Below are positions 1-64,000 of a stretch of DNA of 64,000 nucleotides, one piece after another. Position 1 is the first letter of the stretch, and the number at the start of each line of letters is the position of its first letter. The DNA is taken from contig CBDBZU010000004.1 of assembly GCA_965213625.1 (NCBI GenBank), positions 3,584,001 through 3,648,000 of the forward strand, written 5' to 3'. Made by a program: the position numbers and the translations under genes. Source of the stretch: a bacterium. GTDB lineage: Bacteria > UBA8248. The notes below the pieces were generated by a model that was not told the DNA's origin, did not search any database, and was given only the letters and a program-made list of their open reading frames with translations.

Positions 1-948
1 GGGCTATCCGTGCGCCGTGACGGGCGCTCCCTGTTCCTGGAGGGCATGATCTTCGGCGCGCTGTTGGGTCTCGCTCTAGGACCGTTCGATCCGTTCGGGT
101 TCAGCGGCTTCACCTCCGACCTCGGCCTAAGCGTACGCACGCCCTATTGGCGCGAGGGATTCCTGGGCGCGGCCTGTCTTTTCGCGCTCGCCGCATTCGG
201 CGGGGCGCAGGGCGCGAACGCGGAGGAAAGCGCGGCGGACGGCTTCTCCATAAGCGCGGTGACGGGCGGTGGCGCCGTCTATTTCATCCTCCTGCTCTCG
301 GGCCTTTATCTCGCCTATCCGGGCCATACGGCGCACCTGTGGACGAGCGTCGCGGGGGCGGTGGCTTGCGTGTATCTCTACCAGAGATTCGACGTCACCG
401 AACTTCTTCATAGATTCCGGCTGCCCAAGGTGGACATCATCTACACCACGGTCGTGGACGTGCAGCTTTCGTTCCCGTCGTTTTTCGTGCTCTTGACCAT
501 CCTGGCCCTCGTGACGCCCAACATCTGGATCATCATGGTGGTCATCGGCGTACTGGGCTGGGTGGGGCCTGCGCGCTTCGTGCGCGCCGAGATTCTCTCG
601 CTGAGGGAGCAGCCCTTCGTGGAGTCCGCGCGCTCCTCGGGCGGCTCGGACAGGCTCATCATCTTCCGATATCTCATCCCCAACTCACTCGCGCCCGTCC
701 TGGTTTCGGCGACCATCGGCATCGCGGGCGCGATCCTGACCGAAGCGAGCCTGAGCTTCCTCGGCTTCGGCGTTCCGCCGCCCCAGGCGAGTTGGGGGAA
801 CATCTTCTCGGACGGCAAGAAATACATCTTCGACGCCCCCTGGCTCACCTTCATCCCGGGCTTTGCGATACTCGTCGTCATGCTCGCCTTCAACCTCTTC
901 GGCGAGGGCCTGCGCGACGCCATGAACCCGAGGGCGAACAGCAAATAG
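1..948 (+). CDS. ABC peptide/nickel transporter permease (OppC/DppC-like), 5' truncated by window edge
   Basis: Frame open from base 1; hydrophobic helices; EAA-type loop FVESARSSGGS and EASLSFLGFG...SWG...PW motifs. Confidence 0.85.
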   Translation, partial: GLSVRRDGRSLFLEGMIFGALLGLALGPFDPFGFSGFTSDLGLSVRTPYWREGFLGAACLFALAAFGGAQGANAEESAADGFSISAVTGGGAVYFILLLSGLYLAYPGHTAHLWTSVAGAVACVYLYQRFDVTELLHRFRLPKVDIIYTTVVDVQLSFPSFFVLLTILALVTPNIWIIMVVIGVLGWVGPARFVRAEILSLREQPFVESARSSGGSDRLIIFRYLIPNSLAPVLVSATIGIAGAILTEASLSFLGFGVPPPQASWGNIFSDGKKYIFDAPWLTFIPGFAILVVMLAFNLFGEGLRDAMNPRANSK

Positions 949-981
949 CGGCTTGGCGGGGATGGACCGGCTCGGGAGGCG

Positions 982-1011
982 TTGACAGCCAAGCGCGCGC
1001 GACGCTATATA
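982..1011 (+). promoter_or_regulatory. Possible sigma70 promoter of tRNA-Leu
   Basis: TTGACA at 982-987, TATATA 18 nt later, about 45 nt upstream of the tRNA. Confidence 0.45.
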
Positions 1012-1056
1012 GCCTCTTGCCCCGAGCGTTGGTTCGAAGAGACGCCCTGGCATATT

Positions 1057-1143
1057 GCCCAAGTGGTGGAATTGGTAGACACGCTAGCTTGAGGGGCTAG
1101 TGGGGGCAACCCCGTGTCGGTTCGAGTCCGGCCTTGGGCACCA
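1057..1143 (+). tRNA. tRNA-Leu (anticodon GAG)
   Basis: GCCCAAG/CTTGGGC acceptor stem, anticodon arm CTAGC-TTGAGGG-GCTAG, long variable arm, GTTCGAGTC T-loop, encoded CCA. Confidence 0.97.
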
Positions 1144-1335
1144 TTCAATCTTCGCGACATGCACCATACACGACTCGAACTAACCCGCCCGGGTCGTCCT
1201 CACACCCGGCCTGAAACCCCGCCAATAATAATCCTGGCTTTTTCTGTGGCGAAATCTGCGCCCTGAGACCTATATTGGGAATATAGGTGAGCGACATCTC
1301 TATATCGTAAGCCAAAGTCGCAGAAGGAGGTCGGC

Positions 1336-1539
1336 ATGAGCCAATACATCTGGATTTGCCCGAAATGCTTGCACCAGTTTCAGGGACATGTGTTCGATCA
1401 GGGCACCTACGGGAACGGCCCCATATGCAACGCCTGCTGCGTGGAACTGGAATTCCTGCCCGCAGTGGATGCGGGGGCCAAGTCCGCGAAAAAAGAACCG
1501 ACTGGCAAAAAGCAGGTCCGCGCGCCTCACCCAGCCTAG
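1336..1539 (+). CDS. Small zinc-ribbon-like hypothetical protein
   Basis: AAGGAGG RBS before ATG; CPKC and CNAC pairs. Confidence 0.7.
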   Translation: MSQYIWICPKCLHQFQGHVFDQGTYGNGPICNACCVELEFLPAVDAGAKSAKKEPTGKKQVRAPHPA

Positions 1540-1646
1540 GGCCGCGGGGCGTGATACCTGCGGTTTTCCTCACCGAAGCAAAGCGCCGCAAAATCCCGCA
1601 TCCTGTCTGTGAAGATAAACACTTCCAGATAGTCGCATTCAATCCG
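1527..1646 (-). pseudogene. Diverged copy of the last 40 codons of def
   Basis: Ungapped match to 2355..2474 (94/120 nt by hand count); DRMRDFAALCFGEENRRYHAPRP* versus DRMRDFSTLCFGEEYRRYHAPRPKEG*; HExDH motif destroyed. Confidence 0.85.
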
Positions 1647-1677
1647 GCGCATCGAGTCGGACGCGCATCTCAACCGG

Positions 1678-2259
1678 CTAGGGACGGGCTTTCTTGATGC
1701 GCCACTGCTTGAACTTCTTATCGGTGGAGGCGCACGGCGCGAGCCCGAGACCGCGCGACATGTACGGCCCGGCCGACCTGCTGGCGGCGCCTGCTACGAG
1801 GCAAAGCGTCTTATCGCCGCCGGGGCGGAACTCCATCGCCGCTTCGTCGTAATCGAAGTCCTGGCCTGAGACGTCTTTTGCGCAATCCAGCAGGCCAAAC
1901 GTTACCCCGGCGGCGGCCGGCGCCAGAAGCGCCGCGCACTTCCCCGAAAATGTGGCCGAAGCGATGCGCCGCGCCGCCTCCTCGTAGCGGAACTGCACAT
2001 CGCCGCCGCGCGGCTTGCACGAGTGCGCATGCAACCTATCACTGAACCCACGTCCACGGGTGTCGATGCACCATCCCAGCTTGTCCTGCTCGTCCAGATT
2101 ATCCGCAAGATATATCACCGGCGCCGGAGTCTGGAGGTCGGGCGGGGCCGCATACGCCGCTGCCGGGAGGCCAAGCAGCAGGAGAAGTACCACGCGCGCG
2201 AGCGTCTTGACTCCCGAGGCGCCGCCGGAATAACCGCCCATAGCTCCGATTGTTTTCAT
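1678..2259 (-). CDS. Secreted ricin-B/beta-trefoil lectin-like protein
   Basis: GGGAGG RBS; signal-peptide-like N-terminus; repeated Cys pairs with WCID, QF, QxF and QW motifs. Confidence 0.6.
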   Translation of the reverse strand: MKTIGAMGGYSGGASGVKTLARVVLLLLLGLPAAAYAAPPDLQTPAPVIYLADNLDEQDKLGWCIDTRGRGFSDRLHAHSCKPRGGDVQFRYEEAARRIASATFSGKCAALLAPAAAGVTFGLLDCAKDVSGQDFDYDEAAMEFRPGGDKTLCLVAGAASRSAGPYMSRGLGLAPCASTDKKFKQWRIKKARP

Positions 2260-2354
2260 TTCGGAATTCCTCCCTGTCTTCCTGCATTCCAGGGGCCCGC
2301 CGCATCGACCAAGCCGAAGTGAGGGAAATGGCACTAACCGACGGGGCTGGCCCC

Positions 2355-2882
2355 TCACCCCTCCTTGGGCCGCGGGGCATGATACCTGCGGTATTCCTCG
2401 CCGAAGCAGAGCGTGGAGAAATCGCGCATCCTGTCGATGAAAATCAGCCCGTCGAGATGATCGTATTCATGCTGGCACACGCGCGCGGCGAAGCCCTCCA
2501 GTTCCTCGGAATAGGCTCCTCCTTCTGCGTCCAGGGCTTCCAGGCGCACGTGGTCGTTGCGCGGCACGCGGCCATGAATGTCGGGGATGCTGAGGCACCC
2601 CTCCCAATCCTCCCAGCCTTCCTGGCCTAAAGGCGTGAGCCTCGGGTTTACAGCCACGCGCAGCGTCGCCTCATCGTCGGGGTCGGTCTGCATGACGAAC
2701 AGCCTGAGCCCGTAGTGCACCTGCGGAGCGGCGAGGCCTACGCCCGCGTATTCGTGCATGGTCTCGACCAGGTCCTCGATTAAGGCCGCGAGTTCGGGAC
2801 TCCCAAGCTCATCGGGCGCAATCTCGCGCGCTTTGTTTCTCAAGACGGGATGGCCCATGCGGGCGACCTTCAGTATGGGCAT
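2355..2882 (-). CDS. def: Peptide deformylase
   Basis: GVGLAAPQ, EGCLS and HEYDH motifs. Confidence 0.97.
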   Translation of the reverse strand: MPILKVARMGHPVLRNKAREIAPDELGSPELAALIEDLVETMHEYAGVGLAAPQVHYGLRLFVMQTDPDDEATLRVAVNPRLTPLGQEGWEDWEGCLSIPDIHGRVPRNDHVRLEALDAEGGAYSEELEGFAARVCQHEYDHLDGLIFIDRMRDFSTLCFGEEYRRYHAPRPKEG

Positions 2883-2891
2883 CTCTCTCTC

Positions 2892-3608
2892 CTATCCGCT
2901 CGGGGAAGTACTAGGCGGCAGGGCGGCGAACCAGGCGGCCAGACCGCCCGGGTCCACGGTCTCCTCCAGCGAGTCCACCACGCGGTCGGCCTCGGTGAGC
3001 TTATCGGCAGGATAGCTCGTCGTCACCGCGAGCGTTCTCATGCCGGCCGAATTGCCGGAGCGCACCCCTGCCACGGAATCCTCCACCACGAGACACGATG
3101 CCCCCGGAACCGGTTCGTTCAGATTCTCGTTAATTTGCGCAAGGGCAGTCAGGAAACTTTCCGGATCGGGCTTGCCGCGGTTCACCATCTCCGCCGTCAC
3201 GATGATCGGGAAACAATCGATGAGTCCCACCCGATCGAGCACGGGCCGCACCTCGTGGCCCAGGGCGCCGCTCGCAATGGCGAGGGGCCAGTGGCCGTCG
3301 GCGGCGCGAATCATCTCCGCAGCGCCGGGCAGAATCTGGGGCGCAAGAGCGATTTCCTGATAGCGCGCCTCTTTCAGTTCCAGTAGCTGCTCGAAGCGGT
3401 CGGCTTCGACGACCACACCGCGATCGTCAAGAACGTGGGAGAACAGGAGCCTGTCGTCAAACGCAAGATAGCGCTCTGCGTATTCCTCTTCCGTCAGGTC
3501 CAGGTCCAGTTCTTCCGATAACACCGCCTGAAACGCCGCCAGGTGAAGCGGCTCGCTGTCCGCGATGGTGCCGTCGAAATCAAAAATAATCGCTTTTAAT
3601 TCCGGCAT
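2892..3608 (-). CDS. HAD-family phosphatase (beta-PGM/CbbY-like)
   Basis: FDFDGT, GKPDP and VVEDS motifs. Confidence 0.9.
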   Translation of the reverse strand: MPELKAIIFDFDGTIADSEPLHLAAFQAVLSEELDLDLTEEEYAERYLAFDDRLLFSHVLDDRGVVVEADRFEQLLELKEARYQEIALAPQILPGAAEMIRAADGHWPLAIASGALGHEVRPVLDRVGLIDCFPIIVTAEMVNRGKPDPESFLTALAQINENLNEPVPGASCLVVEDSVAGVRSGNSAGMRTLAVTTSYPADKLTEADRVVDSLEETVDPGGLAAWFAALPPSTSPSG

Positions 3609-3696
3609 TCTCTCTCTCCGTATCCATTGCGGCCACACCCCGATAGAAGCCTCCGCTTCGCCGCCGCACGCATTCCGCCATCTCTTTTACCGGGCC

Positions 3697-4461
3697 TTAC
3701 AGCCACCCTCCTCCGTCTTCGAATATGCTCTCGCCCGTAATGTAGGCCGAAGCGTCAGACGCCAGAAAAACCGCGAGGCCCACGATATCCGCGGGCTCGC
3801 CCATGCGGCCGAGCATCGTCCTTGCCTTGAGCCCCTCCTCCACGCTGGGGTCTTCGAGCGCAGGCGCCAGCATCGGCGTTCTGTGCACGCCCGGGCAGAT
3901 GCAGTTCACGCGAACGCCCCGCCCGCCCCATTCGGCGGCGAGCGCTTTCGTGAGTCCCACCACGCCGTATTTACTCGCGTTATACGCCGCGCGCGCGGGT
4001 CTGTGGCCCCGCTCCCCCAGGAACGTGCCGATGTTCACGATGCTGCCCGCACCGCGCGCGATCATCCCGCGCCCTGCGGCCTGTGCGCACAGAAAAGCGC
4101 CCGTGAGATTCACGTCGACGACGAAGCGGAAATCCTCAGGCGAGACATCCACGCTCGGGTCTGCGTTGATAACGCCCGCTCCGTTTACGAGAACATCAAC
4201 GCCGCCCAAGGCCTCTTGCGTCCGCTCCACGGCGCGTGCCACCTCGTCCGCCTCCGTGACGTCCGCCCCGATGGCGAGGGCGCGGCGGCCCAATTCCTCG
4301 ACTCGGCGCGCCGTTTCGGCCACCAAGTTCTCCCGCCTGCCGAGAACGGCCACGTCCGCACCCGCTTCGGCCAGACCCAGCGCCATCGCTGCTCCCAGAC
4401 CCGTGCCCGCGCCCGTCACAAGGGCCGCCTTGCCGTCCAAACGAAATTTATCGAGTATCAA
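3697..4461 (-). CDS. SDR oxidoreductase (KduD/gluconate 5-dehydrogenase-like)
   Basis: TGAGTGLG, NGAG, YNASK motifs. Confidence 0.9.
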   Translation of the reverse strand: MILDKFRLDGKAALVTGAGTGLGAAMALGLAEAGADVAVLGRRENLVAETARRVEELGRRALAIGADVTEADEVARAVERTQEALGGVDVLVNGAGVINADPSVDVSPEDFRFVVDVNLTGAFLCAQAAGRGMIARGAGSIVNIGTFLGERGHRPARAAYNASKYGVVGLTKALAAEWGGRGVRVNCICPGVHRTPMLAPALEDPSVEEGLKARTMLGRMGEPADIVGLAVFLASDASAYITGESIFEDGGGWL

Positions 4462-4617
4462 GACCGTGTTCCTTTGGCAATTATAAAATCAAAAAGGATT
4501 GCGCCGCTCAAATGTCTCATAAAAGCGCCCCAAGCTAGGGGAAGGCGCATGGGGGTGTCAATACAAGGGCCGATGATTTAATCCAAGGCGAGGAGCGGAG
4601 TGGACGCACCTCGTAGT

Positions 4618-4991
4618 GGGTTTGTTGAAGAAGTCCATGTAGCCCCCTGATCGGCGACGTGATGTTCCCGTAGGGACAGGCCTCCGTGCCTGTCCTGATT
4701 ACAACCATCCTGCAAAAGGACAACCACGGAGGGTTGTCCCTACAAAAGGCGATGTGGTTTTGCTCGTCATTCCGGCGAAAGCCGGAATCCATTTGCAGGT
4801 GCGGGTGAATGAACGGCAGCGTTTCATTCTCCACCGATACGAGGAAACCCTGACGAAAAGCGAAAAACGTAAAAATGGATTCCGGCTTTCGCCGGAATGA
4901 CGGTGAGCACTCTCGATTGGGAGCAAACAACCCCTTTATTGGGGGGGCGTCGCTTCTACCTCCTACAGACAAGGACTTTTTCAACAACCTC
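4618..4991. mobile_element. Non-autonomous element with IS1182-like ends carrying REP-like palindromes
   Basis: Ends GGGTTTGTTGAAGAAGTCC / GGACTTTTTCAACAACCTC; GTAG-type palindromes at 4670-4695 and 4718-4743; perfect 26-nt inverted pair GTCATTCCGGCGAAAGCCGGAATCCA at 4766-4791 and 4876-4901. Confidence 0.75.
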
Positions 4992-5077
4992 GTTGTTGAG
5001 GGCATACATAAAGACTACACTTTTCCCGATACGCTAGCGGCGCACCAACCGCCCTCACCCCGAGATGGGCTATCCGA

Positions 5078-5752
5078 ATGGCCGAAAACCGACAAACCGA
5101 TGAAACGATCAAAATCTGCCCCCTCTGCGGGTCGCGCGAGACCGGGCATTATCTTCACTCCGATGCGAGAGACTATTTTCACTGCCCCGTCTGCCGCCTC
5201 ATTTTCGTGCCGCCCGGGTACTGGCCTGCGCCTGAGGCGGAAAAAGCGAGATACGAACAGCATCAGAATTCGGCTTCCGATGAGGGATACACCTCATTTC
5301 TAAAACAGTTGAGCGAGCCCCTGATGAGGTTGCTGCCGAAAGGCGCTCGGGGGCTTGATTTCGGCGCGGGACCGGCGTCGGATGGACACCCCGTACTGTG
5401 CGAGTTATACCAAGCGCAAGGACTCAAGTGCCTGCCCTACGACCCCTACTTCTTCCCGGAAATGCCGGATGGCCCCTTTGATTTCATCGCCGCGAGCGAG
5501 ACGTTCGAGCATTTAAGACACCCGAGAGAAGAAATCGGGCGGATTTATGAAAACCTGAAACCGGGCGGCCTTCTGGGCGTCATGACGGCGTTCTGGGAAG
5601 AAGCGCTGTTCGCCAACAACTGGCACTACCGACGCGACTTCACGCATCTTTGCTTCTACCGGCTGGAGAGTTTCGCATGGATTCAGGAGAATTTCGGCTT
5701 CGCATGCCGCTGGACGGATGAGCGCCGCGTCATCATCCTGGAGAAGATTTAA
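5078..5752 (+). CDS. Class I SAM-dependent methyltransferase with N-terminal Zn ribbon
   Basis: CPLC/CPVC, LDFGAG, ETFEHL, YRRDFTHL motifs. Confidence 0.88.
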   Translation: MAENRQTDETIKICPLCGSRETGHYLHSDARDYFHCPVCRLIFVPPGYWPAPEAEKARYEQHQNSASDEGYTSFLKQLSEPLMRLLPKGARGLDFGAGPASDGHPVLCELYQAQGLKCLPYDPYFFPEMPDGPFDFIAASETFEHLRHPREEIGRIYENLKPGGLLGVMTAFWEEALFANNWHYRRDFTHLCFYRLESFAWIQENFGFACRWTDERRVIILEKI

Positions 5753-5799
5753 TATGGCTCGGCTCGTATTGCTCTCTTTTAATTTGGGGATAGACGAAT

Positions 5800-6094
5800 G
5801 GGATTGTTGAAAAAACCCTGCGAAGTGATTTTGAAATTCACTCCCCCCTTGAGGGGGAGTGAAGTCTCCTCCTTCATCAGTCGCGTTTGACCCCACAAAC
5901 CTCCAACGCCTCTTTCCTCACCCTGAGTAGCCGCCGAAGGTAGAATGCGACTGAGAAAGGAGCGTTTGTATCGAAGAAGCGTCTCTTCGACATGCTCAGG
6001 AATGCAGCCCCTCCTTCCTCAGTCGGGGCTGACCTTCGATACGCGGCTTCGCCGCTACTCAGGATGAGGCGGAGAGGACTCCTTCAACAACCCC
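5800..6094. mobile_element. Non-autonomous element with IS1182-like ends
   Basis: Ends GGGATTGTTGAAAAAACCC / GGACTCCTTCAACAACCCC; internal CACTCCCCCCTTGAGGGGGAGTG palindrome and CTCACCCTGAGTAGC...GCTACTCAGGATGAG pair. Confidence 0.75.
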
Positions 6095-6240
6095 GCAAAC
6101 CGCCGACTGCATGTAAGAATCTCGATAAGGCTCACGCCCCCTTTTTGCAAGATTGCTTGTTCGCGCCCATACGCTGTGGCATTCTTGCGCGTGGGTAAAA
6201 AACCTCTTGATTCATGTGGGGAACCAGTCTCTTGCGCACG

Positions 6241-7965
6241 ATGAAAACGGACATCCTCATCCTGGGTTCTGGCGGGGCGGGCCTCTTGGCAGCACTCGCC
6301 GCGTACACCCGAAACCCCACGCTCGACATCACCGTGGCGGTCAAGGGTTTGTTCGGGAAAAGCGGCTGCACGCGCATGGTGCAGGGCGGCTACAACGTCG
6401 CTTTGGCTGAGACCGACTCGGTGGAAAACCACTTTCTCGACACCCTGAAGGGCGGGGCGTGGATTAACGATCAGGAACTCGCCTGGACGCTCGTGAGCCG
6501 CGCGCCCGGCTGCGTGGAGCGGCTCGAAACCGTGTGCGGGTGCTTTTTCGACCGAAACGAGGACGGCACCATCCACCAGAAAGCCTTCGCGGGCCAAAGC
6601 TTCGACAGAACGGTCCACAAGGGCGATCTGACGGGCATCGAACTCACCAACCGCGTCTCCGAACAACTCGTCAGGCGCGGGGTGGACGTTCTGGAAGAAA
6701 CGCGCGCGGTGGCGCTCCTGCCCGCCAGACGCGAGCCGGAGCGCGTCTCGGGCGCATTGTTGCTCGACATCCAGAGCGGCGAGTTCATCGCCGTGAACGC
6801 GAAATGCACGCTCCTCGCCACGGGCGGCGGCCCCACTCTTTATAAAATCTCAGCCTGCGCGCAGGAACTCGCCACCGACGGCATGGCAATCGCCTGGGAT
6901 GCGGGGGCCTCTTTTTGCGACATGGAGATGGTGCAGTTCCACCCCACGGGCATCCTGACGGGAGACGGCCTCCAGATAACCGGTACGCTCCTGGAAGAGG
7001 GCCTGCGCGGCGCGGGCGGACACCTCAAGAACGCGGCGGGCGAGCGCTACATGGAGCGCTACGACCCAGAGCGCATGGAACGCGCCACGCGCGACGTGGT
7101 ATCGCGCGCAGGCTACACGGAGATCATCGAGGGCCGGGGTACGGAGAGCGGCGGCGTGTTCATCGACGTGAGCCATCTGGGTAAACCCTTCGTGCGCAAG
7201 AACTTCAAGGGCATGGTGGAGCGCTGCGCCGACCTGGGCTACGACCTCGTGGGCGGTCCCGTGGAGGTGACCCCCACCGCGCACTACATGATGGGCGGCG
7301 TGAAGATAGACACCGCATGCCGCACGAATCTTCATGGGCTTTACGCCGCCGGCGAGGACGCGGGCGGCACGCACGGCGCGAACCGCCTGGGCGGAAACGG
7401 GGTGGCGAACGCCACGGTGTTCGGCGAAATTGCGGGCGAGGCGATGGCCGAAGAGGCGGCGGACTCTCCCCTCCTCCCATACGACGCGGATGCGCTCGCA
7501 AGCGCAGAAGAAAATACGCTGGATGCGCTGGGTAAAGGCGAATCCCCCTACCCTATCCGGGCGGAACTGAAAGATACGATGTGGAACAAGGTGGGTCTTA
7601 GAAGAAACGGAACCGACATCCAGAGCGGGGTCCGTATCCTTCACGATTTGAGGAGACGCGCGGCAGACGCCCGCGCCGAAGGCCCTCGCGGCTACAACCT
7701 CGCCTGGCAGCACACGCTCGACGTGAGAAACCAAGTCTGCGTCGCGGAACTCATCGCCTTCTCGGCGCTCGAGCGCGACGAGAGCCGGGGCAGCCACTAC
7801 CGGGACGATTGCCCCCATACGGGGGATGAGGACCTCTACAACGTCTATATCAAGCGGGAGGGTGAGGCTGCTGTCATCGAGCGCACACCCGTCGCGTTCA
7901 GCCGCCTGCATCCGAAGGCGGAGCCGGCAGCGCAGTTGGAGCCCGACCCCAATTTCATCGATTGA
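6241..7965 (+). CDS. Succinate dehydrogenase/fumarate reductase-family flavoprotein (TfrA-like, no covalent-FAD His)
   Basis: GSGGAG, QFHPTG, RDVVSR, AHYMMGG, HGANRLGGN, ESRGSH motifs; start could be 6214-6241. Confidence 0.9.
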   Translation: MKTDILILGSGGAGLLAALAAYTRNPTLDITVAVKGLFGKSGCTRMVQGGYNVALAETDSVENHFLDTLKGGAWINDQELAWTLVSRAPGCVERLETVCGCFFDRNEDGTIHQKAFAGQSFDRTVHKGDLTGIELTNRVSEQLVRRGVDVLEETRAVALLPARREPERVSGALLLDIQSGEFIAVNAKCTLLATGGGPTLYKISACAQELATDGMAIAWDAGASFCDMEMVQFHPTGILTGDGLQITGTLLEEGLRGAGGHLKNAAGERYMERYDPERMERATRDVVSRAGYTEIIEGRGTESGGVFIDVSHLGKPFVRKNFKGMVERCADLGYDLVGGPVEVTPTAHYMMGGVKIDTACRTNLHGLYAAGEDAGGTHGANRLGGNGVANATVFGEIAGEAMAEEAADSPLLPYDADALASAEENTLDALGKGESPYPIRAELKDTMWNKVGLRRNGTDIQSGVRILHDLRRRAADARAEGPRGYNLAWQHTLDVRNQVCVAELIAFSALERDESRGSHYRDDCPHTGDEDLYNVYIKREGEAAVIERTPVAFSRLHPKAEPAAQLEPDPNFID

Positions 7966-7990
7966 CACAGAAGCGGAGCGAAGAGAAAAG

Positions 7991-8341
7991 ATGACGAGCG
8001 TGAAAGACCCCGTGCCCAACAAGCCACCCGTATGGAAGATCAGCGCCTGGCGCTCGATGTATCCGGGCATGTGGTCCTGGGTGCTGCAAAGACTCTCGGC
8101 CCTTGCGCTCATCGTCCTGTTCCCGATCCACGTGATGAACCCCTACATCGACTCGGTGCGAATCACCATGCTGCTGCTGGTCGTCTGGCATTCCATGCAC
8201 GGCATAAAAGTGATTCTGACCGATTTCGGCTTTCCGGACCGCCACCAGCGAAAACTCCTGTGGGTGCTGAGCGTGGTAGGCGTGGCCGCGTTTTTCTGGC
8301 TGGCCTTCATGCACAAGGAATACTGGAGATTCATGTCGTGA
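7991..8341 (+). CDS. SdhC-like cytochrome b membrane anchor
   Basis: W..QRLS helix start, three TM helices, HSMHGI heme-ligand motif. Confidence 0.75.
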   Translation: MTSVKDPVPNKPPVWKISAWRSMYPGMWSWVLQRLSALALIVLFPIHVMNPYIDSVRITMLLLVVWHSMHGIKVILTDFGFPDRHQRKLLWVLSVVGVAAFFWLAFMHKEYWRFMS

Positions 8342-9189
8342 ACGAAGACGCCCGATTGAGCGAAGGAGCGCCGGAAGCAGGGGCGCCCGAAGAGCCTACT
8401 CCAGAGAAAGAGGCGCAAGAGCCGGAAGCGCCAAAGCCCCCGAGCGTGCGCGTCAGAATCCGCCGCGGCGGCGCTGCGGGCGATCCGGATGAGCGCTTCG
8501 ATACTTACGAGGTCGAGACCGGCCCGCGCATGACGGTCCTGGACGCGCTGGTCGCCGTCCAGAGCGCACAGGAACCCACGCTTTCGTTCCGCTACTCCTG
8601 CCGGGTGGGTATGTGCGGCACCTGCGCATTGAAAGTCAACGGCCGCCCCGCCTGGGCGTGCCGGACGCGGCTCGAAGGCCTTGGCGATGAAATCACGCTC
8701 GAGCCGCTCGCCAACTTCCCGGTTCTGAGCGATCTGGCGGTCGACATGTCGCCATTCTTCGAAAAGATGAAACGCGCGCGCGGCTGGCTCGAACCCACAA
8801 GCCTGGCGGAGAAGGCCCCCGCGCTCATCGCGCCCAATTCTCGCGAGCGCAAGCGCATCGAGCCGCACATCGAGTGCATCACGTGCGGAATCTGCTATGC
8901 TTCCTGCTCTATTGTAGGGCATGATAGCGATTACCTGGGGCCTGCGGCGCTGAACCGCGCCTACACGCTCGTGAACGACAGCCGCGACGCCTTAGGACTG
9001 GAGAGGCTTCTTGAGGTTTGCACCGAGGACGGCGCCTGGCGCTGCCACTCGCAATACAACTGCACGGAGAGTTGCCCCAAGGGCATCAGCCCCACGGGCG
9101 CCATCAAGGGACTCAAGCGACGCGCCGTAACGGGCGGCGTCAGACAATTCGCCGCATCCATCTTCCGGGGCCGCGCGCCCGGCGCATGA
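8338..9189 (+). CDS. SdhB/FrdB-family iron-sulfur subunit
   Basis: SCRVGMCGTC, CITCGICYASC, CHSQYNCTESCP; GTG start overlapping upstream stop. Confidence 0.92.
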   Translation: MNEDARLSEGAPEAGAPEEPTPEKEAQEPEAPKPPSVRVRIRRGGAAGDPDERFDTYEVETGPRMTVLDALVAVQSAQEPTLSFRYSCRVGMCGTCALKVNGRPAWACRTRLEGLGDEITLEPLANFPVLSDLAVDMSPFFEKMKRARGWLEPTSLAEKAPALIAPNSRERKRIEPHIECITCGICYASCSIVGHDSDYLGPAALNRAYTLVNDSRDALGLERLLEVCTEDGAWRCHSQYNCTESCPKGISPTGAIKGLKRRAVTGGVRQFAASIFRGRAPGA

Positions 9190-9208
9190 GAGCGGGGAGG
9201 ACACCAAA

Positions 9209-10159
9209 ATGCCGACTGTGGATACACAAGCCATCAGCAGCGAACTCATCCGGGAAGTGGCCTTCGAACTCAACCGCCGCGCCGCCATCGGAATACCAAA
9301 AGACGTGGGCGATACCATCGCCGACATGGCCGAGCGCGAGACCCAGAAACTCTCGAAGTTCGTGCTTCTCGAGATCGTCAACAACTACAAGGTCGCCGTG
9401 GACGAGCAGCGCCCCATGTGCGCCGATACGGGCCTCCCGCGCTTCTATGCGAAAATCGGGAACGACGCCGCTATCGAGGGCGGCTTCGTGGCGCTCGAGC
9501 GCTCGGTCCGTCAGGGAACGGCGGACGCCACCGAGCGCGTGCCCCTGCGCCCGAACCGCGTGCACCCCATCACCCGGCACGACTACAACAACAACGTGGG
9601 GATACACGCCCCCACGGTGGACTACTCCTGGGAGCCGGACGTCGACTGGATAGAACTCACGAGCTTCCACAAGGGGGGCCTCTTCGGCGGGGACTACCGG
9701 ATGCTCTTCCCCACCGACGGCATCGACGGCATCAAGCGCTTCTTTCTCGACGTGATCAGCGAGTTCTTCAAGCGCGGCCTCTCGTGCCAGCCCGCCATCG
9801 TCGGAATCGGCATCGGCGGCACCAAGGACACCTGCGTGCGCCTCGCCAAGGAGGCGGCCTGCCTGCGCGTGGTGGGGGACAGGAACCCGGATCCCGAAAT
9901 CGGGAAACTCGAAGAAGAGCTGAACGAACTCGGCCGGAGGACCAGCCTCGGCCCCATGGGCTTCAAGGGCGAGGGCGCGGTGATGGACACCCACATCGAG
10001 GTGGCCTACACCCACACCGGCGGGATGCCCATATCGATCCACCACCAGTGCTTCGCGCTCAGGCGCGCCACCGCGCGAATCCACACCGACGGCCAGGTGG
10101 AATACCGCGAAAACCCCGACTGGTTCACCGACTACTACCGCCGCGACAGCATCGCGTAA
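9209..10159 (+). CDS. Fe-S hydro-lyase alpha subunit (tartrate dehydratase/fumarate hydratase family)
   Basis: PMCADTG, LRPN, CQPAIVGIGIGG, LGPMG, C-terminal Cys. Confidence 0.88.
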   Translation: MPTVDTQAISSELIREVAFELNRRAAIGIPKDVGDTIADMAERETQKLSKFVLLEIVNNYKVAVDEQRPMCADTGLPRFYAKIGNDAAIEGGFVALERSVRQGTADATERVPLRPNRVHPITRHDYNNNVGIHAPTVDYSWEPDVDWIELTSFHKGGLFGGDYRMLFPTDGIDGIKRFFLDVISEFFKRGLSCQPAIVGIGIGGTKDTCVRLAKEAACLRVVGDRNPDPEIGKLEEELNELGRRTSLGPMGFKGEGAVMDTHIEVAYTHTGGMPISIHHQCFALRRATARIHTDGQVEYRENPDWFTDYYRRDSIA

Positions 10160-10180
10160 GCGGCCCGGGAGAATTTTGAC

Positions 10181-10864
10181 ATGAGCGGCACCGCAGACCT
10201 GGAAATGAAGGAGCACCACCTCACGACGCCGACCACGCCGGAAGACCTGGCGAAACTGGAACTGGGCGACGTCGTCTATTTCGACGGCGTGATATTCACG
10301 GGCAGAATCGGCCTCTACAAGAAACTTTTTGACGAAAAAGCGCCCCCGCCGGTGGACATCGCCTCGCTCACGAACGTGACGTTCCACTGCTCGCCCGCCG
10401 TGGGTCGAAACGAAGCGGGCGATTGGGAGGTGGCCGCCGTCACGGCCACGGCGAGCTTTCGCTTCGAGAAACACCTGCCCCTCCTGATGGACGAGCACGA
10501 GATACGCTGTGTCATCGGCAAGGGCGGCATGGCGCAGGAATTCTATGAGAAACACTTCAAGCGGCTGGGCGCGGTGTTCCTGAACACGGTGGGCTACGGC
10601 ATCGGCGCGCAGTACGGGCGCGGCATCACAGGGGTCAAGGACGTCTACTGGCTCGACGAACTCGGCATCGCCCAGGCGATGTGGGTGTTCGAGGTAAAAA
10701 ATTTCGGGCCCTTCCTCGTGGAATGCGACGCCCGCGGGAACAGCCTCTACCAGATGGCGCTCGCCGAGACGAACGTGGAGCTGGGCAAGCTCTACGAGGG
10801 ACTGCCGCTTCCCACGCTCAAGCGCATGGGCGAGGTACACAATCCGGAAGATGAGGTTTTCTAG
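10181..10864 (+). CDS. Fe-S hydro-lyase beta subunit
   Basis: G.IFTGR, HCSP, TASFR, IGKGG, FGPFLV motifs. Confidence 0.85.
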   Translation: MSGTADLEMKEHHLTTPTTPEDLAKLELGDVVYFDGVIFTGRIGLYKKLFDEKAPPPVDIASLTNVTFHCSPAVGRNEAGDWEVAAVTATASFRFEKHLPLLMDEHEIRCVIGKGGMAQEFYEKHFKRLGAVFLNTVGYGIGAQYGRGITGVKDVYWLDELGIAQAMWVFEVKNFGPFLVECDARGNSLYQMALAETNVELGKLYEGLPLPTLKRMGEVHNPEDEVF

Positions 10865-10910
10865 CAAAACCCCCGGAAATTCGAACAGAATTACCGACGA
10901 AAGGATGAAT

Positions 10911-11918
10911 ATGTCGAAAGGAATCGCTTGGGTCACCACCAGTTGGCTGAGCGGCTTAGAAGACCCGATGCGCCACTTCAAGCGGCTCGAAACCGAGGCG
11001 GGCCTCGAAGTCAGAATCGAATCGAACGGCGTGGACAGGACCGAAGAAGAACTGGTCGCCTCGCTTCCCGGCGTGGTCGTCACCTTCCCGAGCAACGACC
11101 CCTACAACGAGCGCACCCTGGCGGCGGGGACGCACCTGAAGCACATCGCCAGAACGGGGGTGGGCTTCAACTCCGTCGACCTGGACGCCGCCACGCGCCA
11201 CGGCGTGGTCGTCACCAACGCGCCGGGCCAGAACTCGGATTCCGTGGCCGAACACGCGATCGGCCTCATGCTGTGCATCGCGAGGAACATCGCTCTCTCC
11301 GACAAGAAGATGCGGGCGGGCGAGTGGGCGGACCTGCGGGTTCCCATTTCGCCGCTTAGAGGCAAGACGCTGGGCATCATCGGTCTGGGGAACATCGGCA
11401 AGCGCGTGGCGAGGCGCGCCGTAGCCTTCGGCATGGAGGTCATCGCGAACGACATTGTGCGCGATGAGCGCTTCGCCGCCGAGGTGGGCGTTTTCTTCGA
11501 GTCGCGCGAGGAGGTGACGCGCCGGGCCGATTTCATCACCTGCCATGTGCCCCTGAACGATGGGACGCGCGGCATGGTGGACGAGAAATTCCTGACCTCC
11601 ATGAAGCCGGGCGCCTACCTCATCAACACCTCACGCGGTCCCGTGGTGGATCTGGACGCAGCGGCCACGGCTTTGGAGCGCGGCATCATCCAGGGCGCTG
11701 CGCTGGACGTTTTCCCGAACGAGCCTGCGGATCACCGCCACCGCATCTTCTCGCTCGACAACGTCATCTTCACCCCGCACATCGCGGGCCTGGGCGAGGA
11801 TGCGTGTGAGCAATCGCTCGAGTTCGCCGTCACCGCAGCGCTCGACGTCATCGCCGGGAGGCATCCGGCGGGCCTGCTGAACCCCGAGGTGCTGGAAAAA
11901 GCGGACATCAAAGACTAA
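10911..11918 (+). CDS. D-2-hydroxyacid dehydrogenase (SerA-like)
   Basis: GVGFNSVD, GLGNIG, NTSRG, LDVF..EP, TPHIAG. Confidence 0.9.
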   Translation: MSKGIAWVTTSWLSGLEDPMRHFKRLETEAGLEVRIESNGVDRTEEELVASLPGVVVTFPSNDPYNERTLAAGTHLKHIARTGVGFNSVDLDAATRHGVVVTNAPGQNSDSVAEHAIGLMLCIARNIALSDKKMRAGEWADLRVPISPLRGKTLGIIGLGNIGKRVARRAVAFGMEVIANDIVRDERFAAEVGVFFESREEVTRRADFITCHVPLNDGTRGMVDEKFLTSMKPGAYLINTSRGPVVDLDAAATALERGIIQGAALDVFPNEPADHRHRIFSLDNVIFTPHIAGLGEDACEQSLEFAVTAALDVIAGRHPAGLLNPEVLEKADIKD

Positions 11919-11990
11919 AGTAATAATCGCCTTATCTCCGGGCGCCGCCCCGGAATGCTTCAAGATAGCCGCCGACACGAGGAATAATCC

Positions 11991-13391
11991 ATGCGGAAAA
12001 CAACCAAGCTGCACGCGCTGCTGATCGGCGCCTGCCTCCTCCTTCTCTTTGTCGGAGGAGCCAACGCCGCCGACACAAAGACGGAGACCGCCCCTCTGCG
12101 CGTTCCCTGGAACGTGACGGAACACAAGATGAAGAACGGCATGCGCGCCCTGCTGCTGCCAGACAACAGCGCGCCCATGGTGGTCATGAAGGTCTGGTAC
12201 GCCGTCGGCAGCCGGGATGAGCAGCCCGGCCTCACGGGCATCGCGCATTATCTCGAACACATGATGTTTCGGGGCACGAAGAATTACGGCCCCAAGGAAT
12301 TCGACAAGATCATCAAGAAAAACGGCGGCTCCCACAACGCGTTCACCAGCTTCGACTACACCGCGTACTACGAGCGCATCGCCTCGGACAGGCTGGAGCT
12401 GATCATCGAGCTGGAAGCCGACCGCATGGTGAACCTGAAGCTCGAGAAGGCGGCCTTCGACGCGGAGAAGAACGTGGTGCACGAGGAGAGGCGCACCCGT
12501 TACGACAGGCCGGTGGGCAAGTTCTGGGAGCAGCTTCGCGCCGTCGCCTACACGAACCACCCCTACAAGAACCCGATCATCGGCTGGCCCGAAGATATAG
12601 ACGCCATCAACATCAAGGACATGGAGGCCTTCTACAAGCGCTACTACAGCCCCGAGAACGCCGTCGCCGTCCTGGTGGGCGATTTCAAGGTGGAAGATGC
12701 CATCGCGCTGCTCGAAAAACATTTTGGGAAAATCCCGAAATCCCCGACCTTCCGGAAAAGGCCCGCGCTCGCCGAGTTCCCCCAGAAATCGGAACGCAGG
12801 GTGTACGTGCGCGCCGATGCGCAGCTTCCCTACGTGGCCATCGGCTATCACGCCCCCAACTGGAAGAGCAAGGACGCGCCCGCCCTCGTGATGCTGGAAG
12901 CCATCCTGGGCGGTGGAGAAACCTCGCGCTTGCACCAGAGGCTGGTGCGCACGGACACGCTCGCGCTGGGCGCGGGCTCGGATTACACCTACACCTCGGT
13001 GGATCCGATGATCTTCTATCTCTACGCGCGGGTGGCACCCGGCAAGAAAGCCGCCGATGCGGAGAAGGCGCTTCTCGAAGAGGTGGAAAAACTCATCGAA
13101 AAAGGCGTGGGCGAAGAGGAGTTCCGCCGCGCGCTCAGGAGTATCGAGGCGAATACGGTTTTCGCCATGGACTCGCACTACTACCGCGCGAGGCTCCTCG
13201 GCTCGGCGGCAATCGCAGGCGACTGGCGCCTCCTCGAAGGCTACCTGCCCGCCCTCAGGAAGGTGACGCCCGCCGACGTGGTGCGCGTCGCCAGGAAATA
13301 CCTGAACCACAAGAACAAGACCACCGCCGAACTCATACCGACAAAGAAAAAACGCAGCGCGAAAGCCGCCAAAAACCGGGGAGGAAGTTAG
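11991..13391 (+). CDS. M16 zinc peptidase, catalytic subunit
   Basis: Signal peptide; HYLEH inverted zinc motif; NAFTS. Confidence 0.93.
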   Translation: MRKTTKLHALLIGACLLLLFVGGANAADTKTETAPLRVPWNVTEHKMKNGMRALLLPDNSAPMVVMKVWYAVGSRDEQPGLTGIAHYLEHMMFRGTKNYGPKEFDKIIKKNGGSHNAFTSFDYTAYYERIASDRLELIIELEADRMVNLKLEKAAFDAEKNVVHEERRTRYDRPVGKFWEQLRAVAYTNHPYKNPIIGWPEDIDAINIKDMEAFYKRYYSPENAVAVLVGDFKVEDAIALLEKHFGKIPKSPTFRKRPALAEFPQKSERRVYVRADAQLPYVAIGYHAPNWKSKDAPALVMLEAILGGGETSRLHQRLVRTDTLALGAGSDYTYTSVDPMIFYLYARVAPGKKAADAEKALLEEVEKLIEKGVGEEEFRRALRSIEANTVFAMDSHYYRARLLGSAAIAGDWRLLEGYLPALRKVTPADVVRVARKYLNHKNKTTAELIPTKKKRSAKAAKNRGGS

Positions 13392-13392
13392 C

Positions 13393-14724
13393 ATGAGGCT
13401 CCACCGCATACTCTGGACACTGGCCGCTACGGTCTTTCTGCTGCCCGCTCTCGCAAGTGCGGACGTCATCACTTATGAGCGCGAGGAGTTGCCCGGCGGC
13501 GCCGTATTGCTCGTCAAGCAAAGCAGGCAACTGCCCATGGTGCGGGTCGCCGTCTCGATTCCGGCTGGCGCGCGCCATGAAGCACCCGAGCGCGCGGGAC
13601 TCGCGAACCTGACCGCAACCCTCCTCACACGGGGGACGAAAACGAGAAGCGCTTCGGACATCGAGAAGACGAACGACTCCCTGGGCGGCGGCGTGGGCAT
13701 GGAGGTCGGCCGCTCTCGTGCAGAAGCCTCCATGCGCGTACTCACGCGGGATCTGGAAGAGGGGCTCTCCCTGCTGGGTGACGTACTCAGAAATCCCGTC
13801 TTCCCGGCAGAGGAGATCGGCAAGACGAAGCGGCGCATCGTGGGCGGCATGCGCAGGCAGCGCGAGCGCCCCGGCCACCTGGCGAACAAGGCGCTCAGGA
13901 AGAGCCTATTCGGCGAAACGCCCTATGGCCGCCTGGTCGAGGGAACGGAGGCGTCGATCAAGAAACTGGGGAGGGAGGACCTCGTCCGCTTCCACAAGAA
14001 ATGGTACGGCATGAAGGGGGCGATTTTCGTCTTCGTGGGCGACGTTTCACTCAAGCGCGCGCGAGAACTCGTTCTGGCTCGCTTCAAAGGCTGGCACGCG
14101 GAGGGAGGGGAAATCCCCGAGCCGGCGCCGCCCGGGACGCCTAAGAAAATGCAGGTGGTCAAAATCGACCGCTCCCTCTCCCAGTCCACGGTGATACTGG
14201 GCAACCGCTCGCTCAAGCGCACGCATCCCGATTTCTACGCCGCGCGCGTGATGAACTACATCCTGGGCGGGGGCGGGTTTTCCAGCAGGATCATGAACAA
14301 CCTCAGAGAAGAAAAGGGCCTCGTCTACAGCGTCTACAGCTATTTCGCGGCAGGGCGTCACGCGGGCCACTGGCGGCTCATCCTGCAGACGAAAAACAAG
14401 AGTGCGAACGAGGCCATTAAAGAGGCGATCGCGGAGGTAGAGCGCATCAAGGAAAAAGGAGTAAGCGACAAGGAGCTTCAAGACGCCAAGGATTTCATTA
14501 CCGGGAACTTCGCCACGCGCTTCGGCTCTTCGGGCCGCATCGCGGACTACATCCTCGCGGTGGAGATTCTGGGCTTCACGCCGGGCTACGCGGATGAATA
14601 CCTGAAGAAAATACGCGCCGTCACGAAGGCGCAAATACTCGCGGCCGCTCGTAAACACATCAAGCTCGACCAATCCACCCTCGCGGTGGTGGGGAAACTG
14701 AGCGAGGCGAAGCTGGCCTATTGA
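13393..14724 (+). CDS. M16 peptidase, non-catalytic partner subunit
   Basis: Signal peptide; lacks HxxEH; ILGGGGFSSR...LREEKGLVY motif. Confidence 0.9.
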   Translation: MRLHRILWTLAATVFLLPALASADVITYEREELPGGAVLLVKQSRQLPMVRVAVSIPAGARHEAPERAGLANLTATLLTRGTKTRSASDIEKTNDSLGGGVGMEVGRSRAEASMRVLTRDLEEGLSLLGDVLRNPVFPAEEIGKTKRRIVGGMRRQRERPGHLANKALRKSLFGETPYGRLVEGTEASIKKLGREDLVRFHKKWYGMKGAIFVFVGDVSLKRARELVLARFKGWHAEGGEIPEPAPPGTPKKMQVVKIDRSLSQSTVILGNRSLKRTHPDFYAARVMNYILGGGGFSSRIMNNLREEKGLVYSVYSYFAAGRHAGHWRLILQTKNKSANEAIKEAIAEVERIKEKGVSDKELQDAKDFITGNFATRFGSSGRIADYILAVEILGFTPGYADEYLKKIRAVTKAQILAAARKHIKLDQSTLAVVGKLSEAKLAY

Positions 14725-14758
14725 GGCTTGCCGATAAATTTGGGGGAACCAAGAGAAG

Positions 14759-15154
14759 ATGAAGCGCGAAACGGTAACGCCGGAGGCGCTGGCCGCGCCC
14801 GCCGGGCATTTCTCGCACGGGGTCATCGCAGACAGCGGACGCACGCTCTACGTGGCGGGCCAGACGCCGCTCGATGAGGATGGCAACCTCGTCTGCCCGG
14901 GCGACCCGGAGGGACAGGCGCGCCAGTGCTACATGAACATCCAGAAGGTGGTGGAGGCGGCCGGCGGGCGCATGGCGGATACGGCCAAGATTCAGGTCTT
15001 CGTGACGAGTCTCGACTACCGGGCCGCCGTCGGCAAGGTGCGGGCCGAGTTCTTCCCCGACGAACCGCCGGTGAGCACGTTCCTGGTGATATCGAGCCTG
15101 GCCGAGCCCGATTTTCTGGTCGAAGTCGAGGCCATCGTTCCCCTGCCCGAATAA
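14759..15154 (+). CDS. RidA/YjgF family protein
   Basis: LYVAGQ, R..FF..PPVST, LVEVEA. Confidence 0.9.
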   Translation: MKRETVTPEALAAPAGHFSHGVIADSGRTLYVAGQTPLDEDGNLVCPGDPEGQARQCYMNIQKVVEAAGGRMADTAKIQVFVTSLDYRAAVGKVRAEFFPDEPPVSTFLVISSLAEPDFLVEVEAIVPLPE

Positions 15155-15166
15155 GAGAGCGAGACG

Positions 15167-15559
15167 GTGAGCGGAAAAACCACTCTGCGCTGGACGCTTG
15201 CGCTCGTTTACATGGCGGGGATTCACCTCTGGACGGCGACGGGCGGGCGCAATCCCTCATCCACACTGCCGTTCGGGGTGGACAAAATCGTGCACCTCTG
15301 CGAATTTGGGCTTCTCGCCTGGCTGCTCTGGCGGCCCTGGCGGGAGACTTATCCCCGGTGGGCCGAGGGGAGAACCGCCGCCTTCGTCCTGCTCCTGACG
15401 GCGCTGAACGGCCTTGGCGATGAATTACACCAGCTTTATCTCCCCCACCGGAACGCGACATGGGGAGACTGGGCGGCGGATATCGCGGGGGGCGGGGCCG
15501 CCGTTTTGTGGTGTCTGCACCGAGAGAAGGCCAGGCCCCGCGCTACGACGCAGGGATAG
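15167..15559 (+). CDS. VanZ-family membrane protein
   Basis: DKIVH..EF, DELHQ..P.R, DWAAD. Confidence 0.85.
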   Translation: MSGKTTLRWTLALVYMAGIHLWTATGGRNPSSTLPFGVDKIVHLCEFGLLAWLLWRPWRETYPRWAEGRTAAFVLLLTALNGLGDELHQLYLPHRNATWGDWAADIAGGGAAVLWCLHREKARPRATTQG

Positions 15560-15570
15560 GAGAATACACA

Positions 15571-16020
15571 TTGTCCAGCATACGGGACGCACTCACCGAA
15601 GACATGAAGGCCGCCATGCGCGCCAAGGAGACGCTCAGGCTCTCCACCATCCGGATGGTGCGCGCCGAGATTTTGAACAAGGACAAGGAAGACGGTGAAG
15701 AAACTTCACAAAAAGATATTCTCAAACTACTCCAAAGTATGGTAAAGAAACGGGAGGAAGCCGCAGAGCAGTACGCAGCCGCCGACCGCGAGGATATGGC
15801 CCGGCAGGAACGCGATGAGATTCGGATCATCCAGGGCTATCTACCCTCGCAGATGGAGGATGCGGAAGTCGAAGCCGCCGCCCGGGCGGCCATCGAGGAA
15901 ACAGGGGCCTCTTCGATGAAAGACATGGGCAAGGTAATGGGAATTCTCACACGTGAACTGGCCGGGCGCGCCACAGGCGCCCGGGTTTCCCAGGCGGTCC
16001 GGAAACTCCTGGGCACTTAG
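15571..16020 (+). CDS. GatB/YqeY domain protein
   Basis: DMKAAMRAK..RLSTIR, YLP.Q, DMGKVMG; AGGAG RBS before TTG. Confidence 0.92.
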   Translation: MSSIRDALTEDMKAAMRAKETLRLSTIRMVRAEILNKDKEDGEETSQKDILKLLQSMVKKREEAAEQYAAADREDMARQERDEIRIIQGYLPSQMEDAEVEAAARAAIEETGASSMKDMGKVMGILTRELAGRATGARVSQAVRKLLGT

Positions 16021-16040
16021 GGTAAGAAGGAGGTCTCCAA

Positions 16041-16436
16041 ATGAAGAAGCCGACCTACCGCTTAGAAGACGTCGCCACAGCGTACCAATGCGAACCTGAG
16101 CAGGAGGAGATCATTTCCGCTCTGGCCGAGCGCGACTACCGCGTATTCGAGGTCGAGCAGCCCGCCGGAGCCTTCGTGCCCTACCACACGCACGATGAAG
16201 AAGAAGCCGTGATCGTCATCGAGGGCCAGATGCAGTTCAACGTGGAGGAAGAGCTCGTCCTCGTTCAGCAGGGCGAGGTGATCACCATCCGCGAGGAGGC
16301 GATCCACAGCGCAGCCCAGATTGGAGAGGAGAAGGCCAAGCTCCTGCTCGCCTTCCCGAACGACGGTAACGATCCGCCAGTCATCGACCTCGACTGGGAG
16401 GGCGATGAGGAGGACGACAACCTCGGCTACGCCTGA
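16041..16436 (+). CDS. Cupin domain protein
   Basis: AAGGAGG RBS; PYHTHDEEE..IEG and IHS motifs. Confidence 0.85.
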   Translation: MKKPTYRLEDVATAYQCEPEQEEIISALAERDYRVFEVEQPAGAFVPYHTHDEEEAVIVIEGQMQFNVEEELVLVQQGEVITIREEAIHSAAQIGEEKAKLLLAFPNDGNDPPVIDLDWEGDEEDDNLGYA

Positions 16437-16881
16437 ATCCAACTACTTCGCCTACGGGGCGAACCTGCACGTCGCGCAAATGAAGTCCCTCTGTCCGAAG
16501 AGCGCGCCCGTATGCACTGCGCTCCTTCAGGATTATCGCCTCGCCATCGCCCTGCCCGCGTCATCGCCCGGGAACCAGCCCGGATGGGCGACCGTGACGC
16601 CCCAAAAAGGCGCCGAGACGCCGGGCGCGCTGTTCCGCTTACACGAAGAAGACCTGCCTGCGCTGGATCATTTCGAGGACTACCCCGCGCTCTACGACCG
16701 GATTGAGGTGGATATCGCCACAGGCGAAGGTCCGCTCTGCGCCATGCTCTACATCATGCGGCACCCGATAAGGGCGGCGCGCCCGGCGGCGCACTACGTC
16801 GAGACGCTCAGGCGGGGATACCGCGATTTCGACCTGCCGATGGAGGTGCTGGAGGGCGTTCTGGGGGAGGCCTTTTCCTGA
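16405..16881 (+). CDS. Gamma-glutamylcyclotransferase (AIG2-like) family protein
   Basis: YFAYGANL, LDHFE..P..Y motifs; GGGAGG before ATG at 16405. Confidence 0.85.
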   Translation: MRRTTTSATPESNYFAYGANLHVAQMKSLCPKSAPVCTALLQDYRLAIALPASSPGNQPGWATVTPQKGAETPGALFRLHEEDLPALDHFEDYPALYDRIEVDIATGEGPLCAMLYIMRHPIRAARPAAHYVETLRRGYRDFDLPMEVLEGVLGEAFS

Positions 16882-16954
16882 TGGGGTTGTTGAAAGAGTC
16901 CTTTTCGGTTGGGAGTGACCCCTCGATGGTATTGAAGTTCACTCCCCCCTTGAG

Positions 16955-18474
16955 GGGTCTGTTGAAAAACCCGGTGTTGGAAGCGGGCGTTTTGGCGGCT
17001 CACGCGGCGGCGGGGAGGCAGCCCAATCGGCGCGTGAGGGCGCCATGTGCGCGCAGCCGGCGTCTCCGGGCGGCACAGGCCGTCCAGAAGGCGAATATAC
17101 GCGCCGCAAAAGCGGCGGCCAGCCGCTTGAGGTTCACCGCTATCGCCGTCAGGTAGGACTGGATCCGCATGTTCGCAAGGCCCCGGCGCACCGCCCGCCC
17201 CAGTCCGTGCCGGCTCTTCGCCTCGCCGTGGTAGCCCTCCGAGCGCCAACGGTGGCGGCCATAGAGACGCTTCTCCTCCTCCCCCCAGCGCGCATGCCGC
17301 CGACGCGCGCGCAACAGCGCCGGATACGCGTGCGGAATCAACACCGTCCTGCTCGTGCGCGACTTCGACAGACAATCGGGCCTGAGCGCGCAGCCCGCGC
17401 AATCCCGCGTCTTCGATACATAGGAGCGCCCCCGCTCCGTCGCCTGCCGGGGGCGCAGCGTCTTGCCTCCCGGACACTTCACCACCTCGTTGCGCGCGTC
17501 GTAGTGGAACAACTGCAGCGGAACACGGCTCTGGCTGGGTTCCTTCTTCGCTGGTATCAGCGCTTCCACGCCCCGCCGCTCCAATTCGCCGTAAACCTTC
17601 GAGTACGCGTACCCCGAATCCGCCGTCACCATCTCCGGCGTGCGGCCCGACAACTCGCTTACCGCCTCTATATGGGACGCCATCATCTCACGCTCGTTCC
17701 GCGTCCCCTCCGTCACCGACACGTCGAGAACAACACCCCGCTCATCGTCCACCGCCGCGTGCTGCTTGTAGCTCGGCTCGAACCCCGCCCGCGCGCTCTT
17801 GCGCGCAAGCCGCGCGTCCGGGTCCGTCCGGCTCACCGGACCCCCGCCACCGCGGCCTCCTCCCTTCTTCCCGACCTCATCATCGACGGGATTCTCCTGA
17901 ATCACCTTCTCCGCGTGGTGCGCCGCCAGGCTCTCCCAGCTCACGTCCGCGCGTATCAACGAGGCGTCCACGTGCACCACTTCCCCCTTCGCCACATTCG
18001 CCTCCAGGCAAGCCTGCACCGTGCGACGGAATATCTCCTTGAACCGTGCCTCCCCCCAGCGCTGACGTATCCGCGTCAGGCTCGAATGATGCGGCAACTC
18101 CTCGTGCAGCCCGTACCCGATGAACCACCGGATCGCCAGGTGCGCACGCGCCTCGCGAAGCAGGCGACGGTCGTGAACGTAGCCCAGCAACATACCCGCC
18201 AGCATCAAGCGGAGCGCCACCTCCGGGTCGATCCCCGGACGACCGTTATCCGCGCAATAGCAATCCGCCACCTCCTCCCGTAGCCAGCTCAAATCCAGTA
18301 CGTGGTCCACGCGCATCAGGACGTGATCCTCGGGGATCAGCCGTTCCAGCGAACCGGCCACGAACAAATCCATCTGCTCGCGCCTCTTGCTGCCTATCAT
18401 CGAGGGAACTCCCATCTCGGGCGAGATAGTGTCATTACACCCAATCACAATGCCGGGGCTTTTTCAACAGCCCC
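16955..18474 (-). mobile_element. IS1182-family insertion sequence
   Basis: Terminal inverted repeats GGGTCTGTTGAAAAA / TTTTTCAACAGCCCC around one transposase ORF. Confidence 0.9.
17000..18448 (-). CDS. IS1182-family DDE transposase
   Basis: GRPGIDP, PHHSSL, VDAS.I.A, TDPDA, ADSGY, C..C..R..C, RWRSEG; true start may be about 18400. Confidence 0.92.
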   Translation of the reverse strand: MIGCNDTISPEMGVPSMIGSKRREQMDLFVAGSLERLIPEDHVLMRVDHVLDLSWLREEVADCYCADNGRPGIDPEVALRLMLAGMLLGYVHDRRLLREARAHLAIRWFIGYGLHEELPHHSSLTRIRQRWGEARFKEIFRRTVQACLEANVAKGEVVHVDASLIRADVSWESLAAHHAEKVIQENPVDDEVGKKGGGRGGGGPVSRTDPDARLARKSARAGFEPSYKQHAAVDDERGVVLDVSVTEGTRNEREMMASHIEAVSELSGRTPEMVTADSGYAYSKVYGELERRGVEALIPAKKEPSQSRVPLQLFHYDARNEVVKCPGGKTLRPRQATERGRSYVSKTRDCAGCALRPDCLSKSRTSRTVLIPHAYPALLRARRRHARWGEEEKRLYGRHRWRSEGYHGEAKSRHGLGRAVRRGLANMRIQSYLTAIAVNLKRLAAAFAARIFAFWTACAARRRRLRAHGALTRRLGCLPAAA

Positions 18475-18612
18475 CTCAAGGGGGGAGTGATTGTTTGGCG
18501 CTCTGCAACGGGGAAGTGATGCCTCCCCTCTCCCCGGTCGGTTACATTAGCTGAATAACAAAATCGGGACTTATTCAACAACTCCTTGAGATGATCACCT
18601 GTCGGCCCAACG

Positions 18613-19053
18613 TTAGTCGGCGGTCCTCTCCAACAGCCGTTGCAAGGCGAGCATCGCCGTCTCGCTCTGCTTCATCGTCAGCTCGCTCTGCTTCATCGTC
18701 AATTCGTTCTGCTTGATCAGCACGTCCGTTCGTTTCATTGATTCTTCGTGCTGCCTGGCAAAGGCGTCCGCCATAATATCAGTCCGTCTCATGGATTCTT
18801 CCTGCAGCCTTGTCAGCGCATCCGTTCGCTTCATGGACTCTTCGTGCTGCTTGCTCAAGGCGTCCGCCATGACATCTATCTGCCTCATCATGGCGTCGAT
18901 CTGCCTGTCCGTCTGGAGGGCGCGTCTCTCGGAGGCGTCGCTCATTCGCTTGATGCCGTAAAAAAACAGGCCCGATTGCAGCATGCCCACGAACAAGGCC
19001 ACACCGGCCTGAACCCAACCCACGAGTAAAGTCGCCTGCTGAAACTCGGTCAT
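18613..19053 (-). CDS. Single-TM coiled-coil protein with internal repeats
   Basis: N-terminal hydrophobic segment; EESM.RTD three times; 21-nt tandem repeats (KQSELTM) at about 18655-18717. Confidence 0.75.
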   Translation of the reverse strand: MTEFQQATLLVGWVQAGVALFVGMLQSGLFFYGIKRMSDASERRALQTDRQIDAMMRQIDVMADALSKQHEESMKRTDALTRLQEESMRRTDIMADAFARQHEESMKRTDVLIKQNELTMKQSELTMKQSETAMLALQRLLERTAD

Positions 19054-19201
19054 TTCCCTTCTCCCACGCCTGAGAATAAATTAATACGCGAGACGTCATC
19101 AACCCGTCTCACCTCGGGTGGGTCCTCAGTTGTCGGTTACGTTGCCAAGGAGTTTAGCATGAACGAAAAAAATGCGTAAGCGCCGGAATTAAACCGTTTC
19201 C

Positions 19202-19687
19202 CTAGAAGTCGCCCTTCTCCTGCAGGTAGGGAATGAGGCCGCCCGCCTCGATCATCGACCAAAGGCCGTCGGGGAACGGTGGGAAGGTAATCGTCTCATC
19301 GCCGGCGCGGGCCTCGCCCGCCATGGGGTCCACTTCTATCTCATCGCCCGCCTGGATGGTGTCGGTATCGCAGGCGATGACAGGCAGCCCCGAATTGATG
19401 GCGTTTCGGTAGAACATGTGCCCGAAGCTCTTCGCGAGCACGCAGCTTACCCCGAGTTCCCTGAGCACGACGGCGGAATCCTGACGGCTGCTGACGAGGC
19501 CAAAGTTCTCCCCCGCCACCAACACGTCGCCTTGCTGCACCTTTTCCGAGAATTCAGGGTCGATTTCCTTGAAGGCGTCGCGCTTTAATTCCTCCAGCGT
19601 AGTGCCCGGCGAGCGGTATTTGACGGACAGATGCACGTCGGTGCTGATGTCGTCCCCGAAGCGGTGTACGCGTCCCCTCATCTCCAA
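19202..19687 (-). CDS. 3-isopropylmalate dehydratase/homoaconitase-family small subunit
   Basis: GDDISTD, AGENFG..SSR, AKSF..FYRNAIN.G, AGGL. Confidence 0.92.
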   Translation of the reverse strand: MEMRGRVHRFGDDISTDVHLSVKYRSPGTTLEELKRDAFKEIDPEFSEKVQQGDVLVAGENFGLVSSRQDSAVVLRELGVSCVLAKSFGHMFYRNAINSGLPVIACDTDTIQAGDEIEVDPMAGEARAGDETITFPPFPDGLWSMIEAGGLIPYLQEKGDF

Positions 19688-19727
19688 AACGTAATCCTCC
19701 TTGCCGTGTGCGCCATCCTCGCAGGCC

Positions 19728-20984
19728 CTATAAAAATTCCCTGGGGTCGGTGATGCGGCCCGTCACGGCGCTCGCCGCCACCGTGGCAGGTGAGCCTAGA
19801 TAGATTTCGGCCTCCTTGCTGCCGAGCCTGCCGGGGAAATTCCGGTTCGCGGAAGATATGGCGCGCTCCCCATCGGCGAGACAGCCGTTTCCCGTCATCG
19901 AGGCGCACGGCCCGCAGGCGGCGGTGAGCACGGCGGCCCCCGCTTCGGCCAAAGCCCCGATGGCTCCGCTCGCTGCGGCGGCCTCGTAAATTTTCTTGCT
20001 CGTGGGCGCGACATAGAATCGAACGCCCGGCGCGATTTTTCTACCGCGCACGATCTTAGCCGCGATCTCGATGTCCTCGAGCCTTCCGTTCGTGCAGGTG
20101 CCCACGAACGCCTGCTGGACGGGAAGGCCCGCGTAGTCCTCTACGGGATGCGCGTTCCCCGTGGCGGGAGGAGCGGCCACGACGGGCGTGAGCGCAGAAA
20201 TATCGAGATGGATTCTCCGGGCGTATACGGCGTCCTCATCCGGCGCCACCGCCCCATCCACGGGCGCGCCGTGCGCCCGCGCCCAGTCGAGCGCCTTCTC
20301 GTCCACCTCCATGACGCCCGTCTTCGCCCCCATGTCGACCGACATGTTCGCGACCGTGAAGCGCGCGTCCATCGAGAGGTCGGCGAGCGCCGCGCCGCCG
20401 TATTCCACCGCCATGTAGTTCGCGCCGTTCTCACCCATCTCGCGCGCGAGCGTCAGTTCCATATCCTTCGAGAACACGCCGTGGGCGAGCGCGCCGGTGA
20501 ACTCCACGCGAACGCTCTCGGGCGTCTTGAACCACAGCTTGCCGGTGGCGTAGGCGGAGGCGATCTCCACGCTCTCCACCGCCACGCCCATCGCGCCCAG
20601 CGCCCCGTATGTGCAGACGTGGCTGTCGCCCCCCACGGTGAGCGCGCCGGGGCCCACGCGGCCCTCTTCGGTCACCACGGTATGGCAGACGCCCGCGCCC
20701 GGCTCGAACACCTCGACGCCGTGCTCCTCGCCGAAGATTCTCAGCTTCTTGTGGTGGTTCGCCCAGAGAACGTCCTGGGCGGGGACGAAATGATCGATGA
20801 TGAAATCGGTCTTCTTCGGGTCCATCCGGAACTCGAAGCCGGCTTCACGGAAGATGTCGACCGCCTTCGGCCCCTTGGCGTCGCCCGCCATGACGTAGTC
20901 GAGCTCTGCGATTACCAGATCGCCCGCCCTGGCCTCGCTTCCTGAGTGCGCGGAGAGGATTTTCTCCGCCATCGTCTGACCCAC
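19728..20984 (-). CDS. 3-isopropylmalate dehydratase/homoaconitase-family large subunit
   Basis: AEKIL, DH, GVCH, DSH, GTCTNGR, CGPC, NRNF.GR.G, SPA; AAGGAG before GTG. Confidence 0.93.
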   Translation of the reverse strand: MGQTMAEKILSAHSGSEARAGDLVIAELDYVMAGDAKGPKAVDIFREAGFEFRMDPKKTDFIIDHFVPAQDVLWANHHKKLRIFGEEHGVEVFEPGAGVCHTVVTEEGRVGPGALTVGGDSHVCTYGALGAMGVAVESVEIASAYATGKLWFKTPESVRVEFTGALAHGVFSKDMELTLAREMGENGANYMAVEYGGAALADLSMDARFTVANMSVDMGAKTGVMEVDEKALDWARAHGAPVDGAVAPDEDAVYARRIHLDISALTPVVAAPPATGNAHPVEDYAGLPVQQAFVGTCTNGRLEDIEIAAKIVRGRKIAPGVRFYVAPTSKKIYEAAAASGAIGALAEAGAAVLTAACGPCASMTGNGCLADGERAISSANRNFPGRLGSKEAEIYLGSPATVAASAVTGRITDPREFL

Positions 20985-21020
20985 GGTGTTCTCCTTGCTG
21001 TATTCCGTAAAGCGATTCAC

Positions 21021-21215
21021 CTAAAAAGCTTTGGTAAGACCCGCCTGCTTGAGCACCGCGTTGGCCGTATGGCGGGACTTGATTTCATTATCTACCGGAA
21101 AACGCTTCGAAGTTAAGGGGCTGTACCAGATTTCATGATCGCCCCTGCCCTGCCGCTCGAAGCGGCAACCTTCCTCGCGCAGAAGTTTTTTCAATTCCCT
21201 AGTGTAGTTTCCCAC
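21021..21215 (-). CDS. HicA-family toxin
   Basis: 64 aa, RQGRGDHEIW, RHTANAVLKQAGL. Confidence 0.85.
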   Translation of the reverse strand: MGNYTRELKKLLREEGCRFERQGRGDHEIWYSPLTSKRFPVDNEIKSRHTANAVLKQAGLTKAF

Positions 21216-21218
21216 GGA

Positions 21219-21461
21219 TCAGGCGAATTGGACTTCCCGTTCGAACGCGCCAAAATGCGTTTTCGCCTGACGCGGCAAGACGCCTTCCAAAAGGTGGGCA
21301 TTCAATTCCAGGAGTTCCGGAATGAGATTTTTCAGTTTCTCTTCGAGTTCCTCGGGCGTGGGCGCTTCGGCGACGAGTCCGGGTACGTCTTCGCTCTCGG
21401 CCACCCAGACCCGAGCCTCCGAATCCCATTCCGCGAAAACTTCAATGATTTCCCGCGCCAT
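21219..21461 (-). CDS. HicB-like (DUF1902) antitoxin
   Basis: WD.EA.VWVAES.DVPGL..EA.T..EL; directly upstream of the toxin. Confidence 0.82.
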   Translation of the reverse strand: MAREIIEVFAEWDSEARVWVAESEDVPGLVAEAPTPEELEEKLKNLIPELLELNAHLLEGVLPRQAKTHFGAFEREVQFA

Positions 21462-21673
21462 TGCCCGTCTCCATCCTCGCCTCCGCCAAACGGCGGCAGG
21501 AAATTCCATGTTATCCCTTCAGATTCTCGTGTCAATCGCTTGGGGATTTCTCACGACGATCAATCGATATAGTGTTCATTAGGAGCCGGATACGCCGTGT
21601 CTTTGACTTATCCTCCGCTATTGGAGAAACTGGCCGGACTGGCTGCTACACGAGGCAGACTGGAGAGAACCGA

Positions 21674-21943
21674 ATGACGGAATACGAAGCCGCAAGCCTC
21701 ACTTTACAACTAGCCGCCATATGGGTCGCCGCCATCGTCGGGGCCGCGCAATGCAGCCTCATCGAGATTGGACTCTACATCATGCGACAGGCGTCGAAGC
21801 AGCGCGACGCCCAGCATCGTGAAAACATGGCGCTGCATCGAGAGACCATGGCTTCGCTGCAGGCTCAGCGCGAGGCACAAAGCGAACAGCATCAGGAAAA
21901 CATGGAGGCGCTCAGGGAACTCATCCGGCGCACGTCTGCGTAG
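21674..21943 (+). CDS. Single-TM coiled-coil protein, paralog of 18613..19053
   Basis: MTEYEAASL / MTEFQQATL start, H.E.M repeats, AL..L..RT end; GGAG RBS. Confidence 0.7.
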   Translation: MTEYEAASLTLQLAAIWVAAIVGAAQCSLIEIGLYIMRQASKQRDAQHRENMALHRETMASLQAQREAQSEQHQENMEALRELIRRTSA

Positions 21944-21972
21944 ACAGTGCGAGGGGGTGGGTGAGGGAGGTG

Positions 21973-22097
21973 TCACCGCCCCCGCCGTCTCGGCTTTTTC
22001 CTGACCCCTGCCTCCAGCGGCGCGCACATTTTTCGTACAGGGCGAAGAGGCGCTCCACGCGTTCGTGCTCGGCGGCGAAGCCGGTGCGGCGGTAGAG
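21973..22097 (-). pseudogene. 3' remnant of an MmeI-like type IIL restriction-modification gene
   Basis: LYRRTGFAAEHERVERLFALYEK, continuing MCAPLEAG... after a 1-nt frameshift in an A-run; resembles the MmeI C-terminus from memory. Confidence 0.6.
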
Positions 22098-22250
22098 GAT
22101 GATTATGTTTTGGGCGTTTCGGATTGATTTCAGGAGCGATGCTTTCCTCATGATGTTCTTGGGATAGGAATATCTCATATTTACCGGCGTGGTTCCTAGC
22201 GGGGTGGTATGAATCGATCTTGTCGGCGGCCCCAAGGGTTCGTTCTCGCC

Positions 22251-22668
22251 AGGACAGGTCGCGACCTGTCCCTACGGGTCCTCCATCTACCCGGTCGGGT
22301 CGCATTTATGTCGGACATATATGTCCGACATACAACAGGGATATTCATTTTCATCGTCATCCCAACATGCGCCGGAATGACGAAAAAAATCGGGCGGAAA
22401 CATTCGCTCTTCCCTTCCTCAGGGAAGCACGACACCCCTACAAAACCCGCAAACCCTCACTCACCGGTCGGGTTTCACCTCACCCTGAGTAGCGGCGAAG
22501 CCGCGTATCGAAGGGCGCTCTCCCTCGATACGGCGCGCAAGCACGCCTACTCGGGATGAAGATGGTATTTCTGGCTAATGCGACGAATGCGCTACAGGCA
22601 TTTTCCCCTTCTGAAGGGGTTTTCAACAGGTCCACATCACTCGCGTTTAACCCTCAAGGGAGGAGTGA
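22251..22668. repeat. Cluster of REP-like palindromes with an orphan IS1182-like end
   Basis: GGACAGGTCGCGACCTGTCCCTAC, GTCGGACATATATGTCCGAC, CTCACCCTGAGTAGCGGCGAAGCCGCGTATCGAAG, GGGGTTTTCAACAGGTCC (22616-22633), CCCTCAAGGGAGGAGTGA. Confidence 0.75.
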
Positions 22669-22728
22669 ATATTGAGCGCTCTACAATGGGGGAGTGTATT
22701 TCTTTTCTCCATAAGTCGACTTCCGCAC

Positions 22729-23277
22729 TTACTCATCAGGTCGGTGGCGCGAAAGGGCACGAGAGAGGATGTCGCGCGCAGGCCCTGAGCCGTCGAGTGC
22801 GCGCAGTTTTCTGCTCTTTATTTTCCAGCCCTCCGGCGTGCGCGTAAGCTCCCAGCGGTTGGCGAGGACGCGGTGGATGCGGTAGCCGGTGGAGACGCCG
22901 TGGTTGGGCAGTTCGCGCTCCTCACCCTCGGCATCCGGGTGGATGAGCTGCAGGTAGGAGGTGACGCAGGCCGTGTCGCCGTCTAGTTCGACGTGCGGCA
23001 GGCCAGCGAAGTGGGCGAGGCCGCCTTCGATCGCCTCTTGATGCGCGGGCCTTTGGGTAATGGCGGCGATGGCCTCGTTCCCGAGCGTGTAGTCGAGGCT
23101 CTCGCCCCGGTCGAATATGCCCTCCTCGGTGAAGACGGCGCGGGTGTAATCGTCCGCGCCGGTGTCCGCACTCGGTGGATGCGAAGCTATCAAGTTGTAG
23201 ATTTCGAGCCTGTCCTCGATATCGCGCAACCGCGCTTCGAGCGATGCGGCGTCCGGCGCGCTTTCGGCGTCTGTCAT
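22729..23277 (-). CDS. SnoaL/NTF2-like protein
   Basis: LRDIEDRLEIYNL, FTEEG.F, VELDGDTA, L.RT.EGWKI..R. Confidence 0.85.
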   Translation of the reverse strand: MTDAESAPDAASLEARLRDIEDRLEIYNLIASHPPSADTGADDYTRAVFTEEGIFDRGESLDYTLGNEAIAAITQRPAHQEAIEGGLAHFAGLPHVELDGDTACVTSYLQLIHPDAEGEERELPNHGVSTGYRIHRVLANRWELTRTPEGWKIKSRKLRALDGSGPARDILSRALSRHRPDE

Positions 23278-23471
23278 GTCGTCTCTCCCCCGGTGATGGA
23301 ATGTGGGATGAGTATATCGCAAATTTCGGACGTGGTTCCTCCATGGCCGGATTTCATCCTGTGGGGGCGCGTTCCTCCCTTGAGCGTTCGGGCATCCCGA
23401 GTGGCATGCCCGATGAAAAAGACCTCTTATTTAGAGAGTAGAGGGGCCGCCCCTCTCGACTGGAACGGCAA

Positions 23472-23568
23472 CCCCCCTACCCCCCCCCTTGTCAGGGGGG
23501 TAAAGACGATGCCCCCCGACGATGGGGTGAAAGAAAAGCCCCCTGAGGAGGGGGGTAAGTGGGGTTGG
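23472..23568. repeat. Degenerate CCCCCCTT.TCAGGGGGG-type palindromic repeat
   Basis: CCCCCCTACCCCCCCCTTGTCAGGGGGGT followed by inverted CCCCTGAGGAGGGGGG; related copy near 53738. Confidence 0.6.
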
Positions 23569-23879
23569 TAGGTGGCGGGGTTCCTCCTTTCGAGAACAGC
23601 AACCCCTCCCTCCCCGGTTTGATTCCGAATAGTCTCCTCCGCATTAACCCTCATTTGCGCATATCGCGCGTGAAGCAATTTTCGCTACACTGGCGCGCAA
23701 GGTTCGCCGTCCGTGGCGGTTCGACAACTTGCGGGCGGGGGCGTTTCGGGAGAGCATCGAGATGGGAGCAGAAGGAAGGACGATGTGTCGAAGAGGTGAT
23801 GATTTGAGGACTTCGAACAGGGTTTCCCGAACGAGGTTCGCAGGCGCAAAGAGCCCACTCTGAATTCCTGAAAATATCG

Positions 23880-23921
23880 ATAAATATAGATAAATTCACG
23901 GGGTTTTTCGGTAAATTGCTG
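23880..23921. repeat. 42-nt AT-rich repeat, inverted copy at 53085..53126
   Basis: ATAAATATAGATAAATTCACGGGGTTTTTCGGTAAATTGCTG; 38/42 identical to the reverse complement of the second copy. Confidence 0.85.
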
Positions 23922-24106
23922 TAAATTAATTTTTGGGGATATGACGGCCGGGGGCCGCGACGCAGGGGAATTTTGCCATGGCCCGCACCTTCCGCGATAA
24001 CGGCAAATGCGGGGAGCTGCGGGGGTGGATGCGCTTACAGTGAAAAATACGCGCAGGCATCATAACCGGCTGATAATTAACGGGTTTCTCGAAGAAGGAG
24101 AGCGTT

Positions 24107-24469
24107 TTGGACTGGATAGGAGTGGGACTCTTGGTGCTGGGCGCCATCGTGGGCACGCTCAACGCGGCCACAGGCGTGGGCTGGGGCATCATCATGATGC
24201 CCGTGCTCTTCCTCATCCCCGGGCTCACGCCCCAGCAGGCGGTGGCGGTGTCGATTCTCGCCTACCTGTTCAACTCGCTGGTCGCCTCGTTCGAGAACGT
24301 GCGAGGCGGGCTAATCGTTTGGAATTACGCGGTTTATCTCAGCATCGGGGCCATCATCGGTGGGGTCCTGGGCGCGCATCTGCTCCAGACATTCTCGGCG
24401 CTGACGCTCAAGAGAATCGTGGGCGTCGTTGTGATCGGCGCAGGCGCGAGCCTGCTCATCAACCGCTGA
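24107..24469 (+). CDS. Half-size TSUP (TauE/SafE sulfite exporter) family protein
   Basis: G..G.GWG..MP.L, PQQAVA.S, GAIIGG.LGA; only four TM helices. Confidence 0.8.
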   Translation: MDWIGVGLLVLGAIVGTLNAATGVGWGIIMMPVLFLIPGLTPQQAVAVSILAYLFNSLVASFENVRGGLIVWNYAVYLSIGAIIGGVLGAHLLQTFSALTLKRIVGVVVIGAGASLLINR

Positions 24470-24473
24470 GAAG

Positions 24474-24501
24474 AAAACCCCCCGTCAATGACGAGGGGTT
24501 T
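24474..24501. terminator. Probable intrinsic terminator between convergent units
   Basis: AAACCCC-CGTCA / TGACG-GGGGTTT hairpin immediately after the TSUP stop. Confidence 0.65.
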
Positions 24502-24568
24502 CATACTGCTTGCCCCTTATAGGCTTCCGACTGTCATCGCAGAGTAGATAAAGCACACGAAATCAGCG

Positions 24569-24596
24569 ATTTAACGTAATCTGTTTCATGCGATAC
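24569..24596 (-). other. dif-like XerCD recombination site
   Basis: GTATCGCATGA-AACAGA-TTACGTTAAAT; 10/11 match to the E. coli XerD arm, 7/11 to the XerC arm, 6-bp spacer, intergenic. Confidence 0.5.
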
Positions 24597-24605
24597 ATCG
24601 GTCGG

Positions 24606-24746
24606 CTATCCCAGCAGCTTCCTCTTCATCCAGCCCAAAGCCCGCGCCACGGCGGAGAACAGCCCGCCCACTCACGTGGGGCAGGCCGCTTGTTCCGGCG
24701 GCGTTTGGCCCTTATCGTGAATCTTCTCCTGCGTGGGGTTCGGCAT
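24606..24746 (-). CDS. Putative 46-aa selenopeptide with CxxU motif
   Basis: ATG 3 nt after DUF971 stop; MPNPTQEKIHDKGQTPPEQAACPT-U-VGGLFSAVARALGWMKRKLLG*; TGA at 24672-24674. Confidence 0.5.
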
Positions 24747-24749
24747 GAT

Positions 24750-25103
24750 TCAGCCCTTTCCTCCCTGCGAGCTTTCGTCGCGCCCGGGGGCGATATCGTA
24801 AAGATAATCAAACGAATAGATGCCCGCGCCGCAGCCGCCCCGCCAGATGAAATTAATGGCGTAGCGCCCCACCATCTCCACGTTCTCGAGCTCTGTCGGT
24901 CCACTCGGCCCCGAGAGGACGGCGAGGGGGTTTTTCTCGCGCTCCTTGCGCTCCTCCTTGCAGTTCGCGCACGGGCAAAGGGCCGCGAGATAATCGAAGC
25001 CGTAGGCGCTCTTCTCCCCGCTCGCCCACTCGACGCGAAACTCACGGGCGGGCTTGTCCACCGTGAGATCGACGGGATGGGCCTTTTCGACAGGCGCGCT
25101 CAT
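24750..25103 (-). CDS. DUF971 (gamma-butyrobetaine hydroxylase-like N-terminal) protein
   Basis: L..LCPCANC, VGRYAI..W, GIYSF.YL. Confidence 0.88.
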   Translation of the reverse strand: MSAPVEKAHPVDLTVDKPAREFRVEWASGEKSAYGFDYLAALCPCANCKEERKEREKNPLAVLSGPSGPTELENVEMVGRYAINFIWRGGCGAGIYSFDYLYDIAPGRDESSQGGKG

Positions 25104-25137
25104 AAGACGCTGGACTCCTGATGGCGTTTACGGCGCA

Positions 25138-25797
25138 TCATTTCGCCTTCATCCCGTATTTCTCATACTTCTTCGACGAGGAAGAGCTGAGCTTGGCGGA
25201 TTGGGGCGTCTTGAGCTCCAGCAGATAGGGCCGCTCGGCCGAGGTGGCCTTCACGGCGTCCAAGAGCCCCTGCTCATCGCCGTCGCTCTCCCAATCGCCT
25301 TCTTCGAGCTTCACGAAAACGGGCTTGCCCTCCCCGAAATCAAGCGTGGGAACGCCGAAAATGCCCTGCTCGGCCGCGTCCTCATGCTCCTGCGCGATAA
25401 GGGGGATGGTGGCGCCGTTTTTCATGTCCTCCTCCCAGCGATCGACGTCGAGGCCCACTTCCACGGCGATATCGCGCAGAACCAGCTCGCTGGTGATGTC
25501 CTTGCCGTCCCTGTGCCTCGCCCGGTGGAGCGCCACGTGGTACTTGTCGAACTGCGTCTCGCCCTGTAAAGCCGCGCATTTGGCCGCCTGATGCGGTGGC
25601 AGATCCCTGCTCGGGAAAGTCTTATCCTCCCAGGCCTTCCAGTCCTCTCCGCGCGAGGGACCGAAATTCGCCTGCTCGAGCACGAAGGCCTTGTAGTCCA
25701 CATTCAGATCGCTTCTTTTTTCCTGAAGACGAACGAGCCACTCCATGGCCCTGTAGGCGTAAGGTCAGACGTAGCAGTTCCACATGGTGACTTTCAT
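25138..25797 (-). CDS. DsbA/FrnE-family thioredoxin-fold selenoprotein (Sec11)
   Basis: TAAGGAG RBS; MKVTMWNCYV-U-PYAY continues in frame into the 202-aa ORF; GIFGVPT cis-Pro loop; TGA at 25765-25767. Confidence 0.85.
25735..25751 (-). promoter_or_regulatory. SECIS-like hairpin
   Basis: GGGCCAT-GGA-GTGGCTC starting 14 nt after the TGA. Confidence 0.6.
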
Positions 25798-25908
25798 GAT
25801 TTTCTCCTTAACAAATCGGGGCATAAAGAAACATTGCGCGCCAATCATACACCACAAGAACGCCGATGAAAAAGCAGGGCAAAGTCTTTTGAAAATAGCC
25901 GTTTTTCG

Positions 25909-26508
25909 CTAATTTTCAGGCGTGAGCGCCTTGTTTAACAACGCTTCCGCACCCGCGTTCAAGGAAAGCTCCCTGGCGGCCTCCTGCCCGCGCGGAGACA
26001 TTTTTGCCCAAGTTTTCCGCAAGATGCCGATGATTTTCTCCTCATCATGCAGGCGGGAGAAATCCCAGAAATAGCTTTCCAGAAACACCAGACAGGCGAC
26101 GTCCTCGAGCGTCTGGGTTTCCGGGTCTGTCTTCAAGCCCTTTTTTTTCAACAGCATTCGCACACGGTCTATCGTTTCATCGTCGCAACCAACCTTTTCT
26201 AGAATCTCAGCCGCTTTCTCTCCATGAAAATCATAAAGACGGGTCCGCCATTGGTGATATCCCTTACGGCCCTGGGGGTAATCCGAGCGTGGAATCTCCC
26301 ATCGGCGTATATGTTGGCTCCGCACCGCCAGGCGCAGGGCTTCAGAGGCTTGCGGCTCTATGGTATCTAGCCAGTTCGTCATTCTCATCGAATACAATAG
26401 CTCTTTGGGGTAATTTTCGCCCTCGAAACTCTCGGTATTGGGATCTTCAGAATTCGCCTCATCAATAAGAAGCATAGATTCTACAAAACGTTTGGGGTTT
26501 TCCCTCAT
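25909..26508 (-). CDS. DUF4202 family protein
   Basis: ID.AN.EDPN, QHI.RWEIPR..YP.GR.GY..WR, LEDVACLVFL, KTW.KMS. Confidence 0.88.
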   Translation of the reverse strand: MRENPKRFVESMLLIDEANSEDPNTESFEGENYPKELLYSMRMTNWLDTIEPQASEALRLAVRSQHIRRWEIPRSDYPQGRKGYHQWRTRLYDFHGEKAAEILEKVGCDDETIDRVRMLLKKKGLKTDPETQTLEDVACLVFLESYFWDFSRLHDEEKIIGILRKTWAKMSPRGQEAARELSLNAGAEALLNKALTPEN

Positions 26509-26588
26509 GATTTCCACCTTCTCAGTTGCAATAGACACAAATAGAATCATTCCAGACAATACTTGTTTAGAATAAACGCTTGTTCGGG

Positions 26589-26617
26589 TTGACAAAAGCA
26601 GGAAAGAAGAATATTTT
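26589..26617 (+). promoter_or_regulatory. sigma70-like promoter of the cobA-reductase operon
   Basis: TTGACA-17 nt-TATTTT in an AT-rich divergent intergenic region. Confidence 0.6.
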
Positions 26618-26682
26618 TCGATATAGTTAAGTAAATTGCTTAACAATAAAAATATAAACTGACCTGGCTACGGGAATCTCTC

Positions 26683-27492
26683 ATGAACCATGGAAAAGTG
26701 CAGATTGTGGGAGCAGGTCCTGGGGATCCGGACTTGCTTACGCTCAAGGCGGCGAAAGCCCTTACAGACGCTGACGTAGTGGTTTATGACCGTCTCGTGA
26801 ACATTGAAGTTCTTGAACTTTGCCCGGAAAACTGCCAACTCATCTATGCGGGAAAATCAAGTGGCCGACACACCATGAGCCAAAATGACATCAACGAAGC
26901 TCTGATCCATTTCGCTCATCGCGGTTATCAAGTGGTGCGTCTGAAAGGCGGGGACCCTTTCGTGTTCGGTCGTGGCGGCGAGGAGGCGCAAGCACTGGCC
27001 GAAGCCGGCGTTCATTTTGAAATCATACCAGGAATCAGTTCCGCTCTGGCCGTGCCCGCCTATGCCGGAATACCCGTCACACACAGAAACTTCGCCTCGT
27101 CGTTCACGGTCGTAACTGCCCATGAAGACCCCGGCAAACCGGAAACACAGGTGGATTATGCGCATCTGGCGAAGAACAAGGGTACGCTCGTTTTCCTTAT
27201 GGGCGCACGCTCCATCGGACGCATATCAGCCGCCCTGATAGATAACGGCATGTCGAAAGACACGCTTGCCGCCATCATTGAAAATGGAACCACAAACAGA
27301 CAATTAGCCTACCGTTGCACATTGGGAGAAGCATCGAGCCTCGCGCAACGCGAAGAAATATCCCCACCCGCAGTTTTTCTCGTCGGACCCGTCGCCGGCC
27401 TTGAAGACCTCGTGTGGTTCGAAGCCGATGAGAGTCAAGAAATCTCCTGGCGCTGTCCCATGGAAAAATCCCTGAGCAAAGCCATTTCATAA
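26683..27492 (+). CDS. cobA: Uroporphyrinogen-III C-methyltransferase
   Basis: VGAGPGDPDLLT, RLKGGDPFVFGRGGEE, GIPVTHR. Confidence 0.95.
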   Translation: MNHGKVQIVGAGPGDPDLLTLKAAKALTDADVVVYDRLVNIEVLELCPENCQLIYAGKSSGRHTMSQNDINEALIHFAHRGYQVVRLKGGDPFVFGRGGEEAQALAEAGVHFEIIPGISSALAVPAYAGIPVTHRNFASSFTVVTAHEDPGKPETQVDYAHLAKNKGTLVFLMGARSIGRISAALIDNGMSKDTLAAIIENGTTNRQLAYRCTLGEASSLAQREEISPPAVFLVGPVAGLEDLVWFEADESQEISWRCPMEKSLSKAIS

Positions 27493-27560
27493 ATGCCGGG
27501 CTTCAGCCCGGTTCCAGAATTATCATCCAATTAGTACGTAGCTGCTCACGTAAGGAGTAA

Positions 27561-29366
27561 GTGATGCACGAAGAATCACGAAAATCACTGTCTCGGGAAA
27601 CATCGGGCGTCATTCCGGTGATCCCCGAAGAATTCGATGATTTTGAAACACAAGCTACCAGATTCCGTAATGGAGAAATCGATAACGGAGAGTTTCTCCC
27701 ATACCGCCTAAGGCGTGGCGTATATGGCCAGCGTCAGGCGGAAGCACAAATGGTACGCGTGAAAATCCCTTTTGGCGGTTTAAACGCTTCCCAACTCGAA
27801 GCCCTGGGCCGTGTATCGCGAGATTACGCGCCGTTGGGAAAAGGCCACGTAACGACACGGGAAAACGTGCAGTTTCATTTCGTCCCCCTCGACCAGTCCG
27901 CCGAAGTTTTGAGGCTTCTGGGCGAAGTGGGACTAACAACTCGAGAAGCATGTGGAAATTGCGTGAGAAACGTCACCGGCTGCCCCTATGCGGGCGTTTG
28001 CAAGGATCAGGTTTTTGACGCAACACCCTACGCAGGCGGGTTTGCACGTTACTTCGTCCGCAAGGATTTCACACAGGATCTGCCTCGCAAATTCAAGGTG
28101 GCGTTCTCCAGTTGCGCTTCGGACTGCGTGGTCGGCGGAATCCATGATATCGGTTTCATCCCGGTCATCAAGGAGATGGAAGGAACCCCCGTGCATGGCT
28201 TCAAGGTGCTAGTCGGAGGCGGACTCGCCACTTTTGCGCGTACCGCCGAAGTACTATACGAGTTTGTTCCGGTATCCGATTTCCTGAGGGTGAGTGAAGC
28301 CTTAATCCGGGTTTTCGACCAGGCTGCTGAACTCCGCAAATCCCGTTTCAAGGCGCGCATCAAGTTCCTGGTGAGCTGGATAGGAATAGACGGGCTGCGT
28401 GAACGCGTCGAAGAAGAGTTGAAAAAGGACTGGGCAAAAGAACCCGTCAGTCCCGAACCCTATCTTTGGAAAGATGATGAAGGAAGCGACGCTCCACCCA
28501 TCTTGAACACTCTGAACGGAGCGGGGGCTAATCCGAATGGCGACGCGGCGGATTATCACGTTTGGAGAAATACGAACGTCACCGCGCAGAGACAAGAAGG
28601 CTACTTCGCCGTCGAAGTGAAACTACCCTTGGGGAACATCCTTACAGATCAGTTCTTCGCCCTGGCCGACCTCACCCGACGTTTCGCGAGAGGACGAGCA
28701 AGAACGAGTTTCGAGCAAAACCTCGTATTCAGGTGGGTGCGCGCAGGAGAGCTTTATCCCCTGTGGAAAGAACTTCAGCGAATCGGGCTCGCCGAAAAAG
28801 GCGCCCGTGAGATTTCCGACGTGGTCTCCTGCCCGGGAACGGATTCATGCAAACTCGGTATTACCTCCTCCATGGGGCTGGCCAACGCTATTCGTGAAAC
28901 ACTTCATGAAATCGATCAGGACCCTCTCACGCGAGAATTGCACATAAAAATGAGTGGCTGCCCGAATTCCTGCGGACAGCACCACATCGCAAACATCGGC
29001 TTTCACGGGGGGACACTCAGAGCAAACGGCGCAATGCTGCCCGCTTATGAAATTTTTCTTGGCGGTCAATACGAAAATACAGATGGAGAAATCCGAATCG
29101 GCAAACGCATCCAGGTTCGGATTCCCGCAAAACGCGTTCCCGCTGCGCTCAAGAAAATGTTGTCCTACTACCGGGAAAACAGAACTGAGGGCGAGCGATT
29201 CAACGAGTATTTGGATCGCGTGGGCAACGCTTCATTCGAAGACTTGCTGCAGGAATTTCACCTTGCCGGCCAGTTTAATGACGAACCCGATTCTGATTTG
29301 TTCATCGACTGGAGTCAGAAAAAACAATATGTTTTGGAGAGGGGAGAAGGCGAATGTCTAGCCTAG
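27561..29366 (+). CDS. Siroheme/4Fe-4S sulfite or nitrite reductase hemoprotein
   Basis: GVYGQRQ, TTRENVQ, LPRKFK, CPGTDSC, SGCPNSCGQH. Confidence 0.92.
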   Translation: MMHEESRKSLSRETSGVIPVIPEEFDDFETQATRFRNGEIDNGEFLPYRLRRGVYGQRQAEAQMVRVKIPFGGLNASQLEALGRVSRDYAPLGKGHVTTRENVQFHFVPLDQSAEVLRLLGEVGLTTREACGNCVRNVTGCPYAGVCKDQVFDATPYAGGFARYFVRKDFTQDLPRKFKVAFSSCASDCVVGGIHDIGFIPVIKEMEGTPVHGFKVLVGGGLATFARTAEVLYEFVPVSDFLRVSEALIRVFDQAAELRKSRFKARIKFLVSWIGIDGLRERVEEELKKDWAKEPVSPEPYLWKDDEGSDAPPILNTLNGAGANPNGDAADYHVWRNTNVTAQRQEGYFAVEVKLPLGNILTDQFFALADLTRRFARGRARTSFEQNLVFRWVRAGELYPLWKELQRIGLAEKGAREISDVVSCPGTDSCKLGITSSMGLANAIRETLHEIDQDPLTRELHIKMSGCPNSCGQHHIANIGFHGGTLRANGAMLPAYEIFLGGQYENTDGEIRIGKRIQVRIPAKRVPAALKKMLSYYRENRTEGERFNEYLDRVGNASFEDLLQEFHLAGQFNDEPDSDLFIDWSQKKQYVLERGEGECLA

Positions 29367-29806
29367 AAAAACAATTGGAATTTTTGGACGAGAAGCCTGA
29401 GGACCAGATAAAAACGGCGGTATTGCTCGTCGGTCACGGAAGCCGCGCCCAAAATGCCAACGATGCGCTTTTCCGCGTAGTGAACTATTTTCAAAAGGCG
29501 TGGCCACATCGCATATTGAAGGCGGCATTCCTGGAGATCAGCCCCCCCTCCATTCCCGAAGGAATCGATTTGTGCGTCGCAGAAGGCGCTGAAAGAATCA
29601 TTGTCATCCCTTACTTTCTTTTTCGGGGCAATCACGTGGCAGTGGACTTGCCCGTCTTCATTCAAGAAAGCCGGAGGAAATACCCGGATATCGACGTCAT
29701 TTTGGGTCCTCACCTTGGCTTCCATCCCAAGATGATCGAGATCGTAGATGAACGAATCCAACAAGTTCTCGATACGCTAAAATCCGAGGAGAAGGCGCTC
29801 CCATGA
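29354..29806 (+). CDS. Sirohydrochlorin chelatase (CbiX/SirB, short form)
   Basis: GHGSR, AFLE, PYFL..G.H..D. Confidence 0.9.
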   Translation: MSSLEKQLEFLDEKPEDQIKTAVLLVGHGSRAQNANDALFRVVNYFQKAWPHRILKAAFLEISPPSIPEGIDLCVAEGAERIIVIPYFLFRGNHVAVDLPVFIQESRRKYPDIDVILGPHLGFHPKMIEIVDERIQQVLDTLKSEEKALP

Positions 29807-30777
29807 CTGAACGAAACGGATCCGCCCGCCCCATCGCCATTTATTATGAACACCCCGAGTGGTTCAAAAAGCTTTTTCAGGAACTCGAGCGGCGAGGTAT
29901 CCCTTATGAAAAAATAGAAGCACACAACCATCGCTTCGACCCGACCGAAACCGAATCACCATATTCGCTGATTGTAAACAGAATGAGTCCATCGGCATGG
30001 GCGCGCGGACATACCCATGCAATTCCCTACACGCTCGAATTTTGCGCGCACCTCAAGGCGATTGGCGCCAACGTGATAAACGGCTACGAGGCCTATCTCC
30101 ATGAATTTTCAAAAGTTCGTCAAACCCGCCTGCTCAAGAGCCTCGGTGTCAACCACCCGAGATCACGGGTGATAAACCATGCCTCCCAAGCCCCGGCGGC
30201 GGCCGAGGGATTCAGTTTTCCAGTCATCACGAAAGCGAATATCGGCGGTAGCGGAGCAGGCATACAAAAATACGATACTCCTGAAGGACTCCAACAAGCA
30301 GCGGATGAAGCAATTATTGATTTTGGAATCGACAATGTGGCGCTCGTCCAGGAGTACATCCCGCCGCGGGGAGAGCGAATTGTCCGAGTCGAGGTTTTGA
30401 ACAGCAAATTCCTATATGCGATTCAACTGGCTTTGATGGATCCGAATTCCTTTAACCTCTGTCCGGGAAGCTATTGCCGCCGCAACGAGGAAGTCGCATG
30501 CGGGGTGAACGGCGGGAATGCGTTGATTGAGAAAGTCACACCTCCTATAGAGGTAATTGAAACCGTTGAGAAGATCATGCAAACAGCCGGTATTGAGGTT
30601 GGCGGCGTGGAATATCTGGTAAGCGATAAGGATGGGGAAATATATTTTTACGACATCAATGCGCTCTCCAATTTCGTGGACGATGCGCAAAATGTAATCG
30701 GCTTTGACCCTTGGCCGTTGATGGCCGACTTCGTCCTTGATCGCGCGCAGCACCCTGCTCCTGCACTGAGTATTTAG
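29803..30777 (+). CDS. ATP-grasp ligase (RimK/glutathione synthase-like)
   Basis: FPVI.K.NIGGSGAGI, VQEY, GGVEY, YDINALSNF. Confidence 0.82.
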   Translation: MTERNGSARPIAIYYEHPEWFKKLFQELERRGIPYEKIEAHNHRFDPTETESPYSLIVNRMSPSAWARGHTHAIPYTLEFCAHLKAIGANVINGYEAYLHEFSKVRQTRLLKSLGVNHPRSRVINHASQAPAAAEGFSFPVITKANIGGSGAGIQKYDTPEGLQQAADEAIIDFGIDNVALVQEYIPPRGERIVRVEVLNSKFLYAIQLALMDPNSFNLCPGSYCRRNEEVACGVNGGNALIEKVTPPIEVIETVEKIMQTAGIEVGGVEYLVSDKDGEIYFYDINALSNFVDDAQNVIGFDPWPLMADFVLDRAQHPAPALSI

Positions 30778-30830
30778 CACTCAGGCAGTAAGTGCTTTGA
30801 TGAGCCTACATACTTTTCTATAATGGGGAC

Positions 30831-31727
30831 GTGATCGAAACAGCCGCCGTATACGCCCTCATATCAGCTCTTTTGCTTGCGTTTAGGGATATCTTCGGAC
30901 GCTTTGCGGTTCGTGGCATAGATCCCATTACCGGAACGGCCTTTACCGCCATCATCGGCCTACCCGTTCTCTGGATTGTTTCCGCTGCGATGGGAGATTT
31001 TTCAGACCCCTGGCCGGGCTTAGGCTGGCCTCTTGTCTTCATTGCCGTCGCGGGTATTTTCAGGGTCTGCTTTGCACGCACAATGCTATTCGCCGCCACA
31101 CAACACATCGGGTCCGCACGCACGAGCACCGTCGTAGCGACGAACCTAATTTTTGCCGTATTTTTCGGTATCGTTTTTCTGGGAGAAGCACTCACTGTCA
31201 ACACCGGTCTGGGCGCCCTGCTCGTGTTTGGCGGTTACATCTTCATCGCAAGGAGTCATCCCAATCATAAGGAGGGTGATTCTCCCAACAGCCGATATAT
31301 CGGAATGGGATTGGCGCTAGGCTGTGCGCTGGCCTTCGGTGCCGCCGCAGTGCTTGTGCGACCCGCAGTAGGATTTTTCACCTCCGCCAACGAGGCAAAC
31401 TTTTACTCAAATATTTTCGCTGTAGCGGCTTTTTCCCCTTTCCTTTTCCGCAAAGGGAAAATAGGCGAAATCAAAAGTTGGACCCCAGGTAATTGGGGGT
31501 TTCTCATTCTGGCCGGTTTATCGGCAAGTCTCGGCGTTACGTTCTTATATCTCGCGCTGGCGAATGCCCCCGTCGTCTACGCCTTCCCCATATCACAATC
31601 GAGACCTTTGTTCGCCATCGCGATAACATGGATTTTTCTTCAATCAGTAGAGAGAATGAACTGGCGAGTCGTGGCAGGCGCGCTCGCAATTTTTTCGGGC
31701 ACGGTGACCTTGATTTTCAATGGATAG
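30831..31727 (+). CDS. DMT/EamA family transporter
   Basis: About 10 TM helices in two repeats; FLGE and FL..E motifs. Confidence 0.85.
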   Translation: MIETAAVYALISALLLAFRDIFGRFAVRGIDPITGTAFTAIIGLPVLWIVSAAMGDFSDPWPGLGWPLVFIAVAGIFRVCFARTMLFAATQHIGSARTSTVVATNLIFAVFFGIVFLGEALTVNTGLGALLVFGGYIFIARSHPNHKEGDSPNSRYIGMGLALGCALAFGAAAVLVRPAVGFFTSANEANFYSNIFAVAAFSPFLFRKGKIGEIKSWTPGNWGFLILAGLSASLGVTFLYLALANAPVVYAFPISQSRPLFAIAITWIFLQSVERMNWRVVAGALAIFSGTVTLIFNG

Positions 31728-31893
31728 GACATAGGGGAAGTTACATAAAAACCTCTGGAATCCACCCTTTATTGCCATGTAGAATGTTATGCATGATGCT
31801 GGGGGCGCAAAAACATCTTGCGGAAGGCAAGACCTTGGGCTAAAGTTGAATAAAAATAATTGGTTTCCCCTCCATCAAGGAGAATTTGACGAC

Positions 31894-32232
31894 ATGATGA
31901 ACATCGGGGAAGAAAAGGCGGATTCTGTAGTCATCGTTGCAATTGAGGGGCGTGTCGACGGCACCACTGCTCCGGAACTTGAAAACCGGATTTCGGAAAT
32001 TGTCGACCGCGGTGATGCCCATGTTCTGCTTGACTGCGCAGGAATGACATATGTCAGCAGCGCCGGGTTACGCATTTTTCTCACAGGCGCCAGAAAATGC
32101 CAACAAAGCGGCGGTAAGTTGTTGATTTGCGCACTACAGCCCGATTGCAAGACAGTGATAGAAACCAGCGGTTTCCATACCGTAATTGATTGCCACGATA
32201 CCCGTGAGGCTGCCCTCGCGGCGGCTTCATAA
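31894..32232 (+). CDS. STAS-domain anti-sigma factor antagonist
   Basis: GRVDG.TA, D....YVSSAGLR, SGF. Confidence 0.9.
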   Translation: MMNIGEEKADSVVIVAIEGRVDGTTAPELENRISEIVDRGDAHVLLDCAGMTYVSSAGLRIFLTGARKCQQSGGKLLICALQPDCKTVIETSGFHTVIDCHDTREAALAAAS

Positions 32233-32243
32233 AGGAGCGCTCC

Positions 32244-32897
32244 ATGCTGACATTTGTCGATGAAATCCTTTTGCTGATGCTGGATGACGAGAAAGGTTCG
32301 TTCCTCCCCATTCGCGAAAGCACGATGGGATATGTGCTCGCGGGCGCGGTTCTCATGGATCTGGCATTTACAAACCGCATCGACACCGACCCCAGCCAGT
32401 TGATGGTTCTGGACAAAACCCCTATTGGGCACTCAGCTCATGACCGGATTCTCGGAAATATAGCGGATTCCAACGAAACCAAAGATACCAAGGCTTGGAT
32501 CGAAACGATTTCCCGAGAGGCCACTGAAATCCGAGAGGAATCCCTGTCCGGTTTGGTCGAAAACGGTATTCTAGAATCCCAGGAAGAAAAGTTCTTGTGG
32601 GTTTTCCGGGCGCGGAGATACCCGATGATCGATGGTCGCGCCGAGCGTGAAGTGAAGCTGCGCATTACCGGCGTGTTACTTACAGATGAAACTCCGGACC
32701 CCAAAGATGTCGCAATTATCTGCCTCGCTGATGCGTGCAATATACTGCGTGACGTATTTTCCGACAGGGAGATCAGCCGGATTCGGCCCCGTATCGATCA
32801 GATACGCAAACTGGACCTCATCGGTCGTGAAGTCAGCGGAGCGATTCAGGAAATCGAACAAGCGATCATGGCGGCGATGACGCATGCCCACCACTAA
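32244..32897 (+). CDS. GPP34 (GOLPH3/Vps74-like) family protein
   Basis: LTF.DE.LLL.LDD..G, LAGAVLMDL, LV..GIL...E.K.LWVF...RYP. Confidence 0.8.
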   Translation: MLTFVDEILLLMLDDEKGSFLPIRESTMGYVLAGAVLMDLAFTNRIDTDPSQLMVLDKTPIGHSAHDRILGNIADSNETKDTKAWIETISREATEIREESLSGLVENGILESQEEKFLWVFRARRYPMIDGRAEREVKLRITGVLLTDETPDPKDVAIICLADACNILRDVFSDREISRIRPRIDQIRKLDLIGREVSGAIQEIEQAIMAAMTHAHH

Positions 32898-33030
32898 TCA
32901 TCGGGACTTCTGACCAACACCTGATGTAAAGTGCGCTGAATCTGACATTCAATGCTGGTTGTTAAGGTAAATCTGTACCGCTTTGCCTTAACCACAGGCG
33001 TCATGACCTAACTCGTAAAATACCTTTTAC

Positions 33031-33489
33031 CTATATATTTCCGCTATCTCGCCTGCGCACCAAACTCACGGATCTCATCGAAAGCACCAATTCGTTTTCC
33101 TGGTTGAATGTCCTGAAATCCATGAGAACAATCCCGCGTCCTGGCTCCGAGCGGGACGCTCTTGTCTCGATGACTTCCGCCTCGACCCGCAAGGTATCTC
33201 CAGGACGAACGGGTTTTATCCAGCGAATGGAATCCATGCCAGGCGAACCCATGCCAGTAGTCCCGATAACGCCTGTATCGATAAACAGGCGAAACGAGGT
33301 TCCTATCGTATGGAACCCACTGGCTATGATGCCACCAAATGGAGAATCAGCTGCCGCTTTTTCATCAATATGGAACGGCTGCGGATCGTACAACTCGGCG
33401 AATTCTATAATTTCTTCGGTGGAGAGAGTTTTTTGTTTCGTGTGAAACTTCTCTCCAACATTGAAATCCTCAAAATATTTTTCTTTCAT
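33031..33489 (-). CDS. MaoC-family dehydratase
   Basis: YFEDF.VG, DPQPFH.D, FGG.IASG.HT, PVRPGD. Confidence 0.92.
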   Translation of the reverse strand: MKEKYFEDFNVGEKFHTKQKTLSTEEIIEFAELYDPQPFHIDEKAAADSPFGGIIASGFHTIGTSFRLFIDTGVIGTTGMGSPGMDSIRWIKPVRPGDTLRVEAEVIETRASRSEPGRGIVLMDFRTFNQENELVLSMRSVSLVRRRDSGNI

Positions 33490-33513
33490 CACGGACAACC
33501 TTAAAATCTCATG

Positions 33514-33918
33514 TTATGCAGAGCTCCCGGGATATTTCTTCTCTGCTTCCTCGGCCCCTTGCGCCATGTTGTAATCCTCATCGAGTTCCCCCGTTCCGGC
33601 CGGAAATTTCACGGTGAAGAAAGTGGCCTCGCCATCAATGGCCCTGCTCCTGTGGTTCGTATACCTGGGGATGTGAATCAAATCTCCACGCTCCACGATT
33701 TTGTCTTCCTCATCGAGTATATAGTGCAGCTTGCCATCCAGTATGAGCGTGAATTGCTCTTCGTTCGGATGCATGTGCAGTGGGGGACCCTCGCCCTCTG
33801 GCTTCGTGACGATGCCAACTTTCATGAATTCACCCACAACGCTTTTCGCCCTGACTTTGGGATTCGTTTTGCTGTTGCTCTCCTTCATTCCTTCAATTTC
33901 GTAAAAAGGCATGCGCAT
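33514..33918 (-). CDS. Cupin domain protein
   Basis: PLHMHPNEEQ and IP...NH motifs. Confidence 0.85.
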   Translation of the reverse strand: MRMPFYEIEGMKESNSKTNPKVRAKSVVGEFMKVGIVTKPEGEGPPLHMHPNEEQFTLILDGKLHYILDEEDKIVERGDLIHIPRYTNHRSRAIDGEATFFTVKFPAGTGELDEDYNMAQGAEEAEKKYPGSSA

Positions 33919-33941
33919 TTATCTCCATTCGTTGGAAAAAT

Positions 33942-35063
33942 CTATAATTCTTCATACTCACTGATAGTCATCGGTAACGAGACAGACTCTTTTCTTTTCG
34001 CCGAAACGTCCATCGCCATGGTGAGCAGGAGGTTACTGTGTCCGTCTTGCACGGTAGCGTGCGGCGTGTCGAGCCCCGTGTACACCCGCCCGAACCATGC
34101 GTTGGTTTCTTCCCGCATCGGACCCCAGAGTTGGTCGAACACGACGTCTCCAGGCGGATAACTGGTCAGGAAATCCACGTTTCGCTTTACATCGGGCGTA
34201 TAACCCGCAGGTTGCGCATTTTCACTGGCAAGAACCAAATCTCTATGCGTGTCGTCGATAGTGAGAACACCCTCTGTCCCCACGATACCGATCTCCAGGC
34301 TATAGACGGAACCTGGCCAAACCGTCGGCAAGGCCCATGAGATATTCATGCTCCATATCGTGCCGTCATCAAAAGTAAAAATGCCCAAAGTCGCGTCTTT
34401 GGTTCCATAAGACGCGCCAAGGGCCTTATCCATTGAACGCGCATAGACTTCGACAGGCGTTTTCCCTTCCATCAACCACATGCAGACGTCGAGGCTGTGC
34501 GTCCCCGAGACAACCATCGGCGTGAGTATGCCTCGGTATTCCGTTTTTTCCACCGTGGCGATGGGCACCAGGCGATTCATGAAGGCTCTCGTAACGACCG
34601 TAGTCACATCACCCAACTGACCGGTGCGAATTTTTTCTTTGGCGACCAGAAACCTTCTTCTGAAACGTTGAGTATAACCGACAACCGCATCCAACCCTGC
34701 GTCTTCGATGGCCTTGAGGACCCGAGCTGAATCAGCCGCATTCGTTGCAAGTGGCTTCTCGATGAACATATCGTGGCCCCCATCCACGGAAGCCAATATG
34801 GGGCCGATATGCTCGTTCTCTTCGGTGGCGATAATCGAGGCCGTCACTTCCGGTCTGCCCAATAGCTCTTTGTAGTCCGTTGTGAAAAAATCGGCATTCG
34901 TATCATCGGCGAGTTTTCTCCCTACTTTCTCGTTGATGTCGCAAAGGCCCAGCCACTCGACGCCCGGATAATCACGGGCGAATTCAGCACGAACTCTTCC
35001 GATAGTCCCGCAACCGACGATCGCCAAACCGATGGGCTTTCTATTTCCATTTTCAGTGTTCAT
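33942..35063 (-). CDS. Gfo/Idh/MocA oxidoreductase
   Basis: GCGTIG, IEKP, VGY..RF, H.LD. Confidence 0.9.
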   Translation of the reverse strand: MNTENGNRKPIGLAIVGCGTIGRVRAEFARDYPGVEWLGLCDINEKVGRKLADDTNADFFTTDYKELLGRPEVTASIIATEENEHIGPILASVDGGHDMFIEKPLATNAADSARVLKAIEDAGLDAVVGYTQRFRRRFLVAKEKIRTGQLGDVTTVVTRAFMNRLVPIATVEKTEYRGILTPMVVSGTHSLDVCMWLMEGKTPVEVYARSMDKALGASYGTKDATLGIFTFDDGTIWSMNISWALPTVWPGSVYSLEIGIVGTEGVLTIDDTHRDLVLASENAQPAGYTPDVKRNVDFLTSYPPGDVVFDQLWGPMREETNAWFGRVYTGLDTPHATVQDGHSNLLLTMAMDVSAKRKESVSLPMTISEYEEL

Positions 35064-35172
35064 TCACTACTCCCTGATAGGTACGATGAAATTTTCATTA
35101 AACGCGCTCTAGGATGACTTCCCTTTCAGCGGGAACACATAACAGGCACGCAAAATCGCCAAATTCTCAAAA

Positions 35173-35535
35173 CTAGTCTTTGATCTCCACGCGAATTGCT
35201 TCGAGAGGTTTGTCTCCATGATTCTCGACTGCGTGCAAACCCTCTCTGCCCAGCCAGAAAGGCACACCTTCTTTGCGATCTTCGCTGATGGCGCAAGGCT
35301 CGCCCTTTTCATTGTAGTAGGTGAGATTCGGAAAACTCATGATGGTGAACACGCTCTCCCATTTATGCGTGTGCTCTTTTTCCAGTTCACCAGGCTGAAT
35401 CGTCACCCGTAAAACGCGAACCCGTTCGTTTTCGAAAATAATATCGTGGTTATCGGGAGCCGCGACTACGGCATCCAACTCTTCAGGCGTTCCGGGAATG
35501 TATGGAGGCCTACTTCCTGTAGCATTTTCGCTCAT
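35173..35535 (-). CDS. Cupin-like protein
   Basis: ENERVRVL, HTH, H.VEN, VEIK; AGGAGG RBS. Confidence 0.8.
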   Translation of the reverse strand: MSENATGSRPPYIPGTPEELDAVVAAPDNHDIIFENERVRVLRVTIQPGELEKEHTHKWESVFTIMSFPNLTYYNEKGEPCAISEDRKEGVPFWLGREGLHAVENHGDKPLEAIRVEIKD

Positions 35536-35570
35536 GTTTTAACCCTCCTATGAGATTACAAACACGTAAA

Positions 35571-36506
35571 TCACGTGAATAATGATTTCGGCAGCATGGC
35601 GTGAACTCCTTTCACGCCGTTTACGATTTGAGTAACCCTCAAGTCAACGGCGAGGCTGCAAAGCGTATATGCGTCATCCTTGCTCATGCCGCGCAACTCT
35701 CCCAGGAATTTTATCGTCTCCCGCAGCGCCATTTTGGCTGCGTTATCGAGAATAGGGTCAAATCCCATCAGGATATAATGGGTGTCTGTTTCCGCCCGGG
35801 GGTTTTCGAGGCGCAAATCCTTTCTAACGATAATTTCCATCGTTCCCGAGAGGCCCGTTTCAATGGCCGTCAGACAGGCTTCCCCGTCTCCCTGGCAGCC
35901 ATGCCCGTCGCCTACGGAAAACAATGCGCCATCGTTGAAAATCGGAAAATACGCTATGGAACCCGAGATGAGTTCCTTGTTGTCCAGATTCCCGCCCCAG
36001 GCGCTTGGGGGATAACTCCCCACACGGCCTACGGCAGGTGGAGGCGCAACGCCGAAGTTTCCGAAATACGGCCTGAGGGGCACCTTGACGCCCGCACCCC
36101 AGTCTCCCGTTTGCGCTTCCAAATCGAGGTCCACGATTACGGCGCGGGTATACGGAAAATCTTCTGGCAATCCGCCCATCATCGGCCTGATAGTGTTATA
36201 TCCCCAGTCATACCGCGTCTTGACTTCATGGATGCGGACTTCGAGCACGTCCCCGGGTTGCGCGTCTTCGATGGCGACGGGACCCGTCATGATATGGGGG
36301 CCAAGCTCTTGGGGAATTTGCGCAATGATGTCCCTCAAATTCTGGGACGCACGGTCCCCGAGTTCCGCCAGATATTCCTCACGGCCCGATTCTGTATGAA
36401 CCTCCAGCGTATCGCCCGAGCGAATGTTCATCACAGGCTCCAGAGAGGCGTCATAATAGCCCCAATGGATAGTGTCCGGGTTCGCAATCAATTCATGAGT
36501 CGCCAT
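35571..36506 (-). CDS. Acetamidase/formamidase family protein (copy 3)
   Basis: HIMTGP, GGNLD, GDGHGCQGDGE, TQIVNG.KGVH. Confidence 0.92.
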   Translation of the reverse strand: MATHELIANPDTIHWGYYDASLEPVMNIRSGDTLEVHTESGREEYLAELGDRASQNLRDIIAQIPQELGPHIMTGPVAIEDAQPGDVLEVRIHEVKTRYDWGYNTIRPMMGGLPEDFPYTRAVIVDLDLEAQTGDWGAGVKVPLRPYFGNFGVAPPPAVGRVGSYPPSAWGGNLDNKELISGSIAYFPIFNDGALFSVGDGHGCQGDGEACLTAIETGLSGTMEIIVRKDLRLENPRAETDTHYILMGFDPILDNAAKMALRETIKFLGELRGMSKDDAYTLCSLAVDLRVTQIVNGVKGVHAMLPKSLFT

Positions 36507-37453
36507 CAACACACTCCTTCGTCAAGAATACTCTTCGGCAATATCGCATGAACGCCTTTTACCCCGTTCACAATCTGCGTGACGCGCAGATCCACCGCCA
36601 GGCTGCATAGCGTATAGGCATCATCTTTGCTCATGCCGCGCAATTCCCCTAAAAACCGAATCGTTTCTCTTAACGCCATTTTGGCTGCATTATCGAGAAT
36701 GGGATCGAACCCCATGAGGATATAGTGCGTGGGCGTCTCCGCGCGGGGCATTTTCAGACTCAAATCCTTTCGGACGATGAGCTCGACCCTTGCAGACATG
36801 CCGCACTCCAGGGCCGAGAGACAACTCTCCCCGTCTCCTTGGCAGCCGTGCCCATCGCCAATGGCGAACAAAGCGCCATCCTGGAATACGGGAAGATAAA
36901 CGCGAGAGCCGGCGATGAATTCCTTGTTGTCCATGTTTCCGCCCCAGATTCCCGGCGGAGTAGACGGAACACGGCCAAAATCGCTGGGTGGTGCCACACC
37001 GAAATTCCCGAAATAGGGCCTCAAAGGCACCTTCACGCCTGCTCCCCAATCTCCCGTATACGCTTCTTTGTCGATTTCCACGATTACTGTTCTTGAATAC
37101 GGGAAATCCTCAGGCAAGCCACCCGCCAGGGGCCGGATGACGTTGAAACCCCAATTGTAGCGCGGCCAGATATCCAAAAAATGCACTTCCAGGATGTCTC
37201 CCGCCACAGCTCCTTCCAACGCGATGGGACCAGTGAGGATATGGCCTCCCAGGTCTCTCTTTCCTCGATCGGCGATGTCTCGCAAGCTTTGAGACGCTCT
37301 TTCCCGAATCGGAGATTCAAGAGTTCGTATCCCCGGTTCGGAGTGAATTTCAATCACATCACCCGAGGCAATGGTGAGAACCGGGGAAAGACCGGCATCA
37401 TAATAACCCCACTGGATGTTGTCGGGGTTTTGCGTGATCACATGATCGGCCAA
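36506..37453 (-). CDS. Acetamidase/formamidase family protein (copy 2)
   Basis: Same motifs; stop overlaps next start (TGATG). Confidence 0.92.
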   Translation of the reverse strand: MADHVITQNPDNIQWGYYDAGLSPVLTIASGDVIEIHSEPGIRTLESPIRERASQSLRDIADRGKRDLGGHILTGPIALEGAVAGDILEVHFLDIWPRYNWGFNVIRPLAGGLPEDFPYSRTVIVEIDKEAYTGDWGAGVKVPLRPYFGNFGVAPPSDFGRVPSTPPGIWGGNMDNKEFIAGSRVYLPVFQDGALFAIGDGHGCQGDGESCLSALECGMSARVELIVRKDLSLKMPRAETPTHYILMGFDPILDNAAKMALRETIRFLGELRGMSKDDAYTLCSLAVDLRVTQIVNGVKGVHAILPKSILDEGVC

Positions 37454-37478
37454 GTATGGCCCCTTATAAATACGAAAC

Positions 37479-38414
37479 TCATTCGAACAAAGATTTGGGC
37501 ACCATAGCGTGAACACCCTTGGTGCCGTTCACGATTTGGGTAACGCGCAGGTCTACCGCCAGGCTGCACAACCTGTACGCATCATCAGGGCTCATACCGC
37601 GAAGCTCACCAAGGAACTGAATCGTCTCCCGCAAGGCCATCTTGGCCGCGTTATCTAAAATCGGGTCAAACCCCATCAAAATGTAGTGCGATTCCGTCTC
37701 CGCGCGTGGGGTCTTGATATTCATGTCCTTGCGGACGTTCATCTCGAAAGTGCCAATGAGGCCCATCTCGATTCCGTTGATGTTCGCTTCGCCATCCCCC
37801 TGGCAACCATGCCCATCACCTACTGAGAACAAGGCTCCTTCGTTGAAAACCGGCAAGTAGATGGTCGATCCGGCCGTGAATTCTTTGCAATCCGTATTAC
37901 CGCCCCACTCTCCTGGAGGAGACGACGGTACACGCTCAAGCTCCTGTGCGGGCGCTATTCCAAAGTTTCCGAAAAAAGGTCCAAGCGGCACCTTGACTCC
38001 CGCGCCCCAGTCACCCGTTCCGCTTTCCTCGTCAATCTCGACAAGTACGACTCTCGTGTAGGGGAAATCCTCCGGCAGACCACCCACCAAGGGCCTGAAG
38101 CCGTTATAACCCCAGTCATAGCGGGGTTTGACCTCTTGAACCTTGATCTCCAGCACATCGCCGGGTTCGGCGCCCTCGATGGCCACCGGACCCGTCATGA
38201 TGTGCGCCCCGGGCCCCTGCTCCATCGTCTCCAGGATCCGCCTCAGATTTCCCGAAATTCTCTCGGGATGTTTTTTCAGAAAATCCTTGCGTCCAGATTC
38301 GGTTTTCACTACGAGCGTATCGCCGGAAGCAATCGTCAAGACGGGAGCAAGGGCGGCATCATAAAAACCCCAATGGCAGGTATCGACGGTGGTATCCAGT
38401 TCATGCGTGGCCAC
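37479..38414 (-). CDS. Acetamidase/formamidase family protein (copy 1)
   Basis: Same motifs; GGGAGG RBS before GTG. Confidence 0.92.
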   Translation of the reverse strand: MATHELDTTVDTCHWGFYDAALAPVLTIASGDTLVVKTESGRKDFLKKHPERISGNLRRILETMEQGPGAHIMTGPVAIEGAEPGDVLEIKVQEVKPRYDWGYNGFRPLVGGLPEDFPYTRVVLVEIDEESGTGDWGAGVKVPLGPFFGNFGIAPAQELERVPSSPPGEWGGNTDCKEFTAGSTIYLPVFNEGALFSVGDGHGCQGDGEANINGIEMGLIGTFEMNVRKDMNIKTPRAETESHYILMGFDPILDNAAKMALRETIQFLGELRGMSPDDAYRLCSLAVDLRVTQIVNGTKGVHAMVPKSLFE

Positions 38415-38581
38415 AAGCACCCCTCCCTTTTATTCACAGTGAAACAAAAAATATCCTGGAAGGATATCGTCAGGCGTCCATTGAATCCCCGGGCAATTAT
38501 CATCCGGTTATATGTTCTGGATTCGCCGTCGACTCTATCATCCAGGGACTGGAAGATCAAAAATCCACTTGTTGTATTTAT

Positions 38582-39355
38582 TCAAGCAAGAACTGCGTTC
38601 ACGAGCGCAGGCAACACATTGCCTGTTTTTCCTTGAATCCGTATGTCCGCTTTGGCGTCGAAGCGTGTAGGGCCTTCGTTCACGATGATGAGGCGCGCCC
38701 CTGCTTTTCTGGCGCGCTCGGGCAAGCCGCCTGCCGGTCTGACCGACAATGAAGAGCCGGCAACCAGGAAAACCTCTGCCTCTTTCGATGCCTCTACCGC
38801 CCGGGACAATTTTTCCGGAGGCAATCCCTCACCGAAGAAAACCGCATCCGGTTTCAATAAGCACCCACAATCCCCACATTTTGGTATCGCTTCGCCGCGC
38901 TTAACACGCGCGTGCACTTCGGAGCGAGGCAATTTCGCTCCACACCCCACACAAACACATACATGACTCGTTCCGTGCAATTCCACGATCTTTTCCGGAT
39001 CATGACCCGCTTTCTGGTGAAGCCCATCTGTATTTTGCGTCACGAGCAATTTCAGGCGACCGTGCCGGGACAACCTCGCCAAGGCGAAATGTCCACTCGA
39101 TGGAGGGGCATTTTGGACCAGGTTGTATCCTTCTCGCGCAACGTCCCAGTAGCGCGTTTGAATGTCCTCAGAAGCGAGCCACCGACGAATTTCGAAATCT
39201 TTCGGTTCGAATCGATCCCAGATGCCACCTTTGGACCTGAAATCGGGAATACCGCTTTCAGTGCTAATGCCGGCGCCGGTAAGGCACACGGTAGAATGGG
39301 ATTCCACAACCCATGCCGCCGCTTGCTCGATGAGTTTTTCCTGGATATCAACCAA
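38582..39355 (-). CDS. cobB: Sirtuin NAD-dependent deacylase
   Basis: TGAGISTESGIPDFR, TQN.DGLH..AG, ELHG, two CxxC, GSSL.V.P. Confidence 0.9.
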   Translation of the reverse strand: MVDIQEKLIEQAAAWVVESHSTVCLTGAGISTESGIPDFRSKGGIWDRFEPKDFEIRRWLASEDIQTRYWDVAREGYNLVQNAPPSSGHFALARLSRHGRLKLLVTQNTDGLHQKAGHDPEKIVELHGTSHVCVCVGCGAKLPRSEVHARVKRGEAIPKCGDCGCLLKPDAVFFGEGLPPEKLSRAVEASKEAEVFLVAGSSLSVRPAGGLPERARKAGARLIIVNEGPTRFDAKADIRIQGKTGNVLPALVNAVLA

Positions 39356-39490
39356 TCTTATTCCTCGGGTTGAAAATAAATAATAGCAATAACAACAATG
39401 AGATGTGAAATTCAGCCGCCAATTGATGTATGGTACGCAAGAATAGAGCATGTGCAAACAAGAAGTGATGAAATCGTGGGGATAAGAAAA

Positions 39491-40759
39491 TTGTCTGACG
39501 CGAAAAAGCACTTGTTCAGATTAACAACACTCTTCACTCTTCTCGCGCTGGGGATAAGCTTGTCCGGCTGTGCCGATTCCCTTCACCCCAAGGTGAATGA
39601 AAGTTCCGTTAAAATCCTGAAAAACGCCATTGAAGTGGAATTTACCCAACTGACCGGCGAATTTGACCAACTCGATCAAAAAGGCGATCTGGGACTTTGC
39701 GCTCCCCTGCTCTTCGGCGTAGCGCGTTATGCCGTTTATCAGGCGGTAGAGGAGAAACGAACCGCCACTATGGCGCAACTGACCCGATTCATTATGAGAG
39801 CGCGATCGGCAATCATGCACGCAGAAGAGAAAATGCTAAAAAAACAATGTGTCGATACGGATGGGGATGGACTCACCGACCTTACGGAATACCGTAAACA
39901 TAAGACGAAACCTGATAATTCCGACACTGATGGAGATAAGATCTCCGATGCCGAGGAAATTCGTCGGTACCGGACCAACCCGCTCAAAGCGGATACGGAC
40001 GGAGACCTGCTCGACGATGGGGACGAGATATCACGCGGCTTGAGCCCGCTACTCGCCGATAGTGATGGAGACGGATTCATCGACGGCCTAGAAATTGCTC
40101 ATGGTTCGAACGCGCGCGATGCGTGTTCTCAGCCCCTGGATGCGCAAAATCTCGACAGTCTGCGCGAATGCAAACCGAAACAGAATCACGCCAAACCGGT
40201 TCAAGTTCAAATACAGAAAAAGCGAACTCCGGCGTCCACGCCAAAGAAAAAACAATTCCCGAGGGAAAAAAGAAGACACGAGGCCGAAAAGCCGAAAACG
40301 AAACCCTCTCTCAAGCCGCAAGAAAAACGAACCAGAATCATCGAAAAAGCCAATATCGAGAAGAAAAAATCGAAACCGGCGCTATACCACAACGGTTCGC
40401 AACCTGCGCAAAAAGCCCAGGCGATTCGAACCCGCCAGGCCAGCGTGGCCACTCCTGCAGACAAAGAGTCTCAAAATGAGATCACAAATGCGAAAAGAAA
40501 TCATCTCCCCGTGAAAACGCAAAACACAAATCAACACATCGTGAAGAAAGTGAATGCCGAGGGAGCACAAACAAAATCAAGCCCCGAAGATTCGCCCATT
40601 CAAGCGCCAGTCGCGGTTTATCTCATGGAAAACCCTGCAAAAACAGAAAATCCAGCTACGGCTCGGCGGATACCCGAACCTCCTGTGCCAGCAAAGAAAA
40701 AAAGTTCTCCATCTGCCTCTGAGAACTTCCCCTCCGCGATATTCTTGAGGTTGTGGTAG
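39491..40759 (+). CDS. Putative lipoprotein with DxDGD calcium-binding (TSP3-like) repeats and a Lys/Pro-rich disordered tail
   Basis: LSGC lipobox; DTDGDGLTD, DTDGDKISD, DTDGDLLDD, DSDGDGFID; start uncertain. Confidence 0.7.
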   Translation: MSDAKKHLFRLTTLFTLLALGISLSGCADSLHPKVNESSVKILKNAIEVEFTQLTGEFDQLDQKGDLGLCAPLLFGVARYAVYQAVEEKRTATMAQLTRFIMRARSAIMHAEEKMLKKQCVDTDGDGLTDLTEYRKHKTKPDNSDTDGDKISDAEEIRRYRTNPLKADTDGDLLDDGDEISRGLSPLLADSDGDGFIDGLEIAHGSNARDACSQPLDAQNLDSLRECKPKQNHAKPVQVQIQKKRTPASTPKKKQFPREKRRHEAEKPKTKPSLKPQEKRTRIIEKANIEKKKSKPALYHNGSQPAQKAQAIRTRQASVATPADKESQNEITNAKRNHLPVKTQNTNQHIVKKVNAEGAQTKSSPEDSPIQAPVAVYLMENPAKTENPATARRIPEPPVPAKKKSSPSASENFPSAIFLRLW

Positions 40760-40907
40760 AGTCAATCCCGATGTCTCTGGTAAATAGATACGCTTTAATC
40801 TTTGCGGCCATAAGTTGTGGATGCTTCCGCGCCGAACACTGAAAATATTGCACCGCGAACAGTATCGTTTTCATCAGTTGGAGAAGAAGAGAATAGGAGA
40901 AAAGAAC

Positions 40908-42599
40908 ATGACGGAGCAGAAAACAGCCCTGAACCGATTTAGCCGGCGCATCACCCAGCCACCCTCACAGGCCGCCTCACAGGCCATGCTCTACGGTGCG
41001 GGTCTGGATGAAATCGACATGAAAAACCCCCAGATCGGTATTGCCAGCATGTGGTGGGAAGGAAACTCCTGCAATTTCCACCTCAATCGGCTCGCCGAAT
41101 ACATCAAGCAAAGCGTGAATGCCGAGAAAAAAATGGTCGGACTCATTTTCAATACGATCGGTGTGAGCGACGGAATCTCAATGGGCACGGAGGGTATGAA
41201 ATACTCTTTGCAGTCTCGAGATCTCATTGCCGATTCGATCGAGACCGTCGTCGGCGCGCAATGGTACGACGCTCTGGTCACGCTGCCCGGATGCGACAAG
41301 AATATGCCAGGCTCCATCATGGCCATGGCGCGGCTCAACCGTCCCAGCCTGATGGTTTATGGCGGCACCATCAGCCCGGGGTTTCTGAATGGGGACAAGC
41401 TGGACGTGGTCTCCGCCTTTCAGGCCTACGGCGAATATTTCTCGGAAAAAATCGACGAAGAACGTTTTCAGGACGTCATCCGGCATGCCTGCCCGAGCGG
41501 CGGGGCCTGTGGGGGCATGTACACGGCGAACACGATGTCCTCATCCATTGAAACGCTGGGTATGAGCCTGCCCTACAGTTCGTCGAATCCTGCTATGAGC
41601 GAAGACAAGAAAAACGAGTGTCTCGACGTGGGAAAAGCCGTTTATCATCTGCTGGAAAACGACATCAAGCCCAGCGACATCATGACGAGAGAAGCGTTCG
41701 AGAACGCGATTACTATCATCATGGCGCTCGGCGGCTCGACGAACGCCGTTCTCCATTACATTGCCATCGCCAAGGCTGTCGGAGTCGAATTCACGATCGA
41801 CGATTTCCAGGAAATCAGTGACAGAACGCCTTATGTCGCGGATTTAAAACCCAGCGGGAAATTCGTTATGGAAGACCTACACGACGTCGGCGGCGTGCCG
41901 GCCGTCCAAAAACTTCTCTTAAAAGAAGGCCTGCTTCACGGTGATTGTCTTACCGTGACGGGCAAGACGCTCGGCGAGAACATTGAAGCCTTGCCCGACC
42001 TTCATTCCGGCCAGAAGATCATTGTGCCGCTTTCCTCCCCAATCAAGAAATCCGGGCACCTCCAGATTCTCTACGGGAACCTCGCGAGTGAGGGCGCCGT
42101 CGCCAAGATTACGGGTAAAGAAGGCGAGCGCTACGAGGGCCCTGCGCGCTGCTTCGATTCCGAGGAAGACGCTCTCAAAGGATTGGAAGAAAACAGAATT
42201 GAAAAGGGAGACGTCGTCATCATTCGCTACGAAGGACCCAAAGGCGGCCCCGGAATGCGGGAGATGCTGACGGTTACGTCCGCAATCATGGGGGCCGGCC
42301 TCGGGAACGACCTCGCCCTCATCACGGACGGAAGATTCTCAGGCGGCACGCATGGGTTCGTCGTCGGACACGTCACACCCGAAGCCCAAACCGGTGGTCT
42401 GCTCGCTCTTGTTGAAGACGACGACATTGTTTTGATTGATGCCCAAAACCGCATCATGGAACTCAAGGTGCCCGGGGAAGAAATAGAGCGGCGACGGCAG
42501 AACTGGAATGCACCCCCGATAAAATTCACGAAAGGTACACTCTACAAGTACGCCAAGTGCGTATCTTCCGCATCAGAAGGATGCGTGACGGACGAATAG
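40908..42599 (+). CDS. ilvD: Dihydroxy-acid dehydratase
   Basis: [48 protein letters not shown]. Confidence 0.97.
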
Positions 42600-42606
42600 G
42601 CACTGC

Positions 42607-42650
42607 CCATACAAAAAGAGGGGAGCAAATACTCCCCTCTTTTTGTATGG
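42607..42650. terminator. Bidirectional intrinsic terminator
   Basis: Perfect 19-bp inverted repeat CCATACAAAAAGAGGGGAG / CTCCCCTCTTTTTGTATGG between convergent genes. Confidence 0.9.
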
Positions 42651-42663
42651 CTACTATACTTTT

Positions 42664-43128
42664 CTAAGATGTACCCGTTCTTTTTCTTTTGTTGGCGAAT
42701 TCCTCGAAATATCCTCCGATGGAGGAAGCAGCCCAGTCAAAGTCCATATCTTGGGCTTTTTGCAGCACTTCGTCTCCGCTCAGGTCTTCTTCCTCGGCCA
42801 GATGAATCAGCGAGCAAATCCCGGCTCGCCCTACGCCTTTTCAGTGTACGTACACCGGGCCATCTTTCCTGGCCTCGCTGAGCTTTTGGTGGATTTCCCC
42901 GGACAACTCGTCGCTGATGTTTGCTGCGTTCACGGGAATATGCACGAAGTTCATTCCCAATTCATGCGCCGCCTTGCTCTCTGCATCGGGCGGCAACTCC
43001 GGTTCTTCCTCATCGGCGAAACGCAAATTGACCAGGGTCTTGATCCCCTCATTCGCCAGCGATTCCATATCCTTCCGTCCCGGTTGTCTGCCGAACACGA
43101 GATTTTCAGCCAACTCAATATATTCCAT
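42664..43128 (-). CDS. DUF442/TIGR01244-like sulfurtransferase/phosphatase-fold selenoprotein (Sec96)
   Basis: GRQP, GIKTLVNLR, HIPV, GPVYVH-U-KGVGRA; frame continues 58 codons after TGA (42841-42843) to a TAG adjacent to the terminator. Confidence 0.85.
42809..42830 (-). promoter_or_regulatory. SECIS-like hairpin
   Basis: GGCGAGC-CGGGATTT-GCTCGCT starting 11 nt after the TGA. Confidence 0.6.
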
Positions 43129-43151
43129 GCGCGTTTTCCTCTTTGCGAGTA

Positions 43152-43994
43152 TTACACCCGTTGCACCAGTTCTCGACAGCGAATCAGGCAGGTCGCCCTG
43201 TCATCTTCCCCGTCACGCTTATAAATTCCAAGCAGATTGTTGATCATTCTCTCCACGATTCGGCGGGGCGGGGTTTCCTGTAAAAACCGCATGTCGAAAT
43301 GGTATCCGAGTCCTCGCACAATCGCAGCGCAATCCCCCACGCTCAAGCGTTTTCCCCTCTCGAAGGGGTCTAAAAATATGGGTTCCTCATCTCCCTGGTA
43401 TTTGACGATAAAATGCCCCGGCATCCCGACCCCGTGAAAGGGAAGCCCCAGCCGATTGCCAAGTATCAAATACAAAGCGGAAAGCGATATGGGAATGCCC
43501 CGCCTTCGCTCCAGGACGCGATTCATAAAGCTGTTCTGCACATCATAATAATTCTCGCGAGCGCCATCGAAGCGAAGCTCTCCGTGCAAGTATTCCACGA
43601 CTTCATCGACAATGGCGTCGGCCGTGCGCATGCCATTCAGACGTCCGCGCAAATGGTTTTCCATACTCGTTAGTTCGCCTCTTTTCATCTCCATGTCTTC
43701 GAGGGGATGGCCAAAGGACGCCAACAAGAAACACGCAGCTTCCAAGTCCGCATCTTCCACCGTAGAAAGAGACCAGTCTGAAAAAGCCATTTCGATTTGG
43801 CTGTGATGGAATTCCTGAAGCGACAGCGGCAGTATCACCTCGCTCATCTCGCTCTTCTTCATTATGTCCAGAAGCCTTTTTTGTTCTTCGTCCGAAAATT
43901 CGGAAACCTGGCGGTCCAAAGCCGCCGTCATGCCTGGGGAATCATCACCCAACAAATGACAAATGGCTTCTAATTGTGAGTCACTCAACGACAA
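43152..43994 (-). CDS. SirB1/YchA transglutaminase-like protein
   Basis: NYYD..NS....VL.RR.GIPISL, GVGMPGHF, DPF, RM.NNL. Confidence 0.9.
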   Translation of the reverse strand: MSLSDSQLEAICHLLGDDSPGMTAALDRQVSEFSDEEQKRLLDIMKKSEMSEVILPLSLQEFHHSQIEMAFSDWSLSTVEDADLEAACFLLASFGHPLEDMEMKRGELTSMENHLRGRLNGMRTADAIVDEVVEYLHGELRFDGARENYYDVQNSFMNRVLERRRGIPISLSALYLILGNRLGLPFHGVGMPGHFIVKYQGDEEPIFLDPFERGKRLSVGDCAAIVRGLGYHFDMRFLQETPPRRIVERMINNLLGIYKRDGEDDRATCLIRCRELVQRV

Positions 43995-44099
43995 AATGGC
44001 ACTCCTTCATTCGTGGTCGTTCATTCCCTGGCGCCGCAATTCAAATATGGTATTATCATTCGGACTTATCCACAATTCGCGCTTAACGTGAGGGATCGA

Positions 44100-45725
44100 A
44101 TGTCGACGTATGCCGACGTAGTGGCGGAGGTTCTTCAAGACGCAGGCATCGAATTTATCTTTGGAGTTCCTGGAAGCTTGAGTTCCGTCGAACTCATTGA
44201 AGCTGCGAGAAAGCGGAACATTCGCTACATTCTTTGCAGCAACGAGAGCAGTGCGGCCGTGAAGGCGGGCACGTACGGCATCATGACGGGTCGACCGGGA
44301 GTCGTGAGCACGGGCGTCGGTCCAGGGGCTGCCGCCGTCCTCCACGGCGTGGCGAATAATTTTCTCGAACGCGCGCCATGCCTCATTTTGACTGACCGTT
44401 TTTCCGATGCTCAGTTCCACCGTGAGGGCCGGCAAAAACTCGATCAGGATCGGTTGCTGCGCCCCATCACGAAAGCCACCATCAAGCTCGCAAAAGACAA
44501 CGCCGCGGTAGCCATCAGGCGCGCGCTGGCCTTGGCCGTAGAGGGAAGGCCTGGTCCCGTGCATGTAGACCTCCCCTACGACGTAATGCTGGCAAGTGCT
44601 GAAGAAAACGATTTCCCCCCAAAGGATGCCCCTCAAAAATTTATCCGCCGCACCGGCTCGGCTCACCCTGGCATCGTCACAACTCTCAACGCAATCTCGG
44701 AGTCAACAAACCCGATTGTGATAGCAGGCCTCCAGGTAAACCGTTCGGGAAGAGAAGCCGAAAAGGAATTCGTATCTTTCACTGAAAAACTCGGAGCGCC
44801 TGTTCTCGCCGCACCTTCAGCCAAGGGCGTTTTGCCGGAAAACCATCCTCTCGCCATGGGCACCTTCCGGGGCGCACCCTCTGAGCGGGAATTGATAGAC
44901 AAGTCGGACCTGTTCGTTCTGGTAGGCTTCGACACGGTGGAAGTGTTCGCCCCCGGAAATTGGAACTATCCCCAGAAAGTGATAAATCTGGATGAAGTGC
45001 CGCATCTCAGTGATTTAATTCGGCCGGAAATTGAAGTCGTCGCTGATCTCGCCGATATCCTCAGAGAGTTGAGCGCCTCCGTCACCTCCAAGCATGCCTG
45101 GAACACCGAGGAGATGGATTCATATAAGAAAATGAGACAATCCGCATTGTTCCCCACTGGGGAAGGCTTGATGCCCGGCGCAGTCATCCGGATTGCGAGG
45201 GAATGTCTCCCCGACAACGGCATCATGACCGCCGATGCGGGAAGCCATAAAGTTTTGGCCAATGACATATGGGAGACGAGGCGCCCTCTGGGTTACCTGA
45301 CATCCAGCGGGCTGGGTTCGATGGCCGTCGCCACACCGGCCGCCATGGCCGCCAAATTAACCGAACCGGGCACGCCCGTTGTATGCCTCACTGGGGATGG
45401 AGGTTTTCTCATGCGGATTGGCGACATGGAAGTCGCCGTTCGAGAAAATATCCCCTTCGTTACTGTCGTATTCAATGACCGCTACCTGAACCTGATCAAA
45501 ATCAAACAAGACAACCGCTCTTTCCCGCGGCTTGGAACCGAATTTCGCGATTCCGACTATTCATCCGTGGCAAAGGGACTGGGCTGTGAGGGCGAGAGAG
45601 TTTCTACTGAAGAAGAATTGAAAAATGCGCTCAATCGTGCATTTACATCCGATAAACCCTGGGTAATCGACGCCGTTATAAATCCCGACGGCTATATGGC
45701 TTCAAAAGACGTCCGCGCAGAGTAA
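44100..45725 (+). CDS. Thiamine-diphosphate-dependent enzyme (acetolactate synthase-like family)
   Basis: FGVPG, NE..A, GPG, GRPGPV..D.P.D, GDGGF...FND. Confidence 0.9.
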   Translation: MSTYADVVAEVLQDAGIEFIFGVPGSLSSVELIEAARKRNIRYILCSNESSAAVKAGTYGIMTGRPGVVSTGVGPGAAAVLHGVANNFLERAPCLILTDRFSDAQFHREGRQKLDQDRLLRPITKATIKLAKDNAAVAIRRALALAVEGRPGPVHVDLPYDVMLASAEENDFPPKDAPQKFIRRTGSAHPGIVTTLNAISESTNPIVIAGLQVNRSGREAEKEFVSFTEKLGAPVLAAPSAKGVLPENHPLAMGTFRGAPSERELIDKSDLFVLVGFDTVEVFAPGNWNYPQKVINLDEVPHLSDLIRPEIEVVADLADILRELSASVTSKHAWNTEEMDSYKKMRQSALFPTGEGLMPGAVIRIARECLPDNGIMTADAGSHKVLANDIWETRRPLGYLTSSGLGSMAVATPAAMAAKLTEPGTPVVCLTGDGGFLMRIGDMEVAVRENIPFVTVVFNDRYLNLIKIKQDNRSFPRLGTEFRDSDYSSVAKGLGCEGERVSTEEELKNALNRAFTSDKPWVIDAVINPDGYMASKDVRAE

Positions 45726-45889
45726 TGAAAATTTTTTGCTTGACACAATCCTTTCAACAACGCATCTTATACAATATCGCTTTAAACTTGAGAGAGGGAG
45801 TTCGTTAATCCCTGTGATTCAGGCGTCCAGGCAGGGGCTGGGCTTTATGTCCTCGACCTCATGAGGGGTCTCGCGCGGGAGGATAGTAG

Positions 45890-46096
45890 GTGCCAGAAGG
45901 AACTGTAAAGTGGTTTAGCGATAAAAAGGGGTATGGTTTCATTTCTCGGGAAGATGGCGACGACATCTTCGTTCATTTTTCCGCCATCGTTGCGGATGGA
46001 TTCAAATCGCTGAAAGAAGGTGAAAAGGTTACATTCGAAATCACCCAAGGCCCCAAAGGGCTTCAGGCGGCGAATGTAACCAAACTGGAAGAATAA
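45890..46096 (+). CDS. Cold-shock protein
   Basis: [29 protein letters not shown]; GGAGG RBS; TTGACA at 45740. Confidence 0.96.
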
Positions 46097-46134
46097 CTCT
46101 CCTCCCAATCATCGTATTTTTCATCGGGTATAAG

Positions 46135-47490
46135 CTATACGCTGGCCTCGGTATACTCTAAAACCGCCTTTGCAGCATTTTCTCCGCTTCTCACCGCACC
46201 TTCTACAGTTGCCGGCAGGCCCGTTCGAGTCCAGTCTCCAGCCAGAAAAAAACCTTCTATCGGTGTTTTCGTATCTATCCGGTATTTTTGTTCCGACACA
46301 CCGTTCGCCCAGGTAGCCGCGCGCTCCCGAACCACCAAAACATCTAGAATACGGTTACGGGGAATCATGTGATTCAGGCAATCTCGTGCAGACAACTCGA
46401 TGGCCGATCGTTCCTCAGATGCGATGGAATCGTCCGCCCCGGCCAACAGACACACCAGATTTTCCGCACCTTTTCCGCCAGCTTGCGGACGAAAAAGCCA
46501 ATCCCAGTCCTCGTTAACAATCGCTTCGAACGGAGGCCCCTCATTCGGTTCATCAAGCCAGCAATATGCGCTGGCGATAGGCCCTGGACATAGTTTTCCA
46601 AGATTGGAAAAAGGTAATTGTTCACCAAGATCCCCGCCCAGCAGTCTGGCAAAGGCATCGGGCGGCACCGCAGAAATTACTGCGGCAGCACGCAAGCACT
46701 CGTGTTTATTCAGAATTACACCGCTGATAATTGAATTTTTGACCTCAATACCTACTGCGGGTTGCTGAAGCCTAACCTCTCCTCCGAAGTGCCGGATGCG
46801 TTGAGCCGCTCTGTTCGCCCAAAGCGTACCCAAGGCCTTCATCGGCACTCCCAGGGCAGCACCCTCAGGCCCATCGGCGAAGGCCTCGCGTATCACGGTC
46901 TTGAAAAGTTCCGCACTCCCTTGATCCAAAGGCAAGTTCAGTACCGCACGCGCAAACGGCTCCCAGAACCAGCGCACCACCTCATCCTTCTGGCCAAGAC
47001 GCTCGAGCATCTCACTCATGGATTCATTCGGATTCTCATCACCAGATTTCGAAATAATCTTCGAAAGGCCTTTCAAAAGATTCACTTTCTCTCCAAAACG
47101 CGGCCCTCGCCATTTGAGCATGCCTCTAAGTTGCGCAAAAACCCCTCCGCCCTCTGGAAATGACAATTGCGTTCGTCTGGGTGACTCCGCTTCCCGAATA
47201 AGGTAACTCACCTCCAAGGAGGGAGAGAAAAATACATCATCAGCGGCGCCCACCCTTTCCAACAGTGCCCGCAAGGCCGGGTTCGCAGCCATGAATAAAT
47301 GTGGACCCCAATCCAACTCCAGGCCTGTGGATGAGTGCATGAAACTTCTTGCTCGACCTCCGAGAAGCTTTCCCGCCTCGAGCACGATAACTTTGACGCC
47401 CGACTCGGCAAGACGCAAGGCGGCGGAGAGGCCCGCTGCACCGGCCCCTATGATGATAACCGGCCTCTCGAAACCAACAAGCTCAGACAT
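46135..47490 (-). CDS. hpnE: Hydroxysqualene dehydroxylase HpnE-like flavoprotein
   Basis: GAGAAGL, LGGRARS, AGDWT.TGLPAT.EGAV.SG; follows hpnCD. Confidence 0.85.
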   Translation of the reverse strand: MSELVGFERPVIIIGAGAAGLSAALRLAESGVKVIVLEAGKLLGGRARSFMHSSTGLELDWGPHLFMAANPALRALLERVGAADDVFFSPSLEVSYLIREAESPRRTQLSFPEGGGVFAQLRGMLKWRGPRFGEKVNLLKGLSKIISKSGDENPNESMSEMLERLGQKDEVVRWFWEPFARAVLNLPLDQGSAELFKTVIREAFADGPEGAALGVPMKALGTLWANRAAQRIRHFGGEVRLQQPAVGIEVKNSIISGVILNKHECLRAAAVISAVPPDAFARLLGGDLGEQLPFSNLGKLCPGPIASAYCWLDEPNEGPPFEAIVNEDWDWLFRPQAGGKGAENLVCLLAGADDSIASEERSAIELSARDCLNHMIPRNRILDVLVVRERAATWANGVSEQKYRIDTKTPIEGFFLAGDWTRTGLPATVEGAVRSGENAAKAVLEYTEASV

Positions 47491-49650
47491 TTACGCTTCC
47501 AGAAAACAGCGAAGCGCTTCTAGTAGTTTTTCCCTGGAATTCAGTGAGGGACGATAATCCATGTGCCGAAAATGATTCTGCTCCATCTCACTCAGAAGTC
47601 TACGATAAATCCGGCCCATGATTCTCGCGGGTAGAAGGTTCTCTTTTTTCTCGTGATTCAAGGCTTCGTTCGCCCCCTCATAGTAGTCACGCGCCCGATG
47701 CGCCAGATTTCCAAGGAGGCTCAATACTTGGGGGGAATCCGTTTTGTCTCTCAAATCAGAGTCCGTTACGCCATATTTTTCCATTTCGCCTTGAGGAAGA
47801 TAAATTCGCCCTTGTTCCGCATCCTCCCAAACGTCTCTTAAAATGTTCGTCATCTGTAACGCTCTTCCTAAACAAACGGCGTAGTCTTTCGCAAATTCCG
47901 ATTTCGCGCCGAAAATACTCAGGCACGCCAGCCCTACTGCGGATGCCACTTTGTCACAATAATTTTCAAGGTCTGTTAAATTTTCAATTCGCCGTTCTTC
48001 CAAATCCATCCCAACGCCATCACAAATCGCCCGGAGATGCTCCGGTGGCAGGTCGTATTTTCGTGACGCCCACGCAAGTTCCCCAATTATGGGATGAAGT
48101 TGAGACTCCTCGCCTAGCTGCTCCAATGCATTTTTCCATTCGCGCAACGAAGATTTCTTGTCTGATATTTCGCCCGGCTCATCGGCGATGTCGTCAGCCA
48201 TGCGGCAATATGCATAAACCGCCGTGATAGCGCGTCTTTTCTCCGCAGGCAGACTGAAGAAAGACAGATAAAAATTCGACCGGCTCGCGCGAATGAACCA
48301 GCGGCAGTATGCGCGGTTCAACGCATTTTCTGCCTGTCGATCCACATTGGATTCGAGTCGATAGACCGGCCGAAACGCCGCGAACAACGTTTTGGCCTTA
48401 TCCCAACCATTCAAATGCGGAGACCCCGCGCAGACGTCCCAATTCTGACGGGAAATGGAATCCAATGCCGCGATGCCGCCACGCCAAATCGCACGAAGCT
48501 CACGGCCCAGCGCGCCGCGGGTACGGTACAAAAGAGGCAGGCCCTGCCTGAAGAGACGCTTCGTCCTTTTTATTTGGAAGACCAGGAACGCGCGCAATTG
48601 AGGCGTCGCCACGTCTGCGAGTAAATCATCCTCGGAGACGGCGAACCGTTTCATTTCATCCTGCGGCATGTAGACGATGCCGCGTTCGGCATCTTCTTTC
48701 ACGTCTTGTAAATGATTCGCAATCTGCAAGGCCGTACAGATAGCATCTGACGCGTGAAGGGCCTCTTCATCACGAATCCCGTGCAACATGAGAACGATTC
48801 TTCCGACGGGATCCGCCGAGCGGCGACAATAATCGAGCAAGGCTTCATAGTTCGGGTACCGGAGAACGGTGACATCTTGTTTGAATGCCGAAAGCAAATC
48901 CAGAAAAGGCTGTAAGGGCAAATTGAATTGTTGAATCGTGTGAGAAAGAGCTATGAAAACATCAGTTTCCGCGACTCCCATCTGGGCTAATACGAGTTTA
49001 TCTTCCCATTCGTCGAGTCGGGCGATGCGCTCATGGGCGGGTCTTGTCGTATCCGCGATGTCATCGGCGCCTCTGGCAAATGCGTAGACCGCAGCAACAT
49101 GCGGCCTAATTTTCGCCGGCAACAATTTAGAAGCGACGGGAAAATTCTCGTAGTGGCCGACTACGATTTTCATACACGTATCATAGGCGGCGCTTAATTC
49201 TGCCATTGAAACTTTCTTTACCTCTTTGCCTGAATCCCGTGATTCTTCGCCATTCATTAGAGTTTCTATCAATTGTGCATCCGCAGGCAAAAAATCAAAA
49301 TCACCCAATGAGGCAGGATGCACCCACTCATGCCCCGCCACTCCCAAATTCTTAACCACTCCGCTTGCCCACTCACAATCATAAAATCGTAGATGGATTT
49401 CTCTGTCTGGATAGCTGTGGCATGTCTCCCAATGAAGACGGCCAACGCGCACTGCGATGCCTAGTTCCTCGCATATCTCACGTTGTAAGGCTTCCCGATC
49501 GTTCTCCCCTTCCTCTATTTTGCCACCGGGAAACTCCCAGAAACCTGGCATGTGACCGCCCGCAGGACGCTGGCAAATGAGAATGCGCCCTTCGTTCCAG
49601 ACAATTCCAGCGACGACGCTCAGTTCCAAGATCGAAACTTCGTCCTCCAT
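47491..49650 (-). CDS. Nudix (MutT-like) - HpnC - HpnD fusion protein
   Basis: Nudix box GGKIEEGE...ALQREICEELG; HpnC HYENFPVAS..ADDIAD..YCRRSA.PVGR; HpnD SNFY..YAYCR.ADDIAD..LQ.TNILRD..ED. Confidence 0.88.
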   Translation of the reverse strand: MEDEVSILELSVVAGIVWNEGRILICQRPAGGHMPGFWEFPGGKIEEGENDREALQREICEELGIAVRVGRLHWETCHSYPDREIHLRFYDCEWASGVVKNLGVAGHEWVHPASLGDFDFLPADAQLIETLMNGEESRDSGKEVKKVSMAELSAAYDTCMKIVVGHYENFPVASKLLPAKIRPHVAAVYAFARGADDIADTTRPAHERIARLDEWEDKLVLAQMGVAETDVFIALSHTIQQFNLPLQPFLDLLSAFKQDVTVLRYPNYEALLDYCRRSADPVGRIVLMLHGIRDEEALHASDAICTALQIANHLQDVKEDAERGIVYMPQDEMKRFAVSEDDLLADVATPQLRAFLVFQIKRTKRLFRQGLPLLYRTRGALGRELRAIWRGGIAALDSISRQNWDVCAGSPHLNGWDKAKTLFAAFRPVYRLESNVDRQAENALNRAYCRWFIRASRSNFYLSFFSLPAEKRRAITAVYAYCRMADDIADEPGEISDKKSSLREWKNALEQLGEESQLHPIIGELAWASRKYDLPPEHLRAICDGVGMDLEERRIENLTDLENYCDKVASAVGLACLSIFGAKSEFAKDYAVCLGRALQMTNILRDVWEDAEQGRIYLPQGEMEKYGVTDSDLRDKTDSPQVLSLLGNLAHRARDYYEGANEALNHEKKENLLPARIMGRIYRRLLSEMEQNHFRHMDYRPSLNSREKLLEALRCFLEA

Positions 49651-49665
49651 CTCTTCTCCAAGTGT

Positions 49666-50463
49666 TCAACCCTGTGCAGCTTCAGGTTCCGTATGTCCAG
49701 GTAATCGTCTCAGGACACTTGAAAACACAATGGGTTCCGCAAGGGGCAACGCATCGGCCAGTTCTTTTTCATCCGCAAAAAACTCGCCCGGCAGGACCAA
49801 CCCCGGCATTCGCAGTCTGATCGAATCCTCTGAAAACGGCCACGGGAATATTTCCAGATCATCCATGTTGGCTGTCTTCACTTGCAAACCGCTTTGCGTC
49901 AAGGGATGGACGGCGTCATCGGGCGGGGTGATTTCCGGCGCCCGGCACGCCAACAGGGATAACGTATCGCAAACCCTGAGCAAAGACACTGAATTTTCAA
50001 TCGCATCTTTATGCTCCGGTTCAATGAGGACGTCCAGCTTTTTCTGCCGCTTCGATTCAGCGTGAATGAAGTCGTTCAACACCCTGGAAACTTCAAGTGG
50101 GGCACCCCTTCTCCCCCCTTCGGCGAGCGAAGAGAAGTGAATACTGACAAGACAACCCGTAAATGGATGAAAAGATGCGCAGGAATCAATTCCCTCCGAC
50201 CATATCTCCACCGCCTTGTCCGCTGTTATGCCGAAAAAACTATACGGCAGTTTCGTCAGCGCATCCCACCTCGGTGTGGCGTCCGGTCGGCACCACCCGA
50301 CGTCATGGTTATCGACGGCGAACAAAACTTTCTCTCTGAGCTCATACGGCGGTGAGGGAAGCGATTCTATCCCTATCCAATTTCGCGCAATCGTGCCCGC
50401 GGCCCGGGCGTGGTCATGTTGACTGATAAGGCGAACATGGTTATCTCGCGGACAAACTATCAT
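49666..50463 (-). CDS. DUF3891 family protein
   Basis: MIV...LISQHDHA..G..A..W, HDVGW, P.SF, D.LSL..C. Confidence 0.8.
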   Translation of the reverse strand: MIVCPRDNHVRLISQHDHARAAGTIARNWIGIESLPSPPYELREKVLFAVDNHDVGWCRPDATPRWDALTKLPYSFFGITADKAVEIWSEGIDSCASFHPFTGCLVSIHFSSLAEGGRRGAPLEVSRVLNDFIHAESKRQKKLDVLIEPEHKDAIENSVSLLRVCDTLSLLACRAPEITPPDDAVHPLTQSGLQVKTANMDDLEIFPWPFSEDSIRLRMPGLVLPGEFFADEKELADALPLAEPIVFSSVLRRLPGHTEPEAAQG

Positions 50464-50694
50464 TTGAAACACCAAAAAATGGCGGAGTATACAGTCCCAA
50501 TCCGTTGAATCTCCAAGTCCATGACCTGGAGGTATTTTATTTCGCCGATGAAAAATGTAACAACCGTCATTGCAGCAAACAAGAGAAAAACAAGTAAATT
50601 CAACATCCACTTGAACAAACGTGTGCAAAACACATAATTTTGCTACAAGTCAGTATATATTCTTGTCTTGGAAATAAGGAAATCGCGCCAAATC

Positions 50695-52131
50695 ATGAAT
50701 CAAAAAAATTCCCCGCAAGAACCTGGTTCTGTCGGCCTCACGAAAACGCGGACGATCGCCCTCCCCGAGCCGTTTCGGACCGATTCCGATGAAACATTAC
50801 CCCAAGTCCATGTTGCCTATGAAACATATGGTAAACTCTCTCCCGGCGCCGATAACGCCGTTTTGGTCATCCACGCGCTCACGGGCGACGCGCACGCAGC
50901 CGGCTACCATAGCCCCGACGACCCGCGCCCGGGCTGGTGGGACCCGATGATAGGCCCGGGCAAAGCCATCGATACACGAAAATATTTTGTCGTCTCCTCG
51001 AACAACCTAGGGGGATGTTCTGGCACCACGGGGCCCGCTTCGATCAATTCCGCTACGGGCAGAGCCTACAACACCGCTTTTCCCGTCACCACGGTGGAAG
51101 ATACCGTTCGCGTCCAAAAAATGCTTCTCGACCATCTGGGCGTGAAACGCCTCAAAACGGTCATAGGCGGCTCGCTCGCCGGGATGCAAACCCTCGAATG
51201 GGGCCTGCGCTACAGCGATTTTTGCGATTCCGTCATACCGGTCGCCGGAGCCGCGCGCCTGGACCCGATGGGAATCGCATGGGACAAAATCGCTCGCAGG
51301 GCCATCACTGCCGACGGCGACTGGAAAGACGGCAACTACGCCGCTGGAGAAGGACCACGCAAAGGTCTAAGCGCGGCGCGCATGCTGGCCCACATCACCT
51401 ACCTGAGCCGAGGGATCATGTGGGAGAAATTCGGCCGCGAGATCAGGGACAAGGGAAAAATGCTGGACGACATCACCTCGCGCTTCGAGGTGGAGAGCTA
51501 TCTCGATCACCAGGGAGACAAATTCGTCGATCGTTTCGACGCCAATTCGTATCTGTACATATCCCGGATGATGGACTTGTACGACGCCTCTATGGGTTAT
51601 GAGAGTCTCGAAGCGTCACTGTCCCGGTTGAAAACAAAATGCCTGCTCGTCTGCTTCATATCCGATTGGCTCTTCCCGCCGGAAAGAAGTATGGAGATCG
51701 CCCAAATTCTCCAAATACTCGACCATGAGGTGGAATTGCACACGGTGGAGTCCACCTACGGGCACGATGCTTTTCTGGTCCAATACGACAAGCTCACCGA
51801 AATCGTGGGTGGTTTTCTCAGAAGACTTGATGCCGGGGGACCAATCGGCATCAACGCGGCACCCATACCCCGAGGCTGCAAGCGGCTTGTCCTCTCTTAT
51901 CCAGGTCATCTCGTGCAGAAACCCATTTTGTGGGAACTCGGCCGAAAATACTCGTTTTCCATCAACATCATGAGGAGTGAGCTGGATGCCCAATCGGGGT
52001 GGCAGGTTTGTGAATTCGATGGAAACGAGGAGGAAATCACACAAGCAGTCACTGAACTCCGCAATATGGGAGTGTGGGTAGACCCCGGAGGGCATGACGC
52101 CATCGACCACGACCGCGCCGAAGTGGTATAA
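50695..52131 (+). CDS. metX: Homoserine O-acyltransferase with C-terminal NIL domain
   Basis: HALTGD, GWW..GPG, GGSLAGMQ, RFDANSY, D.LFPP, GHDAFL; extra C-terminal ACT-like NIL region. Confidence 0.9.
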   Translation: MNQKNSPQEPGSVGLTKTRTIALPEPFRTDSDETLPQVHVAYETYGKLSPGADNAVLVIHALTGDAHAAGYHSPDDPRPGWWDPMIGPGKAIDTRKYFVVSSNNLGGCSGTTGPASINSATGRAYNTAFPVTTVEDTVRVQKMLLDHLGVKRLKTVIGGSLAGMQTLEWGLRYSDFCDSVIPVAGAARLDPMGIAWDKIARRAITADGDWKDGNYAAGEGPRKGLSAARMLAHITYLSRGIMWEKFGREIRDKGKMLDDITSRFEVESYLDHQGDKFVDRFDANSYLYISRMMDLYDASMGYESLEASLSRLKTKCLLVCFISDWLFPPERSMEIAQILQILDHEVELHTVESTYGHDAFLVQYDKLTEIVGGFLRRLDAGGPIGINAAPIPRGCKRLVLSYPGHLVQKPILWELGRKYSFSINIMRSELDAQSGWQVCEFDGNEEEITQAVTELRNMGVWVDPGGHDAIDHDRAEVV

Positions 52132-52207
52132 ACCGGAAAATTGCTGCCTGGATAAAAGTTCACCGATATTCTTCAGAAATTCGTTAGAAACCAGACGGAG
52201 GCACGCC

Positions 52208-52840
52208 ATGAGCAAGTTGAAAGAACCAATCGTTGTGGTGAAATACTCGGACTACACATGACCGTTTTGCTATGTCGCCACCGTTGGTGGCACGCCCGTG
52301 ATTGAAGAAGACCCCGATGTCGTCGTCGAGTGGGTCAGTTGGGAGGGGAGACCACCCGGCCAGGAGTTCGCCGGTTACTCGCCCGAGCAGAAAAAAGAAA
52401 GTTACGAAAATAACCACAAACCTCTCGCAGAGAAATACAACGTGCCCATCCGTGTGGCGGGGGGCGACTACCGCACCACCAACCTGCACATGGCCACCTA
52501 TTACGCCCGCGATAAGGGAAAGTTCAAGGAATTCCGGAATCGCTGCTACAAGGCCCGCTGGGAGGACGACCTGAATCTCGAAGATTTGGACGTCATCGCC
52601 GGGCTCGCCGAAGACGTCGGCTTGGACGGCGAGGAAATCAAGGCCGTCATCTCCGAGGGACGCTACATCGGCGCACTCCACAGCCAGCGCGCCCAGGGAA
52701 AAGGCCTGGGTATTTTCGGAATCCCCACGTTCGTGGTTGAAGGAAAGCTCTTCTGGGGCAAAGACGTCATCGACGACGTCAAGGCGGAGGTCGCGCGCGT
52801 GAAGCAAGAACGGATCGAGAAGGAGAAACAGGAGAACTAG
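52208..52840 (+). CDS. DsbA/FrnE-family selenoprotein (UxxC, Sec18)
   Basis: GGAGG RBS; KYSDYT-U-PFCY in frame with the 180-aa ORF; GIFGIPTF..WG.D; TGA at 52259-52261. Confidence 0.9.
52277..52291 (+). promoter_or_regulatory. SECIS-like hairpin
   Basis: GCCACC-GTT-GGTGGC starting 16 nt after the TGA. Confidence 0.65.
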
Positions 52841-53084
52841 CCTACACCTCACCCGTATGAATCAGGCGCCCGCTCCCGCGGGGTCGCCGAACCGCCCCGT
52901 TTCGGGGCCGGGCGATCCGGGCGGGCGGGTTCGCCGCGCGGGGAAACGCGGGCAATTGCGAGGCTGCGAAAAAACTTTTTAATTCGATAAATTTCTATAA
53001 ATCACTCATTATCTACTTTATATTATACCGGTTACCATTTGAATAAATATGAAATATAATTTTTCGTTCTGTCCGATAAATTCC

Positions 53085-53126
53085 CAGGAATTTATCGAAA
53101 AACCCCGTGAATTTATCTAATTTTAT
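53085..53126. repeat. Inverted copy of the 42-nt AT-rich repeat at 23880..23921
   Basis: Reverse complement ATAAAATTAGATAAATTCACGGGGTTTTTCGATAAATTCCTG. Confidence 0.85.
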
Positions 53127-53469
53127 TGGAAATTGGATTATTTTTATTTCTCCGCCTGCTCCCGCGTCCATGAGCGCCACGGCCCAGACCGGGTGAAGAA
53201 CGCCGGGAGACGCCTCTGCCTTCACCCGAAACAGGGCCTTGGCGAACGGCATCACGCGGTGAAGAACGCGGACAGACGCCCTTAACCTCTCTCGAATACC
53301 CGATTCCATGAGAAAACCTCCTCTCGTCTCCGTCTCGATCCGCTAGCGGGGGAGCTCTCCCCCGCGCGGCGCGCACGATACACCGCTTCGGGGTTCGGGG
53401 GAGGACGGCAAATGCGCCCAAATGCGCGGACGCCCGGCCTCCTCGCCGAACCTCCCGCCCCCCCTTGTC

Positions 53470-53779
53470 AAGGTTGTTGAAAAAGCCCCGTCTGCGACCC
53501 CCGCAAACCACCAACACCTCTTTCCTCTACCTGAGTAGCGGCTACTCAGGATGAGGAGGAGGTTTCGCGCGGGTCGCCGATGAACGAATCGGTAGTAGGG
53601 ACAGGCCCCCGTACCTGTCAGCTACGGACGTGCGTAGTTATCCTTCGTCATTCCGGCCTTGAGCCGGAATGACGAGCAAAACCCCAAGCCGAGAAATGGC
53701 TCCCTCACCGCTGGCCCTCTCTCGACTCGAAAGGCAACCCCCCCTATCCCCTGACAAGGAGGCCTTATTCAACAGCCCC
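53470..53779. mobile_element. Non-autonomous element with IS1182-like ends and 5-bp target duplication
   Basis: Ends AAGGTTGTTGAAAAAGCCC / GGCCTTATTCAACAGCCCC flanked by TTGTC on both sides; several REP-like modules inside. Confidence 0.8.
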
Positions 53780-53898
53780 TTGTCGAAGCGCTTTCAGCGG
53801 TCCCCTGCGGCGGGGTGTTTTTCGTTCGTCTTTTTGCCCTTTCATCCCGGATTCGATAAGCTGGAAGTTCTCTATCCACCATTTGAGGAGAGAATCCG

Positions 53899-55491
53899 AT
53901 GGCGCAATTCGATGGTGTTGTGATCGGTGCGGGACATAATGGCCTGGTATGCGCGGCGTATCTCGCTCGGGCCGGGCTCAAAGTCGCCGTTCTGGATTGC
54001 GAGCCCGAAATCGGCGGCGGATCGAGCACCAAGGAATTCCTGCTGCCCGGCTACCAATCCAATATGCACGCGAATTTCTTCATCGGTCTCGATGATTTTC
54101 CAATCGTCAAAGACTTGGAATTGGACAAATACGGGTTCAACTGGCTCACGCCGGACGTGCAGCACGCCTCGCTGTATCGCGACGGCACGGCCATTCTGCT
54201 GCACCGGGACGCCGAGAAAAGCGCGGCATCCATTTCGAAATTTTCCAAGAAAGACGCCGAATCATACGTCTATCTCCACCGGCGATTCGCCGTGGAACTC
54301 GCCCCGCTCCTGCGCAGTTTTTTGTTTCATCCGCCCTTGCCTCCAGACGAAATCGTCTCCCGGATGGATAGCGATGCGGGACGGGAGATTTTGAGCTTTG
54401 CGAAGATGTCAATTTTCGAGGCTATCGAAACACATTTCGAGCATCCCAAAATGCGGGCCTTGTTCTTCTTATTCTCTCACGCCATCACTGTGGAGAACGC
54501 TCCAGGCACGGGCATTTTCCTCCCGAGTCTGTTTTCCACCCACACGACGCTCGGTCTTCCGGTGGGAGGCGCGATGCAACTGCCTCTGGCGCTCGAGCGC
54601 ATCGTCATCCAGAACGGAGGCGTTGTCTTGAGAAACAGTCATGTGCGCGAGGTGATACGGGAAAACGGACGCGCAACGGGCGTCATGCTCGAAGGCGGGG
54701 AGAAGATGATGGCGACTCAATTTGTCGCCTCAAGCCTCAATGCGCCGGCATCCATTAAGATGGCCGGAGAAGACGCCTTCCCCGATGAGGTGAACGAAAA
54801 GGTGCGAAACTGGGATTGGGGTTTCCACTCTCTGAGTACGTTGCATCTCGCTCTGGCCGAAATCCCGCGGTATACCGCTGAGAGCTTCGACCCCGACGTA
54901 GGCAGGGCCTACAACATCATCTTCGGCGCGGACTCCGGCGAGGAGATGGCCGAAAATACCGAAGAACGCAAAAACGGCTTAATTCCCTCACGCCCTATGG
55001 GCAACGGCTCATGCAACAGCCAGCACGACCCCTCCTATGCGCCTCAAGGCGGCCACGTGGCGTTCTGGTGGCCGGGCGCGCCCTATGAACTCAAAGACGG
55101 CGGCCCCCGGAAGTGGGATGAAATAAAAGAGGAATACACCGAACGCCTCGTAGACGTGTGGCGCGGCTACGCCCCGAATCTCACGCCGGACAACGTACGT
55201 GCGGCGAAACTCTACACACCGCTCGATGTGGAGCGCGGAAACAAGAACATGGTCCGGGGCGGCGTTCGCATGGGGGCGTATATTCCCGAACAGTTGGGGA
55301 TCAACAGGCCCCACCCGCTGCTCTCCGGAATGCGGACGCCGCTGGAAGGGTTCTATCTGTGCAGTTCGAGTTGCCAGGGGGGTGGTTTGAACGGGGCGCC
55401 CGGCTACAACGCCGCCGGCGTCATCGCGGAAGATCTCGGTGTGGCGAAATGGTGGGAGCCGCTTCCTGCGCCCGCGGCGCCCGCAGGCTAA
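53899..55491 (+). CDS. Phytoene dehydrogenase-like FAD-dependent oxidoreductase
   Basis: GAGHNGLV.AAYLARAG, TP.D.E, RTP..G.YLC....GG...GAPGYNAA. Confidence 0.88.
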   Translation: MAQFDGVVIGAGHNGLVCAAYLARAGLKVAVLDCEPEIGGGSSTKEFLLPGYQSNMHANFFIGLDDFPIVKDLELDKYGFNWLTPDVQHASLYRDGTAILLHRDAEKSAASISKFSKKDAESYVYLHRRFAVELAPLLRSFLFHPPLPPDEIVSRMDSDAGREILSFAKMSIFEAIETHFEHPKMRALFFLFSHAITVENAPGTGIFLPSLFSTHTTLGLPVGGAMQLPLALERIVIQNGGVVLRNSHVREVIRENGRATGVMLEGGEKMMATQFVASSLNAPASIKMAGEDAFPDEVNEKVRNWDWGFHSLSTLHLALAEIPRYTAESFDPDVGRAYNIIFGADSGEEMAENTEERKNGLIPSRPMGNGSCNSQHDPSYAPQGGHVAFWWPGAPYELKDGGPRKWDEIKEEYTERLVDVWRGYAPNLTPDNVRAAKLYTPLDVERGNKNMVRGGVRMGAYIPEQLGINRPHPLLSGMRTPLEGFYLCSSSCQGGGLNGAPGYNAAGVIAEDLGVAKWWEPLPAPAAPAG

Positions 55492-55889
55492 GTCTCCGCT
55501 CCGGGGATCATCACCACTGCTTCGATTTCGACGATGTCTTCCTGATTCAACCGGCTCACTTCCACAATGGTGCGCGTGGGTAGGTTCGGCCCGAAGTATT
55601 CCTCATACAGCCGGTTGATGGTCGGGCGGTGAGCATCCATATCCCTCACATAAACGACGGTGGAAACAAAAGTGGCGAGCGACCCGCCCCCCGCCTCCGC
55701 AATGGCTTTTAAGTTCTCGAAAGTTCTCCTGGCGCGCGCCTCTATGGTTCTCTCGACGAGTTCTCCTGATTCGGGGTCGATGCCGCGCTGGCCTGCGATG
55801 AACAACAGATTCCCCACGCGGCGCGCCTGAACGAAGGGCCCTGTGGGTGAAGGGGCCTGGCTTGTCTGAATGGTTTGAGGCGACTCCAA
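55488..55889 (-). CDS. RidA/YjgF family protein
   Basis: AP.P.GPF.QA, IAGQ..DP, N..Y..YF...P.RT, VEIEA; TTG start inferred. Confidence 0.9.
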   Translation of the reverse strand: MESPQTIQTSQAPSPTGPFVQARRVGNLLFIAGQRGIDPESGELVERTIEARARRTFENLKAIAEAGGGSLATFVSTVVYVRDMDAHRPTINRLYEEYFGPNLPTRTIVEVSRLNQEDIVEIEAVVMIPGAET

Positions 55890-55954
55890 AGCGTCCCCCC
55901 GGTTGGCAAGCAGGGAAAAAGCTGCCCGATTGGCATTCCTGCCGTTCGTCGTCG

Positions 55955-56179
55955 CTATTTTTTCTTGCCTTTTGGCAATTCCGCCGGAAAAGCGATTTTG
56001 AGCCATTGCTGCGTCAGAATGGTCGCGGCGTTCTCATCTTTTCCAGGAATAAACGCGATGGGTTCTTTGGGCTGAGCGCCATCCTGCTCGAGCATATAAA
56101 CATCGACGCCAAACCCATACAGATCATGTTCTCGGGTTTCGAGGTTGTATTTCACCCCATTGTTCGTCAATTGATTCAT
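55955..56179 (-). CDS. Hypothetical small protein
   Basis: AAAGGA RBS, 74 aa, protein-like composition, same strand as the downstream ridA. Confidence 0.6.
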   Translation of the reverse strand: MNQLTNNGVKYNLETREHDLYGFGVDVYMLEQDGAQPKEPIAFIPGKDENAATILTQQWLKIAFPAELPKGKKK

Positions 56180-56338
56180 CTGGGACTATCCTTTCAAGTT
56201 CGCTGGCGAAATATCGACGATGAGGGTTTCTACTGCCGTTATAATAGCCGATGGCTGGAACCCGCGTAAAGTTTGGAGGCCGTCTCAAACACATCTGTTC
56301 TTGACCCTGTTTGGGGCCTATGATAAACGCAAAACCCT

Positions 56339-56413
56339 GGGCCGTTAGCTCAGTGGCAGAGCGCTGCCTTCACACGGCAGAAGTCACTGGTTCAAATCCA
56401 GTACGGCCCACCA
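56339..56413 (+). tRNA. tRNA-Val (anticodon CAC)
   Basis: GGGCCGT/ACGGCCC acceptor stem, CTGCC-TTCACAC-GGCAG anticodon arm, GTTCAAATC T-loop, CCA end. Confidence 0.97.
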
Positions 56414-56453
56414 TTTTTTATTTCGTACAGCAATCAACGGAAACCGACTGTTC

Positions 56454-57506
56454 CTAAATATCGATACCGGCCAGAAGTGCTCCCATCTCTATTTTTCTTC
56501 CCTCCTCCGCCGAGCGGCACGAACCCTCCACCAAGGCGAGGGCATGAACGGCCTCCCGTGGACCTGTTTCGGGCGCAACGCCAGTGCGGGCGCAATCTGC
56601 GAATTCCTCCACCTCGTCGAGTATCATGTCCGCCATTTCGGGAACGGGCACGTCCGTCCAGCCGGCCTCGCCCGCATTTTGAATCGCCAGTGTCGTCTCA
56701 TCATTCGTCCGGTGGGCCAGTGTGATGTTCTCGCGAACCATTTCGAGAGAGACTACAGCCTTCGTGCCGTGCAGCTTGAGCGTGAATACGCCCGGCGTCA
56801 CGAAACTCGTCATCAGGGTCGAGACGGGGCCTCCTTCGTGTTCGGTGATTGTCATGGTAACGTCGTCTATCTCAGCAGGCGTGACAAGCTTTTTATGCAC
56901 CCCGGTAACGCTTACGGGCTCGCCCAACAGGTAGTTCAGCGTGTCACAGTGGTGAATCCCCATCTGCATGAGAGGGCCGCCCGGACACTCGTCTCTAAAA
57001 TAACGCCACCTGTCAGGAGTGAAAAACTGGCCCATGTGATTTGAAAACACCGCCTCCGCCCATAGTGGTTTGCCGATGGTTCCATCTTCAATCAGCGCAC
57101 GGATTTTCCTATGCCCCGCAGCGCGACGGTAGCAATGCCCCACCGCCAAGGTCTTGCCGGACGCTCGCCAGGCTTTGAGCACCTCTGGCGCTTCGGCCAA
57201 AACGTTCGTTATCGGTTTCTCCACCCAGACGTGTTTGCCCGCTTCGAGCGCGGCTATGATTTGGGCCGCATGCACCTTGTTCGGCGTAGTGAGGAGTATC
57301 CCCTCCACGTCGGGATTCTCCAGTATCGCCTCATAGCTGGTCGCCGCCTCACATCCGTACTCTTCTGCGAATGAGGCGCGCTTTTCTTCGTTGCGCGTAT
57401 AGCAGGCAATTAAGTCTATCTTCTCGCTTCTGCGAAGGGCATCACCAATTGGTGTCGCCCACCACCCAAGGCCTACGAGGGCCGTTCTGAAATTTTCCCG
57501 AGACAT
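56454..57506 (-). CDS. Gfo/Idh/MocA oxidoreductase
   Basis: GLGWW, TPN..H, GKHV.VEKP, WR, G.H..D. Confidence 0.9.
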   Translation of the reverse strand: MSRENFRTALVGLGWWATPIGDALRRSEKIDLIACYTRNEEKRASFAEEYGCEAATSYEAILENPDVEGILLTTPNKVHAAQIIAALEAGKHVWVEKPITNVLAEAPEVLKAWRASGKTLAVGHCYRRAAGHRKIRALIEDGTIGKPLWAEAVFSNHMGQFFTPDRWRYFRDECPGGPLMQMGIHHCDTLNYLLGEPVSVTGVHKKLVTPAEIDDVTMTITEHEGGPVSTLMTSFVTPGVFTLKLHGTKAVVSLEMVRENITLAHRTNDETTLAIQNAGEAGWTDVPVPEMADMILDEVEEFADCARTGVAPETGPREAVHALALVEGSCRSAEEGRKIEMGALLAGIDI

Positions 57507-57637
57507 ATAAAAAAACTCCCCGATCTGAAATATCTGGTTCCTGAGATTTTGGCTCCCTTGAGGATGAGTTCCCTCACATTAAACGCATCGACTACATATA
57601 CGCCACCAGACGGCTAGCGCGACCCTTCAGCTGCGCT

Positions 57638-60211
57638 TTACATCAAACTCATCGGGTCTACGTCCACCGCCAGACGGACAGAAGAAAAGAAAGCTTGCCC
57701 TTCGAATTCAGCCGCCAGAGATTTGAGCGCTTCACCCAGGCGCTTCGACCCTTTGGCCTTCAAAATCATGTGATACCGCCAAACTCCGCGAATCCTCACG
57801 AGAGGCGCCGGCGCGGGACCCAGGTATTCGATTCTATCCGTATCAATGGCGCGTCCTGACGCCGCAGCGCCATGCCTACGCAAGTAAGACGCCACCCATT
57901 CACCAGCTTTCGCCGCCAAGTGCTTGTTCTTGGACTCGAAACGGAGTCTGGCCAATCGTCGATACGGCGGGTAGCCCATCCGCTCCCTCGCCAGAGCTTC
58001 CCGTTTATAGAATCCGGCGTAATCATGCGTCCGCGCGCACTGAACCGCAAAATGATCCGGCCTGAACGTCTGAATGATGACTTCACCGGGTAGATCGGCT
58101 CGGCCCGCCCGGCCGGCCACCTGGGTCAATAGCTGAAAAGTGCGCTCGCTCGCCCTGAAGTCGGGCAGATGAAGCCCGACGTCGGCCACCACGACGCCCA
58201 CGAGCGTCAGTTTCGGAAAATCATGGCCCTTCGCCACCATTTGCGTCCCGATGAGTATGTCGATCTCCCCGCATCGCATGGCGCCAAATATGCTCTCGTA
58301 TGCGCCTGACCGACGCACAATGTCTCGATCCAGACGCTGGACGCGAGCACCCGGGAATCGCGCTTTAACGGCCTGCTCGACGCGCTCGGTACCAACGCCG
58401 AAGTAACCCACCCGACCGCTGCGGCAGGAGGAGCAACTGTTCGGCGGATGCGCGCTGTAATCGCACCAATGGCACTGCACCCTGCCCCCGCCTTCCCGAT
58501 GAAAAGTCAGCGGGATGGAGCAATGAGGACACTGAAGCGCCTCACCACAATCGCGGCACAAGATGACCGAAGAGAAACCGCGCCGGTTCAGAAACAAAAG
58601 CGTCTGCTCACCTCGCTCCAGGCGTTCACCGATAGCCGCCGCCAAATCGCGCGTGAGAAGCTCGGGCGTCTTGGGGTCGGAACCGGCTTCTTTTCTCAAA
58701 TCCACCAGGCGCACCTGCGGCAATGTCCCCCCCGTTGGCCGGTGCGACAACAAGCGCAGGCGGTAGCGGCCGCTTCTGGCGCTCGTATAGCTTTCAATCG
58801 ATGGCGTTGCGGAACCCAACACGACCGGTATTCCCAGATTCCTGGCGCGCACGATTCCGGTATCCCGCGCATGGTAGCGAGGGGATTCCTCCTGTTTGTA
58901 GGAGCCGTCGTGCTCCTCATCCACCGCGATCATCCCCAGATTTGGAATCGGGGCAAAAACGGCGGACCTCGTGCCCACTACAATGGGCGCATCCCCGTTC
59001 TTGATGCGCCGCCATTCCGATAGGCGTTTTTTGTCGGAATACGCACTGTGCAGACAGGCCACCGAATGCCCGAAGCGCTCCTGAAACCGCCCTAGAAGCT
59101 GGGGAGTCAGGCCAATTTCCGGGACCAGAATCAACGCGCCCAGCCCGTTTTCCAAGGCTTTTTGCGCAAGCTGGATGTAGACTTCCGTTTTTCCGCTTCC
59201 CGTGACGCCGTGAAGAAGCGTGACCGAAAAATTCTTTTGTTCAATGTCCGTTTTCACCAGTTCATACGATTCTTTCTGCTCATCGGTCAGACCCATAGAG
59301 GGCGCGATCGGACTTGGACTCGGCTCTTTCATATCCTCCGCGTCAGGGAGGAGGCCTTCTTCTACCTCGACCCATCCTTTTTTCTCCAAAGCCGCGCAAG
59401 CGGCGCGTGCGCCTTTCGAGAGGATTTCCAGCTCCCCCAGACGCATCCGCTTATCTTGCGCTCGATCCAACAGGCGCAGGATTTCCGCCTGCCGCTTCGC
59501 GCGTTTTTCCAAATTCCTGAGATCATCTTCTTCGGGCTTCCTGCAAAGGCGAACGAATTTGGCCTTCCGCTGTTTAGAACCACCTACGGCGTCGACGATT
59601 TTCTCCACGAAGCCCGCATCGACCAGACGCATGAGTTCCGGGCGCGTTCCGCGCCCGAACGACGCCGTAAGAGAATGAAGAGTCCGAGGACCCTTGCGAA
59701 GCGCAACCAGAATGCGCGCTTTGTGGCTTCCCTTTCCATCCGAGGGTTTAAGGCCGGGTAGACTCAGGCCGCCTTCTTCGAACGCAGCCTCAAGCCGACC
59801 CGCCTCACTCAGCCGATAACGCTCTACCGTTTTCTTCTCCTTGTGGGACGGCAACGCGAATTTAAGCGCCTCCCCCCAGCCGCAACAATAATATTCCGCC
59901 ACCCATCCGGTGAGTTCCAATAGCTCGGGCGTGAGCAACGGCTCGTCGTCAATCATCTCCAGAACGGATTTAATTGAGCTGGGCTCGACTCCGGGGGGCG
60001 GGTTCTCGCCCGGCGGCTGGATGACATATCCCGTCACCTTCCGATTACCCAGCGGCACCAGCACGCGCAGCCCGGGTGCCAGCCTCTCCGAGAACTCATG
60101 CTCTACCCGGTAGGTGAGCGGATTTAGCTGGGGAACGCTGAGCGCGACTTCGACATACCAGTTCCCCTGTTCATGCGCTCGCGCGGCCTCTTTTTTGATG
60201 ACGTATTTCAC
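57638..60211 (-). CDS. priA: Primosomal protein N'
   Basis: GVTGSGKTEVY, VPEI.LTPQ, DEEH, LNRRG, four CxxC, GTQMVAKGHDF, QVAGRAGR, DVDP; GTG start overlaps upstream stop. Confidence 0.97.
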   Translation of the reverse strand: MKYVIKKEAARAHEQGNWYVEVALSVPQLNPLTYRVEHEFSERLAPGLRVLVPLGNRKVTGYVIQPPGENPPPGVEPSSIKSVLEMIDDEPLLTPELLELTGWVAEYYCCGWGEALKFALPSHKEKKTVERYRLSEAGRLEAAFEEGGLSLPGLKPSDGKGSHKARILVALRKGPRTLHSLTASFGRGTRPELMRLVDAGFVEKIVDAVGGSKQRKAKFVRLCRKPEEDDLRNLEKRAKRQAEILRLLDRAQDKRMRLGELEILSKGARAACAALEKKGWVEVEEGLLPDAEDMKEPSPSPIAPSMGLTDEQKESYELVKTDIEQKNFSVTLLHGVTGSGKTEVYIQLAQKALENGLGALILVPEIGLTPQLLGRFQERFGHSVACLHSAYSDKKRLSEWRRIKNGDAPIVVGTRSAVFAPIPNLGMIAVDEEHDGSYKQEESPRYHARDTGIVRARNLGIPVVLGSATPSIESYTSARSGRYRLRLLSHRPTGGTLPQVRLVDLRKEAGSDPKTPELLTRDLAAAIGERLERGEQTLLFLNRRGFSSVILCRDCGEALQCPHCSIPLTFHREGGGRVQCHWCDYSAHPPNSCSSCRSGRVGYFGVGTERVEQAVKARFPGARVQRLDRDIVRRSGAYESIFGAMRCGEIDILIGTQMVAKGHDFPKLTLVGVVVADVGLHLPDFRASERTFQLLTQVAGRAGRADLPGEVIIQTFRPDHFAVQCARTHDYAGFYKREALARERMGYPPYRRLARLRFESKNKHLAAKAGEWVASYLRRHGAAASGRAIDTDRIEYLGPAPAPLVRIRGVWRYHMILKAKGSKRLGEALKSLAAEFEGQAFFSSVRLAVDVDPMSLM

Positions 60212-61176
60212 GGACGAGGCGTCCCGCCGCTGAGGATGATACCGAGGTGCTCGCTGGTAAGATTGCGCCCGCTCAGGATTGCGGCGACTCGCTTGTCCTT
60301 CAGGTCCATTTTCATGGCGGCAGCCGTCGGGGCGGCGCCTGCGCCCTCGGCGATAACGTGTACTTCGGAAACGAGCAGGCGAATGGCGTCGCACATCTCC
60401 TCTTCGCTCACGGTCACGATTTCATCCACGTATCGTTTGATCATCGAAAATGTCAGTTCGAAAGGCACCCGCGTAGCAAGCCCGTCAGCGAAGGTGTCCG
60501 CTGAGGGCTGGGGCAGCAATTCCCCTGCATAGAAGCTTTTGTAGAAGGCGGGGGCGTTTTCCGCCTGGACCCCCACAACGTGGATATTGGGGTTGACCTG
60601 TTTGGCGACGAGGCCTGCGCCGCACAAGCCGCTCCCCCCGCCGAGGGGGACGATGAGCACCTCGATATCCGGCTCAGTATCCATGATCTCGAGCGTCTGG
60701 GTAGCCACGCCCGCGATGAGGCGCGGCTCATTGGCTGAGTGAACGTAGCGCATACCTCGTTCTTCGCATTGCTCCTCGCACCAAACCCTGGCGTCGTCGA
60801 AATCCTTGCCCACGAACGCGACTTCCGCTCCCAGCCTCTCGATGGCCGATATTTTATCCGCATTCGCTCCGTTCGGTGCCGCGATCAACGCTTTGACCCC
60901 GAAAATCCGCGCGGCATAGGCAATGGATTGACCATGGTTGCCGGTCGAGGCCGTAATGAGGCCCGCTTGTTTCTCTTCCGGCCCGAGTTGGGAGACCAGA
61001 TTCACGCCGCCGCGCACCTTGAACGCGCCGACGGGCTGCATGGACTCGTATTTGAGGAAATACCGGCACCCGATGCGTTCTGAAATTACAGGCACCTCGT
61101 GAAAGGGTGTGGGCTGCAAGTAGGCGGCGATGCGTTTTTGCGCCTCCAGAACATCGTCAAACGTGGGCTCGCGCAT
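60208..61176 (-). CDS. PLP-dependent threonine/serine dehydratase-like protein
   Basis: AFKVRG, STGNHG, P.GGGSG, T.ADGL, EGAGA, SG.N. Confidence 0.9.
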   Translation of the reverse strand: MREPTFDDVLEAQKRIAAYLQPTPFHEVPVISERIGCRYFLKYESMQPVGAFKVRGGVNLVSQLGPEEKQAGLITASTGNHGQSIAYAARIFGVKALIAAPNGANADKISAIERLGAEVAFVGKDFDDARVWCEEQCEERGMRYVHSANEPRLIAGVATQTLEIMDTEPDIEVLIVPLGGGSGLCGAGLVAKQVNPNIHVVGVQAENAPAFYKSFYAGELLPQPSADTFADGLATRVPFELTFSMIKRYVDEIVTVSEEEMCDAIRLLVSEVHVIAEGAGAAPTAAAMKMDLKDKRVAAILSGRNLTSEHLGIILSGGTPRP

Positions 61177-61356
61177 GGTTCCTCCACAGGTGGGCGTATC
61201 ACATCCTCTTATATCAAAATATCCGTCCCGGAGAGTCCCCGAAAGGTAAGGAGTCCATAGTTTGCGCTATCCGCCTGAAAACCTGCGCATTACGCCCTCA
61301 TCACGAGGCGAAGGTGAATACGGAGTTCGGGCCGTTCCCCTTCAAGGACGTGGATG

Positions 61357-61385
61357 TTGACCCCTTTCTTTGCGCAACCTAGAAT
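61357..61385 (+). promoter_or_regulatory. sigma70-like promoter
   Basis: TTGACC-17 nt-TAGAAT, about 40 nt upstream of the next CDS. Confidence 0.7.
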
Positions 61386-61426
61386 GCCTTGGTGCAAAAA
61401 ACTTTACACCGCCGTGGAGGGTCATG

Positions 61427-61756
61427 ATGAAAAGCGCCCTGGAATTAGCGATGGAGAAAACTTCCGCCATCGGCGAGCAAGCGCGCCTGGAACTGGAAAA
61501 ACTCTCTCCTGAGCAAAGGGACAAGATTGAGGAAATTAAAAAGGTATACGAGGGAAAAATCGCCGAGAAAGACGTTCTCCATCAGCAGGAATTGATGAAA
61601 ATGACGGGCGGCGCTCCCATCGAAGCCGTCGAGGCGCAATTGGAACCCGAGGCCAGAGAGGCGCTGGGCGCATTCCGCCAAAAATTCAGGGACGAGCGCG
61701 AGGCGCTCGAAGCGGAACGCGACGATAAGATTGAAGCCATCAAAAATGAAAGTTAA
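61427..61756 (+). CDS. Helical hypothetical protein
   Basis: GGAGG RBS; MKSA.ELAMEK start; charged coiled-coil. Confidence 0.8.
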   Translation: MKSALELAMEKTSAIGEQARLELEKLSPEQRDKIEEIKKVYEGKIAEKDVLHQQELMKMTGGAPIEAVEAQLEPEAREALGAFRQKFRDEREALEAERDDKIEAIKNES

Positions 61757-61762
61757 ACGCAC

Positions 61763-62734
61763 ATGAGCCGCGTTGCGATTGTCCGTTGCGAAGATTATGA
61801 GAAAGAGCGCGTGAACGACGCCGTAGCCGAGGCTCTAGAAGCCTTGGGCGGGGCCGCGCAATTCGCCTCCAAATCCGAAGAAATCCTCCTGAAACCCAAC
61901 ATCCTCAAAGGCGCGCCGCCCGAGAGTGCGCTGACGACCCATCCTGAAATACTCCGGGCGGTGGCGGAGCAGTTTCAGAATATGGCTACGCCGCCACGGA
62001 AAATATCCATGGGCGACAGCCCCGCCTGGGGAAGTCTCGCGAGTTGCGCCGAGCAAACCGGCTTGTCGAGGGTATGCGAAGAACTTAGGATTCCGCTCGT
62101 CACCTTCCGAAAGGGGGTGAAGGTTCCCAATCCCGATGGAGTCGTTTACGCGCACCTCACCATGGCGAAAGAGGCCATGGATGCGGACGGAATTATTAAT
62201 TTGCCGAAGCTCAAGACCCATTGCCAACTCTACATGACGGGCGCGGTCAAGAATCTCTTCGGCTGCGTAGCGGGAAAAAGAAAGGCGTGGTGGCATTTCA
62301 AGGCGGGAACTTTCGAGGATTACTTCCCGCTCATGCTCGTTGAAACGGCGCGTTTGCTCAAGACGAGGCTCTCCGTACTGGACGCTGTCTACGCGATGGA
62401 AGGCCAGGGACCCGCACAGGGAACTCCCCGCAACGTGGGTCTCATCATCGTGAGCGCCGATCCGGTGGCGCTCGATCGCGTCGCCTGCGAGGTCACGGGA
62501 CTCTCGCCCGAGAAACTCAGAACCCTGGAAGCCGCCCGCGTAACGGGCTTCGGCGAAACGGACCTGGAGAAAATAGAAATAGTGGGGCTGCCTCTTCAGG
62601 AAGCGAGCTTATCCCGTCCCCTGGTCGAGCCGAGGATGATACCGATAGGCTTCAGCATCCCGCGCGTCGTCAAGAGCACGCTGAAGCAGCAGTGGCTCAC
62701 GCGCGTGCGCGAACCCCTCCACAAAGTGTCGTGA
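61763..62734 (+). CDS. DUF362 family protein
   Basis: LKPN, TTHP, GDSP, NLPKLKTH, AVKNLFG, MEG.GP, D.VALD. Confidence 0.9.
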   Translation: MSRVAIVRCEDYEKERVNDAVAEALEALGGAAQFASKSEEILLKPNILKGAPPESALTTHPEILRAVAEQFQNMATPPRKISMGDSPAWGSLASCAEQTGLSRVCEELRIPLVTFRKGVKVPNPDGVVYAHLTMAKEAMDADGIINLPKLKTHCQLYMTGAVKNLFGCVAGKRKAWWHFKAGTFEDYFPLMLVETARLLKTRLSVLDAVYAMEGQGPAQGTPRNVGLIIVSADPVALDRVACEVTGLSPEKLRTLEAARVTGFGETDLEKIEIVGLPLQEASLSRPLVEPRMIPIGFSIPRVVKSTLKQQWLTRVREPLHKVS

Positions 62735-62747
62735 ATTTCAGCTCAGA

Positions 62748-63521
62748 TTAGATATTCGAGCGGCTTTGCGAGCCGTCCACGTTCCAGCAGGCCCCGTGCA
62801 CGAGGCTCGCTCTCGGGCTCACCATAAAGACGGCTACCGCAGAGAGTTCCTCGGGTCGTCCGAACCGGCCCAGCGGCATTTCTGAGTCGACGAAGCCCTG
62901 CAAGCCGTCTGGCGCTTCGTTCACCCGCCGCTCCCAGACCCCGCCCGGGAAAATGATGCTGCCCGGCGCAATCGAGTTCACGCGAATGTTGTCCTGCGCC
63001 GTCTGCTGGGCGAGCCCCTTGGAGAAGCTGATGAGCGCCGCCTTGGAGGCGTTGTAAGTCATCGCGCCCTTCGACTCGCGCCCGTAGATGGAGGCGACGT
63101 TCAGGATGGAGCCGCCGCCTCTTTTTTTCATTTCCGGTATCACGAGGCGCGAGAGCGTCACCGCATGGTAGAGGTTGAATCCGAACCCTTCGCGCCACTC
63201 CTCATCCGTGATGTCGAGAAAGGCCTTGGGATTGCTGCCGCCGACGTTGTTCACGAGAATGTCGACGGCACCGAACGCATCGAGCGTCTTCCGTAGAAAT
63301 GCATTGGGTACACCTTCCTGGGTCACGTCGCCCGTGAAACCCGCCGCGCGTCCGCCGCCCAGCGCGTTCAACTCATCGACGGCCTGATTCAATCGCTCCT
63401 CGCCCCGCGCGCTGATCGCCACGTGGCACCCCTCGCCCACCAGATCTTTTGCGATATGGAAGCCGAGACCTCGACTGCCGCCGGAGATCATCGCCACTTT
63501 ATCGGTGAGCATCAAATCCAT
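62748..63521 (-). CDS. SDR oxidoreductase
   Basis: SGGSRGLG, NNVGG, YNASK, PLGRFG. Confidence 0.92.
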   Translation of the reverse strand: MDLMLTDKVAMISGGSRGLGFHIAKDLVGEGCHVAISARGEERLNQAVDELNALGGGRAAGFTGDVTQEGVPNAFLRKTLDAFGAVDILVNNVGGSNPKAFLDITDEEWREGFGFNLYHAVTLSRLVIPEMKKRGGGSILNVASIYGRESKGAMTYNASKAALISFSKGLAQQTAQDNIRVNSIAPGSIIFPGGVWERRVNEAPDGLQGFVDSEMPLGRFGRPEELSAVAVFMVSPRASLVHGACWNVDGSQSRSNI

Positions 63522-63592
63522 CGTTTTTTCTCCCGAGCTGGTGAACGTCCGGACACCGAGCGAACAGCCCCGCAACGGCATCACACGACGTA

Positions 63593-64000
63593 TTATGCGG
63601 GCTCGTCCAGCGTCTGGGCGGCGCGCAGCAGCGTCATCGAGTCCGTCCCGTCGCCGTGCAGGAAGGTGAGGAGGTCGCGCATCATCTTCTCCGTCGGCGT
63701 CTCCTTCATGATGCCGATGCCGCCGAGAATATCCGTGGCGAAGGCAATCGTCTTGAGCGCCACCTGATCGCTGAACACCTTTCCGTAACGCGTAAAGCGC
63801 GTATTGTAGCTCTCATCGTTCTCCACGCCCCAGCAGATGCGCCACATGAACTGTTCGGCCACCTCGATGTTCATCAACATCTCGGCGAGTTGGTGCTGTA
63901 TCGTCTGGTGCTCGATGATGGGCTTGCCGCCCTGGATGCGTTCTTTCGCGTGCTGGAGGCAGAAATTATAGATGCCGCGCGCGATGCCCGTATTGCACGC
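63593..64000 (-). CDS. Acyl-CoA dehydrogenase family protein, 5' part outside window
   Basis: R.QGGKPIIEHQ, ILGGIG.M.E...EK..RD, GT. Confidence 0.85.
   Translation of the reverse strand, partial: ACNTGIARGIYNFCLQHAKERIQGGKPIIEHQTIQHQLAEMLMNIEVAEQFMWRICWGVENDESYNTRFTRYGKVFSDQVALKTIAFATDILGGIGIMKETPTEKMMRDLLTFLHGDGTDSMTLLRAAQTLDEPA

Follow-up and report, generated by a model that had tools for sequence, protein, structure and literature searches.

A short open reading frame on the minus strand, at positions 24606 to 24746 and immediately 3' of a DUF971 gene, probably represents a new family of micro-selenoproteins, a separately initiated gene of 46 codons whose in-frame TGA at codon 25 would be read as selenocysteine. 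Positions are those of the window, by which we mean the whole 64,000-nucleotide stretch of DNA that was analysed. The micro-ORF begins with ATG at 24746-24744; this codon and the 23 that follow make up 24 sense codons ending A-C-P-T, and they lead to the TGA at 24672-24674, 21 further codons, and a TAG stop at 24608-24606. If the TGA is decoded, the peptide contains the motif C22-P-T-U25. The sequence-only reading had proposed a 46-residue peptide with a C-P-T-U motif starting three nucleotides past the DUF971 stop, and this agrees with the window to the letter. The DUF971 stop TGA (24752-24750) is followed by ATC and then by the ATG of the micro-ORF (TGA-NNN-ATG, a gap of three nucleotides), and a Shine-Dalgarno-like GGAGG lies on the same strand at 24760-24764, within the end of the DUF971 gene and 13 nucleotides 5' of the ATG. 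This start arrangement is the classic pattern from which translational coupling would be predicted.

The micro-ORF would be the last cistron of an operon consisting of a DsbA-like selenoprotein gene, the DUF971 gene, and the micro-ORF itself. The first gene of this presumed operon (25138-25797, minus strand, Pfam PF01323) has a C-Y-V-U motif with its TGA at 25765-25767; the PF01323 match begins at profile position 2 if this TGA is read through, and the TGA is kept in every one of the 31 related loci in which the N-terminus is included. The DUF971 (GBBH-like_N) gene follows at 24750-25103 on the minus strand and encodes a Cys-rich protein of 117 amino acids that matches Pfam PF06155 with 64.4 bits. 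DUF971 has been tied to Fe-S cluster maintenance by mutant cofitness in the accessible portion of Price et al. (bioRxiv 10.1101/072470). The DsbA-like selenoprotein forms in the available parts of the review tables (PMC9312934, PMC13188914) are UxxC and DxxUP, and the C-Y-V-U (CxxU) protein may be a further subtype beside these. No signal peptide is apparent by inspection on either the micro-ORF peptide or the DsbA-like protein, in which the active site occupies residues 8-11, and the DsbA-like, DUF971 and micro-ORF products would therefore all be cytoplasmic. A second DsbA-like selenoprotein gene, with a U-P-F-C motif, is located on the plus strand at 52208-52837 (TGA 52259-52261) and matches PF01323 with 99.5 bits if read through.

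A promoter-like site, TTTTCA-17-TATGAT, lies 5' of the DsbA-like gene at 25844-25872 (minus strand), which is a consensus match only, with one such site found and 0.4 expected. Past the micro-ORF, at 24470-24502 on the minus strand, there is an intrinsic-terminator-like hairpin with a U-run that folds at -20.4 kcal/mol (z = -5.2, with none of 200 shuffles as good); it was missed by a simple pattern scan and was evaluated by separate folding. An analogous hairpin and T-run occurs 3' of the micro-ORF in relatives, at a variable distance. The window's terminator-like hairpin is also directly past a convergent TauE-like gene. This TauE/SafE-like ORF of 120 residues (24107-24469, plus strand) covers only positions 1-110 of the 237 in the profile and so has a half-length form. 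In two related loci (L008 and L022) the 3' end of the micro-ORF apparently reaches into the end of the convergent TauE-like gene, and in a third (L013) no TauE-like gene was found by tblastn. A DUF4202 gene lies farther upstream on the same strand, so that the Pfam-assigned neighbours are DSBA, GBBH-like_N, DUF4202 and TauE, and no maturase-type gene was seen beside the micro-ORF.

Of the 51 genomes of the class, 28 have the micro-ORF 3' of their DUF971 gene, and two metagenome contigs carry it too. All 30 of these loci have TGA at the same codon, and 29 have C-x-x-TGA; TGC or TGT, TAA, TAG and sense codons of any kind were found at this site in none of the 30. Of 41 related genomes, the DUF971 protein itself was detected in 34, among them all 22 other genomes of the genus. 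Among the 30 DUF971 loci fetched first, 19 are followed by the same micro-ORF in the same frame, each with C-P-T and then TGA. The start codon in these 19 loci is always three nucleotides past the DUF971 stop and varies in identity (ATG in five, TTG in nine, and GTG in five), and a purine-rich GGAG-type motif precedes the start in all 19 as well as in nine further loci. Within the main genus the spacing is nearly invariant, with 25 codons from the DUF971 stop to the TGA in 18 of 18 loci and 21 codons from there to the final stop in 16 of 18. The homologue search suggested by the sequence-only reading therefore located the ORF in close relatives, with neither divergence nor a frame shift after the TGA and with neither TAA nor TAG in its place.

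A profile of the 19 peptides searched against the 51 class genomes matched 21 of the 23 genus genomes (G000 counted) and four genomes from two other genera of the family (G054, G057, G041 and G042), with one in-frame TGA in every match. Inspection by eye added G024 (C-S-T-TGA), G023 (C-P-T-TGA) and G025 (C-H-F-TGA), the last belonging to another family of the same order. Together with G015 and G009, these make up the members beyond the first 19 loci, all of which have the TGA. The family thus spans 21 of 23 genomes of the genus, three other genera of the same family, and a single genome from a second family of the order, with CPTU, CSTU and CHFU as motif variants across the wider membership. 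In the G009 locus (L068) TGG (Trp) replaces the Cys of C-x-x-U and the TGA and tail are kept, which could be a real variant or a sequencing error.

Two of the 23 genus genomes, G001 and G007, are without the micro-ORF even though they keep the DsbA-like and DUF971 genes. A different gene follows DUF971 in these genomes (loci L020 and L019, respectively), at unequal distances, and the neighbourhood has apparently been rearranged. In the class's other family, with seven genomes, the profile search gave no member, and four of these genomes were also inspected by eye; for G043-G053, G055, G056 and others, absence refers to the profile query only. A scan of GTDB species genomes gave 13 true loci, labelled Nitrospinota, Nitrospinaceae or simply 'bacterium', and two spurious loci. 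The sequence matches L073 and L074 were set aside as spurious, and so were three pattern-only matches (L088, L089 and L092), with frames that are full of stops or lack the motif.

The micro-ORF could in principle be a C-terminal extension of DUF971 made by stop-codon read-through, and this is ruled out by the differing frames and by the TAA stops of DUF971. Outside the main clade the micro-ORF is shifted by +1 or +2 against the DUF971 frame (L024, L025, L026, L067 and L068), and in the other genera it starts at an ATGA or TGATG overlap or 10 nucleotides past the DUF971 stop, with a Shine-Dalgarno-like motif at each. The DUF971 stop codon in the 19 loci is TGA in 14 and TAA in five, and because the two alternate at this position we conclude that TGA is a normal stop and not generally a sense codon in these genomes.

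Conservation of a protein-coding kind appears to continue in frame past the UGA, with only a weak excess of third-position change. Gaps after the TGA in the DNA alignment are of 3 or 6 nucleotides, all multiples of three. Across 18 same-genus loci there are no indels over 138 nucleotides and the start, TGA and final stop are all kept; the next 60 nucleotides past the final stop are essentially unalignable, with indels. Per site, variation amounts to 1.27 before the TGA and 0.68 after it, and rises to 2.5 in the 60 nucleotides past the stop. When the part after the TGA was compared among ten diverged representatives, the summed BLOSUM62 score was 1552 in frame 0 versus 838 and 818 in the other frames; frame 0 was best for 36 of the 45 pairs, and eight of the ten sequences have stops in frame 1. 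The hydrophobic-then-basic pattern of the tail is kept across genera with different residues and codons, and among 27 sequences Sec25, Val33 and Trp39 are invariant and Cys22 is present in 26.

At the codon level the signal is less clear. Variable sites are distributed over the three codon positions as 41/38/54 in the micro-ORF versus 23/21/100 in DUF971, and a crude pN/pS of 0.59 before the TGA and 0.67 after it gives no clear coding signal. The N-terminal half evolves fast (pN 0.25), and pS is only 0.20 after the TGA versus 0.43 before; across the 18 main-genus loci, codons 7-9 past the TGA do not vary at all, third positions included. The scarcity of synonymous change past the TGA shows constraint at the nucleotide level, which would fit either a SECIS element within the coding sequence or a non-coding RNA element.

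A SECIS-like hairpin with a seven-position stem containing one C.C mismatch is located at 24641-24658 (minus strand), its 5' arm at 24658-24652 and its 3' arm at 24647-24641. The CGUG loop (24651-24648) falls on the invariant Val codon, 23-26 nucleotides after the U of the UGA. The bacterial SECIS criteria of Zhang and Gladyshev in 2005 are said to call for a hairpin downstream of the UGA whose apical loop, about 16-37 nucleotides away from it, contains a G, mostly as part of GU. In the window alone the hairpin is unremarkable: the 28-nucleotide segment folds at -6.5 kcal/mol (z = +0.71, with 146 of 200 shuffles folding at least as well), and the 60 nucleotides after the TGA give z = -0.13. 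Taken as a single sequence, the micro-ORF has no feature that stands out from chance, and any significance comes only through its relatives. All 16 sequences compared have a hairpin of 6-10 pairs with a loop of 3-5 nucleotides on the invariant Val codon, 23-30 nucleotides after the U of the UGA. Their stems show nine or more distinct sequences, rich in G+C within the main genus and of the CUUCU/AGAAG type in other genera, and the loop G and U are invariant alignment columns at +24 and +25. At randomly chosen GT sites of this genome, a hairpin of this kind is expected by chance in 10% of cases for at least six pairs and in 1.2% for at least nine.

Tests for covariation gave mixed results. In a MAFFT alignment 85% of cells pair and two pairs are changed on both sides, with a covariation score reached by 200 of 500 shuffles. 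A model-fitted alignment, in which one of the 30 rows (L026) is a spurious place, gave 79% pairing and three double-changed pairs, and its score was attained by 10 of 500 shuffles; a slide of +2, however, scores equally high. RNAfold favours other folds in the main genus. A competing stem, GGCGG/CCGCC, is also present in the window; 78% of its cells pair, with no compensatory changes, and it is not the predicted fold in other genera, so we did not retain it. The sequence-only reading had called its hairpin weak and had noted the competing stem, and both are indeed there in the window, where the hairpin is no better than shuffles; the hairpin it preferred is the one kept across lineages, and the alternative is without compensatory change. 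It had also pointed to a loop offset shared with the two DsbA-like genes, and the offsets do match, the loops of these genes lying at +23-25 (GGA) for 25138-25797 and at +24-26 (GUU) for 52208-52837. The hairpin loop of the SelD gene is slightly nearer, about 20-22 nucleotides past its in-frame TGA.

The genome has the machinery for selenocysteine incorporation. A tRNA-Sec with anticodon TCA scores 75.9 bits and SelA 505 bits; SelB is present, with a winged-helix domain in a 652-residue frame, and so is SelD, whose gene (L043, G000:C4:1518852-1519814) itself carries one in-frame TGA. The SelB wing_3 domain occurs twice, at G000:C4:265-405 and C4:185022-185162, both with 78.3 bits; the copy at the contig start is in a 140-residue open frame and may reflect either duplication of a segment or overlap in the assembly. 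According to the part of the BSepDB report available (PMC13326102), three GTDB UBA8248 organisms, labelled Nitrospinota, Nitrospinaceae and Nitrospinae, have 48-54 selenoprotein genes and are among the ten richest bacteria.

Contigs from sequence runs were compared over positions 24300-26000, with three runs on record as RNA (X1-X3) and a fourth (X4) only guessed to be so. X1 yields a 169-nucleotide contig with four differences that covers 24558-24726. X3 yields a 1278-nucleotide contig, about 90% alike and with a depth of 24.7, that covers 24592-25797 and hence the DsbA-like gene, DUF971 and the micro-ORF. The RNA-library contigs covering the micro-ORF come from two studies, and none of the contig differences listed is at the TGA, a further 124 differences lying outside those listed. 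Such contigs are not proof of a single transcript or of transcription.

Several other explanations of these data deserve consideration. The UGA could be an ordinary stop, in which event the product would be a 24-residue peptide ending A-C-P-T and the conserved 63 nucleotides beyond it a 3'-end RNA element, such as a stabiliser or a protein-binding hairpin. The drop in pS, the invariant codons 7-9 and the weak third-position excess all agree with constraint of this kind, but a SECIS inside a coding sequence also gives nucleotide constraint, and an RNA element does not account for indels that are all multiples of three, for conservation that ends at the in-frame stop, for about twice the protein similarity in frame 0 as in the other frames across genera, or for a hydrophobic and basic pattern kept with different residues and codons. 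We regard this explanation as unlikely. It is very improbable that the whole 141 nucleotides are untranslated, a conserved 3' region of the DsbA-like/DUF971 mRNA in which the open frame is incidental. The fast-evolving N-terminal half would suit such a region, as would the lack of any family or structure that anchors the peptide, yet all 19 loci have an initiation codon (ATG, TTG or GTG) at one and the same place, preceded by a purine-rich motif, the ATGA and TGATG overlaps recur in other genera, no indel interrupts the 138 nucleotides in 18 genomes in which the next 60 cannot be aligned, and the TGA is the only in-frame stop in every genome.

The region could also be divided into two mini-ORFs, one of 24 codons ending at the TGA and one of 21 codons re-initiated at the adjoining GTG. 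A Val codon directly follows the TGA in 16 of the 18 main-genus loci, but of the two Val codons used only GTG (10 loci) can start, GTC (six loci) cannot, and elsewhere the position is occupied by GGC, GCC, GCT, CCG, CCC, ATC or CTG. Because this codon varies among members there is no conserved start after the TGA, and the two-ORF arrangement has hardly any chance of being correct. Alternatively, the micro-ORF might be translated mainly as a selenium-sensing or regulatory device, with the efficiency of UGA decoding setting the fate of the mRNA and the peptide itself functionless, as its very small size, fast N-terminus and heavily Sec-dependent host might suggest. The conservation of C-x-x-U and the tail pattern at the protein level argues against this, and because the micro-ORF is the last cistron before a strong terminator and a convergent gene, nothing lies downstream for it to regulate; a purely regulatory role is thus highly doubtful. 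The micro-selenoprotein interpretation is not free of doubts of its own, namely the weak codon-level signal, the thermodynamically weak hairpin in the window, and the lack of Cys homologues.

The peptide resembles no family that we could identify. Searches of Pfam (E up to 0.01) and of NCBIfam release 20.0 (E up to 10) gave no family for it, and searches for a Cys form gave none among 5.8 billion clustered proteins, 1.84 billion representatives, GTDB species genomes or metagenome contigs; nor was a longer, fused form found in the 5.8 billion clustered proteins. The sole family match in that set is P0002, a protein of 46 residues with W at position 25. Because the corresponding DNA (L091:1201-1338) has TGA at this codon, the W is a gene call made under a code in which TGA is Trp, and P0002 is a mis-annotated probable Sec protein. 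The 1.84 billion representatives gave just two matches, P0002 again and P0003, a 725-residue repeat protein that matches only an acidic stretch and C-P-T-C and was dismissed as spurious. A protein atlas search with P0002 returned no usable match, and complex prediction with the window's DUF971 protein and P0002 as single sequences gave a score of 0.02, with a partner pLDDT below 50, a result that speaks neither for nor against an interaction. The peptide was not found in the literature on selenoproteins with Nitrospina, UBA8248 or DUF971, in the portions of it that are accessible and with the prediction lists of deep-Sep (PMC12013277) outside the comparison, and the available parts of the selenoprotein family tables in PMC9312934 and PMC13188914 (2026) have no DUF971-linked or comparable family.

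The N-terminal arm of the peptide is polar and near neutral to acidic, with 16-40 residues across genera. The tail following the Sec residue has a net charge of +3 to +6 and a muH of 0.42-0.74, and its best 19-residue Kyte-Doolittle mean is 0.29-1.08 (22 distinct tails), with basic residues interrupting the segment. We therefore set aside a transmembrane, tail-anchored protein, since this hydropathy is too low to span a bilayer; peripheral membrane binding is possible. The sequence-only reading had inferred a membrane-associated micro-selenoprotein, of which the micro-selenoprotein with a CxxU motif and a basic amphipathic tail is probable, and the membrane association, with no spanning segment in the tail, is no more than a possibility. 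It had ranked this as the least certain of its four TGA cases, and the case has proved robust.

We propose that ribosomes ending DUF971 re-initiate three nucleotides downstream, as the stop-NNN-start arrangement and the ATGA and TGATG overlaps would suggest, and that SelB with Sec-tRNA(Sec) decodes the UGA at codon 25 as selenocysteine, presumably guided by the short hairpin with its G-U loop. The product would consist of a polar and probably disordered N-terminal arm, the C-x-x-U motif, and a basic amphipathic helix some 20 residues long. Its chemistry would most likely be that of a selenenylsulfide/selenol-thiol couple situated at the helix N-terminus, as for CxxC and CxxU in thioredoxin-fold proteins. 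The peptide would act with the DsbA-like selenoprotein, presumably cytoplasmic as well, and with the neighbouring Cys-rich DUF971 protein, and the basic helix may hold it at the membrane surface or on a partner. We lean towards viewing the family as one of obligate-Sec microproteins with no Cys form, confined to one order of selenoprotein-rich, Nitrospinota-labelled MAGs, and as the third, peptide-sized component, with the DsbA-like and DUF971 proteins, of a redox or selenium/metal-handling set.

Discovery of bacterial selenoproteins has mostly relied on pairing a TGA with the Cys codon of a homologue in an alignment, and on ORFs that are long enough to call. The micro-ORF escapes both detection routes because it lacks a Cys homologue and is just 46 codons long, and the only database trace found of the family is the gene call that reads its TGA as Trp. 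If our interpretation is correct, it adds a selenoprotein family that is among the smallest in bacteria, and DUF971, which is widespread and whose part in Fe-S maintenance is hinted at only by genetics, gains a conserved partner set of a DsbA-like selenoprotein and a selenopeptide. It would also mean that these uncultured and very selenoprotein-rich bacteria merit a rescan for short TGA-containing ORFs. If the obligate-Sec reading holds too, there would be a hidden layer of micro-selenoproteins that is invisible to pipelines based on Cys/Sec homology and a minimum ORF length. This would be an extension rather than a new principle, because the CxxU redox chemistry is of a known kind.

Comparison with known systems gives several partial likenesses. 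The thioredoxin-fold CxxU selenoproteins (SelW-like/Rdx, PF10262, and GrdA) likewise have Cys-x-x-Sec directly before a helix, where a selenenylsulfide couple is expected, and the micro-ORF also adjoins genes for other thiol/selenol oxidoreductases. Unlike these proteins, the 46-residue peptide is too short for a thioredoxin fold, and it has neither a family match nor relatives in the Cys form. The eukaryotic selenoproteins SELENOK and SELENOS are small, largely disordered and membrane-tethered, with Sec near the C-terminus and an N-terminal transmembrane helix; in the micro-ORF peptide the proposed Sec lies mid-chain, the tail is of an amphipathic and not a transmembrane kind, and there is no homology. 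Closer in size is VhuU, a very small selenopeptide subunit of about 45 residues in the archaeal [NiFeSe] hydrogenase, which has its own gene beside that of its partner. The micro-ORF is similarly a small gene of its own, for a probable selenoprotein of about 45 residues, beside a presumed partner, but VhuU is archaeal, has UxxC, and is a split-off C-terminal piece of the large subunit, whereas the micro-ORF peptide resembles no larger protein. Small motif families in NCBIfam (the CC/Se motif family NF041239, the dual-CXXC family NF041197, and the selenobacteriocin family TIGR04081) are also short bacterial selenoproteins, identified chiefly through a motif at Sec, but the peptide matches none of them; these family names, and MvhA/VhuA/VhuU, are listed in Table 1 of PMC13188914, in the part of that article available. 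The DsbA-like selenoproteins of the window are DSBA-fold proteins of 210-219 residues with which the micro-ORF peptide shares only the type of redox motif, but they are encoded in the same genome with the same UGA-to-loop spacing, and one of them lies in the same operon.

Follow-up and report, generated by a model that had tools for sequence, protein, structure and literature searches.

A conserved bacterial gene unit joining a DUF971 protein to two predicted selenoproteins

Three genes packed tightly on the minus strand of the window (the whole 64,000-nt stretch of bacterial DNA analysed here) encode, in this order, a DsbA-fold protein, a DUF971 protein and a 46-codon micropeptide. Comparison with relatives indicates that they constitute a conserved unit within one lineage and that two of the three, the first and the last, are predicted to be read through an in-frame UGA as selenocysteine (Sec). 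We consider a cytoplasmic selenol/thiol relay, which would serve the metal or Fe-S site of DUF971, to be the likeliest function. Taken as a whole, a conserved unit with two Sec readthroughs and a relay serving DUF971 is the best explanation we can offer and one that we favour slightly; the relay mechanism in itself is put forward tentatively. A first-pass annotation of the window had described three minus-strand ORFs with gaps of 34 and 3 nt, the outer two each broken by one in-frame TGA; the coordinates read here agree with this, the two TGAs being codon 11 of gene 1 and codon 25 of gene 3.

Several features flank the unit. A promoter-like site (TTTTCA, 17 nt, TATGAT; 25844..25872, minus strand) lies about 47 nt upstream of the start codon of the DsbA-like gene; the pattern scan found one such site against a mean of 0.4 in shuffled sequences, and as a consensus match it is not functional evidence. 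At the other end, between the micropeptide gene and a convergent TauE-family gene, a hairpin of nine pairs with the loop ATT, followed by TTTTCTT, resembles a terminator (24471..24498, minus strand); it was read directly from the sequence and was not listed by the pattern scan for regulatory sites. Contigs from RNA libraries of relatives cover the unit, and one of 1278 nt spans 24592-25797, i.e. all three genes. In the four RNA-type libraries the shares were 0.06-0.07, with stretches without cover carrying no meaning, and such contigs prove neither transcription nor a single transcript. Together, the promoter-like site, the terminator-like hairpin and the one contig from a relative hint at co-transcription of the three genes.

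Gene 1 (25141..25797, minus strand, 219 codons, terminal TGA at 25138-25140) starts with an ATG at 25797-25795, ahead of which stands an AAGGAG, and carries the motif C8-Y-V-U11-P-Y-A, in which U11 corresponds to the TGA at 25765..25767 (minus strand). Translation table 11 alone yields only a 202-aa ORF (25138-25746), and the suspicion that gene callers truncate this gene was justified, since none of the 39 database homologues exceeds 204 aa or covers more than 92% of the query. The product matches the Pfam family DSBA (PF01323) with 64.4 bits (E 1.6e-17, cut-off 25.6). In its AlphaFold model (pLDDT 83.9), U11 immediately precedes the helix formed by residues 12-27, and Foldseek searches with this model returned structures of the DsbA family, the nearest solved one being DR2335 (TM 0.72-0.77). 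An alignment to DR2335, in which U11 falls on the single Cys of that protein (DFLCPYAW), places Sec11 at the usual first, nucleophilic Cys position of the DsbA motif, at the N-terminus of helix 1; its partner Cys8 is located three residues before it, not after, and position +3 is occupied by Ala. Among the orthologues, C8, U11, P12 and C74 are invariant, as is the stretch F-G-V-P-T at the place of the cis-Pro loop, and conservation runs across the TGA. The C-terminal tail is without Cys in the alignment. No signal peptide is present, the active site begins at residue 8, and we predict gene 1 to encode a cytoplasmic DsbA-fold protein.

The case for Sec in gene 1 is strong. In 44 of 44 orthologues, with identities as low as 49%, a TGA stands at the Sec position, while their terminal stops vary (TGA 8, TAG 11, TAA 25), and the motif C-Y-[VI]-U-P is found in all 89 loci (47 distinct sequences). 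A Cys homologue exists in DR2335, by way of the active-site Cys aligned with U11. In both selenoprotein genes a hairpin begins 13-16 nt after the TGA; the one in gene 1 (GGGCCAU-GGA-GUGGCUC; 25735..25751, minus strand) begins 13 nt after it, has 7 bp and the loop GGA, is the consensus structure of the 47 distinct sequences from 89 loci and was also recovered by the stem-loop scan. According to an excerpt of a recent review (PMC13188914), a small apical loop that contains a G lies 16-37 nt beyond the UGA in the consensus SECIS model. The GGA loop starts 21 nt after the UGA, inside this range, and the hairpin thus resembles a SECIS by structure, its energy alone not being significant (z −0.12). 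The same holds more generally for energies: the window's own hairpins in the two genes did not surpass shuffled sequence in stability (z −0.12 and +0.98), and the folding energies of three post-TGA stretches were no better than those of shuffles. We are confident that gene 1 is a real selenoprotein gene.

Gene 2 (24753..25103, minus strand, 117 codons, start ATG at 25103, stop TGA at 24750-24752) encodes a DUF971 / GBBH-like_N protein of 117 aa with the cysteines C43-P-C45-A-N-C48 and C91. Its earlier identification as a DUF971 protein with a CPCANC motif is borne out by the translation and by the match to Pfam PF06155 (64.4 bits, cut-off 22.8), and the CPC..C pattern is invariant in the alignment. 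C91 occupies the position usually held by a His, GGC replacing DGH in the alignment to 3LUU. This conserved His, going by the GBBH structure, is what we take to be the fourth ligand of the DUF971 site. The DUF971 proteins of family f1 have GGC or AGC at the DGH position, the His being kept in one f2 locus (L051) and in family f4, so the usual Cys3-His site appears to have turned into a Cys4 site in f1. The genome has a single DUF971 copy; among the 51 genomes of the phylum that were searched, the domain is present in 49, single-copy in 48 of these and with two matches in one, and it adjoins the DsbA-like selenoprotein gene, hereafter DsbA(U), only in families f1 and f2. To our knowledge, DUF971 is widespread yet has no known biochemistry. 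The link to Fe-S proteins that the first-pass annotation gave as background is upheld by a literature passage, which ties DUF971 to Fe-S maintenance, from genetic data, and to HCF101.

Gene 3 (24609..24746, minus strand, 46 codons, start ATG at 24746, stop TAG at 24606-24608) is split by table 11 into ORFs of 24 and 21 aa. Its codon 25 (24672..24674, minus strand) is TGA in all genes compared. The micropeptide, 46-71 aa long across relatives, consists of a variable acidic N-terminus, the motif C22-P-T-U25, an amphipathic helix (μH 0.27-0.62) and a basic end, WMKRKLLG; one genome (L033) has Trp in place of the Cys. A membrane span is recognised above a Kyte-Doolittle threshold of 1.6, and none was found in 18 of 18 sequences, where the maximum over 19-mers was 0.91-1.47 and uncharged runs comprised 10-19 residues. 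Every micropeptide locus has its own Shine-Dalgarno sequence and start codon, the reading frame of gene 3 with respect to that of DUF971 is not the same in all genera, and in one locus (L042) the start overlaps the DUF971 stop as ATGA; by these signals, gene 3 appears to be translationally coupled to gene 2.

Other identities for the micropeptide were considered and set aside. A single read-through protein with DUF971 would be in frame in genus g1; however, a TAA stands in between in five g1 loci, and other frames occur in other genera. A leader peptide does not fit a gene that is the last one ahead of the terminator-like hairpin, and a RiPP precursor would call for a modifying enzyme, none of which was seen linked to it.

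Profile searches found the micropeptide in 33 of the 51 phylum genomes, from six genera and two families (31 of 41 genomes in f1, one of one in f2), with one copy and one TGA each. It always follows DUF971 and is never present without the DsbA(U)-DUF971 pair. Both its frame and the gene order, whose lack of conservation in relatives the first-pass annotation had named as grounds for refutation, are conserved across genera. Its absence from 7 of 36 DUF971-linked loci, some of them in genomes that are 97-100% complete, shows that the micropeptide is dispensable.

In the relay that we tentatively prefer, SelB would insert Sec at the hairpins that start 13-16 nt beyond each UGA. The enzyme with the DsbA fold would switch from selenol/thiol to a Cys8-Sec11 selenenylsulfide and back, and the micropeptide, docking via its helix, would act as a free-standing redox arm, which can be likened to the C-terminal CxxxxC tail of FrnE and also to the GCUG tail of thioredoxin reductase. 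Between them, the two selenoproteins would maintain DUF971's cysteine ligands in a reduced or loaded state, and may do likewise for an Fe-S or metal client of DUF971. A more specific and rather speculative version is that the micropeptide founds a Sec-obligate micro-selenoprotein family (46-71 aa), whose members would be trans-acting selenenylsulfide arms that dock by the amphipathic helix on the DsbA-fold selenoenzyme or on DUF971 and pass reducing equivalents or bound metal or selenium to the Cys4 site of DUF971. If true, this would provide the first biochemical partners of DUF971 and a mechanism for its link to Fe-S maintenance.

The same components could handle metal or selenium instead of forming a relay. 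In that case a soft metal (Cu, Hg, Cd, Zn), or else selenium or sulfur, would be held by the micropeptide's C-x-x-U and by the Cys4 site in DUF971, and loaded or released by the DsbA-fold selenoprotein. We regard this as unlikely, though it has several points in its favour. CxxU and CU motifs occur in metal-linked selenoproteins (a putative mercuric transport protein, CopZ-like forms and MbdU; PMC13188914, Table 1), DUF971 mutants are cobalt-sensitive according to an excerpt of the literature, and the change from His to Cys softens the DUF971 site. In some genera, moreover, siroheme and sulfite/nitrite-reductase genes, TauE-family exporters and ZnuA/ABC-3 are found nearby. However, the unit has no metal transporter, regulator or chaperone as a consistent companion, its neighbourhoods being variable. 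When 90 ORFs from 17 loci were annotated with Pfam, no further conserved partner emerged; DUF4202, siroheme, TauE and RidA-like genes come up again in just a few of these loci, and the flanking genes, which differ between genera, point to no substrate. In addition, the active-site geometry of the DsbA-fold protein favours thiol/selenol exchange in the first place, as the relay would have it.

Still less likely, in our estimate, is that the DsbA-fold selenoprotein is self-sufficient, for instance as a reductase or isomerase dependent on a low-molecular-weight thiol (of the kappa-class GST, HCCA isomerase or DsbM-like type), and that DUF971 and the micropeptide are merely co-located with it. The Foldseek matches of the gene 1 model do include DsbM with GSH, a kappa GST and HCCA isomerase, and its U-P-Y-A resembles the single-Cys motif of DR2335. 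Further, the DsbA(U) gene occurs on its own in family f4, where DUF971 is encoded elsewhere, as it does in f3 and two MAGs that carry the labels Deltaproteobacteria and Thermodesulfobacteriota; from its solitary occurrence in f4 it follows that the enzyme does not need DUF971. Against mere co-location, however, DUF971 follows DsbA(U) in 36 of 36 loci examined from f1 and f2, it has moved there from another site and changed a ligand in f1, and the micropeptide, itself apparently coupled in translation to DUF971, was found only in loci with the pair.

A further reading takes gene 3 not to be a selenoprotein gene. Its translation would then end with a 24-aa peptide at the UGA, or yield no product, and the stretch conserved downstream would be an RNA element. 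This would agree with the N-terminal half of the micropeptide, which is variable in length and sequence and poorly conserved (pN/pS 0.65), and with the lack of a Cys form, a Cys homologue being the usual validation of a new selenoprotein. No Cys form was found in the 51 phylum genomes, among 5.8 billion proteins searched by profile or among 1.84 billion representatives searched by phmmer; in the latter, only the micropeptide's own copy was a credible match, and the four others, repetitive proteins of great length that matched in 6-13 stretches, we took to be spurious. It would also agree with the weakness of the candidate SECIS hairpin in genus g1. In the window, this hairpin (UCCGC-CGUGGC-GCGGG; 24641..24656, minus strand) is centred on an invariant Val codon, with the stem 15 nt after the TGA, and 107 of 200 shuffles folded equally well; for 20 distinct g1 sequences the number was 12-151 of 200, and the scan preferred another hairpin in several rows. 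Outside g1, the hairpin is paired in 69 of 70 cells, two of the seven pairs have changed on both sides and 3-65 of 200 shuffles were equal; between genera, it covaries from UCG-GUC-UGG to CUG-GUU-CAG.

The coding evidence makes the stop reading improbable. TGA occupies the Sec position of the micropeptide in 28 of 28 genes, TAA and TAG never, while the genes' own stops vary (TAG 13, TAA 5, TGA 10). At least 21 codons after the TGA are open and in frame across genera, and indels in the alignment come in multiples of three. Amino acid similarity is kept where nucleotides differ, V33 being invariant and W39 nearly so, and pN/pS after the TGA is lowest in frame (0.56, against 0.83 and 1.55 out of frame). 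As to an RNA element, an Rfam scan of positions 23000-27000 gave no relevant match. We conclude that gene 3 is probably a real selenoprotein gene. For both genes, an in-frame TGA that is always TGA, while the real stops of the same genes vary, is evidently more than chance.

The genome also has the means to insert Sec. Absence of the Sec machinery had been named in advance as a finding that would speak against the proposal, and all of selA (564 bits), selB (388 bits) and selD (333 bits), each over its cut-off, and tRNA-SeC are present, selD carrying an in-frame TGA of its own. We therefore dismiss the notion that TGA is reassigned to Trp or Gly in this organism (genetic codes 4 or 25), with selenium in neither protein, since its one support, a public gene call (P0004) that reads W at the TGA of the micropeptide, is set against TGA terminating gene 1 and gene 2 in the window and many orthologues, a complete Sec machinery, and TGAs that coincide with a known catalytic position within C-x-x-U redox motifs.

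Annotation goes systematically wrong for selenoprotein genes, and practically all public gene calls shorten one of the two in this unit and overlook the other; as had been suspected for gene 3, call P0004 is its sole database entry. At its length, the micropeptide would rank among the smallest selenoproteins, and since, unusually, it has no Cys counterpart among the sequences searched, searches by homology to Cys forms cannot find it. An excerpt of BSepDB Table 2 gives 48-54 selenoprotein genes for three records labelled Nitrospinota, Nitrospinaceae or Nitrospinae, which places them among the most selenoprotein-rich bacteria. The lineage is thus listed as rich in selenoproteins, yet the genes described here are mis-called, and the selenoprotein inventory must therefore still be incomplete. 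A unit that joins DUF971 to two Sec redox proteins offers defined partners for this domain and may help to explain its role.

DsbA-like proteins had been cited in the first-pass annotation as known selenoproteins, and a 2026 review does list them in two forms, form 1 with UxxC and form 2 with DxxUP and a fusion to the crotonase family (PMC13188914, Table 1). Gene 1 shares with both the PF01323 fold and a Sec at the N-terminus of helix 1. It differs from form 1 in that its motif is not U-x-x-C, the +3 position having Ala and no Cys. Like form 2, it has a Pro after the Sec, but at position −3 there is Cys, not Asp, and its 219 aa give only DsbA-type Pfam matches, without a crotonase/enoyl-CoA hydratase domain. 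With Sec at the first-Cys position and the partner Cys three residues before it, gene 1 belongs to neither form. Judged by its motif, this CxxU-P type is absent from the forms in that review; BSepDB or Haft and Tolstoy (2025) could already list it. One unrelated genome contains a form-2-like gene with D-F-L-U (L060 and L061).

The best sequence match to gene 1 (E 5.9e-14) is DR2335 of Deinococcus radiodurans, a single-Cys DsbA-like protein of unknown function (7DK9, 7DKA; the latter entry is the C24S mutant). Both proteins have Ala at the usual second-Cys position; they differ in that DR2335 has Cys for Sec and Asp for the Cys at −3, at an identity of 24-26%. FrnE (DR_0659) is, according to an excerpt of the paper describing it, a cytoplasmic DsbA-family disulfide reductase, whose flexible C-terminal CxxxxC docks against the active site, which it is proposed to regenerate (PMC8945050). 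It shares the cytoplasmic DsbA fold with the predicted product of gene 1, and its tail serves as our model for the role of the micropeptide, although that tail belongs to the enzyme's own chain and lacks Sec. The active site of FrnE is CxxC and its match to gene 1 is weak (E 0.008); with no CxxC and a C-terminal tail without Cys, gene 1 falls outside the FrnE subfamily.

The micropeptide matches no described family in Pfam, NCBIfam or the literature searched: Pfam and NCBIfam models gave no family match, and we found no literature entry, though BSepDB or Haft and Tolstoy (mSystems 2025) could already list it. With the small CxxU selenoproteins (SelW-like, the CC/Se motif family and the dual-CXXC small protein; PMC13188914, Table 1) it has in common the short length, the C-x-x-U motif and a presumed redox role. 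It differs from them in that none of their NCBIfam or Pfam models match it at E up to 1, and in being a protein of 46-71 residues with no thioredoxin-like fold and no Cys form found. For DUF971, our literature search found no paper joining it to a selenoprotein. Gene 2 has the same CxCxxC motif and belongs to the same fold family as other PF06155 proteins (3LUU and the C-terminal domain of HCF101); it differs from them in that the conserved His of DGH is a Cys in f1 and in its location in a unit with two predicted selenoprotein genes.

In the window, three minus-strand reading frames lie close together at 24606-25797. Gene 1 runs from an ATG at 25797, with AAGGAG ahead of it, to a terminal TGA at 25140-25138, and its translation begins M-K-V-T-M-W-N-C-Y-V-TGA-P-Y-A-Y-R-A-M-E-W-L; without read-through it is only a 202-aa ORF beginning at Met18. 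Gene 2 (25103-24753, stop TGA) encodes 117 aa including CPCANC and follows after a gap of 34 nt. Gene 3 starts 3 nt past the gene 2 stop and comprises 24 codons, a TGA at 24674-24672, 21 further codons and a TAG. The first-pass annotation had described these genes with the same overall span, in-frame TGAs and gaps, and re-reading the window showed it to be correct in every detail. Pfam profiles identified gene 1 as DSBA and gene 2 as GBBH-like_N (DUF971), each with 64.4 bits, and gave no match for gene 3. None of the three reached an NCBIfam model, nor did 18 diverse sequences of the gene 3 micropeptide reach any family model.

A pattern scan located a promoter-like site at 25872-25844, upstream of gene 1, and a 9-bp hairpin and T-run lie downstream of gene 3. 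Four RNA-type libraries yielded contigs that match the window at 85-98% identity and cover the unit in part; a 1278-nt contig spans 24592-25797, though such contigs are no proof of transcription or of a single transcript.

Reading the in-frame TGAs as selenocysteine (Sec, U) presupposes the corresponding machinery, and the genome contains selA (564 bits, cut-off 268), selB (388 bits, cut-off 242), selD (333 bits, cut-off 125; G000:C4:1518852-1519814 in the window's own genome) and a tRNA-SeC gene. SelD is itself a selenoprotein here, since selD carries an in-frame TGA. Genes 1 and 2 both terminate with TGA as an ordinary stop, and the code is therefore not reassigned.

A six-frame search recovered gene 1 orthologues in 44 of 61 genomes (49-100% identity), each with the in-frame TGA. 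The Sec codon is TGA in 44/44, while the terminal stops are divided between TGA (8), TAG (11) and TAA (25). All orthologues (89 loci, 47 distinct sequences) share the motif C-Y-[V/I]-U-P-[Y/F]-A-Y-R-A, and an alignment of 12 diverse sequences shows C8, U11, P12 and C74 to be invariant. Database homologues are N-terminally truncated calls in 39 of 39 cases. Beginning 13 nt past the UGA is a hairpin, GGGCCAU-GGA-GUGGCUC, and all 47 distinct sequences together give it as their consensus fold; its folding energy by itself is unremarkable, and its loop position matches the bacterial SECIS model quoted in a 2026 selenoprotein review (PMC13188914). The relatives are MAGs labelled Nitrospinota, Nitrospinaceae or 'Candidatus Tectomicrobia', and three of the ten bacteria richest in selenoproteins in Table 2 of BSepDB are records named Nitrospinota, Nitrospinaceae or Nitrospinae (GTDB UBA8248).

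DUF971 follows the DsbA gene in 36 of 36 examined loci of families f1 and f2, and in none of the 8 loci of f3 and f4. It was matched in 49 of the 51 genomes of the phylum set, as a single copy in 48 and with two hits in one; gene 2 is the sole copy of this genome. In f4 it occupies another site, behind an ORF of ~540 aa, and keeps the family's D-G-H, the His of which is replaced by Cys in f1. In two DUF971 proteins (L051:3680-4051, plus strand; L140:2896-3297, minus strand), the canonical His is retained and the C-terminus bears another CPCxxC motif. Mutant-fitness work has linked DUF971 with Mrp, BolA and YggX, and hence with Fe-S maintenance (bioRxiv 10.1101/072470; PMC12041740).

The first-pass annotation had tied its reading of gene 3 to conservation of frame and gene order in relatives, and this was borne out: of 36 loci, 28 have a C-x-x-U ORF downstream of DUF971, 7 lack it, and one sequence ends too early to judge. 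A Shine-Dalgarno sequence and a start codon are present in every copy. Relative to DUF971, the reading frame varies among genera, and at one locus (L042) the start codon and the DUF971 stop overlap. A phylum-wide profile search detected the micropeptide in 33 of 51 genomes, always as a single copy containing a single TGA, and in 6 of 15 genera (f1 31/41, f2 1/1, f3 0/1, f4 0/7). Two conserved UGA-containing genes flank DUF971.

Most micropeptides have the motif CPTU; one genus has CSTU, family f2 has CHFU, and a single genome has WPTU. The last, L033:2539-2694 (+), belongs to the same genus as the window, and has TGG (Trp) in place of the Cys of all other copies; its helix is longer, and its hairpin, with a GGUC loop, is strong. 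The part after the Sec is helical, with a hydrophobic stripe, a Val that never varies, a Trp conserved in nearly all copies and a basic terminus; this helix lacks the length and the hydrophobicity to cross a membrane. In the 16 distinct genes compared, pN/pS downstream of the TGA is 0.56 in frame, versus 0.83 and 1.55 in the other two frames. No Cys form was found in the phylum genomes, by profile in 5.8 billion proteins, where the sole match was the same micropeptide called with W at the TGA, or by phmmer in 1.84 billion representatives. The micropeptide is probably a new selenoprotein family.

In every lineage, the centre of its candidate SECIS hairpin falls on the Val codon, and the loop begins 21-27 nt past the UGA. 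Outside the window's genus (ten sequences), 69 of 70 hairpin cells pair and both sides are altered in 2 of 7 pairs; none of 500 column shuffles reached the covariation score, a figure subject to the relatedness of the sequences. The substitutions that turn S-V-W into L-V-Q in the peptide coincide exactly with the paired changes of the hairpin. Within the genus, window included, the hairpin is short and was equalled by 12-151 of 200 shuffles.

The genes flanking the unit vary among loci. In the window, a half-length TauE/SafE (TSUP) ORF (24107-24469, plus strand; 120 aa, profile positions 1-110 of 237 only) converges on the unit and shares its terminator-like hairpin; at L132, a full-length TauE and a DUF1634 gene directly follow the DsbA gene. 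On the other side (25909-29806), a minus-strand DUF4202 gene lies directly upstream, followed on the plus strand by genes for a SUMT-like tetrapyrrole methylase, a 601-aa nitrite/sulfite reductase and CbiX. DUF4202 is again a neighbour of the unit in L092, L109 and L119, and siroheme-pathway genes reappear in L092, L110 and L115. Farther out are a 482-aa DDE transposase ORF (17000-18448, minus strand; DUF772, DDE_Tnp_1, DDE_Tnp_1_6), which adjoins genes for the large and small subunits of an aconitase-family enzyme (19202-21020), and a STAS-domain ORF with an ORF of the GPP34 (Golgi phosphoprotein 3-like) family behind it (31789-32897, plus strand).

The closest solved relative of the gene 1 product is DR2335, a DsbA-like protein of Deinococcus radiodurans (E 5.9e-14), whose single active-site Cys (D-F-L-C-P-Y-A-W) aligns with Sec11. 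An AlphaFold model (pLDDT 83.9) superposes on DR2335 with TM 0.72-0.77 and has a helix (12-27) starting right after Sec11; the Sec therefore takes the nucleophile position. Lower structure matches were FrnE, YjbH, Rv2466c, DsbM, kappa GST and HCCA isomerase. Compared to the usual DsbA motif, the second Cys position holds Ala and a Cys lies three residues upstream of the Sec. Table 1 of the review lists two DsbA-like forms, UxxC and DxxUP (crotonase-family), and a CxxU-P form is absent from the entire table; judged by its sequence, gene 1 is a CxxU-P variant that is new relative to these forms.

Other DsbA-like ORFs were seen in these searches. A C-Y-I-U-P form without DUF971, 49-50% identical, adjoins RidA-like and pyruvate kinase genes in MAGs labelled Deltaproteobacteria and Thermodesulfobacteriota (L131, L133). 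Two ORFs of one genome from another phylum (L060 and L061, G051) have D-F-L-TGA or D-Y-L-TGA, fitting the DxxU pattern of the review's second form. About 7 kb past the window end, a distant ORF (G000:C4:3654995-3655537, 30% identity) contains one in-frame TGA and is resembled by ORFs in several relatives; it may be another DsbA-type selenoprotein.

We found no paper combining 'DUF971' and 'selenoprotein', and Table 1 of the review (PMC13188914) has no entry matching the unit. The earlier interpretation, a module with two Sec partners and a putative role in thiol/selenol redox or metal/Fe-S handling, is supported; as to the function itself, we infer that the three genes would form a cytoplasmic selenol/thiol relay. 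The main rival is a role as metal or selenium carrier. For the relay, a precedent exists in FrnE, a cytoplasmic disulfide reductase of the DsbA family: its CxxxxC tail at the C-terminus docks onto the active site, which it is proposed to regenerate (PMC8945050). By analogy with this tail, it is plausible that the micropeptide would act as a separately encoded CxxU arm.
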